58,054 nt of DNA from Synechococcales cyanobacterium bin2.concoct.b11b12b14.033 (GCA_013298875.1 JAAFJH010000002.1:1-58054); one strand, 5' to 3'. Counted from the first letter of the stretch, positions 1-58,054 are shown. The notes: generated by a model from the sequence alone, not told the origin. Made by a program: numbers and translations.

Positions 1-702
1 TTTTTGTTTAATGGCTCGCAAGAAAATTTGTTGTCTTTGAATACGTCCAATATCGCCCAGATTATCGTGCCTAAAACGTAAAAAACCAACTGCTTGTTTG
101 CCAGTTAAAGTTTGAGTTCCCACTTTCAAATTAATGTCTAAGCCATCAGTTTTATCTTTGTAAACCATTCGTTTCGGAATATCTACTTCAATGCCGCCGG
201 CTTCATCAATAATTTTTTCAACGCCATGTGTATCAACTAAAATAAAATGGTCTATTTTTAAATCAAAAAGTCTTTCAACCGAATTTTTTAAGGCTTGCGG
301 TCCACCCAAAACATTGATTGAATTAATTTTATCCGGGCTTTTCCCATTAATAAAAACACGCGTATCTCGAGGTATATTTAAAGCAATTATTCTTTTTTTA
401 ACTGGATCAAATTTGAATAAAATAATTGTGTCTGTCCGTCCATGAAAAGTATTTTTGACTTTAACTGCATATCCATACTTACTTATTTTATATTCTTGAT
501 CAGTACCAGCTACCAGAATAATCATTGGTTTTTGCAGATTATAATTAAGCGGATTTTGAATGGTTAAATTATTTAAAGAGTTTTTATAATAATAATTAGA
601 ATAAGTAAATCCAAAGCTGATCAAAAGAGTAAAACTCAATAATATAAGCTTTATAATAAAAATTATTTTTCGTGGTTTTTTATCTTTGCTGGGTAAATTC
701 AT
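1..702 (-). CDS. LytR/CpsA/Psr (LCP) family envelope phosphotransferase, 3' end cut by window edge
   Basis: Absent from the ORF track because it runs off the window. Reverse-strand ATG at 702..700. My translation is MNLPSKDKKPRK-(TM)-...GRTDTIILFKFDP...IALNIPRDTRV...INSINVLGGPQALKNSVERLFDLKIDHFILVDTHGVEKIIDEAGGIEVDIP...LTGKQAVGFLRFRHDNLGDIGRIQRQQIFL. This shows the LCP hallmarks R-x-DT, PRD and RxR..D..R..RQQ. Confidence 0.75.
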   Translation of the reverse strand, partial: MNLPSKDKKPRKIIFIIKLILLSFTLLISFGFTYSNYYYKNSLNNLTIQNPLNYNLQKPMIILVAGTDQEYKISKYGYAVKVKNTFHGRTDTIILFKFDPVKKRIIALNIPRDTRVFINGKSPDKINSINVLGGPQALKNSVERLFDLKIDHFILVDTHGVEKIIDEAGGIEVDIPKRMVYKDKTDGLDINLKVGTQTLTGKQAVGFLRFRHDNLGDIGRIQRQQIFLRAIKQK

Positions 703-853
703 AAGCTCATTTTTAAAACATTCAATTTTTATTAATTTGGCAAAACCTGACTCATCTTACGGTTTAACTTTTAATGGAAATATTATAATTTTTTTATTCT
801 ATTTTTGAACATAATCAGTCATCTTTTAAAAAATTAGTGATTTTGACGACAGT

Positions 854-1648
854 TTAATTTAATTTCAAATTGGCTATATTTTTGCTTTTAATATTTAAAG
901 TATTTTGACTTAAACTATATTTTTGCAATACCGGTTTCAGGCTTGATAAAAGAGCCGCTCGTTCAAGTATTTCTCCATCCCAAGAACCCAAATTAATTTG
1001 CAAGCCATCTAAAATGATAAAATTATCGCTTTTTGAATTCAAAAACATTCCTTTTAATGGCTTTTCAGGCATTTGAGTATTAATCAAATAAATTAATTTC
1101 TGAATTATTTTGCCTTCTTTTTTCCAAAATTCATATTGATTGTCTTGAGCAAATATCACGGCATTTGAAGCAAATAATAATTCATTAAAATCGAGTTTTT
1201 CTGTATCTTCAATTAAATGTCCGGTTGAGGTTAAAAGCCAACCATTTCCAAAATAAACCCACGGTAATTCTTCCTGGACAATTATTTTCAAATTGGGCTC
1301 AGGCCATAAAATACTTTTTATTTCAACTTTATCAATTAAAGGTTCAAGCTTTTTAAGACTTTCTGTTAAGGCGGAACGATTCACAAAAAGCAACCAATGT
1401 TTTCTGTCGATGTGCAAATAAAGGTTTTTTCTAATTTTTTCTAATTGAACTTCATCCCTTAAGCCTTGCAAATCAATACGGGGAGCGGTTAAGGAACTTA
1501 TAATATAAAAATAAATTAAAAATCCATTCAAAGATATAAACAGCAAAAAAGCAATCAGTTTTTTTAATAAATTTCGCCTTTTTTTGTTTTTATGCTGTTT
1601 ACGCCTTTTTTGCCAAAGATCAATGATTTTATTTTTATCTTTTTCCAT
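854..1648 (-). CDS. FtsQ/DivIB-like cell-division protein (POTRA-type), tentative
   Basis: 264 aa with a Lys/Arg-rich N-terminus, a single TM (LIAFLLFISLNGFLIYFYII) and an extracytoplasmic alpha/beta region (VEIKSILWPEPNLKIIVQEELPWVY), as in FtsQ. GGAGGG Shine-Dalgarno 7 nt upstream on the minus strand. Assigned from architecture, not a strong motif. Confidence 0.45.
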   Translation of the reverse strand: MEKDKNKIIDLWQKRRKQHKNKKRRNLLKKLIAFLLFISLNGFLIYFYIISSLTAPRIDLQGLRDEVQLEKIRKNLYLHIDRKHWLLFVNRSALTESLKKLEPLIDKVEIKSILWPEPNLKIIVQEELPWVYFGNGWLLTSTGHLIEDTEKLDFNELLFASNAVIFAQDNQYEFWKKEGKIIQKLIYLINTQMPEKPLKGMFLNSKSDNFIILDGLQINLGSWDGEILERAALLSSLKPVLQKYSLSQNTLNIKSKNIANLKLN

Positions 1649-1691
1649 CTGAATCCCTCCGCCCTAGGGAGTTAGGAATGCTTCAAAGATT

Positions 1692-2756
<1,065 letters not shown>

Positions 2757-2868
2757 TCAACTTCCTTAAAATTTTTGAGACAATAATTGTATACGAGCAT
2801 AGCACTTTTGGCTCTAATTATTAAGGCTGAGTGGTTTTGTTTAATAATAAAATAAGATATTAAAGTTT

Positions 2869-3660
2869 TTAATCAATGCCTGCTGGTTCTTGCCCTAATT
2901 CTTCAGCTCTGCTTGAAGCAGCTTTAATGCTTTGAATTATTGATCCCCGGACACCATCTTTTTCCAAAACTTCAAGTCCAGCAACCGTCGTACCGGCTGG
3001 TGAGCTAACTAAAAATCTTAATTCGTCAAAGTGCAAGCCAGATTCAATTAATTCTAACGTTGTATTCACAGTTTCGAGGGCTAAAAATTTAGCGGTTTCA
3101 CTGGATAATCCGCCAGCTACGCCTCCCATCATTAAAGATTCTAAAATTAAAGAAACAAAAGCAGGACCACTTCCGGCTAAAGCTGTTACAGCATTAAAAT
3201 CTTTTTCTTTGAGTTCAATTGTTTTGCCTAAAGGTTCCAAAATTTCTTTGACACTTAATTTATGACTAGACTGAACATATGAATTAAAAGCAATGGCTAA
3301 AACACCCAAACCAAGCTTAACTCCAATATTAGGCATTACTCGACAAATTGGTTGCTTGGCTGGCAGAGCTTTAGCTAACTTGGACAAACTAACCCCAGCT
3401 GCCATCGAGACAACAACTGTATCGGGTTCAATTTTAATTCTTTGTAGGACTTCTACAATATTCCAGGGCTTTACAGCCAAAACCAAAACATCCACGCCCG
3501 ATAAATCTTCGAGAGCAGAGCTTTTCATATTAAACTGAGTAATACGCTCAGGATGATTATCGACAACCTTAATTAAATGCGGATCAGCTCCATTTGCAAT
3601 CCAACGAGTTAACATTGCAGAGCCTAAATTTCCACATCCAATCAATCCCATAAATGCCAT
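2869..3660 (-). CDS. proC: Pyrroline-5-carboxylate reductase
   Basis: 263 aa with GLIGCGNLGSAM Rossmann motif, VLAVKP, RVMPN, and the C-terminal SPAGTTVAGLEVLE signature of ProC. Confidence 0.9.
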   Translation of the reverse strand: MAFMGLIGCGNLGSAMLTRWIANGADPHLIKVVDNHPERITQFNMKSSALEDLSGVDVLVLAVKPWNIVEVLQRIKIEPDTVVVSMAAGVSLSKLAKALPAKQPICRVMPNIGVKLGLGVLAIAFNSYVQSSHKLSVKEILEPLGKTIELKEKDFNAVTALAGSGPAFVSLILESLMMGGVAGGLSSETAKFLALETVNTTLELIESGLHFDELRFLVSSPAGTTVAGLEVLEKDGVRGSIIQSIKAASSRAEELGQEPAGID

Positions 3661-3821
3661 AAATTTCTATTGCCGTCAGCTTTTAATAAGCCATTGTAAA
3701 CAGGTAAAATTTAAAAAGTCAAGCTATTAGCCTGATTATTAATATTGCTTCTTTAAAAATAAAGTAAAATTACATTTAATTCTGTGTTACTTATATTCTT
3801 CACTTTTATTAAATTAAAACT

Positions 3822-4925
3822 ATGAAATATTTTTTGAGCCTATTGATGTGTTTATCTGTTTTTTGCTTTGGTGCTTGTACTAAAAAAAGCCCGCCCAAAA
3901 AGTCTGCCAAACAAGAAATTAAAAAAATTATTATTAGCCCTGAAGATTTGCAAAAAATACAATTTACTAATTATACGCAATCATTTCCGGCTTTAGGCGA
4001 ATTAAAACCCATTAAAGAATCAATTGTAAATAGTGAAGTAAACGGTTTAGTTTTACAAGCCAGAATTGAAGAGGGTGACAGAGTGAAAGCTGGGCAATTA
4101 TTAGCTATTTTAGACAGCAAAGATTTAACTAATCAATTAAGGCAAAGCGAAGAAAATTTAAATAAAAAATTAGCGGAAAAAAAATTAGCGGAAATAACTT
4201 TTGGCAGAAAACAAATTTCATTAAAAGAAGACTTAATTTCTCAAGCTGAATTTGACGCCGCAGACACAGATTTAAAAATCAAGCAAAGAGAAGCAGAAAG
4301 TGCAAAACTACAAATTAAATTGAGCCGCTCGGAATTAAATAAAGCTAATATTAAATCGCCGATAAATGGCTTGGTGAGCAAAAAATATATTAAAAACGGT
4401 GAATTTGCCCAGCCAGGAAAACAATTATTTGAAATTATTAGTATTAATCCGCTTAAAGTTGAAATTTCGGTTCCAAGTCAATATTTAAACCAAATTAAAT
4501 TAGGCCAGGCTTTAGAAGTAAAAGTTGATTCTTTGCCAGACAAAATTTTTAAAGCTAAAATTATAAAAATTAACCCGCAAGCTGATCAAGAAACTCGTTC
4601 AATAGTTTTAATTGCACATATTAATAATTCAGACGAAGCTTTAAAAGCAGGTTTATCGGTAAACTGTTTAATTAAAATTGCTAATCCGCAACCAAGTATT
4701 ATAATCCCCAAAGAAGCAGTAGCTGAGAATGTTTCAGGAGAGAAATTTGTTTATGTTTTAACGGAAAATCGCCAAAGTTTAAAGCAAAAATTTATTAAAG
4801 CTAATCCAGTAGAAGGAGAAAGCACTTCTTATTTGGTAACTGAAGGCTTAAATGCTGGAGACATTATTGCAAAAGTGCCACTTGATAAAACTGATGAAGA
4901 GCTGAAAGTCGAAATTATGGAATAA
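3822..4925 (+). CDS. HlyD/MFP-family periplasmic efflux adaptor lipoprotein
   Basis: 367 aa with a lipobox-like signal (LSVFCFGAC). Also a lipoyl-like hairpin (GDRVKAGQLLAILD ... IKSPINGLVSKKYIKNGEF), a central coiled coil and a beta-barrel tail, typical of RND/ABC adaptors. Confidence 0.85.
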   Translation: MKYFLSLLMCLSVFCFGACTKKSPPKKSAKQEIKKIIISPEDLQKIQFTNYTQSFPALGELKPIKESIVNSEVNGLVLQARIEEGDRVKAGQLLAILDSKDLTNQLRQSEENLNKKLAEKKLAEITFGRKQISLKEDLISQAEFDAADTDLKIKQREAESAKLQIKLSRSELNKANIKSPINGLVSKKYIKNGEFAQPGKQLFEIISINPLKVEISVPSQYLNQIKLGQALEVKVDSLPDKIFKAKIIKINPQADQETRSIVLIAHINNSDEALKAGLSVNCLIKIANPQPSIIIPKEAVAENVSGEKFVYVLTENRQSLKQKFIKANPVEGESTSYLVTEGLNAGDIIAKVPLDKTDEELKVEIME

Positions 4926-4982
4926 AATTTAATTTGCTTCCCTATTAATCGTGCAAAGATTTAGAAAATAAATTTTTAATCC

Positions 4983-5310
4983 TAATTAACGTGAGTTCGA
5001 TAAAAATCAAAGTTTGAAATAATCAACAGAGAAAAAGTTATCGTTCTAAAGAATTTCACTTTAAAAGCCCCCTCCGCCCCCTTCAGGGGGAACTTAAGCA
5101 ATGTTAAGTTGTGTTTAAAGTGGGCTTGGTAAATAAAAAAATACGAAAACTTCCGCTGAAATGGATTTAGAGCTTTTGATTTTTGATACCTAAATTAATA
5201 GAAAGAGGAGTGGCTTAAAAAGACTTGGGAATTGACTTACAGAAAAAACTTGCATATCTTCTCCCAGAGATTTTTCTGTGTATTTTTATCCGTCGAACTC
5301 ACGTTAATTA
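4983..5310. repeat. ~330-bp element bounded by perfect 18-bp terminal inverted repeats (MITE-like, or long-stem RNA)
   Basis: TAATTAACGTGAGTTCGA at 4983..5000 is the exact reverse complement of TCGAACTCACGTTAATTA at 5293..5310. Pairing extends with ATAAAAA/TTTTTAT after a small bulge. The interior is non-coding and contains a GC hairpin CCCCC-TTCA-GGGGG (5077..5090). Confidence 0.5.
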
Positions 5311-5407
5311 ATAAAAGCCCTAAACAAAACTATTAAAGCCCTACTGGAAAGTTAGATTTTATTAATTTATAGGAATTTTTTATTATCGACTATTAAAGAA
5401 CAACTTT

Positions 5408-6646
5408 ATGCAAGCCAAGCTTTCAGTTTTAGGATTAATATTATTATTTGCTTGGCAATTGCCTTTTAAAGCTCTGTCTGCCAGCGTGAATAAAAGTAAT
5501 TTAAGTTCTCCAACAGTCTCAAAAACCCCTAAAGATATTTACCGTGATAATAAAGATTCAGTTTTATTAGTAATTGCAAATGAGAGTGATAATAAATTTT
5601 CGAGCGGTACTGGCTTTGCAATTGATAATGATGGTCATTTTTTAACGGCTGCACATGTAATTGAGAATGCTAAAGAAATAATTTTAGTAGACCGCCAAAA
5701 AAATGCTTATAAAGTTTATGAAGTTAATTGGGTTGATAAAGATTTAGATATAGCAATTTTGGATACTAAATTAATAAATTACTTTAAAGCTGTGCCACTT
5801 AAAACAAAGGCTGAAAGCGAAATCGGTGAAAATTTAACTATTATTTCTTATCCAAAAGGTAGTGAAATTGGGGGGATCGATAGTACTTTATCGCAAGGTC
5901 TTTTAAGTTCAGTGCGTAATAATTTTGTTTCTGAAAGGAGTAGTGATTTTTCGCCGGTTTATGATAAAGCTAATCCGAAAATTTACAAGTCAGTTAACTT
6001 TTATAAAAACTTGCAAAAAAACTGCGAGACAATCTCTGAGAAAGAAGATGAAGGTTTAAGATTAATGCGTTGTTCGGATGGTCATTTAGCTGTTTTGGAC
6101 AAAAAAAGAAATAATAGTGTTGTCTACGATAATTTTGATATTGCCTTTACCCTCGGGAATTTGGTTTATTACTATAATAATAAAAATAATAAATATTTAG
6201 AATCACATAAAACAATTGGTACTATGTTGCAATATACAACTCCCATTTCAACTGGTAGCAGCGGCGGGCCAATTTTTAATGAAAAAGGGGAAGTGATTGC
6301 AATTGTTAATTCTTATTTAGAAGACGCTCAGAATGTGAATTTTGGACGCCCAATTGACTATATACCAACTGAGTTTAAAAATAAAAATGCTTTAGCTATC
6401 AGAAATCCATTAAATTTAATTGCAAATGTAAAAACCGAAAAGCCAATTAGAAAAACCAATTGCTCTTTAAATTCAATACCTTTAAATGAAACGATGAAAA
6501 TTGCTAAATGTAGTGAAAATGAGTTTCAATTGATTGAAGAAAATAGCCTAAAAGGTAATAATTATGAAGATTTATTACTGCGTAAATTCTCAGTTTTGAC
6601 TAGTGACACAACCTTACTGCCTTCTATTAAAGATAATGAAAAATAA
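5408..6646 (+). CDS. Secreted trypsin-like (S1) serine protease
   Basis: 412 aa with a signal peptide (LGLILLFAWQLPFKALSA). Catalytic triad contexts are FLTAAHV (His), DIAIL (Asp) and TGSSGGPIF (Ser). A large insert sits between Asp and Ser. Confidence 0.85.
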   Translation: MQAKLSVLGLILLFAWQLPFKALSASVNKSNLSSPTVSKTPKDIYRDNKDSVLLVIANESDNKFSSGTGFAIDNDGHFLTAAHVIENAKEIILVDRQKNAYKVYEVNWVDKDLDIAILDTKLINYFKAVPLKTKAESEIGENLTIISYPKGSEIGGIDSTLSQGLLSSVRNNFVSERSSDFSPVYDKANPKIYKSVNFYKNLQKNCETISEKEDEGLRLMRCSDGHLAVLDKKRNNSVVYDNFDIAFTLGNLVYYYNNKNNKYLESHKTIGTMLQYTTPISTGSSGGPIFNEKGEVIAIVNSYLEDAQNVNFGRPIDYIPTEFKNKNALAIRNPLNLIANVKTEKPIRKTNCSLNSIPLNETMKIAKCSENEFQLIEENSLKGNNYEDLLLRKFSVLTSDTTLLPSIKDNEK

Positions 6647-6655
6647 CTTTAGGAT

Positions 6656-7315
6656 ATGAAATTAGTACAAATATTAGCTTTAGCTTTACAAATTCCACGA
6701 CGTAAAACAATTGATTTATTAACTCAGCAAAAAGTTAAAGTTAATAATATAATCACCGAGCAATTTAGCTTTATTGTTAGCCACACTGATTTAATTGAAG
6801 TTGAGCAAGATCATAAAAAATTACAATTTAAAGCGGCGGATTTTTTAAATTTACCAAAAAATTATTTTGCTTTCTATAAACCGAAAGGCATTATTACTTC
6901 GATTAAAGGCTTAAATTATTATCTAAACAAAATTAATATTCCTAATTTAAAACCAGTAGGCCGATTAGACCAAGAATCGGAAGGCTTATTGCTTTTAAGT
7001 GACGATGGAGATTTTATTCTGAAATTTACTCATCCACAATTTCACGTTTCCAAAAAATATTTAGTGGTGCTGGAAGGCCTGAAGGAGGAAAAGCAATTAG
7101 ATTTTTTGAATAGTTTTTTTGATTTGCAAGTTAAATCAGCCAATACCGTCGAAATAGAGCTAAAAGAAGGAAAGAATCGGCACATCCGGAGAGCTTGTTC
7201 TCAGGCAGGGCTTTTTGTCAAACGTATTTTAAGAATATCGATCGGAGGGGTACAATTAAATAATCTGAAAGTCGGTGAATGGACTAAAATCAATCCTAGA
7301 GGGTTATTAATATGA
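6656..7315 (+). CDS. Pseudouridine synthase, RsuA/RluB/RluF family
   Basis: 219 aa with an S4-like N-terminus, the catalytic GRLDQESEGLLLLSDDG motif, KKYLVVLEG and EGKNRHIRR. Confidence 0.85.
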   Translation: MKLVQILALALQIPRRKTIDLLTQQKVKVNNIITEQFSFIVSHTDLIEVEQDHKKLQFKAADFLNLPKNYFAFYKPKGIITSIKGLNYYLNKINIPNLKPVGRLDQESEGLLLLSDDGDFILKFTHPQFHVSKKYLVVLEGLKEEKQLDFLNSFFDLQVKSANTVEIELKEGKNRHIRRACSQAGLFVKRILRISIGGVQLNNLKVGEWTKINPRGLLI

Positions 7316-7701
7316 AGCCAATACCAATTAAATCACCTAAAAGAAAAAAAAGTAAAATTAGCTTTAAGCTTTTATTGCTTGTTTTATTGGTTGGTGGAGC
7401 TTTATACTTTATATTCCAAAAGAAAGATTCACTTCATGTATCATTGGACAAGCAGTGCAAAGCTTTTAAATTAGTTGCCACCCAAAAGTCTGAGTTGAAA
7501 ATCCGCTCTCAATCTTTAAACAACTATATTATCGATAAAACAATATTTGCCGGTGAAGAAATTCAGTTTGGCGATTCTAAAGGCGTAGAAATTGAATTAA
7601 AGCCGCTTAAATCTGCTATTTTAATTTATGGAAATAAAGAATTAAACTGGAATCAATTAGCCCAATCAGATAAAAATTTTTTTTCTTTTAAATGTTATTA
7701 A
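7312..7701 (+). CDS. Hypothetical membrane-anchored protein
   Basis: 129 aa. The ATGA overlap with the upstream gene suggests translational coupling. Basic N-terminus plus one TM (LLLLVLLVGGALYFIF). No recognisable motif. Confidence 0.5.
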   Translation: MKPIPIKSPKRKKSKISFKLLLLVLLVGGALYFIFQKKDSLHVSLDKQCKAFKLVATQKSELKIRSQSLNNYIIDKTIFAGEEIQFGDSKGVEIELKPLKSAILIYGNKELNWNQLAQSDKNFFSFKCY

Positions 7702-8096
7702 TTTAAGCTTTCTCTCTGCCTAAGGCTATAAATCCAATATATCAGAACAAATTGTAAAGGCAAACGGATAATTGTAATCCAAAGTAATACTTCATTTTTA
7801 TTATTATAAGCATCAATGATCATTTGAATGTGAATTGGCAAAAACGCTATTAACATAGCCATAATCAGCCAAATCGCCCATATACGAAATTTTGTAGACA
7901 ATAAAAAAAGTGCTAATAAAATTTCCGCTATTCCGCTTATATACACTAAATTTTTGGGAAAAGGCAAATATGAAGGTATTAATTTAATATAAAAATTTGT
8001 ATTCAAAAAATGATTAATACCCGCCAGTAAGTATAAAAAAGTTTGCAAGTATAAAGATATTTTATATTTCATTTTAATTACCAATAGTAAATGCAC
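7698..8096 (-). CDS. Small integral membrane protein (DoxX-like, 4 TM)
   Basis: 132 aa with four hydrophobic segments. The pattern LLAGINHF...P.FY...ISGIAEILLALFLL resembles DoxX/COG4270-type proteins. The real start may be the internal MKYK. Confidence 0.5.
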   Translation of the reverse strand: MHLLLVIKMKYKISLYLQTFLYLLAGINHFLNTNFYIKLIPSYLPFPKNLVYISGIAEILLALFLLSTKFRIWAIWLIMAMLIAFLPIHIQMIIDAYNNKNEVLLWITIIRLPLQFVLIYWIYSLRQRESLN

Positions 8097-8211
8097 AGAC
8101 AGCTTCTAAGCTTTATAATATTCTTTTTAAATGGATAAAATTAATCTGATTTTAACCTAGAATAGAAAAGATAAATGAATAAAGAAAATAAATTACTTAG
8201 TATATTCCAAA

Positions 8212-9363
8212 ATGAAAAAAATAAGTTTTGTATTTGGCACAAGGCCAGAATTAATAAAAGTAGCTCCATTAATAAAAGCTTGTCAGAAACACGTTGATAT
8301 TTTCAATTTGAATTTAATCTCGACTGGACAGCATAAAGAGCTTTTAAATAATTTATATAAATGGTTTGATTTTGAAGCGAATATTAATTTAGAAATTATG
8401 CAGTTTAATCAGTCACCTAGCCAGGTAATTGCTAATATTTTACAAAAACTTGATGAAGCAATTAAAGATAGTGATTTGATTATTGTGCAAGGTGATACTG
8501 CTACTGCTTATACTGGGGCGATGGCTGGCTTTTTGCATAAAATACCAATTGCTCATTTGGAAGCTGGTTTAAGAACTAATAATATTTACAATCCTTTCCC
8601 GGAAGAAATGCTGCGTCGGCAAATTAGCCAAATTGCTTGTTTAAACTTTGCTCCCACCGAAACAGCTGCCCAAAACTTAAAACAAGAAAATATAAAAGAA
8701 AATGTTTTTGTGGTTGGAAATACAGTTATTGACTCACTGAAAGATACGATTGATAAATTAGATAATTTAGAAAAAAACAATCAACTAACTGAATTTATAA
8801 ACTTACCTTTTGAATTGAAGGAATTAGAGCAAAAGAAAAAACTAATTTTAATTACAATGCACCGTCGAGAAAGCCTTGGAGAAGAACATAAACAAGTAGC
8901 AAGAGCTTTAAAAAGAGTTAGCCAAGAGCATACAAATTTATTATTAATTTTTCCGATACATCCGAATCCATCAGTTAGAGAAGCAATTGAGCCAATTTTA
9001 CAAAACTGCCCAAATATCAAATTAATTGAGCCTTTGGATTATATAACTTTTTGTTTTGTGCTAAAAAAAGCCCATATTTTAATTACTGATTCGGGTGGTT
9101 TGCAAGAAGAAGGCTGTAGCTTAGGAAAGCCAACTTTAATTTTGCGGAAAACCACTGAAAGACCTGAAGCCATTGAAGCTGGTAATGCCAAATTAGTTGG
9201 TACCAATGAAGAAGACGTTTATATTAATTTTAGTGCTTTGCTAAAAGACAAGGAATTATATAGTCAAATGTCTAAACCCAGTAATACTTTTGGCAATGGC
9301 AATTCGGCCGAATTAATACTTAATGAAATAAAAAAGTTTTTCAGCAATAATCTAACTATTTGA
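8212..9363 (+). CDS. wecB: UDP-N-acetylglucosamine 2-epimerase (non-hydrolysing)
   Basis: 383 aa with FGTRPELIKVAPLI, VQGDTATA, HLEAGLRT, TDSGGLQEE and the TERPEAIEAGNAKLVG motifs. Confidence 0.93.
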   Translation: MKKISFVFGTRPELIKVAPLIKACQKHVDIFNLNLISTGQHKELLNNLYKWFDFEANINLEIMQFNQSPSQVIANILQKLDEAIKDSDLIIVQGDTATAYTGAMAGFLHKIPIAHLEAGLRTNNIYNPFPEEMLRRQISQIACLNFAPTETAAQNLKQENIKENVFVVGNTVIDSLKDTIDKLDNLEKNNQLTEFINLPFELKELEQKKKLILITMHRRESLGEEHKQVARALKRVSQEHTNLLLIFPIHPNPSVREAIEPILQNCPNIKLIEPLDYITFCFVLKKAHILITDSGGLQEEGCSLGKPTLILRKTTERPEAIEAGNAKLVGTNEEDVYINFSALLKDKELYSQMSKPSNTFGNGNSAELILNEIKKFFSNNLTI

Positions 9364-10680
9364 GTTTGTATTGCCAGCTAATTTTAAATATTCCAAGGTA
9401 CTCCAAACTCCCCAGCCAGTTGGACCAATTTCATACTCATCACTTTTCTCGTCTAAATAAGCAACTCCAGCAATATCTAAATGAAGCCAAGGTTTTTTCT
9501 CCATAATAAATTCCTGCAAAAATAAAGCGGCTAAACTGGCATCTGGGCGGCCAGCACATTGTAATAAATCGGCACAAGAACTTTCGAGGTCAGTTTTATA
9601 TTCTTCATACATTGGTAATTCCCAAATCTCTTCACCGACTGAAGCAGAAGCCAAGCCAAATTCCTTTAAAAAAAAATTATTATTAGTAAAAGCTCCGGCG
9701 GCTTTATCGCCCAAAGCGGCTGCACAAGAACCAGTTAGAGTAGCATAATCAATAATTTTATTAATTTCTTTTTGCCGACTCAAATAAGTTAGGGCATCAG
9801 CTAAAACTAAGCGTCCTTCGGCGTCGGTATCAACAATTTCAACCGTTTTTCCGCTTAAGGTTTTAATAATATCGCCGGGTCTAAAAGAATTTTCGTCAAA
9901 AGAATTTTCACAAGCCAAAATTAAACCCTTCGCTGAAATTGGCCACTTTAATTCGGACAAAGCCTTAAAAATGCCCATAATAACAGCTGCACCGGACATA
10001 TCACTTTTCATGCCGTACATGTATTTGTTTGGCTTCAAGCTTAGGCCGCCAGTATCATAAGTTAAACCTTTACCAATTAAACCAATATATTTCTCTGAAT
10101 TAGAATTATTATAAGTAAATTCAATCAGTTGGGGCTTGGCTGCAGCCGCTCGAGAAACCGCTAAAAAAGTATTTAAGCCCAAAGCTTCGCATTCTGCTGA
10201 ATTTAAAATTTTGACTTTTAAGTTTTTAGTGCTTAATTTCTGAGCTGCTTCCGCTAAAGCCTGCGGAGTCATAATATTAGCTGGTTCATTGATTAAATCT
10301 TTACTAAAATTAATTGAGTTTAAAATAATTTGCTGCTCAGAATTTAATTTGGTTTTAAGTTGGCTAAAATCTGCGGTAGGAAACTTGTTTGAGCTATATT
10401 TATTAAAGACATAATTAACTTCCTGAAAACCAGTAATAATAAAATCAGGTGAAAACTTAGCTTCCAGACTTTTTAAATCAATTGATTGAATAATAGCTTT
10501 CTGATAACGCAAAAATTGCATAGCTTTGTGAATTGCTCGTCGGACACGATTATGAGTTAATTTTCTTAGATTGCCCAAGCCAATTTCCAATTGTAATAAT
10601 TTAGTTGAGTCTGATTTAATATCAATTTTTAATTCTCCAAAAGCCTTTTCGGTTGAGAAGTTTAAATGCCAATTAGCCAA
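9352..10680 (-). CDS. pepA: Leucyl aminopeptidase (M17)
   Basis: 442 aa with GKGLTYDTGGLSLKP, MKSDMSGAA and VDTDAEGRLVLADAL (the NTDAEGRL signature). Confidence 0.92.
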   Translation of the reverse strand: MANWHLNFSTEKAFGELKIDIKSDSTKLLQLEIGLGNLRKLTHNRVRRAIHKAMQFLRYQKAIIQSIDLKSLEAKFSPDFIITGFQEVNYVFNKYSSNKFPTADFSQLKTKLNSEQQIILNSINFSKDLINEPANIMTPQALAEAAQKLSTKNLKVKILNSAECEALGLNTFLAVSRAAAAKPQLIEFTYNNSNSEKYIGLIGKGLTYDTGGLSLKPNKYMYGMKSDMSGAAVIMGIFKALSELKWPISAKGLILACENSFDENSFRPGDIIKTLSGKTVEIVDTDAEGRLVLADALTYLSRQKEINKIIDYATLTGSCAAALGDKAAGAFTNNNFFLKEFGLASASVGEEIWELPMYEEYKTDLESSCADLLQCAGRPDASLAALFLQEFIMEKKPWLHLDIAGVAYLDEKSDEYEIGPTGWGVWSTLEYLKLAGNTNSNS

Positions 10681-10791
10681 TTTTTATTTTCCAGTTTTCG
10701 TTTTTATAATTATACTTTTAAGCAGATATTAATCAATTAAATTCAAAACAAATTACTATAAGCTTCTAGTGAGATTTTTTCTGTTAATAAT

Positions 10792-10845
10792 AAAAAAACT
10801 CATAGCTCAAGGAAATTGTTATTTTAAATCCTCAAAGCTATGAGC
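10792..10845 (-). terminator. Rho-independent terminator of the small Cys-rich gene
   Basis: On the minus strand, GCTCATAGCTTTGAGG...CCTTGAGCTATGAG forms a 9-bp perfect stem plus extension. It is followed by a T7 run (A-run 10792..10798 on the plus strand), about 35 nt after the stop. Confidence 0.6.
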
Positions 10846-10880
10846 TAAATTTTCTTAGTTTTTTATTTTAGAAATTAATT

Positions 10881-11096
10881 CTAGATTACTCTCCACCATT
10901 TATTGGTTTCAACGGTGCCATCTGGGCAAGCACCACATTTATCTTTTGGTTCACATTTAGCTTGTGGTGAGCATTTATCTGGTTTTGGAGCACATTTATC
11001 TTTTGGCGGACAACACCAAGTTTTTGCTTCCACTGAGCTAATTTGAAAACCACTAACTAAAATCAAACCTAAAATAAATAAAATAGATTTTTTCAT
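10881..11096 (-). CDS. Small secreted Cys/Pro/Lys-rich repeat protein
   Basis: 71 aa with a signal peptide (ILFILGLILVSGFQISSVEA). The mature part is TWCCPPKDKCAPKPDKCSPQAKCEPKDKCGACPDG, with 7 Cys in a repeating K-x-DKC pattern. It has its own terminator. Confidence 0.6.
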   Translation of the reverse strand: MKKSILFILGLILVSGFQISSVEAKTWCCPPKDKCAPKPDKCSPQAKCEPKDKCGACPDGTVETNKWWRVI

Positions 11097-11184
11097 GAAA
11101 ATTTACCGGGTAAGTATTTAAAAACATTTATTACAAATTAAAATTTATAGTAATAAACAGATTTTGCATATAAAAAAATAATTA

Positions 11185-12552
11185 ATGTCTTTATTTTCCC
11201 TGCTAAATGGCATTTTAGTCCGAAAACAGAAAATAATTTTGTTTTTAGCAGATTATATTTGTCTAATTTTGGCACTTTTAATTTCACATTTTATATTTGA
11301 ATATCCAAATTATGGAATTTTTCCGAATGAAAATTGGAATTTATATGGTTTATTTTTATTCTTTTTAATTTGTTTTTTATTTAGTATTTTTTATATTTCT
11401 AATCTTTATCATTTACCTTCTCAAATCAACAATCTGTGGCAGAAAGTTCCCGCCTTATTAATTGGAAATACAGTTTTGTTTGCCGGAATTGCAATATTTT
11501 GTTATTTTACTAAGTTTGCTTTAGGACGAGATGTTTTGGCTTTAGCTTGTTTTTTATTGTTTTTATTTGTTTTGTTAAACCGCTTAATTTTAATACAAAT
11601 CTTTTCGGCTAAATATTTGGCTTTGGTAAAGCAAATTAAATGTTTATTTTTAAATGAAGGGCCTTTAATTTCATTACTCAGAAAAGAAAATAATCAAAAT
11701 AAACAATATGAATTTATAGACTTTAGGTTGTCAAATTCTTCATTGAAAGACTTTATTGCCAAAGAAAATATTGAAATAATTATTATTGATTCATACTCGG
11801 AGGAAAATATTAAAGATGATTTGGTTTATGAATTGATTGAATTGAAGTTTAAAGGAATTCAGGTTATTGAAGCGGCCAATTTTTTTGAGCGGATTAATTT
11901 GCGGGTTCCTTTATTGAATTTGCCGGGGCATTGGTTTTTAAACTCGCAGGTTTTTAATGATATTACTAATCAAGCCGTTCTCAGAGCCAAAAGAATATTT
12001 GATATTTTAAGTGCCCTAATTTTAAGCATTTTAACTTTGCCAATGATGCTGTGTTTATTTTTAATCATGAAAATTATGTCCAAAGATTCAATTTTTTATA
12101 CTCAGCCACGAGTGGGCTTAAACGGAAAAACTTTTACAATTTATAAATTACGTTCCATGTTTGCCGATTCTGAAAAAAACGGTATTCAATGGACAGTATC
12201 GGACGATCCACGCATAACCCCAATTGGTAAAATACTAAGAGCCAGCCGATTAGATGAATTGCCCCAGTTAATTAATGTTTTAAAAGGCGACATGAGCTTG
12301 ATTGGTCCTCGCCCTGAAAGACCAGAATTTACCACTCAATTACAGAAAGAGATTCCATTTTATGATTTGCGCCATTCTGTTAGGCCAGGGCTAAGCGGTT
12401 GGGCACAAGTCAATGAACCTTTGGCTACTCCGTCCGATTCACTCAAAAAATTAGAATATGACTTATTTTATATTAGACATTTATCTTGGTGGCTGGAATT
12501 TGAAATAATTTTACGTACAATTCGGGTGATTTTAATGCGAAAAGGAAAATAA
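11185..12552 (+). CDS. Polyprenyl-phosphate glycosyl-phosphotransferase (WbaP/EpsE-type bacterial sugar transferase)
   Basis: 455 aa with N-terminal TM bundle. The C-terminal sugar-transferase domain shows KRIFDILSALIL, GLNGKTFTIYKLRSM, ITPIGKILRASRLDELPQLINVLKGDMSLIGPRP and SGWAQV. Confidence 0.9.
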   Translation: MSLFSLLNGILVRKQKIILFLADYICLILALLISHFIFEYPNYGIFPNENWNLYGLFLFFLICFLFSIFYISNLYHLPSQINNLWQKVPALLIGNTVLFAGIAIFCYFTKFALGRDVLALACFLLFLFVLLNRLILIQIFSAKYLALVKQIKCLFLNEGPLISLLRKENNQNKQYEFIDFRLSNSSLKDFIAKENIEIIIIDSYSEENIKDDLVYELIELKFKGIQVIEAANFFERINLRVPLLNLPGHWFLNSQVFNDITNQAVLRAKRIFDILSALILSILTLPMMLCLFLIMKIMSKDSIFYTQPRVGLNGKTFTIYKLRSMFADSEKNGIQWTVSDDPRITPIGKILRASRLDELPQLINVLKGDMSLIGPRPERPEFTTQLQKEIPFYDLRHSVRPGLSGWAQVNEPLATPSDSLKKLEYDLFYIRHLSWWLEFEIILRTIRVILMRKGK

Positions 12553-12560
12553 TATTTAAT

Positions 12561-13901
12561 TTAATTGGTGAAAGTTTTGCAAATGGCTGCCAATAGTATT
12601 AAAAGCAAAGAAATAGGAATTAAAACTTTCCAAGCTAAACCCATCAATTGATCAGACCGGAATCTGGGCAAAGTAGCTCTAATCCAAATTGCCACACCAA
12701 CCATCAAATAAGCTTTTGTTAAAATTATAAAAGTATTAGTTATCCAGGTTAAATCCCCCAGCAAGGTTTCCTTCAAAGTATTGGCTAAAAACTGATCTAA
12801 AGCTAAAATACCCGAATGTGTACTACCTAAAAATAATATACTAAAAAGTATGCTTGTAATGAATAAATTGGTATATTCCGCCAAGAAAAATAAAGCGAAT
12901 TTCATGCCCGAATATTCAGTATTATAGCCGCTTACCAATTCAGATTCAGCTTCGGGTAAATCAAAAGGAATACGATTGACTTCCGCTAAGGAACAAAAGT
13001 AAAACATAAAAGCTATACCCAAAAATACTATTAGCTGCACGGGAAGAACAAACCAATTTATATTATCCGCCATTAAAGCACCGCCAGCCAAAATATTCCA
13101 ATCTAAAAAGTTTTGACTTTGTCCGTCTGAAATTGCTTTTAAGTTTAAATTACCGCTAATTATAATAAAAGAAACTAAAGATAAAATGAGTGGTATTTCA
13201 TAACTAATGGCTTGAGCCGCACTTCTTAAGCTACCAAGCAAGGCATATTTATTATTGCTAGCCCAACCAGCCAAAATTAAACCAATAACACCAATAGACG
13301 AAGCCGCAATCACAAATAATAAACTTGATTCAATATTTAATTTCCCCCACAAATCATTTTTTTGAGAGGCAACAATAACTGACAAAATTGGCAAAAACAT
13401 TATCACTGACGGAGCAAAAAAGATAATTGGAGCCAAGGTAAATAAAACTTTATCGGCTTCTTTAGGTCTAATATCTTCCTTGAATAAAAGTTTTAAAGCA
13501 TCCGCAAAAGTTTGAAAAACACCATTTGGCCCGACCCGATTTGGCCCCAGCCTTGTAGTGAGCAAAGCTAAAAGCTTACGTTCCAGTAAAACTAAAAACA
13601 TTGCATTGACCGGAATAAAAGTCAAAATTACTAATAATGGTTCAAAAATACGTAATACGTCAACGACTTGAATTGGTAAAAATTTGGCTAAAATCAATTC
13701 AATAAATATAAAAGCCGCCGCTCCTGCTCCGAATGAAGCTCCTACCCAAAATAAAACCACTAAAATAAACTTTACAAATTCAATTAAAACGGGTTTGCCT
13801 AAAACCTTTTGGCCTCGGTAATTATCAAGCAAATTCATATTACCTTTTGCTTTAAATAGGTTTTTAATTAAATTTATATCTTGTGATTTACTGGATTGCA
13901 T
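12561..13901 (-). CDS. nuoH: NADH-quinone oxidoreductase subunit H (NuoH/NdhA), orphan copy with N-terminal extension
   Basis: 446 aa with LERKLLALLTTRLGPNRVGPNGVFQTFADALKLLFKEDIRP, EAESELVSGYNTEYSG and PRFRSDQLM. No other nuo genes flank it. Confidence 0.88.
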   Translation of the reverse strand: MQSSKSQDINLIKNLFKAKGNMNLLDNYRGQKVLGKPVLIEFVKFILVVLFWVGASFGAGAAAFIFIELILAKFLPIQVVDVLRIFEPLLVILTFIPVNAMFLVLLERKLLALLTTRLGPNRVGPNGVFQTFADALKLLFKEDIRPKEADKVLFTLAPIIFFAPSVIMFLPILSVIVASQKNDLWGKLNIESSLLFVIAASSIGVIGLILAGWASNNKYALLGSLRSAAQAISYEIPLILSLVSFIIISGNLNLKAISDGQSQNFLDWNILAGGALMADNINWFVLPVQLIVFLGIAFMFYFCSLAEVNRIPFDLPEAESELVSGYNTEYSGMKFALFFLAEYTNLFITSILFSILFLGSTHSGILALDQFLANTLKETLLGDLTWITNTFIILTKAYLMVGVAIWIRATLPRFRSDQLMGLAWKVLIPISLLLILLAAICKTFTN

Positions 13902-14035
13902 CGGTATATTTAAAACTTGATTCTAAAATTTTTGACAAAGTTATATTAATTTTACAAATTTTATGGATAAATGCTTTATTTTAGCCAAAATTCCGATTAG
14001 AGTTTATACTAATTTTTTTAAGCTCGTCTAGATCA

Positions 14036-14593
14036 ATGAAGAAAATAGCTAATATTATTAAATCAACTTCGCATCTTGATTATATCGCTCAAGTTATTAA
14101 TCCCCTTGATCGGTCGGGAGTTTTGCCGGCGGATTATGCTTTAGGTAATTTTGTTTTAATTGGCAAAAACACAGTTGGTTTAATTTATGACACCGAATTA
14201 TTTAATCCTTCTTTGATTTTATCTTCTCAGAAAGAGCAAACTGAGATTTATGCCCCCGATTTGAGAGATGAAGTGGATATTTTATTAAAAATTCTTTTGC
14301 TTGGAATTATAGAAAATAATTATGGAGATCAAAATTTGCCGGCCGAAGTATTAGAAGCTGGTGCAGATATTTGGCTAATGGAAAAAAATACAATTAAAGA
14401 TTTTCATTTCACTTCAGATGGGCATTTTCAGGTTAAGTATTTAAATAATTTAAATTCATATGGCAATAAACTCAATCCTAGTCTTTTTAGTTTAATTGTT
14501 AAACAGCTCAGAAATTTATTGAATATCGAAGAAATTGAGATTTTAGAAACTATTGAACAAAATTTACTTTGGAATAAAATGATTAATACTTAA
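14036..14593 (+). CDS. Hypothetical protein
   Basis: 185 aa with coding-like composition. The N-terminal beta-rich segment (IIKSTSHLDYIAQV...GNFVLIGKNTVGLIYD) is vaguely barrel-like. No family recognised. Confidence 0.55.
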   Translation: MKKIANIIKSTSHLDYIAQVINPLDRSGVLPADYALGNFVLIGKNTVGLIYDTELFNPSLILSSQKEQTEIYAPDLRDEVDILLKILLLGIIENNYGDQNLPAEVLEAGADIWLMEKNTIKDFHFTSDGHFQVKYLNNLNSYGNKLNPSLFSLIVKQLRNLLNIEEIEILETIEQNLLWNKMINT

Positions 14594-14672
14594 AGTATTG
14601 AGTGATTACTTTTGAATATTTATAAAGTAAAAAATTGGCTTTCTAATCTATAAAAAGTTAAAATAATAAATA

Positions 14673-14845
14673 AGCTCCTTGTCTGAGTCATATAAAGTTT
14701 TTCTGACAAATTAATCCTATTTGGAAGTCTTAATCATTGGAATAAATGAAGTATACCTAAGCATTTAGGAAACGGATTTTCCATTTAAGACATCCGCCTT
14801 GTTCTAAGGCAGGAAAACTTTTCGACTCAGAAATCCCAAGGAGTT
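14673..14845. ncRNA. Candidate structured small RNA with a rod-like fold (6S-like architecture, identity unproven)
   Basis: In a 423-bp ORF-free gap, CTCCTTG+TCTGAGTC (14675..14689) pairs with GACTCAGA (14824..14831) and CAAGGAG (14837..14843). AAAGTTTT (14694..14701) pairs with AAAACTTT (14814..14821). GGAAGTCTTAA (14723..14733) pairs with TTAAGACATCC (14785..14795). Local hairpins are CCTAA-GCA-TTAGG and GCCTT-GTTCT-AAGGC. One G-T pair (14674/14844) weakly favours the plus strand. Confidence 0.3.
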
Positions 14846-15016
14846 CTATATTTTAGGCAGCAAAAAAATATACCATATTCCAAGTCTGGCTCTTGATTGT
14901 CAAACCAAAAACAAAAAATACTTTTGGAAATATATTTTTAGTAATAAAAAAAAACTTGCTCTTAAAAAATTACCTGTGTTATATTTATCAGAATATCAAA
15001 ATTTCCATAATTAAAT

Positions 15017-15358
15017 ATGATAACCCTCTCTGCAAATGCAGGTGTGGGGGGTAATCGGTTGCATAGTGTGAATAGTTTGAGATCTACATCAAATAATAGT
15101 AGTTCAGTAGTTGGTAGTCAGCAGTTAGCCTCTCTAAGGTTACCTCCTTTATTTTCAAGTAATGCATCTTCAAATACTTTTAATGCAACACATCCTCCAG
15201 CATCCCTGTCATCTCAATACCAAAATAGTGGTGAATCCTCTGGCATTTTACAGGCTATAGCTGCCGCCTGGGAAATAATAATTGGTTTTTTAGGTTTAGC
15301 AGGTCTTTTCGTGCTTGGTCAGAAAACTTCAGGTTTGTTTAGGGGCAGAAAAGCATAA
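15017..15358 (+). CDS. Hypothetical tail-anchored Ser/Asn-rich protein
   Basis: 113 aa with a low-complexity S/N-rich N-terminal region and a C-terminal TM (WEIIIGFLGLAGLFVLG) followed by basic residues. Noticeably more GC-rich than its surroundings. Confidence 0.45.
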   Translation: MITLSANAGVGGNRLHSVNSLRSTSNNSSSVVGSQQLASLRLPPLFSSNASSNTFNATHPPASLSSQYQNSGESSGILQAIAAAWEIIIGFLGLAGLFVLGQKTSGLFRGRKA

Positions 15359-15403
15359 CCAATTGAATATTGCTATGATCTAGAAAGTTTTTAACTTTTA
15401 TTT

Positions 15404-16201
15404 ATGAAGAATAATATTTTTATTTACAAAACCGATGAAGAAAAAGATTATTTTCGGAAGGCCGGTAAGCTAGCAGCCAATGTTTTAAAAGAAGTTTGCA
15501 AAGCTGTTAAGCCCGGTATAAGCACTTGGGATTTGGATGTTTTGGCAGAAGCTTGGATTAAAGATCATGGGGCTATTCCAACTTTTAAAGGTTATTTAGG
15601 CTTTCCTAGCACACTTTGTACGTCAGTAAATCATGAAGTGGTGCATGGTATACCAAATAACAAAAAAATATTACAGTCAGGCGATATTATTAGCATTGAC
15701 GTAGGCGTTACACTTAAAGGGTTAGTAAGTGGACAAGAGTTTAAGTTTGTTGGGGATAATGCGATCACAGTGCCAGTTGGTGAAATAAATGAAAAAGTAG
15801 CTAATTTATTAGCCGATACCAAACTTGGCTTAGAAGAAGGAATTAAAGTCAGCTTAAAAGGTAATAAAATTAGTGATATTGCTAAAGCGATTGAAAAAGT
15901 TGCCAAGTCTAAAGGTTACGGATTAGTGAGAGATTTTGGCGGCCATGGTATCGGCCCAGAATATCATTCGGCACCTTTTATACCTAATTATGCAGATTAT
16001 TTTAGTTTGTATGACGACTGTGAAATTAAAGAAGGTATGGTTTTAGCTATTGAGCCTATGTTTAATTTGGGTATTAGCGATATTCGTAAATTAAAAGATA
16101 ATTGGACGATTATAACTAAAGATAATAAGTCTTCCGCCCATTTTGAACATTCAATTTTAATAACCTCGGAAGGTCCAGAAATATTAACTATGGCAGATTA
16201 A
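15404..16201 (+). CDS. map: Methionine aminopeptidase, type I
   Basis: 265 aa with VVHGIPN, SIDVG, GHGIG, LAIEPM and FEHSILIT metal-ligand contexts. Confidence 0.93.
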   Translation: MKNNIFIYKTDEEKDYFRKAGKLAANVLKEVCKAVKPGISTWDLDVLAEAWIKDHGAIPTFKGYLGFPSTLCTSVNHEVVHGIPNNKKILQSGDIISIDVGVTLKGLVSGQEFKFVGDNAITVPVGEINEKVANLLADTKLGLEEGIKVSLKGNKISDIAKAIEKVAKSKGYGLVRDFGGHGIGPEYHSAPFIPNYADYFSLYDDCEIKEGMVLAIEPMFNLGISDIRKLKDNWTIITKDNKSSAHFEHSILITSEGPEILTMAD

Positions 16202-16218
16202 TACTTAAGAGAAATGAA

Positions 16219-17700
16219 TTAAATTACTTCAGGTACCACCACAGTTAGCCGGTTTGGAAGTATTTTTATATTCATCGGAGTTTTACCAATATAGTCTCCA
16301 TCGGCTTGTACATTTAATAAAGGTATTGATTTAATCTTTAGAGTAGTGGCTTGATAATGTTCAATTTTTGAATTTTCATCTTTATAAGCTCCCGAAAATA
16401 ATTCGGTTAAAATGGCCAAATAGTCGCTGCTGGTTTCGGCTTTAAGTATACAAATATCTAATAAGCCATTATTTTCTTCGGGCATTTTTAATTGCGGAAT
16501 AAAAGCTTGAATATAACTATTACGGTTAATTGCAATGACACCAATTGCTTTCTTCCAATGTTTTTTTCCATCAATTTCAAGCATAAATAAAGAATGTTTT
16601 AATTTGGTTACCTGTTTAAAAGCTTCCACGCAATAAGCTAAAATACCTAATGACTTTTTCTTTTCGGAAGTGGTGTTTTTCATAATATTGGCATCAAGCC
16701 CCGCCCCAACCACTAAGGTTATATACTGATTATTAACTTGGGTAATATCAATTTTTTTTTGTTGAGCTTGAGTTAAAACTTTTAAAGCGGCTCGAGATTC
16801 GGTTGGAATATTTAAACTTTTAGCTAGTAAATTTCCGGTTCCCGTCGGAATAATACCCAAAACTACTGACCAATTATTTTGAATTAAAGAAATTGCTTCC
16901 CGAACTGTGCCATCCCCACCAACTGCTACAACACAACTATAAGTGCCATTTTTAATGTCATTGGCATAAGTTAAACTCAAATTATCAAAATTATGGCATT
17001 CATGTATTTTATAAGTGGCACCTGCTCCCAAACCCTCAAAGTGGTTTTGAATAATTTCTTTTATTTCTTCTAATTTAGTTTGGCTTGATTTTGGATTAAT
17101 TAAAAATAAATAGGAATTTTCAACCGTATTTTTTAACATATGATACTGCGTTGATTTGTGTCCAAAAAGAATACGCCGGAAAATATCATAGGTACAAACC
17201 ACCAATTCACGCAGCACTAACAAAGAACCTTTTTTAAAAGTATTTCTGGAAAACCACTCTACTCGGATTGATAAAAGCCCGGCCTTTTTCGCACCAAAAG
17301 TATCAGTTACAATTCCATCCCCTACCATCGCAACTTGATTTGCGGGCAAAGAAAAGAAGTCAAGCATTTGTTCAAAACAAAGAGTTTGCGGTTTATAAGC
17401 GTTTTCAATCATTGGAATGAACAAATTATGTTTTTCTAATAAATCTCTAACTTTTTCGCAATATTTAGAACTAAAATTATTAGTAACAATGCCCGTTTTA
17501 AGGCCAGCTTTTTTATAATCTTCTAAAATTTGAACGATTTTTTCGGATAATTTACCAGTATGTTCAGCGATTAAAGTATCATCCAAATCAAAAATTACAC
17601 CTTTAATTCCTCGGTCAATTAATATTTGAGGCGATAAATCATCTATATTATTTACCGTTAAGTCAGGCTGAAATCCTTTAAAAAAATTATTAATATTCAC
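16219..17700 (-). CDS. Fusion protein: YqeG-type HAD-IIIA phosphatase and diacylglycerol-kinase-family lipid kinase
   Basis: 493 aa. The N-terminal part has GVIFDLDDTL, IVTNN, KPQ and MVGDGIVTD (HAD motifs I-IV, YqeG/TIGR01668-like). The C-terminal part has VVAVGGDGTVREA and IIPTGTGNLLAKSL (DAGK catalytic domain). Confidence 0.8.
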   Translation of the reverse strand: MNINNFFKGFQPDLTVNNIDDLSPQILIDRGIKGVIFDLDDTLIAEHTGKLSEKIVQILEDYKKAGLKTGIVTNNFSSKYCEKVRDLLEKHNLFIPMIENAYKPQTLCFEQMLDFFSLPANQVAMVGDGIVTDTFGAKKAGLLSIRVEWFSRNTFKKGSLLVLRELVVCTYDIFRRILFGHKSTQYHMLKNTVENSYLFLINPKSSQTKLEEIKEIIQNHFEGLGAGATYKIHECHNFDNLSLTYANDIKNGTYSCVVAVGGDGTVREAISLIQNNWSVVLGIIPTGTGNLLAKSLNIPTESRAALKVLTQAQQKKIDITQVNNQYITLVVGAGLDANIMKNTTSEKKKSLGILAYCVEAFKQVTKLKHSLFMLEIDGKKHWKKAIGVIAINRNSYIQAFIPQLKMPEENNGLLDICILKAETSSDYLAILTELFSGAYKDENSKIEHYQATTLKIKSIPLLNVQADGDYIGKTPMNIKILPNRLTVVVPEVI

Positions 17701-17811
17701 AGTTTTTCTTTTTCTTATTTTGTAGGGGCAATTCCAAAGCAGCCAATATAATAAAAGTCTAACGGAATAATGTAAAAAGCTTAGAAAAAATAATCACAAA
17801 CTTAACTAAAA

Positions 17812-18600
17812 TTAAAGATTATCTTCATTGTTTTCATCTTCGGATTCTTCTAAAGAGTCAGACCAAGTTAATAAGGTCAAATTATATTCAACTTCAGGAT
17901 CTTTAGATTTACGATCTTCGAGTATTAAACCAATAATTTTAGCTCCGGTTAAAATATCTTCACGTATATGTATACAACGGTAATTTAGAGGAGGCATAGT
18001 CATTCCTTCATGGATTTTTAATTGCAATAAATAACAATCATTAATCTGAAAATCAATGCTATTAGGTGAAGCAATATCAACTGAAAGGCTTAAACCCGTT
18101 TGGCTAATATCACGGGTAAAAAATGGTGTTAATTTATAAGTTTTAGTATCTACTAATAAAATCGGTGTCCTGAATATAACTCTGGGAGCAGAACGAGCTT
18201 CTAGGAAATTTTTTAATCTTTTCAATTCAATTAAACCATAAGCTACGCTATTGTCTTCTGGCTTACCGTAAGCAGTAACTTCCATTGTTTCCCCGATGCG
18301 GGCAATCCAAAAACGCACGCCAAAAATTTTAGGTGGAGCGAGTAAAATAGCTGTTCCTTTGGGTAAAGTCAATAAATTTTCTTGCGAAGATAAAAGTACT
18401 GAATTCCATTTTTTAATATCACGCCCAACTTCTGAAGAGCTGCCCAGAAAAGATTGATCTAAAGTTAAAACAAGATTGAGAGTTTGGTCAGACTTTTCGA
18501 TAATTTTGCCAACGGCAAAGCCTCTTTTACCATCGGGCAAGCAAATTTTGGCACTCATCCAAATATCTTGTGGACAATCAGTTTTCTTTTCTTTTTGCAT
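17812..18600 (-). CDS. PilZ-domain protein (putative c-di-GMP receptor)
   Basis: 262 aa. The C-terminal half carries RSAPRV (RxxxR) and then TRDISQTGLSL (DxSxxG), about 30 residues apart. Acidic tail. Confidence 0.65.
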   Translation of the reverse strand: MQKEKKTDCPQDIWMSAKICLPDGKRGFAVGKIIEKSDQTLNLVLTLDQSFLGSSSEVGRDIKKWNSVLLSSQENLLTLPKGTAILLAPPKIFGVRFWIARIGETMEVTAYGKPEDNSVAYGLIELKRLKNFLEARSAPRVIFRTPILLVDTKTYKLTPFFTRDISQTGLSLSVDIASPNSIDFQINDCYLLQLKIHEGMTMPPLNYRCIHIREDILTGAKIIGLILEDRKSKDPEVEYNLTLLTWSDSLEESEDENNEDNL

Positions 18601-18730
18601 TTCTTTATTTTATGGCTACAAAAATTCTTCTTTACAATCAATTCCACAAAAAGCCGGCCTTTAAACAATAAAAAATTAATATTTATTAAAATAGCTTAAT
18701 CATTAAAATTAAGGAAAAAAGAATAGATTT

Positions 18731-19144
18731 ATGTTTTTAGATTATACAAATTTAGAAAATGCAATTGCTCGATTAGAAGAAGGAATTAAGACTTATGAAA
18801 AATATAAGACCGATCAAGAATTAAAAGAAACAGTTAGAGATTCACTGGTAAAACGCTTTGAATTTACTTTTGAGCATTCTTTAAAAATGATGGCTAGAAC
18901 TTTAAAGGAACAAGGCTTTGATGAAAATGATTTAGAGCCAAGAAAACAGCTTTTAAGAACAGCCAGAGATGAAGAGCTTATAAAGAGTTTTGAGCAGTGG
19001 AATAAGTATATGAAAAGTAGAAATATTACCTCGCACGAATATAGAGAAAACTCTGTCGCTGATCAAGAATATATTGATTTAGTTATGGATTTTTATACAG
19101 AAGTTAAAATTCTTTTGAAAAATATGAAGGAAATAGAATTATGA
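18731..19144 (+). CDS. HEPN-domain protein, HI0074 family (nucleotidyltransferase substrate-binding protein, toxin of HEPN/MNT pair)
   Basis: 137 aa with RDSLVKRFEFTFEHSLKMM and RNITSHEY (the Rx4H HEPN motif). Confidence 0.85.
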   Translation: MFLDYTNLENAIARLEEGIKTYEKYKTDQELKETVRDSLVKRFEFTFEHSLKMMARTLKEQGFDENDLEPRKQLLRTARDEELIKSFEQWNKYMKSRNITSHEYRENSVADQEYIDLVMDFYTEVKILLKNMKEIEL

Positions 19145-19443
19145 AAGAAACTGCTCTGAGCCTTAAACCTGAACATATGGAAATAGTAAAAGAAATACTT
19201 TTTAAATTTATTCCTAATATTGAAGTTTGGGCTTTTGGCTCACGAGTTAAATTTACTAATAAAGAATTTGCTGATTTAGATTTAGTAATAGTAGGAGAAC
19301 AAAAACAATCATTAGCAATAATGGCAGACCTTGAAGAAGCCTTTAAAGAAAGTGATTTGCCTTTTGAAGTAGATATATTGGACTATTGTAATATTGCCGA
19401 CCATTTAAAAAAAGAAATAAATAAAAAGTATATGAAATTATAA
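19141..19443 (+). CDS. Minimal nucleotidyltransferase (MNT, HI0073-like antitoxin)
   Basis: 100 aa with a 4-bp ATGA overlap with the HEPN gene, and FGSRVKFTNKEFADLDLVI (the GS-x(n)-DxD pol-beta NTase motif). Confidence 0.85.
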   Translation: MKETALSLKPEHMEIVKEILFKFIPNIEVWAFGSRVKFTNKEFADLDLVIVGEQKQSLAIMADLEEAFKESDLPFEVDILDYCNIADHLKKEINKKYMKL

Positions 19444-19567
19444 AAATAAATAAACCAATATTTTCCAAACTTCATTTTTGTGGCTGCGAAGGAATATCCG
19501 CAATGTTTATAGACATTCAAAAACAGACTTAGATATTTTCAAGAAAGCTTCAAAACCTCACCCCCAG

Positions 19568-19598
19568 CCCCTCTCCGAACTCAAAGAGGGGAGTTTTT
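19568..19598 (+). terminator. GC-rich hairpin plus T-run (probable terminator of the HEPN/MNT operon)
   Basis: CCCCTCT (19568..19574) pairs with AGAGGGG (19585..19591), followed by AGTTTTT. It lies between convergent genes. Confidence 0.5.
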
Positions 19599-19619
19599 AA
19601 AACACTTTATTCCCCTTCA

Positions 19620-19988
19620 TCACTGCTTCTTTGGGGGGCTAAAGATAAAATCCAAAACTGCTCTGGGAAGGTCATTAAGTACATTTTCAACAAGAACAAT
19701 CAATTGTTCGTTAGTTGGTGCTTGCCCAGTTTCGCCAGAATCAGAATAACTAACATTTGCTACTTCACCACTTTCTAAATTAACCGAAGCATCCACTGAA
19801 TCATTTTTACTTTTCATTTCAACTGACAAAATATTTGAGCCTTGTCCGGGAGGGAGGGATAAATTAATAATTCTTCTTTGATTCTGTAAGTTTTTAAAAC
19901 GATATTGGGCTGTTTTGTCTGCTGTTAATTGTCTCTGAATATTTTGAAGGTGTAGTAAAGCATTTGCACTAATTGCACCAATAACCAT
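19620..19988 (-). CDS. Hypothetical protein
   Basis: 122 aa ORFan. Its N-terminus MVIGAISANALLHLQNIQRQL...LSLPPGQGSN shares short ordered motifs with the 15017 ORF (see findings). Confidence 0.45.
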   Translation of the reverse strand: MVIGAISANALLHLQNIQRQLTADKTAQYRFKNLQNQRRIINLSLPPGQGSNILSVEMKSKNDSVDASVNLESGEVANVSYSDSGETGQAPTNEQLIVLVENVLNDLPRAVLDFIFSPPKKQ

Positions 19989-20188
19989 AATTAATTTGCA
20001 ATTCGTATTTATGTAATTATTTTAACTTAAACATAAAAATTTTCGGTGTAAAAATTGATTATAATCCAAATAAATTTAAGGGTTTCGGCTAAATTATTGC
20101 TTGTTTAGCCTTAAGAGCATAGTAAGCCCTATTTCAAAACTAAATTTAATGGGCAAAGTTAAAAAAGAATAGTTTTTTTATTACGTGA

Positions 20189-21172
20189 ATGCTTCCTACT
20201 GCCCCCCTTTTAGACAATTCACCCCTAAATTCTTTGCAAGATCCAATTCAAGATCCGCAAACTGAAGAACTGGAACTAAAGAGTCAAATTACTAGTTTAA
20301 TTAAAAACTATACTCATACTTTAAAGAAAATACCTTTACTTAATCCGCTTGAAGAAATTGAATTAGCCCGAATTTATAAGCAAAATAAAAATACTCCCTC
20401 AGCTCTGAAAGCACGTGAAAAACTTATTTTAGCCAATTTAAGATTAGTAATTAGCTTAGCAAAAAAATACTCAGAATTAAATACTAACTTTGAATTAACA
20501 GACCTAATCCAGGAAGGGAATTTAGGATTATTAAAAGCAGTTGAAAAATACGATCCAGAGCTTGGTTATAGATTTTCCACTTATGCTACCTGGTGGATTA
20601 GACAAGCTATACTCAGCGGCATTGCTGAACGTTCACGTTTAATTCGGATTTCAGCTTCTATGCTTGAATTAATGAGTAAATGTCAAAAAGTAAAAGAGTC
20701 TTTATCTAAAGCTTTGCGCCGAGATGCTCTTCCTAGTGAAATTTGTGAGGTTTTGGATATTTCTTTGCAAAAGTTTAGGCAAATTAATTTATTGATTAAT
20801 CAGCAAGAACAAATTATTTCACTTGATCAAAGCGGTAGCTTTTCTTCGGAAGAGAATAATGAAAGTTTTTCCGCCGATATTCCAGACGAATCAATTACAC
20901 CAATGGATGAAGTACTGGAAGCAAAAGCCATTTCTGAGATTTTGAGCAAAGCTTTAGCAATAAGTCTGACTGAAAGAGAAGCTATAATTATAAAAAGTCG
21001 TTATGGTTTTAAAGATAATCAAAAAACTGTACCTTTAGCCGATTTGGCTCATACTTTAGACATAAGTCTCGAAAGAGTAAGACAAATTGAAATTAAAGCC
21101 TTGAGTAAGCTGAAAAGCTATTTAATTTCTTTAACTGGCAGCCAAAATCAAATAAACATTTTAATATTTTAA
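20189..21172 (+). CDS. RNA polymerase sigma-70 factor (RpoD/SigA family)
   Basis: 327 aa. Region 2 shows [49 protein letters not shown]. Regions 3 and 4 show [11 protein letters not shown]...[19 protein letters not shown]. Confidence 0.9.
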
Positions 21173-21223
21173 CTAAACTTTTGCTATCATTCAATTTGGT
21201 TATTACAGAATTTAATTTGTTTT

Positions 21224-23095
21224 ATGTGCGGTATAGTAGGATATATTGGTCAAGATAATGCTTTAGACTATTTAATTAACTCTCTGCGTGTGCTTGAATA
21301 TAGAGGTTATGATTCCAGTGGTGTCGCTATTTATTCGCCTGATGGGCATATTAAAATTATTAAAGCCAAAGGCAAATTAAACAATTTAATTGAGTTAACC
21401 GCCCGAAATCCGCAAAAAGGCAAAATTGGCATTGGCCATACCCGTTGGGCAACTCAAGGAATACCAAGTGATATTAATGCCCATCCTCATGCAAGCTCAG
21501 ACAGCGAAGTAGCCATTGTGCATAATGGGATTATTAATAATTTTCATGAATTAAAAGAAGAATTAATTAAAAATTTCAAAATTACATTTGCTTCTGATAC
21601 AGACAGTGAAGTAATTGCTCACCTTTTGGGGCTTGAATTGAAAGCAGGTTTTAGCTTAAAAAATTCAATGCTAAATATAATCAATAAAATAAAAGGTAGT
21701 TATGCCTTAGCAGCTATCAGCAAAAATGACCCAAATACAATTATTTTAACTTGCCATGATGCACCGATTGTTATAGGAATTGGTAAAGAGAAAGATTTAT
21801 TTTGTGCCAGCGATAGTGCGGCTTTATTGCAATATACTGACCAAATTATTAGGCTTAAAGACAGACAAGTAGCTGAATTAAAATTAAACGGCGAATATTT
21901 AGTCTTTGACGGCAAAACCCAAAAACAAATTACTCCTCAAATCCAAGTTTTAAATGCTGACCCAGTCTCTTTAGATAAGGCTGGCTATAAACATTTTTTG
22001 CTTAAAGAAATTAATGAACAGCCCGCTATTATTCGTAAGCTTTTGGCTCATCATGTTAAAGACAATTTGAAAATCGAATTCGCTGAATTAAAGCCAGAAT
22101 TATTAAAAGATATAAACCGGATTCTGATTTGTGGCTGTGGAACCGCTTTTTATGCTGGTATGATTGGTAAATTAGCTTTAGAGACTTTGGCTAAGATTCC
22201 GGTTGAAATTGAATTTGCTAGTGAGCTTTTAGCCCGCGAAATTTTAGTTGATGAAAAAACTTTAATTATTGCTATTAGCCAATCGGGCGAGACAGCTGAC
22301 ACTTTATTAGCCGTTAAAACAGCTTTAAAAAAAGGAGCTAAACTTTTAGCTATTACTAATCGCTCAGATTCAACTTTATCGGCTTTGGCTGAAGGTGGCA
22401 ATATTTTAATTCAGGCTGGGATTGAAGTTAGTGTGGCCGCTACTAAAAGCTTTACAGCCCAAATGCTTTGCTTATACTTGCTCGCGATAAACTTAGCCGA
22501 AATTCATAATAGCCTTCCATCTGAAAAATTAAATTGGCTAAAAAATGAATTGCGTTATTTGCCTCAAATTATGGAACAAACTCTGGCTCGCAGCGAAACT
22601 TACCGTGAAAAAATATTGCCATATGCTCAGCAAAAAGCTTTTGTATTTTTAGGTCGTAATTTTAATTATCCAATCGCTCTTGAGGGAGCCTTAAAGTTTA
22701 AAGAATTAACTTATATTCAAACAACCGGTTATGCTGCAGGTGAAATGAAACATGGCCCAATTGCTACCATTGATGAGACAACTCCAACATTGTCAATTTT
22801 ATTGCCAGGCTCAACTTATCATAAAACCTTACACAATTGCATTGAAGCTAAAACTCGTGGAGCACCATCTTTAGGCGTAATTGACGATCTGGATAAATCA
22901 GCCAGGCAAGAATTGGATACAGTATTTGAAGTACCTGCTTTGCCTTTTAGCGAAGAATACAAAGAATTTCAAGATTTCTTTTCACCGTTTATTAGTGTTT
23001 TGCCTTTACAATTAATCGCCTATTATTTAGCCGAACACTTAGGCAAAGATGTCGATCAACCCAGAAATTTAGCCAAATCTGTTACGGTAGAATAA
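21224..23095 (+). CDS. glmS: Glutamine--fructose-6-phosphate aminotransferase
   Basis: 623 aa with the MCGIVGY N-terminal nucleophile, two SIS domains (SQSGETADT), and C-terminal QPRNLAKSVTVE. Confidence 0.97.
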   Translation: MCGIVGYIGQDNALDYLINSLRVLEYRGYDSSGVAIYSPDGHIKIIKAKGKLNNLIELTARNPQKGKIGIGHTRWATQGIPSDINAHPHASSDSEVAIVHNGIINNFHELKEELIKNFKITFASDTDSEVIAHLLGLELKAGFSLKNSMLNIINKIKGSYALAAISKNDPNTIILTCHDAPIVIGIGKEKDLFCASDSAALLQYTDQIIRLKDRQVAELKLNGEYLVFDGKTQKQITPQIQVLNADPVSLDKAGYKHFLLKEINEQPAIIRKLLAHHVKDNLKIEFAELKPELLKDINRILICGCGTAFYAGMIGKLALETLAKIPVEIEFASELLAREILVDEKTLIIAISQSGETADTLLAVKTALKKGAKLLAITNRSDSTLSALAEGGNILIQAGIEVSVAATKSFTAQMLCLYLLAINLAEIHNSLPSEKLNWLKNELRYLPQIMEQTLARSETYREKILPYAQQKAFVFLGRNFNYPIALEGALKFKELTYIQTTGYAAGEMKHGPIATIDETTPTLSILLPGSTYHKTLHNCIEAKTRGAPSLGVIDDLDKSARQELDTVFEVPALPFSEEYKEFQDFFSPFISVLPLQLIAYYLAEHLGKDVDQPRNLAKSVTVE

Positions 23096-23117
23096 GCTTA
23101 AAAGAGCAAAAAAATAA

Positions 23118-24797
23118 TTAAAACTTATCTGTTACAGCTCCTTCACTGCTAGCAGAAACTGTTTTTGCATATTTGGCCATAATACCTCTTTGATACTTAA
23201 TATTAGGCTTTTTCCATTTTTCAAGTCTGGATTTAATCTCTTCATCAGTTAAGTGCAAATGAATTAGCTTTTTCTCAGCAGAAATTGTAATAGTATCATC
23301 GTTTTCAATAATAGCAATTACCCCACCATCTTGAGCTTCTGGTGAAACATGGCCGACAACCATACCGTGAGTACCGCCACTGAAGCGTCCATCCGTAATT
23401 AAACCAATATCTTCTCCTAGCCCCTGTCCCATCAAAGCCGCTGTAACCGAAAGCATTTCTTGCATGCCAGGCCCACCTTTTGGTCCTTCATAACGAATAA
23501 TAACAATATTACCTTTTTTAATTTTTTCGGCCTTAATTGAATTAAAAGCTTCAATTTCACTATCAAAAACCTTGGCAGAACCAGTAATTTCAGTTACTTT
23601 TAAACCCGACACTTTAGCGACACAACCTTCGGGAGAAATATTACCCTTTAAAATAACAATTGGACCAGTGCTTCGAAAAGCTTTTTCGATCGGATAAATA
23701 ACTTTTTGTTTGTCAAAATCTAAATTATTAATTTCTTTTAAATTATGCTCTACAGTTTCACCAGTACAAGTAATTAAATCGGTTTTAATTAAACCCTTTT
23801 GCCATAAATATTTCATCAAAATTGGAATGCCACCAATTCGGTCAAAATCAGCTGCTACGTATTTGCCACTGGGCTTTAAGTCAGCTATATGAGCAACTTT
23901 ATCCGCTAAACGGTCAAAATCATTAATATTTAAATCTACTCCAATCGAGCTGGCAATGGCTAATAAATGCAAAACCATATTAGTAGAACCACCCAAAGCT
24001 AAACCAACCACAATGGCGTTTTCAAGGGCTGATTTGCTAATAATTTTTTGGGGTGTAATGCCTTTTTTAATTAATTCAATTACTTGTGTTCCAGCTTGTC
24101 GGGCTTCAGCTGACTTTTTAGCATGGACAGCCGGCATACAAGCACCATTTGGCAAACTCATGCCCATTGCCTCAATCGCAGATGCCATTGTATTGGCCGT
24201 GTACATTCCTCCGCATGAGCCAGGTCCTGGGCAAGCAGCTTTTTCAATGGCTATTAATTCATCTTTTGAAATTTTGCCAGCTTGATATTTACCGACGGCT
24301 TCAAAAATTGAAACAATATCTACATCATTACCATTATGAGAGCCGGCTAAAATAGTGCCACCATAAACAAAAATACTAGGAATATTCATTCTGGCTAAGC
24401 CGATCAAAGCACCTGGCATATTTTTATCGCAACCGCCAATTGCAACTAAACCATCAAAACGCTGTGCAGAACTAACAACTTCAATGCTATCCGCTATAAC
24501 TTCCCGAGAAACAAGACTAAATTTCATGCCCTCATGTCCCATTGAAATTCCGTCTGAGACAGTAATTGTGCCAAAAATTTGCGGGAAACCACCGCCTTCA
24601 TAAACTCCCTTTTCAACTTTTTCGGTTAGGGAATTTAAATGAAAATTGCAAGGTGTAATTGTACTCCAGCCAGAAGCAAGGCCAATAATTGGCTTGTTAA
24701 AATCTTGGTCATTCATACCAACTGCTCTTAACATAGCTCTGGCAGGAGCAGCTTTTTCGCCTTCAGTCATTATTTTAGACTTATGTTTTAATTCCAT
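23118..24797 (-). CDS. ilvD: Dihydroxy-acid dehydratase
   Basis: 559 aa with [22 protein letters not shown], and [12 protein letters not shown]-like [13 protein letters not shown]. Confidence 0.97.
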
Positions 24798-24879
24798 AAA
24801 TTAACTGAGTTTCTCTTTATATTTTTGAATTGTGACTCATTTTAGCAGTAAAGAAAAAGTAAATTGAATAAAAAATCTT

Positions 24880-26220
24880 TCAAACTTTAATTTGTTCAGG
24901 TATTTTTACTTCGGGTAAATTTTTATTATTTTGCTGAAAGCCAAACCACTGCATAATTGAGCGAGCCAACCGGGTGGGATTATGTCTACCATTATAATCT
25001 TGTAATTTACTTCTAATAATAGGCTCAACACCTAAATCATTAATTGTTTCTAAGTCAATGGGAATTGGTTTTCCTTTATCTAGTTGCCAGCTTTCAGGAG
25101 CATTTAATAAAATTGCATTTAATATATTTTTATTCGTATGTGATTTAATGGCTCTTAAAAAATCGGAAGCTTTATAATTTTGGGTTTCTTTGTCTTGCAC
25201 CAAATTACAAACATAAAGCACTTTTGCTTTGGCTTCTTCAATTGATTTTAGAATTTCGGGAAATAAAAGATTTGGAATAATTGAAGTATAAAGGCTGCCA
25301 GGGCCTAAAATAATCAAATCAGCTTCTTTAATAGCCAATAAACATTCGGGTAAGGCGGCGGAAATATTAGTCGCAAAAATCTTTTTAATTAATTTGCCAC
25401 CTTCGGGTATTTTAGATTCGCCAGAAATAATAGAGCCATCCTCCATTTCAGCTTCCAAATGAACAGCTTTTAATGAAGAGGGCAATACTTTTCCGCCAGT
25501 TCTTAAAATGCGGCTAGCGAGCAAGGAAGCCTGAGCCATGTCACCCAAGCAAATATCACACAGAGCGGCTAAAAATAAATTACCCAAACTATGCCCTTTT
25601 AAACTTCCTAGTGAAAAACGGTATTGAAAGAGGGAAGTCGTTAATTCTTCTTCATCCGATAAAGCCACAATACAATTTCTAATATCTCCGGGAGGGACGA
25701 CTTTTAATTCTTCACGTAATTTGCCCGAGCTTCCGCCATCATCTCCGACCGTTACAATGGCTGTAATATTAGTCGAATAATTTTTTAAACCAATTAATAA
25801 GCTAGACAAGCCAGTTCCGCCACCAATTGCGACAATTTTAGGACCTTGACCTTTTTTTCTGGCTCTTTCAAGGGCTTTTAAAATTGATTGAGGAGTATTT
25901 GCATCACCACCAAAAGAAGAATTATCACGATTGGTAACTTCTAAAAGGGTTTGGAGAATGAGACCCAAGGAAGCAATAATTAGCGAAACACCTAAAATTA
26001 AAATTAAAGGACCACTCAAATGAGCAGGCAGAATATTAGCCACCCATCTTAAAGCCGTCCAAATCATTAAGCTAATATTAGTTAAAGGCCTGAGTTCAAG
26101 AAGTAAAGCAACTCCAAAGGCAATAAAACCAATACCCAAAGAAAATATAATAATCCAACGTTTTAAGCCAGGTAAAAAATATTTGCCATTTAAACGGAAA
26201 CGTAAATTATTAAAAAACAT
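24880..26220 (-). CDS. yvcK: YvcK/CofD-like gluconeogenesis-factor family protein with N-terminal membrane anchor
   Basis: 446 aa. About 110 residues containing three hydrophobic segments precede the UPF0052 core (KIVAIGGGTGLSSLL, IVTVGDDGGSSGKLR, PPGDIRNCIVALS, LGPGSLYTSIIPNLL). Confidence 0.85.
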   Translation of the reverse strand: MFFNNLRFRLNGKYFLPGLKRWIIIFSLGIGFIAFGVALLLELRPLTNISLMIWTALRWVANILPAHLSGPLILILGVSLIIASLGLILQTLLEVTNRDNSSFGGDANTPQSILKALERARKKGQGPKIVAIGGGTGLSSLLIGLKNYSTNITAIVTVGDDGGSSGKLREELKVVPPGDIRNCIVALSDEEELTTSLFQYRFSLGSLKGHSLGNLFLAALCDICLGDMAQASLLASRILRTGGKVLPSSLKAVHLEAEMEDGSIISGESKIPEGGKLIKKIFATNISAALPECLLAIKEADLIILGPGSLYTSIIPNLLFPEILKSIEEAKAKVLYVCNLVQDKETQNYKASDFLRAIKSHTNKNILNAILLNAPESWQLDKGKPIPIDLETINDLGVEPIIRSKLQDYNGRHNPTRLARSIMQWFGFQQNNKNLPEVKIPEQIKV

Positions 26221-26328
26221 CTTTTAAATTAATACATTTTAACCATTTTATATTTTTATACATTTCTTTTTTCAGAAAGATTTTAGTCTAAAATAAAGAA
26301 GATTAGTTAAAAATAAATTTAAATTATA

Positions 26329-27423
26329 ATGCTTCAAGCTGGAATAGTCGGCCTTCCTAATGTGGGCAAATCAACTTTATTTAATGCCTTAACTCAAAAC
26401 AATTCGGCTGAAGCTGCTAATTTCCCATTCTGCACAATTGAACCAAATATCGGTATTGTTAATGTCCCCGATTCAAGGTTAGAAAAACTAAAAGAAATTT
26501 TTAATTCACAAAAAATAATACCAGCCGCTTTTAAATTTGTAGATATTGCCGGCTTAGTTAAAGGTGCTAGTGAGGGAGCGGGGCTTGGGAATAAGTTTTT
26601 GAGTCATATCCGAGAAGTTGATTCAATTGTGCATGTTATTAGATGTTTTGAAGACGAAAATATCCACCACGTAGACGGTTCCGTGAATGCTATTAGAGAT
26701 TTTGAAACTATTAGGCTGGAGCTGGCTTTAGCGGATATGAGCGTTATGCAAAAAAGAATAGAAAAAATTAATAAACAAGCCAAAAGTGGCGATAAAAATT
26801 ATCAGCGGGAATTTGAAATTTTAAGCGAAATAAATAATAATTTTGAAAACCTAAATATTAAATTACCTGAATTAAGCCCAGCAGACACAGCTTTAATTGC
26901 ACATTTAAATTTATTAAGCTTCAAACCATTTATTATTGCAGCCAACTTAAAAGAAGAAGAATTAGCCAAGCCTTTAGACAATCCACATTATTTGACTTTG
27001 AGTAAATATATTGATAAAAACATTCAGTTGATAGCCATTTCAGCCCAAATTGAAGCGGAGTTAATTGAATTGCCTGAAGAAGAAACAAATGAATACTTAA
27101 AAAGTTTGGGTGTTAATGAATCAGGTGTTAAAAGTTTAATTCAGGCTTCATTTAAAGCTTTAGGACTTATGACTTATTTTACTGCCGGTGAGATGGAAGC
27201 TAGAGCCTGGACAATTCCTATTAACTGCAAAGCACCTCAAGCAGCCGGAGCAATTCACACAGACTTTGAAAGAGGCTTTATTAAAGCAGAAGTTGTTGGC
27301 TGGGATGACTTATTAAATTATGGTACAAAACAATTAGCTAAAGATGCTGGAAAAGTAAGATTGGAAGGCAAAGATTATACCGTTCAGGGCGGAGATATTA
27401 TTGAGTTTAAGTTTAATGTTTAG
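26329..27423 (+). CDS. ychF: Ribosome-binding ATPase YchF
   Basis: 364 aa with [30 protein letters not shown] and a C-terminal TGS-like domain ([31 protein letters not shown]). Confidence 0.95.
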
Positions 27424-27471
27424 GAACAAAATTAATATTCTTACGGTCGGAGTTATATTATATAGACAAAA

Positions 27472-28878
27472 ATGAATAACTCAGAACCACCTCAAATTAG
27501 AGTAAGAATAGAAGATTTCAGAGCCGTTAAAAGTGCGGATATTATTATTGATGGAATTACTGTCGTTACTGGTGAAAATGGTTGTGGAAAAAGCACTTTA
27601 TCTAAATTATTATATTTTTTTTATAAAACAGTTGCTGATTATGATCTATTAGTTTCAGAAGCCGCTAGAAATGAATTAACAGCTCCTCTTTACGTAGCAG
27701 GAAGTTTCTTGTATTCGTGTTTCTCTCCTATACTTCCTAAACCAAGAATTAAAGAAAGTCAAGATAAAAAAGAAGATGAAGATTATGAATGGTATGAAAA
27801 TACTAAGCTATTGTTTTTTGATTTTCACGTAGGCAAGAACAAAGAATTTATTCTGTCAAAAGAGAAGCTTGAACATTTTAATATTACTTTTAATCAAATG
27901 GAAAAAGTCTTTGAAGAGTTTTCTTTAGACAAAAAGCAAGAGAGCGAAACGGAATACAAACTGTTTTTTAATGGATTGAAGCAATTGCAGCGGGATATGA
28001 AAGTGTTGTTAAATGACAAAAGCGAAGAAGAAATATCACCAAGACAAATAATTCCTAATATCAAACAGCTTATAGAATCCAGATTTAAAGAGGCTTTTGA
28101 TAAGATGGAAATGAGACCAGCTAATTTATTTTGGAATGGATTTAAAAGATTGTTCAATGAAAAGAATGAACCTAATCTTGAAATTTATGAATATGAAGAA
28201 CAATTAATATCTCCAGAAAAGAAAGATTTATCACGCTCTTTCTCTGTGGATAAAGTAATTTACATTGATACTCCGATGGCTATTAATGTTAAAAACCAAA
28301 ATGATTACTGGGATGATTTAAATAATTTATTAGAAACCAAAGATAAATCCCCTCTCTTTCAGGAAAATAAACATAGTAATTTATCTGATTTAATTAGTGG
28401 TGGGGTAATTAAAGGCGAAGCTTCTTTTAAAGATGATGTTTTGTCTAGTAAATTTAGTTTTAAACGAGCAGACGGAAAAACATTTGATTTGATGGAATGT
28501 GCTACTGGAATAAAGTCTTTTTCTATATTGCAAATATTACTAAAGAATGGCTCTCTGACAAATAAAACATTATTAATAATAGATGAGCCAGAGTCGCATT
28601 TGCACCCACAATGGATTATTGAATATGCCAGAATTTTAGTACTTTTAAATAAACAAATTGGAGTGAAAATATTTTTAGCAAGCCATGATCCAGACTTGGT
28701 TAGTGCAATTAAGTATATCTCTGAAAAAGAAGAAATTCAAAATAATGTTAATTTCTATTTAGCTGAGAAAGGTGAAGAAGAGTACTTATATAATTACAAA
28801 CACTTAAAACAAGATATAGAGCCTATCTTTGCGTCTTTTAATATTGCTATTGATCTAGTTAATAGATACGGAATTTAA
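27472..28878 (+). CDS. ABC/SMC-like AAA_15/AAA_21-type ATPase with long insert between Walker A and signature/Walker B
   Basis: 468 aa with Walker A VVTGENGCGKSTLSK and a charged helical insert of about 300 aa. Then a signature-like ATGIKSFSIL, Walker B LLIIDEPESHLHPQW, and H-loop LASHDPDL. No transmembrane or transporter partner. Confidence 0.8.
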   Translation: MNNSEPPQIRVRIEDFRAVKSADIIIDGITVVTGENGCGKSTLSKLLYFFYKTVADYDLLVSEAARNELTAPLYVAGSFLYSCFSPILPKPRIKESQDKKEDEDYEWYENTKLLFFDFHVGKNKEFILSKEKLEHFNITFNQMEKVFEEFSLDKKQESETEYKLFFNGLKQLQRDMKVLLNDKSEEEISPRQIIPNIKQLIESRFKEAFDKMEMRPANLFWNGFKRLFNEKNEPNLEIYEYEEQLISPEKKDLSRSFSVDKVIYIDTPMAINVKNQNDYWDDLNNLLETKDKSPLFQENKHSNLSDLISGGVIKGEASFKDDVLSSKFSFKRADGKTFDLMECATGIKSFSILQILLKNGSLTNKTLLIIDEPESHLHPQWIIEYARILVLLNKQIGVKIFLASHDPDLVSAIKYISEKEEIQNNVNFYLAEKGEEEYLYNYKHLKQDIEPIFASFNIAIDLVNRYGI

Positions 28879-28880
28879 AA

Positions 28881-29384
28881 ATGAAATATTGCGAACAAAC
28901 TACAAGAGAACATGAAATAAATAAATTACTAATAATAGCTGTTTATCTTCTATTAATCAGCTTATAGAAAGAGATGATGAAACAAAAACTAATTGTATTT
29001 TTGATAATAATGAAATTGTAATTGATCTTGATGAAGTTGAAAAAGTAATGGCAAAAAGTGAATGTAGAAGCCAATTAAATAAGTCTATGGATATGTGTTT
29101 TGGCTTGATAGGTAAAGAACCAAATAAATATATTCTTTTGGTCGAATTCAGATTTAATTATCAAAATATGAAAAACTTAAACAAAGCTGAGTTAACAGGC
29201 AAAGTAGAAGGTTCCAAAAGACATATTTTAAAAGACAATATGTTAAATCAAAGACGAATATATATTTATTTTCCAGTCTAATTTAAAAGAACAAGCAAGA
29301 TTAAGGTTACAAAGAATGAATCCCAAAGTTCCGAATGAGTATATTGTTATGAGTATTCAAGAACTAAAAGAGAGGTATTTTTAA
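28881..29384 (+). pseudogene. Unknown ~167-codon gene abutting the ATPase, readable only by joining three reading frames
   Basis: The ATG at 28881 lies 2 nt after the ATPase stop. Frame 0 gives MKYCEQTTREHEINKL.. and stops at 28965. Frame 2 is open 28925..29281 (..ITNNSCLSSINQLIERDDETKTNCIFDNNEIVIDLDEVEKVMAKSECRSQLNK..KYILLVEFRFNYQNMKNLNKAELTGKVEGSKRHILKDNMLNQ). Frame 0 is open again 29247..29384 (KDEYIFIFQSNLKEQARLRLQRMNPKVPNEYIVMSIQELKERYF). Both shifts fall in A-rich runs. The track ORF 29048..29281 is the middle fragment. Confidence 0.55.
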
Positions 29385-29498
29385 TTTTATCTTCTTAATT
29401 TAGGTGCCACTTTGTCCCTTAGCTTTATTTTGAAATTATTTAATTCATTTTTGGGCTATATATAATAATTAAGTTTTTTAATTTTTTAATATTTAAGC

Positions 29499-30614
29499 AT
29501 GAAACAAAACTTATATTTAAGCGGCCCAGATACAGCAATTCCACATAATCAAACTCTTGGGGATTATAAACCTACCAATAGCTGGCGTTCAGCAGTTTTT
29601 CATTTTTGTTTAAAGCATGGAATTCAAGTTATTAATCCACTGACGGAAGTAAAAAGCAAATTAAATACTAATGGAAAATCTTTTTTGGCAGAAGACCGTA
29701 CCCGCAAGGAAGTAGAAAAAGCTTTTAGTTTAATTGACCGCTGTGATTTTGTTTTAACCAGCTTATATTCCCCGGATGAATCAAGTTGGATTCCTTTAGT
29801 TTATGCACACAATAAAGGTAAGCACACTATTGTCTGGACTCCTTTTCCACTTAGCCCGTGGCTGGCTTCTTATTCTAAAGCTTCATTTGAAAGGCTGGAA
29901 TCTGCTTTTGAATATTTAATTAGTAAATCTCAACATGATCAAAAAAGTATTATTGACTGGTCAATTCAATATGAAAATAGCTTAAAAGAAAAATCTGGCA
30001 AATTCCCCATTGAAGGAGAAACAGATTTTCAATATTTTCCGGGTGAACAAAAAAAACATATTTTACTTATGGCTCCCCATGCAACTTCTTATTGGCATTT
30101 GGGTTCTTTAAACGAAGCTGAAAATTATACTGGGGCTTTGACCGCCGCAACTAGTCGTTTGGTTGATTGCCAAGCTATTATTAGCTCTTATTGTAATGCC
30201 GAAGATTCTTTATATACTCTAAATAATTTATCTTCTTTTAAAGCCAGTACTAGTCCGTTAATTGCTTTTAGCCAGAAAATGGTTGAATTGAATAAAGTAA
30301 AATTGATTATAGTTGTACGCAGTAAACCTTGGTCAGAAAGCCGCAACTTAACCGTAAATATAAATAGTTTGAATAGTGATCACGCCTCCATAAATCAATT
30401 CAAACAAATATTAGAGCATAAAACTTCAATTCGCCAAATAGAAAGCTGTTTTAAATTTATGGATGAGGAATCGGCTCTTGCTAAATTAGAAAAATTCTTT
30501 GGAATACCAATTGTTGAAATCAATATTCACAAGTCTTTTTTAATTCCTGAAATGCAAAGAGCCAATTATAATAATTTAATTTCTGCTTTGGAAGAGATTA
30601 TGGACGAATTATAA
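29499..30614 (+). CDS. Two-domain hypothetical protein (N-terminal nucleoside 2-deoxyribosyltransferase-like Rossmannoid, tentative)
   Basis: 371 aa. The N-terminus runs NLYLSGPD...W........GIQVINP...LIDRCDFVLTSL...DESSWIPLVYAHNKGKHTIVW. This follows the layout of NDT-like/DUF4406-type proteins (Y-L-[AS]-G-P start, late CD-x-V and G-K-x-[IV] segments). I do not see the usual catalytic Glu context. The C-terminal half (HILLMAPHATSYWH...ENYTGALTAATSRL) is unassigned. Confidence 0.6.
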   Translation: MKQNLYLSGPDTAIPHNQTLGDYKPTNSWRSAVFHFCLKHGIQVINPLTEVKSKLNTNGKSFLAEDRTRKEVEKAFSLIDRCDFVLTSLYSPDESSWIPLVYAHNKGKHTIVWTPFPLSPWLASYSKASFERLESAFEYLISKSQHDQKSIIDWSIQYENSLKEKSGKFPIEGETDFQYFPGEQKKHILLMAPHATSYWHLGSLNEAENYTGALTAATSRLVDCQAIISSYCNAEDSLYTLNNLSSFKASTSPLIAFSQKMVELNKVKLIIVVRSKPWSESRNLTVNINSLNSDHASINQFKQILEHKTSIRQIESCFKFMDEESALAKLEKFFGIPIVEINIHKSFLIPEMQRANYNNLISALEEIMDEL

Positions 30615-30623
30615 AAACTATTT

Positions 30624-30923
30624 TTAATAGTAATAGTTAGAATAAGCATAATTATTTCTTTGATATTGCGGACAGTAATAACTCTCTCTATAATGTCTTG
30701 GGGCAGGTCTTCTGTATCTGTCTACTGGCGGACGATAATAATTATTATTTCGACGAATTTGATAAGTATTATATCCAGCTAATGCCAAAGCACTTCCTCC
30801 CAGAGCGACTCCTGTTATAGCAAGCCCCCGACCACCATGAGCCTGTGCTGATTGTATATTAAAAAAACAAGCACTAAATAAGCAGGCCATTAAAATGCTT
30901 AAATTTACAAATTTATTTTTCAT
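30624..30923 (-). CDS. Small secreted/membrane protein: glycine-zipper segment plus Tyr/Arg/Asn-rich tail
   Basis: 99 aa with a signal peptide ending AQA, a glycine zipper GLAITGVALGGSALALAG, and the tail YQIRRNNNYYRPPVDRYRRPAPRHYRESYYCPQYQRNNYAYSNYYY. Confidence 0.55.
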   Translation of the reverse strand: MKNKFVNLSILMACLFSACFFNIQSAQAHGGRGLAITGVALGGSALALAGYNTYQIRRNNNYYRPPVDRYRRPAPRHYRESYYCPQYQRNNYAYSNYYY

Positions 30924-30970
30924 TTTTATTATCCTTAAAAGCGGCTTAACCGTAATGCAAGAAAACTAAA

Positions 30971-31261
30971 TCAATAATGTTCTCTGATTTTTACTCTATA
31001 TCGACTATCTTCGGGATAATTATCTTTGGAGCGACCAGATGTCCCATTAGTTGGCTCATATATGATTTGAGGATAATTGGGATTGGTATTTACGTGCGTG
31101 CCTGCGGGTGGATAATTTGATGGATAACGATTAGAATATTGACCATTATTAAGAGGTACTGATGGATAATTAGATGGGTATCCATAGTAATCAGCTTTGG
31201 CCGAAGCAATACTAACCACACTGAAGACAATATAAAATAATAGTAATATTATCTTTTTCAT
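30971..31261 (-). CDS. Small secreted protein with repeated N-Y-P motifs
   Basis: 96 aa with a signal peptide (LLLFYIVFSVVSIASAKA). The mature region holds GYPSNYPS, RYPSNYPP, NPNYPQ and DNYPE repeats. Confidence 0.55.
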   Translation of the reverse strand: MKKIILLLFYIVFSVVSIASAKADYYGYPSNYPSVPLNNGQYSNRYPSNYPPAGTHVNTNPNYPQIIYEPTNGTSGRSKDNYPEDSRYRVKIREHY

Positions 31262-31478
31262 AGTTTTAGTATTTTATTATTAAATAAGTAAGAAAAAACA
31301 TTTATTTTTAAAAGCAGATTCCAACTTGATTTAGTTTTCATTCATTCAGAATTTATCTGAACACTATAAGGATATAATTATTAATTAATTAAATCATTCG
31401 TCAAAAGCTCCTCTTCTTACACTTATCTTTATTTAATGCTAAGTATTAAGCCCTTTGACTAAAATTATAATTTTTTTC

Positions 31479-32141
31479 TTAATGAAGCCAGCCATTTAAA
31501 GTAAAACGTGAATTCATAAACTCCTGAGATGGGCAATTTATTTTAAGCACTTCATGCCAATATTTGCTTTCAAAGAAAATAACTCGATTGCGCAAAGGTT
31601 CAATATAAACTCCCTCATTGGCTCTTTCTAAGGGGCTGCAATCTTTTGCATAATGATTCCACAAAAATAATTCGCCTCCCTCAAAAGACTTGGGTTCTTG
31701 GTAAAAATAATAAACAAATGTTAAATTTCTTAAGCTTACTCTGGTGCCAGTATTAGCAGCATAATCAGTGTGAGCTGTATAAAAGTGTCCATCATTATGA
31801 GCAGTTAATTGGCATTCATAACCTTTATTCCAATCCATTTCATAATTAAATCTTTGCTTCACAGGTTCAGCGTATTTTAATAATTGCAATCTAAAAAAGC
31901 TATAAATTGGCTCAAAATCAAATAAAACTAAGGAATCTCTTTTTTGTTTATCCAAAGAACGTGAATTATCATCTCCCGTTTCAGTAGTCAAAAATCTGGA
32001 TTGCCATTTTTCAACTAAATATAAAATTGAATTAACTTCATGCTCCGCCAAAACATTGTCAAAAATTAAAGGATTCGCTTCAATAATAATTTGATTATCA
32101 TTCTGATTAAGGATTGTTGATTCTTGCTCTGTTAATGACAT
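31479..32141 (-). CDS. 2OG-Fe(II) oxygenase (prolyl-4-hydroxylase-like superfamily)
   Basis: 220 aa with YTAHTDY (HxD), GGELFLW, VIFFESKYWHEV (distal His) and SRFTLNGWL (2OG-binding Arg context). Confidence 0.75.
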   Translation of the reverse strand: MSLTEQESTILNQNDNQIIIEANPLIFDNVLAEHEVNSILYLVEKWQSRFLTTETGDDNSRSLDKQKRDSLVLFDFEPIYSFFRLQLLKYAEPVKQRFNYEMDWNKGYECQLTAHNDGHFYTAHTDYAANTGTRVSLRNLTFVYYFYQEPKSFEGGELFLWNHYAKDCSPLERANEGVYIEPLRNRVIFFESKYWHEVLKINCPSQEFMNSRFTLNGWLH

Positions 32142-32429
32142 TACTAAAAAACTTGGAAACTGTATTTTTAAAAGATATACCTAAAAAATAAAATCCGAAA
32201 AAGCTTTTATAGGGAATTCCAGCAATTTACATAATAAAAAGTTGAAAAACTAGGTGAAATCCCTAGACCAAAAATGTATTGATTTAATACTCAACTCTAT
32301 TAATTTAAAGCAAGGTCGACGGGAAAAAACAGACAAAGTGCTTCATAAAACAATTTTAAAAAGTCATGATAATTTTTGTTTTTAATTTAAATTCTTACTG
32401 ACCTCACCTCCAAGTCTCTTTGAACTTAT

Positions 32430-33260
32430 TTACTCAAATTCACCAAACTTATTCAAAATTCTTTCGGCAATTTCAATATCACTTTGCTCATCAATTCCTG
32501 ACATTCCTTCCCGGTTTTTATAATCTACCAAAGTCATTTTAATTTTTATACCAGCTTGTAATATTGACAATTGTTCTAGTCCTTCTAAGTCTTCATATTT
32601 GCTTTTTGACAGTTTTGATATTGTATTTAAAGCTTCATGGCTATAACCGTATAAACCAATATGTCGTAAAACTGGCGATAAATCACTTTCGGTTTTTAAT
32701 TTATTTTCATTTCTGATGGCTGGCAAAATCTGTTTTGAAAACCAAATAGCTTCATTATTATTATTTAAAACCACTGTTGTACCCGAAAATGGCGTTTTTT
32801 GCTTCACTTTCCTCAATTCATCAAGCTCTGTCCAGGTTAAATTAACATACGGGCTTATTACTTCAATTTGCGGGTTTTTATAAAATTTATCAATCATTTG
32901 TTCCAGAAACCAAGGTGGGCAGAGCGGATTATCTCCTTGCAAATTAATAATAAAATCTGGCTTAATTTCTAATTGGTTAATAATTTCTACCGTTCTTTTT
33001 GTCCCGGAGCTGCAATCAACTGAAGTCATTGAACAATTTATATTATTTTTTGCACAAAAGTTGCTAATTTTTTCATCGTCTGTCGCTACTAAAGCCTGAA
33101 TAGTAAAACCTTTATATTTTTGAATGACCAATAATGCAATTTCCCAAACTCGCTTAAGCATTTCTTTGCCGGCAATTTTGATTAATGGTTTACCAGGCAA
33201 TCTTTTTGAACCATAGCGAGCTGGAATAACAATTAAAATATTTTTATCTGAGCAAAGCAT
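32430..33260 (-). CDS. kdsB: 3-deoxy-manno-octulosonate cytidylyltransferase (CMP-Kdo synthetase)
   Basis: 276 aa with VIPARYGSKRLPGKPL, VATDD, SGTKR and NLQGDNP. Confidence 0.85.
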   Translation of the reverse strand: MLCSDKNILIVIPARYGSKRLPGKPLIKIAGKEMLKRVWEIALLVIQKYKGFTIQALVATDDEKISNFCAKNNINCSMTSVDCSSGTKRTVEIINQLEIKPDFIINLQGDNPLCPPWFLEQMIDKFYKNPQIEVISPYVNLTWTELDELRKVKQKTPFSGTTVVLNNNNEAIWFSKQILPAIRNENKLKTESDLSPVLRHIGLYGYSHEALNTISKLSKSKYEDLEGLEQLSILQAGIKIKMTLVDYKNREGMSGIDEQSDIEIAERILNKFGEFE

Positions 33261-33266
33261 TGAAAA

Positions 33267-34085
33267 TTATTTCATGGCCGCTAAAACGTGAAAACCGGCA
33301 TCTACGTGTATAACTTCTCCGGTAATTCCCCGAGACAAATCAGAAACCAAAAATAAAGCTGTGTCCCCAACTTCTTCAGTTTCAGTATTTTTGCGTAAAG
33401 GAGAAATCTCAGCAATTTCATTAATCATGCTTTGTATGCCAGAAATTGCACTTGAAGCTAAAGTTTTAATTGGGCCAGCTGAAATGGCATTCACTCTAAT
33501 TTTATCGGGACCTAAATCATTAGCTAAATATTTAACTGAGCATTCTAGGGCAGCTTTAGCGACGCCCATAACATTATAGTTTTTAACAACTCTTTCGCCA
33601 CCCAAATAAGTAAGGGTTACAATACTTCCGCCACCATTAGCTTTTAATAAAGGCTCAGCTTGTTTAGCCACGGCCGCTAATGAAAAAGCACTAATATCTT
33701 GAGCTAATAAATATCCCTCTCTGGAAGTGTCTATATAACGACCTTCGAGTTCTTCTTTTTTTGCAAATGCAATACTATGAATGACAAAGTCAATTTTTCC
33801 GTCAAATAATTCAGCAATTTCTTTAAAAGACTTTTCTAGAAGAGCTTCATCTGTTACATCGCATTCAAGCGTTTTAATGCCACCTAGCTCTTCGGCTAGT
33901 TTTTCAACTCTATCTTTGACGCGATCTTGGTAAGTAAATAAAAGCTCAGCTCCTGCTTCATGTAATGAATTAGCAATTCCCCAAGCAATACTCCATTTAT
34001 TGGCAATACCTAAAATTATGCCTTTTTTACCGGCCAAAATACCCTTACGATTAACTTTTACAATTTCTTCTGTTTGCATATTCAC
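33267..34085 (-). CDS. fabI: Enoyl-[acyl-carrier-protein] reductase (NADH), FabI
   Basis: 272 aa with GIANKWSIAWGIA, HSIAFA, YNVMGVAKAALE (Y-x6-K) and RVNAISAGPIKTLA. Confidence 0.93.
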   Translation of the reverse strand: MNMQTEEIVKVNRKGILAGKKGIILGIANKWSIAWGIANSLHEAGAELLFTYQDRVKDRVEKLAEELGGIKTLECDVTDEALLEKSFKEIAELFDGKIDFVIHSIAFAKKEELEGRYIDTSREGYLLAQDISAFSLAAVAKQAEPLLKANGGGSIVTLTYLGGERVVKNYNVMGVAKAALECSVKYLANDLGPDKIRVNAISAGPIKTLASSAISGIQSMINEIAEISPLRKNTETEEVGDTALFLVSDLSRGITGEVIHVDAGFHVLAAMK

Positions 34086-34341
34086 AAATCAACCTCTTTC
34101 CAGCCAAGTTATAAGACCAAATAATAAAGCTTTTTATTCAAAAATTGTCATTATTTATCATTTTAAAAATACATTAAATTATTAAATATATTAATTTTTT
34201 GATTTGAATCAAAGTTTATGGTTTATAATTTGGCAATTAATTAATACGTCAAGCCTAACTCAGACAAAACTTAATTAATCTAAAGATACATTATTTGATA
34301 TTTTTAGGCTAAAATTTTACTAATTTATATAATCTATTAAA

Positions 34342-35775
34342 ATGGAGAGATACGTGCAACTAATCCCACCAAATGAAGAAAGACAAGACGTTGCAAAAAT
34401 TAAGGTTTTTGGTGTTGGTGGCGGTGGCTCAAATGCCGTCGACAGAATGGTTGCTGCCGATCTACCCGTTGAGTTCTGGATTGCCAATACTGATAAACAA
34501 GCCGTCAATCGCTCTAATGCACCCAACCGAATTCAATTAGGTCATAAGTTAACACGCGGTCTTGGAGCAGGTGGAAACCCAAATGTCGGGCAAAAAGCCG
34601 CGGAAGAAAGCCGTGACGAAATAGCGATGGCTATGTCAGGTGCAGATATGGTTTTTATAACCGCTGGTATGGGTGGTGGTACGGGTACAGGAGCTGCTCC
34701 AATTGTAGCTGAAGTAGCTAGAGAATTAGGAACTTTAACGGTGGGAGTTGTAACTCGGCCATTCAGTTTTGAAGGTAAAAAGCGCCAGCAGCAAGCTGAG
34801 CAAGGTATTGAATTACTTCGAGAAAAAGTCGATGCTTTAATTATTGTACCAAATGATAGGTTATTACAAATAATTAATAAAAATACTTCGATGAATGAAG
34901 CTTTTCGAATTGCTGACGGAGTCCTTTTGGATGGTGTGCAAGGTATTTCAGATATTATTACTATACCTGGTTTAATAAATGTCGATTTTGCCGATGTTAG
35001 GTCTATTATGTCGGTGGCGGGTTCAGCTTTAATGGGTGTTGGTTATGCTAGTGGGGAAGGCCGAGCAATTGAAGCTGCAACTAAAGCTATTAGCAGTCCT
35101 TTACTGGAATCACCAATTCAAGGTGCTAAAGGTGTAATATTTAATGTAACAGGTGGCCCCGACCTTACTTTGCATGAAGTTAATGAAGCCGCTGATGTTA
35201 TTTATAAAGCTTTGCACAATGAAGAAGCAAATATAATTATCGGGGCTGTTATTGATGAATCCTTGGAAAATCAATTAAAAATCACCATTATTGCTACCGG
35301 TTTTGAGCAACCATCTTCTTTGGGTTTCCCTTCTTATCAAACAAAAAACACTCATACTGCCTCTCAATTTAATATAAATAAAACTTATAATTTTGCTTCT
35401 AGCTCTTCTCCAAGTAATAGTTCGGGGCGTTCAAATTTAAATACTCCCGCTTATTCTAATTCAACTTCTCACTCATCTACTAGCAATTTGTGGGCAAATT
35501 CACCTCTGAATCATAATAATAATGCTAATTCGACAAGTTCCAATTCTACGAATTCCACATCTTCTTTTGCACCAATTAATTTAGCTCATAATAATTCAAA
35601 TACTCCAATTAGCCCGTCGCCTACACCGCTTCACCAGCTTAATAATTCTTCTAATTCAACTAGTGAGAATAAACATGCTAATCCGCATTCTAATAATTCA
35701 AGTCGCACAATAGATATTCCGGATTTTTTAACTGCTAGCAGCAATAAAAGAGAGTCAAATAAGCCGCAAAATTAA
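34342..35775 (+). CDS. ftsZ: Cell division GTPase FtsZ with long Ser/Asn-rich linker
   Basis: 477 aa with [20 protein letters not shown] (tubulin signature) and NVDFADV. After the core comes a linker of about 130 aa rich in S/N/T, then the conserved C-terminal peptide IDIPDFL (35710..35730). Confidence 0.97.
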
Positions 35776-36720
35776 AATCGGGCAAAGAGATTTAATAATT
35801 AATTCCAACCCTAAACAAGTAATTAAAATAAATTTATTTTCAAAATTAATTTCTCGGAGCCTTTTGTAAATTAATAATTGAGTTAAAGGCAAGCTAATAC
35901 AAAAAAGACTAGTTAATACTAATAAATTGAGGCTTGAACTATTAATATTTGGTGCAAAGTTAGCAATTACTTTAACAATAAGTTCACCCATGGGCAATAA
36001 AGCTGCTAGTAAAACTGCATTAATAGTATTTAATAATAAATATTGTTTAAATAATTCTAATTTTGGTAGGCCAAGCACTTTTTTGTATTTACTAAACAAA
36101 ACAAATTGAAAAATACCTGAAAAGAAAGTCGCCAACAAAGCAGTAAATACGGGCAAAAGAAAAAGAGGATTTTTAACAGTATTAAATAATTGTTCGGCGG
36201 AATCAGCTAAAGCGGTAAACCAAATTGATAAATTCCAATAAGTGGCGGTGAATAAGATTACGGAAAACAAAGCAAAGAAAATAAAATTCCACTTAAAAGG
36301 TATTTCCAATTCGCACTCAGCACACCTTAAGTAGGGCGGTACAATAAACCAAGTATATCGATGCCAAGCAATTATGCGATAACCAAAATGATTAAGAGGT
36401 TTTAAGAAAGGTATATTCAACCAAGCTTGCAAAGCCGGCCATAATTTTACTAATTCGAGTGTTTTACTAATAGCGGTGATGCCACCCAGAAAAGTCTTTT
36501 CTTTTTCATTAACTAAAATAATTTCGGCTTTGCAGCGTTTTAACTGTTCTGGTGGATAAGCCTGATCGAATTCAGCCGCTTGAAAAGGTTTTAATTCTAG
36601 GCTATCGCCTTTGCGGGATTCTAAAAAGTTTTTAATAAAATAACGACAAATTGTACATTGGCCATCATAGAGCAAAGTATATTTATTATTTTTTTCATCC
36701 ATAAAAGCTTTATTACCCAT
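35755..36720 (-). CDS. DCC-family (DUF393) thiol-disulfide oxidoreductase fused to a polytopic membrane domain
   Basis: 321 aa with [13 protein letters not shown] (CxxC of the DCC family) in the N-terminal ~120 aa, then about 5 hydrophobic helices. Its 3' end overlaps the ftsZ 3' end by 21 nt (convergent). Confidence 0.65.
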
Positions 36721-37009
36721 TTTTACTAGTTTTATTTATAGCTGATTTTAGAAAAAATATTATTGATAAATTAATTTAAGTTGTTATAATTTATAATTGC
36801 TGAGGTATTTTTGCATATAAATTCTGCGGAATAATGCTTATATCTCAGCTTAGCAATTTATAAAAGCATTATGGCTTTCCGCTTAAAGTATGAAGAAAGT
36901 ATATATATTTTTTCATTATTAATTTCAACATTAATTTCAACTAATTCGGCTTTGGCCAAAACAGAAATTTAGGAATATTTTATTTACTAGGCCTTAAATT
37001 TCAAACAAC

Positions 37010-37906
37010 ATGAAACTTTATTATTTAGGACCAGCGGGTTCATTTTCTCATATTGTTGCTAATTATATTTTAAACGAACTTGACGACATTAATTACTCTC
37101 TGGAAGGCGTTAAAACCATTTCAAATTTATTTAAGCATAATTTTAATAATTCGCACGATTTGGCTTTAATTCCAATTGAAAACTCGCTGGGAGGAAGCGT
37201 TGGAGAATCATTGGATAAATTATTAATTAGCCCCGCCCCAATTGAAGTGAAATTAGAATGGGTTTGTTTAATTGAACATTATTTAATTGGCTTGGGAAAT
37301 TTAGCTGACGTGCAAAAAATCAGAGGGCATTATCAGGCTTTTGCTCAGTGCGAAGAATTTATAAATAATAATTTTGGAAATTCGGAATTAATAAAAGAAG
37401 AAATGAGCAGTAATTCCGCAGCTGTTAAAAGTTTATTAGAAGACAAATCAAAAAATATTGCCGCAATCGGAGCTAAGGAAGCCGCAGAATTGTATCAGAT
37501 TCCTATTATTCAAAATAAAATTCATGATTCTTCGGCTAATCAAACTCGTTTTTGGTTAATTGGGGCATCCGAAAATCAAATTAAAACAAAATTACCAAAT
37601 TATAATTATTTAAATTCACTTATTTTCCGGATTCCGCAAGATGAGCCAGGTAGTTTAATAAAAATTTTAAATTGTTTAGCCAAAAGAAAAATTAATTTAT
37701 GTAAAATTGAGTCTAGGCCAACTAAAGGCAGATTATGTGAATATAATTTTTTAATTGATTTTGTCTCACCCGAAAATTGGCAAAATATTCAAGAGTTAAT
37801 TTTAGAAGAAATAAAGTCTCATTGCTCTTATATTCGTTTTTTAGGTAATTATCCAGTCTGGCCAGCAGCAGATTTACGATTTAGTACAAATCAAAAAAGC
37901 TCCTGA
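37010..37906 (+). CDS. pheA: Prephenate dehydratase
   Basis: 298 aa with YLGPAGSFSH, TRFWLIG, and an ACT domain with IESRPTKGRLCEYNFLIDF. Confidence 0.9.
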   Translation: MKLYYLGPAGSFSHIVANYILNELDDINYSLEGVKTISNLFKHNFNNSHDLALIPIENSLGGSVGESLDKLLISPAPIEVKLEWVCLIEHYLIGLGNLADVQKIRGHYQAFAQCEEFINNNFGNSELIKEEMSSNSAAVKSLLEDKSKNIAAIGAKEAAELYQIPIIQNKIHDSSANQTRFWLIGASENQIKTKLPNYNYLNSLIFRIPQDEPGSLIKILNCLAKRKINLCKIESRPTKGRLCEYNFLIDFVSPENWQNIQELILEEIKSHCSYIRFLGNYPVWPAADLRFSTNQKSS

Positions 37907-38021
37907 AAATTTATTTGACTAGCAAGAATCAAAAAAGCTAATATATAAATATAAAATAATATTTTTTGATAATACAACTCTTTTAATAGTTTCCTTTTAA
38001 TAATCTTTTTAATACAAACTT

Positions 38022-39203
38022 ATGTCCATTCCGTCGGTTCGTTCTGCCAACATTTCTGGTATTCCTCCTTATAATAAGGTAGTCAGGAGTAACCAAGTAG
38101 CGTCGGCTGCGTCTCCCGGCGGGCCAGATGATGAAATTAATGCTTTAATGCAAGAAACTCAGCTGCCACCAACTCAGCCCCAATCTAATAATTCAAATAA
38201 TAATTTAGTTACTCCAACTTTAAATAATCAAGACACTAAAGGAAAAGGAAACTTTGTAACTCAAATTTGGGACAAGGCAAAGTCATTTGTTGATAAATTA
38301 CCTAATATAGTCAAAATTGGGGCAGGTGCTTTAGGAACTTTAGTGGTGGGTTTAGTGGCTTATAAAAGTTTGGAAAATGGTGCAAGTCAACTATTCCGCA
38401 GAACTGCTCCTTTGGGCAATAGTGAATTAAGACAAAGCAAAAGAAATATGCAGGGCTTAAGAAAAGAATTAAAAGAAGCCAATGACCAACATAAAGCTTT
38501 AGAAGCCGCTAACCCAAATACCGATTATCATTGGACAGATTGGTTCAATCCTTTTTGGACAGACAAAGGTCTCAAGTTCATTGATTCTAAAGCCGCCCGC
38601 AAAAATATTGAACAAAATCAAGAGCAGCTAAAAAAGACTTCCGAAAAATATCATCAAGCTTATTTAGAAAATAAAGAATTAGCGACAAAAGCGATGGTTG
38701 AAAAACGCCAGCAAATTGTCATAACTCATAGACAAAGACTAAAAGAAGCTGAAGCCGCTTTAAAACCAATTATTGAGAAAGGCAAAGAACCCAAAAATGA
38801 CCATGCCCAATTAGCTTTAAATTTAGCGGAAAGTCGATTAAAAGCTTCAAAAGCAAGATTGAAACAAGCTAGAGAAATTCATCAAACTGCTAAAAGAGAA
38901 AATAATAATGGTTTTAGTCCTTCAGATATTAGTGTTTCACCAGAAGGCTTAACTTGGAGGGGGGTATTTGCCAATGACTCTGACTTAAAAGCTGACGTTA
39001 AACACAATACCGAACACAATTTAGAACATAAATTAATTAATGCCTATGGAATTAGCCAAGACATTTTAGCTTGGGAGATAAACGGAAAATGGAATCCGGC
39101 CTCAGGAATAATGAAAATTGCAGAACCAAATTGGCTTGAAAAAATTGGTTTTAGAAAATACAAACCTTGGACTAAGCCGCTAGAAGTATTATCAACAACT
39201 TAA
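38022..39203 (+). CDS. Hypothetical membrane-anchored coiled-coil protein
   Basis: 393 aa with a low-complexity N-terminus, one TM (IGAGALGTLVVGLVAY) and a long charged helical region. No recognisable family. Confidence 0.5.
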   Translation: MSIPSVRSANISGIPPYNKVVRSNQVASAASPGGPDDEINALMQETQLPPTQPQSNNSNNNLVTPTLNNQDTKGKGNFVTQIWDKAKSFVDKLPNIVKIGAGALGTLVVGLVAYKSLENGASQLFRRTAPLGNSELRQSKRNMQGLRKELKEANDQHKALEAANPNTDYHWTDWFNPFWTDKGLKFIDSKAARKNIEQNQEQLKKTSEKYHQAYLENKELATKAMVEKRQQIVITHRQRLKEAEAALKPIIEKGKEPKNDHAQLALNLAESRLKASKARLKQAREIHQTAKRENNNGFSPSDISVSPEGLTWRGVFANDSDLKADVKHNTEHNLEHKLINAYGISQDILAWEINGKWNPASGIMKIAEPNWLEKIGFRKYKPWTKPLEVLSTT

Positions 39204-39790
39204 ACTATTTTATCGATTATATTGTATTCAAGAGCTTGCGGAGCAGTCATATAATTATCACGGTTTTGGTCTTTCTGTAATTTTTCAATTGGTTGGCCAG
39301 TATGTTCATGCATAATTTCATTGATTAAATGCTCTAAACGTAATAATTCTCGGGTGTAAATTTCAATATCAGAAGCTTGCCCTTTGGTGCCACCACTACC
39401 TTGATGAATCATAACTCGAGCATTTTTGAGGGCATAACGTTTACTAGGGCTGCCAGCCAATAAAAGTACTGAAGCCATACTAGCTGCTTCACCTATACAA
39501 ATGGTATTAATCGGAGCTTTAGCATGCTGCATAGTATCATAAATGGCTAATCCGTCAATTACTGATCCACCAGGAGAATTAATATATATAATTATGTCTT
39601 TGTCAGGGTCTTCTGCATCTAGAAGTAAAATTTGAGAACAAATTATATTTGCTAAATGTGTATCAATTTCATCACCCAGCAAAATAATTCTTTCTCTCAT
39701 CAAACGGGAAATGATATCTAGTTTTCTTTCTTTATTTCCGTCTGTCTCAATGACAGTTGGCAAACTACCTAAATGAATATTACTGAGCAT
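39200..39790 (-). CDS. clpP: ATP-dependent Clp protease proteolytic subunit
   Basis: 196 aa with INSPGGSV, GEAASMAS (Ser), MIHQGSGG (His) and NRDNYMTA (Asp). The 3' end overlaps the upstream convergent ORF by 4 nt. Confidence 0.93.
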   Translation of the reverse strand: MLSNIHLGSLPTVIETDGNKERKLDIISRLMRERIILLGDEIDTHLANIICSQILLLDAEDPDKDIIIYINSPGGSVIDGLAIYDTMQHAKAPINTICIGEAASMASVLLLAGSPSKRYALKNARVMIHQGSGGTKGQASDIEIYTRELLRLEHLINEIMHEHTGQPIEKLQKDQNRDNYMTAPQALEYNIIDKIV

Positions 39791-39974
39791 AAAAATAAAA
39801 CCTAAAAACTTAGTTTAATTATGACATTAAAAATTATCTAGTAAACAAAAAATCATGTAATTCTGTCTTGACCGTCCTATCCCAGATTATTCTCCCAAAT
39901 CCTGATTCAGACAAAATACAATCTGATTAAGCTAAAATATAAATAACTTTGTTTTGAATTTTTAAATACTTTAA

Positions 39975-42900
39975 ATGAATTCTTTTAAGCCCGTTTCTAA
40001 TCGTCCGAATTTTAATCAAATTGAATCCGAAATTATAAAGTTTTGGCAGACAAATAAAATTTTTGAAAAGTCAATTGAATTACGTGAATCCGCGGAAGAA
40101 TTTGTTTTTTTTGAAGGGCCACCTACTGCCAATGGAAAACCGGGTGTTCATCATGTTTTGGCCAGAACTTTTAAAGATTTAGTTTGTCGTTATCAAACCA
40201 TGAAAGGCAAAAAAGTGGTGCGTAATGCTGGTTGGGACGAACATGGACTTCCGGTGGAAATTGAAGTTGAAAAATCGCAAGGCTTTACCAATGAACGTAG
40301 CAAAAAAGAACAAATTGAAGAATTAGGAATTGAGCGTTTCAATGAGCTATGCGGGGAATCAACTAAAAAATATATTGATGAATGGGAAAAACTTACTGAG
40401 CGAATGGCTTATTGGGTGAACTTTGACAATGCGTATAAAACCAGCTCTCCGCAATATATCGAAAAAGTCTGGAGTATTTTAAAAAGCCTAAATGACAAAA
40501 ACCTACTTTACAAAGGTAATAAAGTTGTGCCGTGGGCTTGTGATTCTGGTACCGTTGTTTCGCAGGCAGAAGTGGCACAAGGCTATAAAGACGTAATTGA
40601 TGAATCCGCTTATGTTAAGTTTAAACTTACTGAAAGTGCCACTAAAAGCCTAAAAGAAAAGTTTGGCATTTCAAATGAAGATGAAAGTCCGGTTTATATG
40701 CTGGCTTGGACAACTACTCCATGGACTTTACCGTCTAATATGGCTTTAGCAATTGGCCCAGAAATTGAATATGTAATTTGTAAAAATAAAGAAAATAATG
40801 AATATATTATTATCAGCCAAAAACGCTGGAAAGTTGTCCTCGGTGAGACCGATTGGGAAATTGCGGGGAGTTTGAGAGGAGATACTATTATGAGTATTGT
40901 GCAGACGAACTTATCTAAAATTTTCGAAAAAGAGCTTGAGCTTGATCAGCAAAAAGCAAAGGAAAATGGTTTTTCTTGGGAAGAATATAGTGAAAGATTT
41001 GATGGCGACGAGTCTAAGCACAGCTCCCTTCCTAAAGGTGATTACTTAGGAATATTTGGCAATCAGCTAAATTACTATTCTATTATTGCAGGATATTTAT
41101 ATTCTGGGTTACCCTTTGTAGAAGACTCTGAAACTACTGGAACAGGGATTGTTCATATTGCACCTGCTTTTGGCTCAGATGACTTGGAATGCTTTTCGAG
41201 GTTCAATAGAATGGAACAAGAAACTATCTGTGCAGTTTCACCGAATGGGGTTTTTAATGAGCAAGCACCAGACTTTTTAAAGGGTCAGTCAATCTTTAAT
41301 GATAATAAAAAAACTGGACTGCAAGAATTTATACGTATAAATAAAGTTGTTTGTAATAAACTCACTGAGAAAGGTTTATTATTAAAAACTGAAAAGTACG
41401 AACATTCTTATCCGCATAATTGGCGAACAAATAATCCGCTTATTTATTATCTGCGTCCTAGTTGGTATGTTGCTACTAGCAAAGTTAGAGAGCAATTAAT
41501 TGAAGCGAACAAAAATATAAATTGGTATCCCGAACATATTAAAGAAGGTCGCTTTGGGCAATGGCTGGAAAATAATATTGATTGGTCGATTTCCCGGGAA
41601 CGCTTTTGGGGAACTCCTTTGCCAATTTGGGTAAATGAAAAAACTGGACAAATTCAAATAATTGGTTCTTTTGATGAACTGGAAGAAAAAATCAATCAAT
41701 TTAATCCTGGCCAAAAAGATTTATTGAAAAAAGTAAAAGAAAATCCGCATAAACCTTTAATTGACCAACTTGAATGGGAAGAAAATGGTGAAAAATTCAA
41801 AAGAGTGCCTGAGGTTTTAGATTGCTGGTTTGATTCTGGCTCTATGCCGGTGGCTGCGTATGGAACTGAGCCTGAGAATTTTAAAACAGCTGATTATATT
41901 TGTGAAGCTATTGATCAGACGAGAGGTTGGTTTTATTCTTTGCTGGCTATTGCCGTTAGTTTAAGCTCTGAGACAAATAACTTAAGATCACCTTATAAAA
42001 ATGTTTTGTGTTTGGGACATATACTCGACAAAGACGGCCAAAAAATGAGTAAGTCGAAGGGCAATGTTTTAAACCCCTGGGATTTATTTGAAAAGTATGG
42101 AGCCGATCCAGTGCGTTGGTATATGATTTCAGCTGTGTCCGCTGGGCAGCCAATCCGCTTTGATATTGATGGAATTGCTGAAGTGATGAGGCGTTTTATT
42201 TTACCGCTTTGGAATACTTATGCCTTTTTTGTTTTATATGCAAATTTGGATAAAATCACAAACCAAGCTTTGCAAGAAGTAACTGAAGAGCAATTGAAAC
42301 AGCAAGTTCAGCCAATTGATATTTGGATTACGGCTAGGCTTAATCAAACTCAAAAACAAATTAATGAAGAATTTGAAAAGTTTGAATTTGCCAAAGTTGC
42401 ACAATTAATTGAAAAATTTGTAGATGATTTGTCAAATGTTTGGGTGCGTTCTAATCGCAGTCGCTTTTGGAATATTGGGAATTCGCTTGATTATAGTGCC
42501 TATTTAACTTTGCATACTTGTTTAGTGGCGGTTGCTAAAATGTCAGCTCCATTCAGTCCTTTAATTAGTGAAGAAATTTATCAAAACCTAAAGTCAGTTG
42601 ATAGCCCCGAAAGTATACATTTAGGTAATTGGGTTGAAGCTAATGAATTGAGCGAATTTGAAAATAATTTATTAAAGCAAATGGAAGCAGCTCTGGAAAT
42701 TATTAATATTGGTCGTAGCCTTCGCCAGGAAGCCAAAATTAAAATCCGCCAACCTTTAGCCCAAATTTTTGTTTCGGATGAGTTTGATGTGCAGTATTTT
42801 GCAGATTTAATTTTACAAGAACTTAATATTAAAGAATTATTAGTTATACCAGCCAGCGAGCTAGACAATAATTTAAAAGCTCAATTAAATACCGAAATAA

Positions 42901-43181
42901 ATCCAGCTTTAAAAGCGGAAGGTTTAGCTCGGGAGTTTATTCATTCGATTCAGAATTTACGCAAAAGTTCTGGCTTTGAGGTTTCAGATAGAATTGAATT
43001 GCAAATTGATTTTATGAATAATCATGAATTAGCTGAATTAATCAGGCCTAAAAAAGAATATATTATGAATGAAGTTTTGGCTTTGGCTTGGCTGGAAGAC
43101 GCAAGTGTAAAATTAGAAGGTAAAAAAATAAAACTTGATGGCTTTGAAATCAATCTTTTAATCAGCAAGGTCAATTATTAA
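39975..43181 (+). CDS. ileS: Isoleucine--tRNA ligase (long, type-2-like form)
   Basis: 1068 aa with PPTANGKPGVHHVLAR (HIGH region), GTGIVHIAPAFG, WFDSGSMP, DQTRGWFYS and KMSKSKGN. Confidence 0.96.
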   Translation: MNSFKPVSNRPNFNQIESEIIKFWQTNKIFEKSIELRESAEEFVFFEGPPTANGKPGVHHVLARTFKDLVCRYQTMKGKKVVRNAGWDEHGLPVEIEVEKSQGFTNERSKKEQIEELGIERFNELCGESTKKYIDEWEKLTERMAYWVNFDNAYKTSSPQYIEKVWSILKSLNDKNLLYKGNKVVPWACDSGTVVSQAEVAQGYKDVIDESAYVKFKLTESATKSLKEKFGISNEDESPVYMLAWTTTPWTLPSNMALAIGPEIEYVICKNKENNEYIIISQKRWKVVLGETDWEIAGSLRGDTIMSIVQTNLSKIFEKELELDQQKAKENGFSWEEYSERFDGDESKHSSLPKGDYLGIFGNQLNYYSIIAGYLYSGLPFVEDSETTGTGIVHIAPAFGSDDLECFSRFNRMEQETICAVSPNGVFNEQAPDFLKGQSIFNDNKKTGLQEFIRINKVVCNKLTEKGLLLKTEKYEHSYPHNWRTNNPLIYYLRPSWYVATSKVREQLIEANKNINWYPEHIKEGRFGQWLENNIDWSISRERFWGTPLPIWVNEKTGQIQIIGSFDELEEKINQFNPGQKDLLKKVKENPHKPLIDQLEWEENGEKFKRVPEVLDCWFDSGSMPVAAYGTEPENFKTADYICEAIDQTRGWFYSLLAIAVSLSSETNNLRSPYKNVLCLGHILDKDGQKMSKSKGNVLNPWDLFEKYGADPVRWYMISAVSAGQPIRFDIDGIAEVMRRFILPLWNTYAFFVLYANLDKITNQALQEVTEEQLKQQVQPIDIWITARLNQTQKQINEEFEKFEFAKVAQLIEKFVDDLSNVWVRSNRSRFWNIGNSLDYSAYLTLHTCLVAVAKMSAPFSPLISEEIYQNLKSVDSPESIHLGNWVEANELSEFENNLLKQMEAALEIINIGRSLRQEAKIKIRQPLAQIFVSDEFDVQYFADLILQELNIKELLVIPASELDNNLKAQLNTEINPALKAEGLAREFIHSIQNLRKSSGFEVSDRIELQIDFMNNHELAELIRPKKEYIMNEVLALAWLEDASVKLEGKKIKLDGFEINLLISKVNY

Positions 43182-43200
43182 TTTGAACATTTATTAAAAA

Positions 43201-44319
43201 ATGACCCAAGATTTAAGATTACACAAAATTGTTTTAGGTAATTTTAGAAATTATACTGAATACGAAATTGACTTTCATAAGCAATATATTTTTATTATTG
43301 GGCCAAATGCCAGCGGAAAAAGTAATTTGCTGGAAGCAATTGAATATATTTCGGTTGGGGGAGAAGTTAATCGGGAAAGCGAAAAGCAAATTTTGGCGAA
43401 AAATGCCTCCGAAGATTTTTTCTCGATTAAAGCTAATTATGAATTAATGGGTAGACAGTTTCAATTGGAAGCTTATATTGGGCAAAGACAAAAAAATATA
43501 AAAGTAAATGGTATTAAATACCGGTCTATTAATGCTATTGAAGAATCAATGAAGGCAGTTATTTTTAAATCTCGGGAAAGCCTTGAAATGATTAGGGGAA
43601 ACCCTTTAAGTCGGCGGAATTGGTTAAATATGACTTTAAATTTAATTAATAAATCTTATGAAGAAGCTCTCAAACGCTATGAAAGATTAATTGAACAGCG
43701 AAATAATTTATTTAAAAATTCACTAGAAAAAGGAAATAGCTTAGCCGGAATTGAAAGTGAATTAAATATTTGGGAAATTGAAATTAGTAAATATGGTAAT
43801 TTTATTCAAAAAACCAGAAAAGCCTTTTTTAATTCTATCAACGAAGACTTTCAGCTATTTTATAATCAAATATCAGATTTAGCCCAAGAAAAGACGAATT
43901 TGACTTATTTACCCAACCCAGAACTAGAAGAAGATATTTTAAATCCAGATCTTTTTTACGAAAAATTAAAAGACCGTCGAAAAATTGATTTTTATCGAGG
44001 ACAAACTTCGGTTGGCCCCCACCGAGATGATTTTTTAATTTCAATTGATAATCAAGAAGCCAGGCACTTTTCAAGCCAGGGTCAGCAAAGAACTTCTGCT
44101 TTAAGCTTAAAATTAATTCAATTAAAACAATGGGAAGAAAAATTAGAGTTTTCCCCAATTTTATTATTAGATGACGTTTCGGCGGAACTTGATTTAGCTC
44201 GTCAAAAAGCTTTATTTAATTCTCTACCACTAAGGTCGCAGGTTTTTATAACAACTACTCATTTAAATAATTTACCAATTGTGCCAAATAATTCATATCA
44301 AATCATTAATTTAAAATAA
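43201..44319 (+). CDS. recF: DNA replication and repair protein RecF
   Basis: 372 aa with LGNFRNY, GPNASGKSNLLEAI, SQGQQRTSALSLKL and LLLDDVSAELD. Confidence 0.92.
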   Translation: MTQDLRLHKIVLGNFRNYTEYEIDFHKQYIFIIGPNASGKSNLLEAIEYISVGGEVNRESEKQILAKNASEDFFSIKANYELMGRQFQLEAYIGQRQKNIKVNGIKYRSINAIEESMKAVIFKSRESLEMIRGNPLSRRNWLNMTLNLINKSYEEALKRYERLIEQRNNLFKNSLEKGNSLAGIESELNIWEIEISKYGNFIQKTRKAFFNSINEDFQLFYNQISDLAQEKTNLTYLPNPELEEDILNPDLFYEKLKDRRKIDFYRGQTSVGPHRDDFLISIDNQEARHFSSQGQQRTSALSLKLIQLKQWEEKLEFSPILLLDDVSAELDLARQKALFNSLPLRSQVFITTTHLNNLPIVPNNSYQIINLK

Positions 44320-44469
44320 AACATAAAAATATAACTTAAACCTTGGCTATTTGGCAAAAGTTTTTTATAATGTTATTTAGAGTAACTCGTAATTATAATT
44401 ATAAGATTTGCTTATAGTTGTAAGAGGTATTTAATAATACTCAAAAATGCAAAAGGAGAGTGTGTAGAT

Positions 44470-44832
44470 ATGAATAAAATAGAAATACAAGGATTAAATC
44501 TTGAAGTAACTCAATCTATTCAGGGGTATGTCAACCGTAAACTGCAAAAAGCCATTAAATATTCATCGGAGTATATATTAGGCATTAAAGCAAATTTAAC
44601 TTGCGAAAAAGATTCACACTTAATTGAATTAATTATTTTCTTGCATGGCGGAAAGACTCTCCGTAATGCTACTCGCAGTGAAGATATGTATGCCAGTATC
44701 GATATTGCTTGTGATAGCATTGACCGCCAACTTAGAAAAATCAAACAAAGAAAAATTGATGTAAAAAAATATAAATCTATTGAAGAGAAGTTAAACGAAA
44801 GTCCAAGTTTTATTTCTGCAATAGCCGTTTAA
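44470..44832 (+). CDS. hpf: Ribosome hibernation/associated factor (short HPF/RaiA type)
   Basis: 120 aa with the sigma-54-modulation/S30EA pattern (IEIQGLNLEVTQSIQGYVNRKL...DMYASIDIACDSIDRQLRKIK). AAGGAGAG RBS upstream. Confidence 0.85.
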   Translation: MNKIEIQGLNLEVTQSIQGYVNRKLQKAIKYSSEYILGIKANLTCEKDSHLIELIIFLHGGKTLRNATRSEDMYASIDIACDSIDRQLRKIKQRKIDVKKYKSIEEKLNESPSFISAIAV

Positions 44833-44867
44833 TTCATAAAATTTTAAATTTCAACTAATAGTAAATT

Positions 44868-44900
44868 CCCTCTTCGTAGCTAATATTAAGAGGGTTTTTT
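44868..44900 (+). terminator. Rho-independent terminator downstream of hpf
   Basis: CCCTCTT (44868..44874) pairs with AAGAGGG (44888..44894), followed by TTTTTT. Confidence 0.7.
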
Positions 44901-44954
44901 ATTGAAAACTTCATTTGTTACACAAAAATTTCGCCTATTTGTAAAAAGAAAACT

Positions 44955-45335
44955 TTATTTGCTTACTTTTACTTGGTTTTTATCTTCAAGGGGTTTTAAG
45001 CCTTTTACTAAATTTTCAAAAGCTTCGAAATGATTCATGGCTAAATCAGCTAATTGCTTGCGATCCATTTCGATATTATTATGCATTAACATATTTATCA
45101 GAGTACTGTAACGAATACCCAACATACGGGAAGCAGCATTAATACGAATGATCCATAATTTACGCATATCTCTTTTAATTTTGCGACGATCAGTGTAAGC
45201 GTGTTTCCCAGCTTTAACAAAAGCACGATCGGCAACGGTAAATAAGCGACTAGGTGCGCCACGATAACCTTTAGTTGCTTTTAATGTTTTTTTCCGTCTT
45301 TCGCGGGCAACATTTCCTCTTTTAACTCTAGACAT
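44955..45335 (-). CDS. rplT: 50S ribosomal protein L20
   Basis: 126 aa with MSRVKRGNVARERRKK...YRGA...YTDRRKIKRDMRKLWIIRINAA. Confidence 0.97.
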   Translation of the reverse strand: MSRVKRGNVARERRKKTLKATKGYRGAPSRLFTVADRAFVKAGKHAYTDRRKIKRDMRKLWIIRINAASRMLGIRYSTLINMLMHNNIEMDRKQLADLAMNHFEAFENLVKGLKPLEDKNQVKVSK

Positions 45336-45348
45336 GGTTTTTTATAAT

Positions 45349-45552
45349 TTATGCGTAAGGGAGAAGTTCTGACAAACGTTTTGCATTTACTGCTTTTAAA
45401 GTTTTATATTTTCCTAATCTTCTTTTAGTTTTAGCTCTCATTTTGGCATTTAAATGCTTAACGCCCGTTTGCTTAGCCAAGAATTTACCACTAGCGGTTT
45501 TTTTGTAGCGCTTTGCACAAGCTTTATTAGTTTTTAGCTTAATTTTAGCCAT
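45349..45552 (-). CDS. rpmI: 50S ribosomal protein L35
   Basis: 67 aa with MAKIKLKTNKACAKRYKKTASGKF...HLNAK. Sits immediately upstream of rplT. No infC is adjacent. Confidence 0.93.
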   Translation of the reverse strand: MAKIKLKTNKACAKRYKKTASGKFLAKQTGVKHLNAKMRAKTKRRLGKYKTLKAVNAKRLSELLPYA

Positions 45553-45700
45553 AAATAGGTAAAGTAAATAAAAATCGAATGAGTTAGTATACTATCATCA
45601 AAATCATTAAATTAAAAGGTTTTTTGAAATTTCATTAATCCATCAATTTAATAAATTTCCGACTAAACTGATAGTAGTTTTATTTTTAATAATTTTATTT

Positions 45701-46453
45701 ATGCTTTTACAAATTAAAAATCTCAAGGCCTCTATCAAAAATTCCGACGCAGAGCCAATACTCAAAGGTTTAAACCTAGAAGTAAACGCTAATGAAATTC
45801 ACGCTATTATGGGGCCAAATGGTTCTGGCAAAAGCACTTTATCCAAAGTAATAGCTGGCCACCCAGATTATGAAGTTTTGGAAGGGGAAATTTTATTTAA
45901 TGGAAAAAACTTATTAGACTTAGAAGTTACCGAAAGAGCGAATGCCGGAATTTTTTTGGGTTTTCAGTATCCAATTGAAGTGCCGGGCGTCAATAATGCT
46001 GACTTTTTAAGATTAGCTTATAATTCAAAACAAGTTTTTGAGGGCAAAGAAGAGCTTGATCCGCTTGATTTCAATGAATTACTTGAAAATAAAATAAACA
46101 TGTTGAATATTCCGCCTTATTTTATTGAACGTTCTTTGAATGAAGGCTTTTCGGGTGGTGAAAAAAAACGCAATGAAATTTTGCAAATGGCCATTTTAGA
46201 ACCTATTTTAAGTATTTTAGACGAAATTGATTCCGGGCTTGATATTGATGCTTTAAAACTAGTCTCTGAGAGCATTAATAAACTGTTAGCTCCTCATAAA
46301 GCTGTGATTTTAATTACGCATTATCAAAGGCTACTCGATTATATTAAGCCAACCCATGTTCATATTATTTATCAGGGGAAAATTGTTAAGTCTGGCGGGG
46401 CAGAACTGGCCTTGGAATTGGAAAAAAATGGTTATGCCGGAGCCGTAAAATAA
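45701..46453 (+). CDS. sufC: Fe-S cluster assembly ATPase SufC
   Basis: 250 aa with [53 protein letters not shown] and ITHYQRLL. Confidence 0.95.
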
Positions 46454-47740
46454 ATGATATTACAGCATAAAACTTGGCAAGAAAATTTCACGACTTATAC
46501 GTCTAATTTGATTGAAGCCGATGAATTCAGAAAGCAAAATTGGCAAAGTTTTTTGGATAAAGGATTTCCTAGCAATTCAGATGAGGAATGGAAGTATTTT
46601 AATTTTGAAGAATTATTTAGCCAAACTATAAATCCTTTTTATGCAGAAAAACAGACTGATTTAATCTCTGAATCTGAAAAAGATCAAACAAGTTTTGTTT
46701 TGCCAGAATGTGAAGAAAATCAAATTATTTTAGAAAATGGACAAATTAAAAGCCAAAAAATATCAAATCAACAAATAATTATTGCTTCTTTGGATAAAGC
46801 TTTTAGTGATTATTCAGAATTAAAAATTAAATATTTAAATCAAGCCGCCAAACAAGATGTTTTTACTTTGCAAAATAATAGTTTATGGCAAGGTGGTTTA
46901 TTTTTTTATATGCCAGCAAATATAGTATTAAATGAGCCAATTCAAATTTCTTTATTATCCAATTCGCCGCATTGTGCCAATTATAGTCGTAATTTAATTA
47001 TTATCGAAGACAATTGCCAAGCTGAAATTTTTATTTATTGTACTGGCTTAAATTCGTCTGCTGATGAGCTATATTTGCACAATTTAATCAATCAAATAAT
47101 TATCGGGGAAAATTCGCAAGTTAAAATCTTTTTTGTCCAAAACGAAAGTAAAAATGCTTTTCAAATCGCTTATACAGACATCAAGTTACAAAATAATTCA
47201 AATCTTGACTTTTATAATTTATCTTTTGGAGCTAAAACTAGTAAACATTTAATTCAAGCTGACTTTTTAGGAAAAGGAATTCATCATAATTTAAAAGGAA
47301 TTTATGTTTTAAATAATTCCCAAGCTTGCCATAGCCAAGTAACTTTCAATCATAATAAACCAAATTGCTCTAGTAATCAGCTTTTTAAAGGTATTTTAAG
47401 TGGTAATTCAAAAGCCGAATTTAGTGGAATTATTAAAGTAAAAGAAGGAGCTAATGGGACTTCCGCCAAGCAATTAAATAAAAATTTATTATTATCTCCC
47501 GATGCTAAAATTGATACTAGGCCACAATTAGAAATTAAAGCGGATGATGTAAAATGCTCTCATGGAGCGACGATTGGACAATTAGAAGATGAAGAGATTT
47601 TTTATTTACTTTCACGTGGAATATCCAAGGAAAAAGCTTTGGAAATTTTAACTTTCGGTTTTGCGGAAGAAATTATCGATACCATTTCAATTCCTTCTTT
47701 GAGAAGCTTTACTGAACAATTATTAACTTTAAATTTATGA
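46454..47740 (+). CDS. sufD: Fe-S cluster assembly protein SufD (SufB/D family)
   Basis: 428 aa abutting the sufC stop. C-terminal beta-helix motifs TRPQLEIKADDVKCSHGATIGQLEDEEIFYLLSRGISKEKA. Called SufD from size and position. No sufB or sufS in the window. Confidence 0.75.
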   Translation: MILQHKTWQENFTTYTSNLIEADEFRKQNWQSFLDKGFPSNSDEEWKYFNFEELFSQTINPFYAEKQTDLISESEKDQTSFVLPECEENQIILENGQIKSQKISNQQIIIASLDKAFSDYSELKIKYLNQAAKQDVFTLQNNSLWQGGLFFYMPANIVLNEPIQISLLSNSPHCANYSRNLIIIEDNCQAEIFIYCTGLNSSADELYLHNLINQIIIGENSQVKIFFVQNESKNAFQIAYTDIKLQNNSNLDFYNLSFGAKTSKHLIQADFLGKGIHHNLKGIYVLNNSQACHSQVTFNHNKPNCSSNQLFKGILSGNSKAEFSGIIKVKEGANGTSAKQLNKNLLLSPDAKIDTRPQLEIKADDVKCSHGATIGQLEDEEIFYLLSRGISKEKALEILTFGFAEEIIDTISIPSLRSFTEQLLTLNL

Positions 47741-48453
47741 AAAATAATAATTTAGTGATTGCAATTGATGGCCCGGCTGGTGCTGGCAAAAGTACAATTG
47801 CACGTATTATTGCTGAAAAATTAAACTTAACGTATATTGATACTGGTGCTATGTATCGGGCTATTACTTGGCTGGCCATTCAAAATTCAATTGATTTGAA
47901 GACCCAAAAAGACTTATTAATTAACTTAGCGGCTGAAGCAAAGCTAGAATTAGAAGGAATTGAAAAAAACACCGATAAACAATCAAATAGTTTTCAAAGA
48001 GTATTTTTAAACGACCAAGAAATTACTCAAGAAATTAGAGGTTCTGAAATTACTTTGTTAGTGAGTGCAGTTAGTGCTATTCCAGAAATAAGAGAACAAT
48101 TAGTCGAAATGCAAAAAAAAATGGGTTTAAATGGCAGAGTAATTATGGATGGCCGGGATATTGGCACAGTAGTTTTTCCAGAAGCTGATTTGAAGATATT
48201 TTTAGTTGCAAGTGCCGAAGAAAGAGCCAAAAGACGTTATCAGCAACAAAGAAAATTTGGTTTAAATACTCAGGAAAACTTAGAAGCCATTCAAAAAGAT
48301 TTGGAACGCCGAGATTATTTAGATGCAAACCGGGAAGTTTCTCCTCTGCGTCAAGCTAATGATGCAATTTTGATTGATACAGATAATTTGTCAGTGCCAG
48401 AAGTGGTGCAAAATATTTTAAATTTAATTCAGATAAATTCTCAAAAAATATAA
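47737..48453 (+). CDS. cmk: Cytidylate kinase
   Basis: 238 aa with IAIDGPAGAGKSTIARIIA, IDTGAMYRA, MDGRDIGTVVFP and RAKRR. Confidence 0.93.
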   Translation: MKNNNLVIAIDGPAGAGKSTIARIIAEKLNLTYIDTGAMYRAITWLAIQNSIDLKTQKDLLINLAAEAKLELEGIEKNTDKQSNSFQRVFLNDQEITQEIRGSEITLLVSAVSAIPEIREQLVEMQKKMGLNGRVIMDGRDIGTVVFPEADLKIFLVASAEERAKRRYQQQRKFGLNTQENLEAIQKDLERRDYLDANREVSPLRQANDAILIDTDNLSVPEVVQNILNLIQINSQKI

Positions 48454-48534
48454 AAGGTGTGCCTGTCTGAATCCCTGATTTGATTGAGAAAATTTGTGTA
48501 TAATTTAATTAACTTGAATTTACGATTAATAAAT

Positions 48535-49122
48535 ATGGCTTTTGAAAAAGAATTTGAAAATTTGTTTCGTAGCTTCGCTGAATTAAGAGAGCAGCAGGCT
48601 CAAACTGATAAACAATTAGCTGAAAATGCTAAACAACAAGCAAAAACTGATGAACAGATGAAAAAAACTGACGAAAAAATAGATAAATTATCTAAAGAAT
48701 TGGGAAATATTGGTAATAATAATGGAGCGGTAGCGGAAGAATTCTTTTGGAATGCCCTGAAAGAAAGCAAAGAATTTAAAGGTATTAAAGTTGATTTTAG
48801 CGACCGAAATGCTTATCGTAAAAAAGGCTCTCTAGCTGACGAATTTGATATATTGCTCTGGAATGGTAGTTCGGTAATAATTGTTGAAACAAAGTATAAA
48901 GTTCATCCAAATTTAATTGAAAAAATAAAAGAGAAAAAAATCCCTAATTTTAAAAAACTTTTTTCAGATAAAGCGGCTCATAAAATTTATTATGCAATTG
49001 CTGGCTTTGCCATACCTGACGAAGTCGCTGAGGAAGCCAAGAAAGAAGGTTTTTTTGTAATTAAGCAATTCGCTGATTCAGAAAATATTATCATTGAAAA
49101 TAATGAAATTAAAGCTTATTAA
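48535..49122 (+). CDS. Coiled-coil plus PD-(D/E)xK-like protein (DUF3782-like architecture)
   Basis: The track ORF starts at TTG 48484. I prefer ATG 48535 (MAFEKEF). The N-terminal coiled coil has repeated TD[KE]Q units (AQTDKQLAENAKQQAKTDEQMKKTDEKIDKL). The C-terminal part has EFDILLWNGSSVIIVETKYK, a D...E-x-K nuclease-like motif. Confidence 0.55.
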   Translation: MAFEKEFENLFRSFAELREQQAQTDKQLAENAKQQAKTDEQMKKTDEKIDKLSKELGNIGNNNGAVAEEFFWNALKESKEFKGIKVDFSDRNAYRKKGSLADEFDILLWNGSSVIIVETKYKVHPNLIEKIKEKKIPNFKKLFSDKAAHKIYYAIAGFAIPDEVAEEAKKEGFFVIKQFADSENIIIENNEIKAY

Positions 49123-49145
49123 ATTAGTATTTATGTCTACGCACA

Positions 49146-50006
49146 ATGAAAATAGTTGAATTAAATAATTTAGTTAAAGAATTTCTTGAATATCATGCTT
49201 TAAAGTTTAACTCTCAGAGAGCTTATAAAACTGATTTAAAGTTTTTGATTGAATTTATTATTTCCGAAAAAATAGAGTTGGAAAATTTAAAACGGAAAGA
49301 TTTATTAAATTGGCTAAAAAATTATAATTCAAGGGTGGCTAATCGACGAGGAATTAATATTCGCAAATTTTTATTATGGCTAAAAAAAGAAAAACAAATA
49401 ATTATTGCGGAAGAATTTAGTTTACCTTGGCAATTTACAGATCCCAAACCCGTTAAGCCAGATCAGACAGCGGATTTGAGTGAAGATGAAATTAATAGTT
49501 TATTTACTAATCGCTATTTAAGCTTAAACAAAAAAGCTATTTTGATTTTGCTGCTTAGCACCGCTGCTCCCATTGAAAGCTTAGCAACTTTAACCTGGGA
49601 AGATATTTGCTTAGATAAATTCCCATATTTAAAATTTGGCTCCGACGGAAAAGAAAGAATAATTGCTCTAGAAGAACCTATTACCAAGTTGCTAAAAGAA
49701 TTAAAAGAGAAAAACGCTCAATTCACGCATCAATTTGTTTTTTGTCAAGAAAATACGGGAGAGCCAATTAATGCCGCTTATTTAGCCATTTTAATTAAAA
49801 GAAGTTTGCAAAAATCCCTAAATAAAAATATCTCAGCGACCCAATTACAAGAATTAGCCCAAAAAAGATTAACTGAAAAATATAAATTACCAATTGCTTT
49901 AAATATTTTAGGTTTAAAAAAAGCTCATAGTATTCTTACTTCTTCTCCTGAAGACGAAATCGACTTAGCTAAATTGAAAGATATTCATCAGTTGGCTTTT
50001 GGATAA
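49146..50006 (+). CDS. Tyrosine-recombinase (XerC/D-like) homologue apparently lacking catalytic residues
   Basis: 286 aa. The N-terminal SAM-like domain pattern is FLEYHALKFNSQRAYKTDLKFLIEFI...RRGINIRKFLLWLKKEKQI. In the catalytic domain the conserved G-L-R-x-S-E is STAAPIESL (Arg to Pro). The H-x-L-R box position reads ATQLQEL, and no terminal Tyr context is visible. DGKERI retains the beta-hairpin Lys. Confidence 0.55.
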   Translation: MKIVELNNLVKEFLEYHALKFNSQRAYKTDLKFLIEFIISEKIELENLKRKDLLNWLKNYNSRVANRRGINIRKFLLWLKKEKQIIIAEEFSLPWQFTDPKPVKPDQTADLSEDEINSLFTNRYLSLNKKAILILLLSTAAPIESLATLTWEDICLDKFPYLKFGSDGKERIIALEEPITKLLKELKEKNAQFTHQFVFCQENTGEPINAAYLAILIKRSLQKSLNKNISATQLQELAQKRLTEKYKLPIALNILGLKKAHSILTSSPEDEIDLAKLKDIHQLAFG

Positions 50007-50020
50007 TTACTTTGAATAAA

Positions 50021-50602
50021 CTAATATTTACAATAAGCTTCATAAACATTATCGGGTAGCAAATAACGGTAAGCTGCATTTTCAGCTTTTAATTTTCTGA
50101 TTAGACTAGATGAAATTGGTAAAGGTAAATTATTCAGCCAAGCCCAATTAAAACTAGAATTATTTAAATCATTTTCTTTTATTTCCTGCTCTAAATTGTA
50201 ATTTGGCCTTTGAGCCACTAAAAATTCACAGATATCTTTAATTTCATCGATGCAATGCCAATTAGGTAAGCTTAAAAAACTATCAAGTCCTAAAATCATT
50301 TTAATTTTTTTTACTTTATATTCGGCTTGAATTTCACGCAAACTAAAAATGGTATAAGAAATATCTCTCTTCAATTCACGTAAATCAAGCTCAAATTTAT
50401 TATTACTTTTTAAAGCAATTCCTAAAAGTTCACTTCTTTGATTAAAACTTAATGAATTATTTTGATTTAATTTATTGGGCGGATTGGGCGAAAGTATAAA
50501 AAGAACTTTGTCTAAATTAAACTGAAGACAAGCCGTCTCAGCCAACATAAGATGACCAATATGAACTGGACTAAAACTTCCCGGAAAAATCGCTAAATTC
50601 AC
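50021..50602 (-). CDS. nadD: Nicotinate-nucleotide adenylyltransferase
   Basis: 193 aa with IFPGSFSPVHIGHLMLAE ((H/T)xGH motif) and ISSSLIR near the C-terminus. Confidence 0.88.
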   Translation of the reverse strand: MNLAIFPGSFSPVHIGHLMLAETACLQFNLDKVLFILSPNPPNKLNQNNSLSFNQRSELLGIALKSNNKFELDLRELKRDISYTIFSLREIQAEYKVKKIKMILGLDSFLSLPNWHCIDEIKDICEFLVAQRPNYNLEQEIKENDLNNSSFNWAWLNNLPLPISSSLIRKLKAENAAYRYLLPDNVYEAYCKY

Positions 50603-50605
50603 AAA

Positions 50606-50806
50606 TTACTCAACCGAAATAACTTCTAAGTTTTCATTATAGGTAAAAACTTTGCTTTCATCTTCATCCGAAAATTTCTTATGGGAGCCATCACAAAAAG
50701 GCTGAGGATCTTCTTCATTCCATTTTTTTGATAAACCACAACGGCAAATCCATTTCTCGCCAACTTTTAATGGGGTTTTGGATTTTAATATTACTTTACG
50801 AGCCAT
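50606..50806 (-). CDS. CDGSH-type iron-sulfur domain protein
   Basis: 66 aa with CRCGLSKKWNEEDPQPFCDGSH, matching the C-x-C-x2-S-x(n)-P-x-C-D-G-S-H 2Fe-2S motif. Confidence 0.8.
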   Translation of the reverse strand: MARKVILKSKTPLKVGEKWICRCGLSKKWNEEDPQPFCDGSHKKFSDEDESKVFTYNENLEVISVE

Positions 50807-50841
50807 AGAAAATTATTTAGCAGAAAACAAGTTTTTTAATT

Positions 50842-51630
50842 CTAAAGTAAATCTCTAATTTCTTGGCAAAACTGACTATAAGCTTTTTGAATTTGTTTTG
50901 AATTTAATTCTAATAAATCTTCATTTAAAATTTGATTTCCATTCGCTAACCGTGTCATTCCATCAAAACCACTTGAAGCTAATTGTAAAGCTAAATTTTT
51001 AATATTAGGCTCTGGATAATGGTTAAGAGTATTTAAAAGCCCAATTGATAATAATAAAGGCAAATGACTAATTAAAGAAACTGCTTGATCATGCTCATTT
51101 GGTGGCGTGAAAATTATTTTAGCTTTTGTTAATTCAATTAATTCAATTAATTCCGGAAATTTTTCGGCTTCTGGCATTAAAGCCCAAGGCCTGTCTGCAA
51201 ATAATTCAGCGAAAGCATTTTCAAAACCAACTTTTTCTGTTCCCGCCATCGGATGACCGCCCACAAAATTAATATTTGTTGTTTTATTTACAATTAACTT
51301 GGCTTGTTCGCAAATATTAGCTTTGACACTGCCAACATCAGTAATTATTACTTTATCTTTGAGGTAAGGAACAATTAATTCTAAAGTGTTAACAATTTCT
51401 CTGAGAGGCGTACAGATAAAAATAAAATCACATTGTTTTAAATCAGCAAAATCTTCCGAAATAAAACAAAATAAATTTGCCTGGAGTTTTTCGCTATTTT
51501 TAGTAAGAAAATTTTGTTTATTCCTGACCCACAAAGCCACTTGTAAGCCTTGCTGAGCCAAATTTAAAGCTAAAGAGCCTCCAATTAAACCCGCTCCGAT
51601 TATGCCAATTAATTTATTTTCCAATTTCAT
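50842..51630 (-). CDS. tyrA: Prephenate/arogenate dehydrogenase
   Basis: 262 aa with IGIIGAGLIGGSLALNL, DVGSVK, GGHPMAG and SHLPLLLS. Confidence 0.88.
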   Translation of the reverse strand: MKLENKLIGIIGAGLIGGSLALNLAQQGLQVALWVRNKQNFLTKNSEKLQANLFCFISEDFADLKQCDFIFICTPLREIVNTLELIVPYLKDKVIITDVGSVKANICEQAKLIVNKTTNINFVGGHPMAGTEKVGFENAFAELFADRPWALMPEAEKFPELIELIELTKAKIIFTPPNEHDQAVSLISHLPLLLSIGLLNTLNHYPEPNIKNLALQLASSGFDGMTRLANGNQILNEDLLELNSKQIQKAYSQFCQEIRDLL

Positions 51631-51755
51631 AAAATTATAAATTTGTAATAATTTTTTTAGTATCTTTACTTTTTTCCATTATTAATTTTATAAATATTTT
51701 TATAATAAGTTAAAATCTTTAAGGTCATCATAGATTATATTCCTCTTCGATACAG

Positions 51756-53027
51756 ATGAAAAAAATTATAGTTCAGAAATTTGGTGGCAGTTCTTTGGCT
51801 TCCCCCGAAAGAATAAAATGTGTCGCAGAAATTTGTAAAGAGACTCAATATAATGAAGATTGTAGTTTAGTAGTTGTTGTTTCAGCTATGGGAGATACAA
51901 CCGATGATTTACTTGATTTAATGGTTCAAGTTAATTCTCGTCCTAACCCACGTGAGCAAGATATGCTTTTAAGTACTGGTGAACAAGTGAGCATTGCACT
52001 TTTGACTATGGCTTTGAATAAAATTGATAAAAAAGCTCAATCATTAACGGGTTGGCAAGCGGGAATTAAAACTGAATCAATACATACCAAAGCTCGCATC
52101 AAAGAAATCGAAACATCTAGAATATTGAAATTACTGGAAGAAGATAATATTGTTGTGGTGGCTGGTTTTCAAGGATTTGACAATAATCATGAGATTTTCA
52201 CTTTAGGGAGAGGTGGCTCTGATACAACAGCCGTGGCTTTGGCAGTTTCTTTAGGAGCAGAGCGTTGCGATATTTATACTGATGTGGATGCAGTTCATAC
52301 CTCAGATCCACGCATTGTCAAAAAAACCAGCCCGCTCAAAAATATTTCTTATGATGAAATGCTTGAATTAGCTAGCTTGGGGGCACAAGTCCTGCATCCT
52401 CGCTCAGTGGAAACGGCTAAGTTTTTTAATATGCCTCTCAGAGTTAGAAGCAGTTGGCATCCCGAAAATTTGGGAACTTTGGTAACCGATAATACTAATA
52501 TTGAGTTAAATTTAAAAGAAAAAAAGGAAATTAAAGTGATTGAAGGACAAAAAGCGGTCAGAGGCGTCGCAATAGATAAAAAACAAGCTCGCATATCAAT
52601 TATCGGTGTACCCGATGAACCTGGTATTGCCGCTAAAATATTTGGTGAACTTTCAGAAAATGGAATTTCGGTGGATGTAATAGTGCAGTGCGTTAGTAAT
52701 GATGGGCATGCGGAACTTGATTTTACGGTTAAACGTGATTCGGCCGAATTAGCTAAAATTGAAATTGACCGCATTGCTAAATTGGTGGGTGCCAAAAGAA
52801 CAAGCCTTGATTTGAATGTCGTTAAAGTTTCGATTGTAGGAGCTGGCATGATTGATCAACCTGGTATTGCGGCTAAAATGTTTAAATCTTTAGGACAAAA
52901 AGGTATTAATATTCAAATGATTTCTACTAGTGAAATAAGAATAAGCTGCATTGTATCCGAAAAAGAAGGTGAAGAAGCAGTGCAAGTTATTCATGAAGCT
53001 TTTGGACTTAGTGAGATTTCTGCCTAA
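51756..53027 (+). CDS. lysC: Aspartate kinase
   Basis: 423 aa with VQKFGGSSL, VVVVSAMGDTTD, LGRGGSDTTAVALA, VHTSDPR and two C-terminal ACT domains (VPDEPGIAAKIF, DQPGIAAKMF). Confidence 0.95.
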   Translation: MKKIIVQKFGGSSLASPERIKCVAEICKETQYNEDCSLVVVVSAMGDTTDDLLDLMVQVNSRPNPREQDMLLSTGEQVSIALLTMALNKIDKKAQSLTGWQAGIKTESIHTKARIKEIETSRILKLLEEDNIVVVAGFQGFDNNHEIFTLGRGGSDTTAVALAVSLGAERCDIYTDVDAVHTSDPRIVKKTSPLKNISYDEMLELASLGAQVLHPRSVETAKFFNMPLRVRSSWHPENLGTLVTDNTNIELNLKEKKEIKVIEGQKAVRGVAIDKKQARISIIGVPDEPGIAAKIFGELSENGISVDVIVQCVSNDGHAELDFTVKRDSAELAKIEIDRIAKLVGAKRTSLDLNVVKVSIVGAGMIDQPGIAAKMFKSLGQKGINIQMISTSEIRISCIVSEKEGEEAVQVIHEAFGLSEISA

Positions 53028-53080
53028 ATATTTTTTTTAATTTAAAATTGATCTTATGATATTCAAAAAATTTTTATTTA

Positions 53081-54010
53081 TTGACAATGCATTTATTTTT
53101 TTATTCAACTTTCATTATAATATTATTAATTAACTTTCAGCTCTTGCCTTCTCGCAGTGCATCAACAGCAGTTAGTGGAAATATTGCCAATTTAATTCAA
53201 ACCGCCCAAAATGATTATGAAGCCGGCAATTATGCTTCTTCTATTAACAAATATAAAAAAGCTTTGGAAGGTAATAATAATAATCCTGGTATTCATTTTG
53301 GGTTGGGGGCAGCTTATATTGGGCAAGGTTATTATGAATTAGCCACGGAATATTTACTAAGAGCTTTAGAGCTAAATCCGGCTTTGATTGAAGCTTATTT
53401 TAGTTTGGCTTTGGCCTATCAAGGTATGGGACGTAGCAAAGAGGCTTTAGCGGCTTATCGTAAAGGTTTGGGCTTTGATTTAAATAAACATCTGCCCCGA
53501 AGTGCCTTTTGGAATGAGGTAAATATAAAAACCGACCAGCCAGAAGAAAAGAATGACGACGAAGATATAAATAGTGAAGAGAATAAATCCGAGAATAAAA
53601 ACCTTTCGACTTTAAAAATAAAAGAATTTAAGCCAGTAATTATTACTGATTTTAGCTCTCCAAATAGTTTTGAGAATAGAAATGAATCAGTTAAGGCTGC
53701 TGATGTGGATGAAAGTGGCCTGATTATTATAAAAAAAGATAATAATTATTTTGCCAGCCAAATTAAAGATTATGAAGAAGAATTAGAAAATAGCTCAGAT
53801 GATACCCAGATTATGAGACGTTTGGCCATTTTATATTTAAAAGTAAAACAATTAGATAAAGCCCAAATTATGCAGAGGAAATTAAAAAACCTTAATAGTG
53901 AATTTAGTAATGAAATAAATATAGAAATTGAAAAAGCAAATAAAAAGATTGAATTGGAGAAAGAAGTAAGTAAACCTTCAAAAAACAATAAAACTACTTG
54001 GAAAAAATGA
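53081..54010 (+). CDS. TPR-repeat protein
   Basis: 309 aa (TTG 53081, or ATG 53087) with an N-terminal hydrophobic segment, about three TPR units (AGNYASSINKYKKALE, GQGYYELATEYLLRALELNP, MGRSKEALAAYRKGL) and an acidic low-complexity linker. Confidence 0.7.
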   Translation: MTMHLFFYSTFIIILLINFQLLPSRSASTAVSGNIANLIQTAQNDYEAGNYASSINKYKKALEGNNNNPGIHFGLGAAYIGQGYYELATEYLLRALELNPALIEAYFSLALAYQGMGRSKEALAAYRKGLGFDLNKHLPRSAFWNEVNIKTDQPEEKNDDEDINSEENKSENKNLSTLKIKEFKPVIITDFSSPNSFENRNESVKAADVDESGLIIIKKDNNYFASQIKDYEEELENSSDDTQIMRRLAILYLKVKQLDKAQIMQRKLKNLNSEFSNEINIEIEKANKKIELEKEVSKPSKNNKTTWKK

Positions 54011-54750
54011 CTTCACCCATAAATTCAATTGATATTAACTCAATAACTTTACGCTTCGGGATTGGGTGCTTTGAAACGCTTAAAATTAATCGAGAAAGTG
54101 AAATTTGCTTTTTAGCTGAGCATCTTGAAAGGCTAAAATTTGGCATTAAAACTTGCAATTTAAGCTGCCCTGCAGACCAAGAAATTTACTATCAATTAAA
54201 TGAATTTATTAATAAACAAAACTTAGAAAAACAAAGAACTTATATTTTACGTTTAATTTTTACACCTGAATATGGCCTAGATTTCTGCATAGATGAATAT
54301 ATTGAAAATAAAAATCCGGCTAAATTAATGATTAGTAAAAGCTGGTTTATCAATTCAAAATGCAGTTTAAACAAATTCAAATCTTTTAATTATTTAAAAA
54401 ATCATTTAGCTTATCAGGAAGCTTTAAAAGATGGTTTTGACGATGCAGTTTTATTAAATGAAAAAGGGGAAATTTGTGAAACTACCAAGGCAAACTTATT
54501 TTTTTGTGATTATGCTGGAATATGGTTTACACCTAGTTTAGAGAGCGGCTGCTTGCCAGGAATTATACGAAAATCTTTAATAAATTCTTTAAAAGCTCAG
54601 GAAATTACAATTTTGCCGGCAGAATTAAAAAACTTTAAATTAGCTTTAATGACTAATTCGTTGATTGAGACTAAAAATATTGAATATATTAATGAAATGA
54701 AATTTGAAATTGGCTCAGAAGAATTTTTTGCGTATAAAAAAAACAATTAG
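53998..54750 (+). CDS. pabC: Class IV aminotransferase-fold protein, likely aminodeoxychorismate lyase
   Basis: 250 aa with FGIGCFETLKI, ICETTKANLFF and LESGCLPGIIRKSL. Short length favours PabC over IlvE. Overlaps the TPR gene by 13 nt. Confidence 0.6.
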   Translation: MEKMTSPINSIDINSITLRFGIGCFETLKINRESEICFLAEHLERLKFGIKTCNLSCPADQEIYYQLNEFINKQNLEKQRTYILRLIFTPEYGLDFCIDEYIENKNPAKLMISKSWFINSKCSLNKFKSFNYLKNHLAYQEALKDGFDDAVLLNEKGEICETTKANLFFCDYAGIWFTPSLESGCLPGIIRKSLINSLKAQEITILPAELKNFKLALMTNSLIETKNIEYINEMKFEIGSEEFFAYKKNN

Positions 54751-55644
54751 AGCTAAAGTAACAAGTATACAAGCACTACTAACACCTATAAAAGCTAATG
54801 GATGCTCTTGGAAAGGAAGATGAACATTCATACCATAAAAACTAGCTATAAAATTAGGAACCATAATTACAATTGTTGAAGTAGTTAAAATTTTCATAAC
54901 TCCATTCAAATTATTAGAAATGATTGAAGCATAGGCTTCCATAGTTCCCGACAAAATATTAGTATAAATAGTAGACATTTCAATTGATTGTCGGTTTTCA
55001 ATTAAAGTATCTTCTAGTAATTCTAAATCTTCTTCATAAATACGGAAATAACGGATTTTTTCGATTTTTTCGAGTACTACTTGATTAGCTCTGAGAGAGG
55101 TGGAAAGATAAACTAAGCTTTTATTAATATTAAGCATTTTTAATAATTCTTCATTTTTGGTAGTATTTTTTAATACTTCTTCGACATAATCAATTCGGCG
55201 GCCAATTTGCCTCAAATAAGTCATGTATAAAGTCGAAATTCGGTATAAAACTTGCAAAACAAAACGTACTTTTTTATAAGTATCAAAGGTTTTTACTTTA
55301 CCAGTTATAAAATCACTAAATATTGGCGAATCGGTGGAAGTAACAGTAATAATGACCCGATCAGTCATAATAATACCTAAAGGATAAGTATCATAACCGC
55401 CTGGCACGCTAACCGGGAAATTAACAATAATGAGAGTTTGGCTTTCTTCTTGGTCAATGCGTGATCTTTCGTCTTCGTCGAGTGGATATTGAAAGTATTC
55501 TCTTTGAACATTTAAATTGGTTGACAGTAAATCAATTTCAGTTGCAGAAGGCGAAACTATATGCACCCAAGAACCTTTTTCGGTGTCTTCGATCTTTTCA
55601 ATTTGCTTTAATTTGCCGCTAACTGAATTGTAAATTTTTATCAT
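54715..55644 (-). CDS. corA: Magnesium/cobalt transporter CorA
   Basis: 309 aa with FYGMNV (the GMN motif) between two C-terminal TM helices and a cytosolic N-terminal domain. Confidence 0.88.
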   Translation of the reverse strand: MIKIYNSVSGKLKQIEKIEDTEKGSWVHIVSPSATEIDLLSTNLNVQREYFQYPLDEDERSRIDQEESQTLIIVNFPVSVPGGYDTYPLGIIMTDRVIITVTSTDSPIFSDFITGKVKTFDTYKKVRFVLQVLYRISTLYMTYLRQIGRRIDYVEEVLKNTTKNEELLKMLNINKSLVYLSTSLRANQVVLEKIEKIRYFRIYEEDLELLEDTLIENRQSIEMSTIYTNILSGTMEAYASIISNNLNGVMKILTTSTIVIMVPNFIASFYGMNVHLPFQEHPLAFIGVSSACILVTLALIVFFIRKKFF

Positions 55645-55888
55645 AAATTGTCTTTCATTTATTATTTGCCTTGCAGAGCCATACTTAAGGTTTGTAAGTT
55701 TCTCTAATAAGTTAAATTATACCTAAATATCAATAGGTTTAGCCGTCTTTTGATTTGGCTCATTAAGCTAATATTTTGATTAAGTTAAGTTTTGGTAAAA
55801 ATACCCCTTAAATGCTTATTAGTTATTTCTCTCATAATAAAATAATCTTATGCTAATTGATAAAAGACCGGAATCACGGAGAGAAAAT

Positions 55889-56632
55889 ATGTCACTAAAA
55901 GTTAATATACCAACTGGAAGCTCTGGAAATACAGTCCATTCTAAAACTGGGTCTGCAAGTCTCGCTGAAAAAAATGGAGTTAAGTTTTTAATTACAGCTG
56001 CACATGTTACTAATCCTTCCTCAACAGCTAATAGTAAAAATAACCATGCAGCAGCTTCGGTTGAAAATAGTAAAACTGGTAAAAAAGTTGAATTGGATTC
56101 GTTTACGCCCGTTAAAAATAAATCAACCGGCAAAACCCAGGATATAGCAGTTAATAAATTAGATGATAAAGAACTGAAGGCTTTAGAAGCAGCTGGAATT
56201 GATACCAATCAAACTTTAAAATTGCCCGAGGTCACTAATGGAGCTAATAGTGAATTACCTAAGGATTTAACGACTACTTCTAACTTCAAAGGCGGAAAAG
56301 ATCAAGGAATTTCCAAACACCAAGTTGTAGCAGAAAGTGAAAATGTAAAAGATCAACCAGTAAGCATACAAAATGAACCAGGCCAGCCTAGTAAAGAATA
56401 TGACCAATCTAAGCAGTTTGGAGTCAATAATCTCAATGGCAAGCTAGGGCCAGGTAGCTCCGGCGGCGGCTTAGAAAATAATGGAATCTTATACGGAGTT
56501 GTATCTTCCCAAATTACCCGAGTAACTGGTGGTAAACCTGAAGACCAAACAAAAGTAGGCAATATTAGAGCCACTCGCCTAGACAAAGAAGTACAAGCTG
56601 ATATTGGTAACGCTTTAAGCGTAGCGGCTTAA
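55889..56632 (+). CDS. Chymotrypsin-fold (S1) serine protease-like protein without signal peptide
   Basis: The track ORF starts at 55850. The ATG at 55889 has a GGAGAG RBS 7 nt upstream. Triad contexts are LITAAHV, QDIAVN and GPGSSGGGL. A polar low-complexity region separates Asp and Ser. Confidence 0.65.
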   Translation: MSLKVNIPTGSSGNTVHSKTGSASLAEKNGVKFLITAAHVTNPSSTANSKNNHAAASVENSKTGKKVELDSFTPVKNKSTGKTQDIAVNKLDDKELKALEAAGIDTNQTLKLPEVTNGANSELPKDLTTTSNFKGGKDQGISKHQVVAESENVKDQPVSIQNEPGQPSKEYDQSKQFGVNNLNGKLGPGSSGGGLENNGILYGVVSSQITRVTGGKPEDQTKVGNIRATRLDKEVQADIGNALSVAA

Positions 56633-56637
56633 TTGAA

Positions 56638-56877
56638 CTACCTTAATAAGCTAAGTAAAATTTGTAAGCCAATTAATAAAATCATGGGGGAAATATCAAA
56701 AGTCCCTCCAATTGGTGGTATAACTTTGCGGATTGGTGCCAAAATTGGATCAATAAGTGAGTCTAACGCTTTGTAAAAAGAACTTTCTCTTAAAGTTGGA
56801 ATCCAGCTCATAATAGCCCATACAAAAATCACTAAATTTAATACTTTAAATACTTGATACAAAATGTTGAAAATCAT
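56638..56877 (-). CDS. YGGT-family (Ycf19-like) membrane protein
   Basis: 79 aa with two TM helices and the typical pattern W...........L....dPiL.PiR..iP..gg.DiSP. Confidence 0.8.
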   Translation of the reverse strand: MIFNILYQVFKVLNLVIFVWAIMSWIPTLRESSFYKALDSLIDPILAPIRKVIPPIGGTFDISPMILLIGLQILLSLLR

Positions 56878-57026
56878 AATTAATAATCCAAACTAAACTC
56901 ACAATAAAATAATTATGCCTTGATTAATAATCATTGATTGTCTTATTTAAGTTTAAGTTTTTACTCAACTCACAAATTAATGGGGGATAAATTATAATTT
57001 AAATCGCTAACTAAGGAGATTATAAA

Positions 57027-58054
57027 TTGAAACTTTTTGAATACGAGGCCAAACAGCTTTTTAAAGAGGCTGGTATAAATATTGCCCAAGGATCTCATTT
57101 AATAAATTATCCAGAAGAAATTGCTTTTTTAAAATTAAACTTTCCAATCGTTTTAAAAACCCAAGTCTTGAGTGGTGGACGAGGCAAAGCTGGCGGTATT
57201 AAATTTGCCAATAATACAACCGAAGCCATTGAAGTTGCCAAACAAGTTTTTGACTTAGAAATTAAAGGTGAAAAACCAACCACTCTTTTACTTGACCCGA
57301 AAGTTCCTATTAAAAAAGAATTTTATATTGCTATCACTTTAGACCGTGATTTAAAATGCCCAATTCTTATTGGCTCAGCTGAAGGCGGCATTGAAATTGA
57401 ATCATCTCATAATGTCAGCACTGTTCCAATTCGTGGTGAATATAGCCCACAATTAGCTCGTAAATTAGCTTATGAAATGGGTTTATCTGGCAAACAATTA
57501 ACTGAAGTTGCAGCGATTGTTAATAAACTTTACGGTCTTTATGAAAAATACGATTTAGACTTAGCAGAAATTAACCCTCTGGCTCAGCTCGAAGACGGAT
57601 CAATTATTGCCCTTGACGGAAAAGTAACTGTAAATGACGATGCAATTGACCGCCAACCCAGATTTAAAGGCCAAAAAGTCAGTCATTTAAGCGATGTATC
57701 TGAACGTGAAAAAAGAGCAACCGTATCAGGTTTAAACCTTGTAGAGCTTGGGGAAGGAAATATTGGTATTTTATGCAATGGAGCTGGCTTAACAATGGCC
57801 ACCATGGACTTAGTACAGTTTAAAGGTGGAAAACCAGCTAATTTTCTAGATGTAGGCGGCGGAGCAAATAGCAATAAAGTAAATGCTGCTTTAAGTTTGG
57901 TAGCTGATAATCCGAATGTTAATGTAATTTTTATTAATATTTTAGGTGGAATTACCGCTTGTGATCAAGTAGCAATGCCTTTAATTGACTTTAAGAAAAA
58001 ATATCCAAAATTAAAATTAGTAGTCAGATTACTTGGTAATAATCAGGACAAAGC
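57027..58054 (+). CDS. sucC: Succinate--CoA ligase (ADP-forming) beta subunit, 3' end cut by window edge
   Basis: TTG start at 57027 with an AAGGAG RBS at 57014..57019. The translation is (M)KLFEYEAKQLFKEAGINIAQG...LKTQVLSGGRGKAGGIKFA...AEINPL...NGAGLTMATMDL...GGKPANFLDVGGGA. Confidence 0.92.
   Translation, partial: MKLFEYEAKQLFKEAGINIAQGSHLINYPEEIAFLKLNFPIVLKTQVLSGGRGKAGGIKFANNTTEAIEVAKQVFDLEIKGEKPTTLLLDPKVPIKKEFYIAITLDRDLKCPILIGSAEGGIEIESSHNVSTVPIRGEYSPQLARKLAYEMGLSGKQLTEVAAIVNKLYGLYEKYDLDLAEINPLAQLEDGSIIALDGKVTVNDDAIDRQPRFKGQKVSHLSDVSEREKRATVSGLNLVELGEGNIGILCNGAGLTMATMDLVQFKGGKPANFLDVGGGANSNKVNAALSLVADNPNVNVIFINILGGITACDQVAMPLIDFKKKYPKLKLVVRLLGNNQDK

What the first reader, a model, noticed from the sequence alone, without database searches (positions are those of the whole stretch)
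27472..30614. ATPase-centred accessory islet: ABC/AAA_15-type ATPase, abutting unknown partner gene and two-domain ORFan (candidate uncharacterised, possibly decaying, defence-type module)
Seen in sequence: the housekeeping run (ilvD, yvcK, ychF) ends at 27423. It resumes with kdsB-fabI-ftsZ from 32430. Everything in between is ORFan-like. The first gene is a soluble ATPase with Walker A GENGCGKST, a signature-like ATGIKSFS, Walker B LLIIDEPESHLHP and H-loop ASHDP. These are split by a charged helical insert of about 300 aa. A second reading frame starts 2 nt after its stop, which implies an operon. A 371-aa two-domain protein follows about 115 nt later on the same strand. Established knowledge: ATPases with this architecture (AAA_15/AAA_21, SMC-like) are the NTPase subunit of two-gene anti-phage systems such as Septu PtuA, Gabija GajA, PARIS AriA and the RloB- or DUF4276-associated pairs. 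In those systems the partner is usually a nuclease or TOPRIM protein. Inference: I can find no HNH, TOPRIM, PD-(D/E)xK or RloB-type motif in the partner here, and the third gene carries a possible nucleoside-2-deoxyribosyltransferase-like module. The trio could therefore be a variant or undescribed system.
Basis: partly seen in the sequence, partly recalled or inferred. Interest (0 to 1): 0.7.

Follow-up and report, generated by a model that had tools for sequence, protein, structure and literature searches.

The report
Decayed ATPase–nuclease-like two-gene cassette

Summary
The ORF at 27472-28878 is an intact 468-aa AAA_15/AAA_21 ABC ATPase. A partner gene starts 2 nt after its stop (28881-29384) and is broken by two frameshifts. 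A 371-aa ORF follows at 29499-30614.

ATPase and partner form a strictly conserved two-gene operon. The partner lies directly downstream in 78 of 78 metagenome loci with room for it and in all 13 other loci. The two proteins diverge in step (Mantel r = 0.80).

The partner family (about 165 aa, 465 clusters at 50% identity) matches nothing in Pfam, NCBIfam, PADLOC or PHROGs. It has near-invariant D51, E54, D70, (E/D)88-x-(K/R)90 and K107. Its AlphaFold model is confident (pLDDT 96.4). That model has only weak structural neighbours, mostly PD-(D/E)xK nucleases. The closest known analogue is HEC-02 (ABC ATPase plus NERD nuclease).

The 371-aa gene is conserved in Caenarcaniphilales and sits in other contexts without the pair, so there is no trio.

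In this organism the effector gene is dead. Two sibling assemblies share its frameshifts and also carry a frameshift in the ATPase.

Verdict: a decayed copy of an undescribed variant of the ATPase-plus-nuclease conflict modules. Defence function is inferred, not shown.

The parts
27472..28878 (+). Intact 468-aa soluble ABC-type ATPase (AAA_15/AAA_21), first gene of the cassette and the presumed sensor/regulator subunit
   Evidence: ORF. Pfam AAA_21 E 6.6e-16 and AAA_15 E 7.2e-15. PADLOC HEC-02A E 1.2e-29, NsnB E 4.7e-21, AriA E 1.2e-17. It aligns end to end with orthologues of 426-460 aa, and all motifs are kept.
27571..27597 (+). Walker A motif GENGCGKST (aa 34-42)
   Evidence: G34, E35, N36, G37, G39, K40, S41 and T42 are invariant in the 8-sequence alignment.
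28501..28524 (+). ABC signature-like motif ATGIKSFS (aa 344-351)
   Evidence: A344, T345, G346 and K348 are invariant.
28570..28608 (+). Walker B / D-loop LLIIDEPESHLHP (aa 367-379)
   Evidence: I369, I370, D371, E372, P373, E374 and S375 are invariant.
28678..28692 (+). H-loop ASHDP (aa 403-407)
   Evidence: A403, S404 and H405 are invariant.
28005..28005 (+). Polymorphic site in the ATPase gene. Two other assemblies of the same organism (L025, L026) carry an extra G here, which frameshifts the ATPase; the window copy is in frame.
28881..29384 (+). Pseudogene of the roughly 165-aa partner (predicted PD-(D/E)xK-like effector), starting 2 nt after the ATPase stop
   Evidence: Three-frame translations. 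HMM hits to two pieces at E 3e-35 and E 5e-17. The frame-corrected protein is 63% identical to intact P0121.
28925..28926 (+). First frameshift: 1 nt missing relative to the intact orthologue, in AAATAAAT^TACTAAT
   Evidence: DNA alignment with L001 and segment coordinates. L025 and L026 are identical here.
29240..29246 (+). Second frameshift: net +1 (4 extra nt relative to L001 in a variable loop). The unshifted frame runs into a stop codon at 29279-29281.
   Evidence: L025 and L026 are identical here.
29024..29215 (+). Region that still encodes the family's conserved charged residues: DLDEVE (D51, E54), SMD (D70), LLVEFRFNY (E88, R90) and GKVEGS (K107)
   Evidence: Conservation counts in 133 family members and coordinates.
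29499..30614 (+). NOT part of the cassette. This 371-aa protein is conserved in Caenarcaniphilales, has a sub-threshold nucleoside 2-deoxyribosyltransferase-like N-terminal region, and is the first gene of the neighbouring syntenic block.
   Evidence: Homologues at 44-99% identity; the three with an organism name are Caenarcaniphilales MAGs. They occur in other contexts without the pair. Collinearity with relative L012 starts at 29439. PF15891 scores E 0.0015 and 19.3 bits against a 30-bit cut-off.

Best explanation
Positions 27472-29384 are a two-gene cassette. The first gene is a soluble ABC-type ATPase. The second is translationally coupled to it and encodes a roughly 165-aa protein.

I read the second protein as a very divergent PD-(D/E)xK (restriction-endonuclease-like) metal-dependent nuclease. 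By analogy with HEC-02, PARIS and Septu, the ATPase would use its long variable helical insert to sense an invader. It would hold or license the small nuclease, which cuts nucleic acid once triggered. That would make the pair a defence or abortive-infection module that moves between genomes as a unit.

In this Caenarcaniphilales-type genome the cassette is dead or dying. The effector gene carries two frameshifts, and sibling populations also carry a frameshift in the ATPase. The downstream 371-aa gene belongs to the host's own conserved gene set and has nothing to do with the cassette.

Shown here: the obligatory pairing, co-divergence, pseudogenisation and independence of the third gene. Inferred: nuclease chemistry, the sensor-effector division of labour and the defence role.
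For: Pairing:
- The partner lies directly downstream on the same strand in 78 of 80 metagenome loci found with the ATPase alone. The other 2 have under 45 nt of contig left.
- The pair is together in all 13 non-redundant loci from other searches.
- In the called genes the two abut or overlap: 2-3 nt gaps, 4-nt overlaps, and a 14-nt overlap in L009.
- Distances of the two proteins correlate over 76 pairs: Mantel r = 0.80, with 0 of 2000 permutations as high.

ATPase class: Pfam AAA_21/AAA_15. The best PADLOC hits are all defence ATPases.

Partner:
- The family has 465 clusters at 50% identity, all stand-alone at about 165 aa.
- D51 and D70 are each present in 132 of 133 sequences, and E54 in 123. 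(E/D)88, (K/R)90 and K107 are present in all 133.
- The AlphaFold2 model has pLDDT 96.4 and pTM 0.91. D51/E54 lie on a helix, D70 lies at the start of a strand, and E88-x-K/R90 closes the next strand of the hairpin.
- Weak Foldseek neighbours are mostly PD-(D/E)xK nucleases: Can2, HamA, MUS81-EME1, EcoO109I, BsmI, Cap4, an Mrr-like protein, VRR-NUC and DUF2726.
- Single members give weak Pfam hits to HamA and SduA_C.

Precedent: HEC-02 is an ABC ATPase plus a NERD (PD-(D/E)xK) nuclease. Both genes were required for phage defence (bioRxiv 10.1101/2024.01.29.577857).

Mobility: the cassette sits at different sites amid housekeeping genes in Melainabacteria, Flavobacteriales, Sphingobacterium and Parabacteroides.

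Decay: both frameshifts are present in three assemblies.

Third gene unrelated.
Against: - No structural or sequence match for the partner is significant. The best Foldseek E-values are 0.038 (PDB) and 0.013 (BFVD), with TM-scores of about 0.3. The PDB profile search gives E 0.72. The Pfam consensus scan gives nothing relevant.
- The nuclease call therefore rests on a motif pattern and topology.
- In 50 of 133 members, including this lineage, the 'K' of ExK is R. That is unusual for this superfamily.
- Defence-island association is weak. Only about 9 of 88 immediate neighbours are defence-type genes, and most are housekeeping.
- No copy was found on plasmids, phages or IMG/VR contigs with the queries used.
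- No experiment exists for this family.
Confidence: 0.6

Rival explanations
1. One reading: a three-gene system in which the ATPase, the partner and the 371-aa NDT-like protein work together.
For: All three genes are on the same strand and the third starts 114 nt after the partner. There is a weak PF15891 (Nuc_deoxyri_tr2) similarity at E 0.0015.
Against: The 371-aa family occurs in at least six other genomic contexts with no ATPase pair nearby. None of the loci that carry the pair, other than this organism's own copies, matches the 371-aa HMM. The relative L012 shares the 371-aa gene and the two small genes after it, but collinearity begins at 29439, after the partner pseudogene.
Confidence: 0.03
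2. The pair is a selfish addiction or toxin-antitoxin-like module, or another inter-element conflict module, rather than an anti-phage system. The small protein would be a toxin restrained by the ATPase.
For: It is a solitary, compact two-gene cassette found at many unrelated chromosomal sites, mostly next to housekeeping genes rather than in defence islands. The gene pair overlaps tightly. It is readily lost by frameshifts here.
Against: AAA_15/AAA_21 ATPase pairs that have been tested (HEC-02, HEC-03, PARIS, Septu) act in phage defence. No copy was detected on plasmids or phages. Here the presumed toxin gene broke in every assembly while the ATPase is still intact in one. An addiction model does not forbid this order, but it does not specifically predict it either.
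Confidence: 0.15
3. The pair is a housekeeping DNA repair or recombination accessory: an SMC/RecF/SbcC-like ATPase with a small nuclease.
For: The ATPase gives weak hits to SMC_N, RecF and Rad50 models. Neighbours often include RuvB, LysS and other core genes.
Against: Those hits cover only the Walker A region and fall far below the curated cut-offs. Distribution is patchy and the site differs between lineages. The relative L012 does not carry the pair next to its copy of the 371-aa block. The gene is dispensable here, since it is frameshifted.
Confidence: 0.08
4. The partner is not a pseudogene. The two frame changes would be assembly errors or programmed frameshifts, and the cassette would be functional in this organism.
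For: The corrected reading frame has no internal stop and keeps every conserved residue, so any decay is very recent.
Against: The same two indels appear in the window and in two separate Logan assemblies from different runs. Those assemblies differ from the window elsewhere, so they are not copies of it. The second change is not a simple homopolymer slip. All 78 orthologous loci read through in one frame, so there is no conserved recoding site.
Confidence: 0.06

Closest known systems
HEC-02 (Hma-embedded candidate 02; ABC ATPase HEC-02A + NERD-domain PD-(D/E)xK nuclease HEC-02B; Payne et al., bioRxiv 10.1101/2024.01.29.577857)
   Same: It is a two-gene operon of a soluble ABC ATPase and a small separate protein with a (D/E)xK-type signature. 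The HEC-02A models are the best PADLOC match of the window ATPase (E 1.2e-29). In HEC-02 both genes are needed for defence.
   Different: The partner matches no HEC-02B or NERD model even at E <= 10. The ATPase match covers only part of the model (aa 288-435 against positions 170-305 of 338). The ATPase here is about 100 aa longer, with a different insert. The cassette is not embedded in Hachiman-type (Hma) loci.
PARIS (AriA ABC ATPase + AriB DUF4435 TOPRIM nuclease)
   Same: An AAA_15/AAA_21 ATPase is paired with a separate nuclease effector. AriA models hit at E 1.2e-17 over the full length. The likely logic is an ATPase scaffold that holds and releases the effector (PMC11464382, abstract).
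   Different: The partner is half the size of AriB and has no TOPRIM/DUF4435 signal. It was not found on phages or satellites.
Septu (PtuA ATPase + PtuB HNH nuclease) and the retron-associated PtuAB
   Same: An AAA_15 ATPase plus a small nuclease in a two-gene operon. PtuA models hit at E 8e-14.
   Different: No HNH motif or PtuB match in the partner. The NCBIfam PtuA score is far below its cut-off (23 bits against 500).
Menshen (NsnA ParB-DUF262 + NsnB ABC ATPase + NsnC inPIN-nuclease; PMC12065111)
   Same: The NsnB model aligns with the ATPase over nearly its full length (aa 11-436, E 4.7e-21).
   Different: Menshen has three genes. No NsnA-like or NsnC-like gene accompanies this pair in 67 non-redundant loci, and the partner has no NsnC hit.
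OLD-family / Gabija GajA nucleases (ATPase fused to TOPRIM)
   Same: The ATPase class is the same. JGI annotates several homologues as 'predicted ATP-dependent endonuclease of OLD family'.
   Different: There is no TOPRIM domain. Pfam coverage is ATPase only, aa 10-410 of 468, so the JGI name is a misnomer for this family.

Membership tests
AAA_15/AAA_21 ABC-type ATPases (Pfam PF13175/PF13304) | Score above Pfam's gathering cut-off, with Walker A, signature-like motif, Walker B and H-loop present | tested here: met
   AAA_21 scores 59.7 bits (cut-off 27) and AAA_15 55.9 bits (cut-off 32.1). All motifs are conserved in the alignment.
HEC-02 | ATPase matches HEC-02A | tested here: inconclusive
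   It is the best PADLOC hit (E 1.2e-29) but comes in two stretches, and the best covers only positions 170-305 of 338. No curated cut-off is available.
HEC-02 | Partner is a NERD-domain protein (HEC-02B) | tested here: not met
   None of 12 partner members hit any PADLOC model at E <= 10. NERD is not among the Pfam families shown for 133 members or for the family consensus.
PARIS | Partner AriB with a DUF4435/TOPRIM domain | tested here: not met
   No Pfam or PADLOC hit. The partner is 165 aa, against about 300 aa for AriB.
Septu | Partner PtuB with an HNH nuclease domain | tested here: not met
   No HNH or PtuB hit. The NCBIfam PtuA equivalog scores 23 bits against a 500-bit cut-off.
Menshen | Three genes: NsnA (ParB-DUF262), NsnB and NsnC (inPIN + nuclease) | tested here: not met
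   There are only two conserved genes, and no neighbour family recurs in more than 6 of 67 loci. Definition from PMC12065111.
AbiL / RloB / DUF4276-associated pairs | Partner carries an RloB or DUF4276 domain | tested here: not met
   No such Pfam or PADLOC hit for the window partner, 133 members or the consensus.
OLD / Gabija GajA | C-terminal TOPRIM nuclease domain fused to the ATPase | tested here: not met
   Pfam finds only the ATPase domain, spanning aa 10-410 of 468.
PD-(D/E)xK (restriction endonuclease-like) superfamily, for the partner | Conserved acidic residue at the start of one strand, followed by (D/E)xK on the next strand of the hairpin, often with a Glu on the preceding helix | tested here: met
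   D70 is present in 132 of 133 sequences. (E/D)88 and (K/R)90 are present in all 133, with K in 83 and R in 50. E54 is present in 123. The positions fit the predicted helix 50-61 and strands 71-76 and 82-89.
PD-(D/E)xK (restriction endonuclease-like) superfamily, for the partner | Significant fold or profile similarity to a member with known structure | tested here: inconclusive
   The best Foldseek E-values are 0.038 (Can2) and 0.013 (an unnamed viral protein), with TM about 0.3. The weak hits are enriched in REase-fold nucleases but none is significant. HMM searches against PDB and Pfam were negative.
PD-(D/E)xK (restriction endonuclease-like) superfamily, for the partner | Metal-dependent phosphodiesterase activity | not testable with these tools
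   This needs biochemistry.
Nucleoside 2-deoxyribosyltransferase-like (PF15891), for the 371-aa protein | Score above the Pfam gathering cut-off | tested here: inconclusive
   The window protein scores 19.3 bits against a 30-bit cut-off. Three homologues carry a precomputed PF15891 hit. The PDB profile search gave nothing.

The most novel reading that the evidence does not exclude
The roughly 165-aa partner defines a new effector family. It has a confidently predicted fold with no significant neighbour among solved or viral structures. With its dedicated ABC ATPase it would form a new, fairly widespread two-gene immune system, found mainly in Bacteroidota and also in Melainabacteria. Its target or chemistry might differ from ordinary DNA cleavage (for example tRNA or another RNA, as in PARIS). 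That possibility fits the frequent Lys-to-Arg change in the ExK motif and the invariant K107.
Probability: 0.25. Interest if true: 0.65.

Novelty: new variant of a known kind. Interest (0 to 1): 0.45.

Why it matters
ABC-ATPase-plus-effector pairs are a major and still growing class of bacterial immune systems. This pair adds an effector family that no current catalogue names: Pfam 2025, NCBIfam of June 2026, PADLOC-DB 2.0 and PHROGs. The two genes are obligatorily linked across hundreds of lineages, including gut and clinical Bacteroidota such as Parabacteroides and Elizabethkingia.

If the pair is validated, genome annotation and defence-finder tools could label a gene pair now called 'AAA family ATPase' plus 'hypothetical protein'. 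It would also give a compact system for studying how such ATPases control a minimal nuclease.

For this window the practical message is more modest. The cassette is a recently inactivated passenger, and the neighbouring 371-aa gene should be studied as a Caenarcaniphilales lineage gene rather than as a defence component.

Tried and rejected
- Trio hypothesis: rejected by neighbourhood data.
- Named partner families (RloB, DUF4276, DUF4435/AriB, HNH/PtuB, NERD/HEC-02B, NsnC, PD-T4-4_B, AbiLii): no hit in Pfam, PADLOC, NCBIfam or PHROGs. This held for the window sequence, 12 and 133 family members, and the HMM consensus.
- Sequence searches of the partner profile and consensus against PDB chains: only chance-level hits (GTP cyclohydrolase I at E 0.72, a ciliate cytochrome oxidase subunit at E 0.034).
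- First AlphaFold model from 12 sequences: mediocre (pLDDT 77) and uninformative in Foldseek. The 133-sequence model was excellent but still had no significant neighbour.
- Mobile-element signatures around the cassette: no flanking direct or inverted repeats of note, no tRNA gene in the window, no Rfam match, and no excess of promoter-like or terminator-like sites.
- Plasmid, phage and IMG/VR searches with the partner: nothing found. The queries were narrow (one divergent sequence, or two peptide patterns), so this is weak negative evidence (one search failed for lack of a conserved stretch).
- A link between the nearby 2OG-Fe(II) oxygenase and the pair (one also lies near the pair in L029): rejected, because the two oxygenases are barely similar.
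- Krishnan et al. 2020, the classification of ABC ATPases (PMC7544218), may list this dyad. It is not held in the paper library, so I could not check it.
- Profile search of the 371-aa family against PDB: nothing informative.


Full report
**What is in the sequence**

The ORF at 27472-28878 (+) encodes a 468-aa protein. It carries Walker A GENGCGKST (aa 34-42), a signature-like ATGIKSFS (aa 344-351), Walker B LLIIDEPESHLHP (aa 367-379) and H-loop ASHDP (aa 403-407). Pfam places it in AAA_21 and AAA_15 above their curated cut-offs, with no other domain. It aligns end to end with 426-460-aa homologues, and every motif is kept, so the window copy is intact.

The ATPase stop codon ends at 28878, and an ATG at 28881 opens the next gene. 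That gene cannot be read in one frame. The pieces are 28881-28925, then 28925 to about 29239 in the -1 frame, then 29247-29381, with the stop at 29382-29384.

The 371-aa ORF follows at 29499-30614. Pfam confirms the flanking genes as ilvD, a CofD/YvcK-type protein, YchF, a KdsB-type cytidylyltransferase and a FabI-type reductase. G+C is 25-31% across the cassette and reaches 33-41% in the flanking genes.

**The partner is a real gene, broken here**

The closest ATPase homologues are 58-59% identical. One of them (P0003) is annotated as coming from Candidatus Melainabacteria MAGs. There, a 166-aa ORF starts 2 nt after the ATPase stop, exactly as in the window.

The frame-corrected window protein is 63% identical to it over the whole length (E 2e-75). 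It keeps all family-conserved residues. A DNA alignment shows one missing base at about 28925/6. It also shows four extra bases (net +1) at about 29240-29246, relative to the intact gene.

Two Logan assemblies from different runs (SRR9948933 and SRR9948926; L025 and L026) are 99.9% identical to the window. They are identical across the partner region, so the frameshifts are real rather than an assembly slip. Both also carry an extra G at window position 28005, which frameshifts the ATPase. The window lacks that G. The cassette is therefore decaying in this population, and the corrected frames carry no further stop codons, so the damage is recent.

**A strict two-gene module, not a trio**

- Conserved neighbours. 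A metagenome scan with an ATPase alignment returned 80 loci, down to 35% ATPase identity. In 78 of them an ORF matching the partner HMM lies immediately downstream on the same strand. The remaining two have under 45 nt of contig left.
- The reverse direction. Every locus found through the partner has the ATPase directly upstream.
- Gene spacing. In the called genes the two abut or overlap: 2-3 nt gaps, 4-nt overlaps, and a 14-nt overlap in L009.
- Co-inheritance. Pairwise distances of the two proteins over 76 pairs correlate with Mantel r = 0.80, and 0 of 2000 permutations reach that value.
- The third gene. The 371-aa protein has 15 homologues. The three with an organism name are Candidatus Caenarcaniphilales MAGs, at 44-99% identity. 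They sit in at least three different neighbourhoods with no ATPase pair.
- Synteny with the closest relative. L012 is collinear with the window only from 29439 onward. That block holds the 371-aa gene and the two small minus-strand genes after it.
- Recurrent neighbours. Among 67 non-redundant ATPase groups, no neighbour family recurs in more than 6 loci. The top recurrent families are LysS and RuvB. The 371-aa HMM hits only this organism's own copies and the Caenarcaniphilales loci.

The trio is rejected and the pair is firmly established.

**What the partner is**

An exhaustive profile search finds 465 clusters (50% identity) at E <= 0.001, essentially all stand-alone proteins of about 165 aa. 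Where a source names one, it is 'hypothetical protein', for example WP_380902642.1 from Sphingobacterium suaedae.

No model in Pfam, NCBIfam (June 2026), PADLOC-DB 2.0 or PHROGs matches the window sequence, 12 or 133 members, or the family consensus.

A 133-sequence alignment shows a compact set of near-invariant charged residues:

| Residue | Present in |
|---|---|
| D51 | 132 of 133 |
| E54 | 123 of 133 |
| D70 | 132 of 133 |
| (E/D)88 | 133 of 133 |
| (K/R)90 | 133 of 133 (83 K, 50 R) |
| K107 | 133 of 133 |

With this alignment AlphaFold2 gives a very confident model (pLDDT 96.4, pTM 0.91). Helix 50-61 carries D51 and E54. Strand 71-76 is preceded by D70. Strand 82-89 ends in E88-x-K/R90. 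Helix 101-115 carries K107, and further beta-alpha units follow.

However, no structural match is significant. The best PDB hit is the Can2 nuclease at E 0.038 with TM about 0.3. The best viral hit is at E 0.013.

The weak hits are mostly restriction-endonuclease-fold proteins: Can2, HamA, MUS81-EME1, EcoO109I, BsmI, Cap4, an Mrr-like protein, VRR-NUC, 'PD-(D/E)XK nuclease' and DUF2726. Isolated members also give weak Pfam hits to HamA and SduA_C. I therefore call the partner a probable, highly divergent PD-(D/E)xK-type nuclease. Membership is met at the motif level and inconclusive at the fold level.

**How it most likely works**

The ATPase's best matches among defence models are HEC-02A (E 1.2e-29), NsnB, AriA, PD-T4-4_A, PtuA, AbiLi and GajA. 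HEC-02 is an ABC ATPase plus a NERD (PD-(D/E)xK) nuclease. It reduced phage plaquing experimentally, and both genes were required.

By analogy with HEC-02, and with PARIS and Septu, the likely scheme has three steps:

1. The ATPase oligomer senses an infection cue through its variable roughly 300-aa insert.
2. It controls the small nuclease.
3. The nuclease then cleaves nucleic acid.

All three steps are inference. What is shown is the obligatory genetic coupling, the enzyme-like conservation pattern and the family resemblance of the ATPase.

The genomic setting gives only modest support. The cassette sits alone at many different sites, usually between housekeeping genes such as aconitase, GroEL, LysS, RuvB and TGT. 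About 9 of 88 immediate neighbours are defence-type: type I and type III restriction enzymes, GajA, Tmn, pAgo-like, SLFN/AlbA_2 and others. No copy was found on plasmids, phages or IMG/VR contigs with the narrow queries available.

A toxin-antitoxin-like or other selfish role is therefore a live rival. A housekeeping repair role is unlikely, given the patchy distribution and the loss of the gene here.

**Comparison with known systems**

- It works like HEC-02, PARIS and Septu: an ABC ATPase plus a separate nuclease.
- It is not a member of any of them, because the defining partner domains (NERD, DUF4435/TOPRIM, HNH) were tested and not found.
- It is not Menshen, which needs NsnA and NsnC.
- It is not an OLD/GajA nuclease, because it has no TOPRIM domain, despite JGI's automatic name for several homologues.
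- I could not consult the Krishnan et al. 2020 survey of ABC ATPases, which might list this dyad.

**The 371-aa gene**

It is a conserved hypothetical protein found, as far as sources name the organism, in Caenarcaniphilales. Its N-terminal region resembles Nuc_deoxyri_tr2 below threshold (19.3 bits against a 30-bit cut-off). Three homologues carry the precomputed hit, and JGI names one of them a nucleoside 2-deoxyribosyltransferase.

The C-terminal half has its own invariant residues, among them P193 and H194 of the (A/S)PH(A/S)TS(Y/F)W segment, and E208, T211 and G212 of E..TG. It has no detectable relatives in PDB. Its function is open, but it is unrelated to the cassette.

**Verdict**

The window carries a recently inactivated copy of an unnamed, fairly widespread two-gene ABC-ATPase plus nuclease-like cassette. 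This is a new variant of a well-known kind of conflict system. As a candidate defence system with a new effector family it is moderately interesting. The local copy itself is a pseudogenised passenger.

Noticed in passing
window 28005 (compare L025:113, L026): Two Logan assemblies of the same organism carry an extra G that frameshifts the ATPase gene, while the window is in frame. This is either a population polymorphism or a polishing difference. It means the ATPase may also be dying in part of the population.
   Followed up: partly
window 29499-30614 (+): This 371-aa protein is conserved at 44-99% identity; the homologues with an organism name are Caenarcaniphilales MAGs. Its N-terminal region is a sub-threshold match to a nucleoside 2-deoxyribosyltransferase-like domain. 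Its C-terminal half has invariant P193, H194, E208, T211 and G212 and has no relatives in Pfam, NCBIfam or PDB. It is a lineage-specific enzyme-like protein of unknown function.
   Followed up: partly
window 30624-30923 (-) and 30971-31261 (-): Two small proteins (99 and 96 aa) have hydrophobic, signal-peptide-like N-termini and Tyr/Asn/Pro/Arg-rich tails. They are syntenic with 83-aa and 92-aa genes in relative L012 but diverge fast (47-72% identity over the aligned parts, against 84% for the neighbouring 371-aa gene).
   Followed up: partly
window 31479-32141 (-): A 220-aa 2OG-Fe(II) oxygenase (PF13640, E 4.9e-19), so the stretch between ychF and kdsB is not all ORFan-like. A distant family member lies near the ATPase pair in L029, but the two are barely similar, so this looks like coincidence.
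   Followed up: yes
PADLOC model PDLC04146 ('HEC-02B') against window 27472-28878: A PADLOC model labelled HEC-02B matches the ATPase (E 3.3e-17, positions 201-310 of 344) rather than a nuclease. The paper describes HEC-02B as the NERD protein. The A/B labels of some PADLOC HEC-02 models may be swapped or mixed.
   Followed up: no
L027:539-2308 (Flavobacterium sp. H122): About 6.4 kb upstream of this genome's copy of the pair lies a different AAA_15 ATPase with an OLD-like TOPRIM/DUF3226 partner. It is one of the few cases where the cassette sits near another ATPase-nuclease defence pair.
   Followed up: no
L016:10186-16222 and L017 (relatives carrying the 371-aa gene): In one Caenarcaniphilales-type lineage the 371-aa gene lies next to a Cas3-like helicase (HD, ResIII, Cas3-like_C_2) and three unannotated genes on the opposite strand, plus a HicA/UPF0150 pair. 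This may be a defence island unrelated to the finding.
   Followed up: no
partner family alignment A4, residues 3-21 of P0121: The N-terminal 20 residues are unusually conserved: Y3 in 124 of 133 sequences, T8 in 128, C4 in 82, H11 in 98 and C21 in 92. This could be a small metal-binding element or the surface that contacts the ATPase.
   Followed up: no
window 24880-26220 (-): The CofD/YvcK-type protein is 446 aa. Its roughly 125-aa N-terminal extension is hydrophobic and looks membrane-spanning, and it precedes the Pfam CofD domain (aa 129-402).
   Followed up: no
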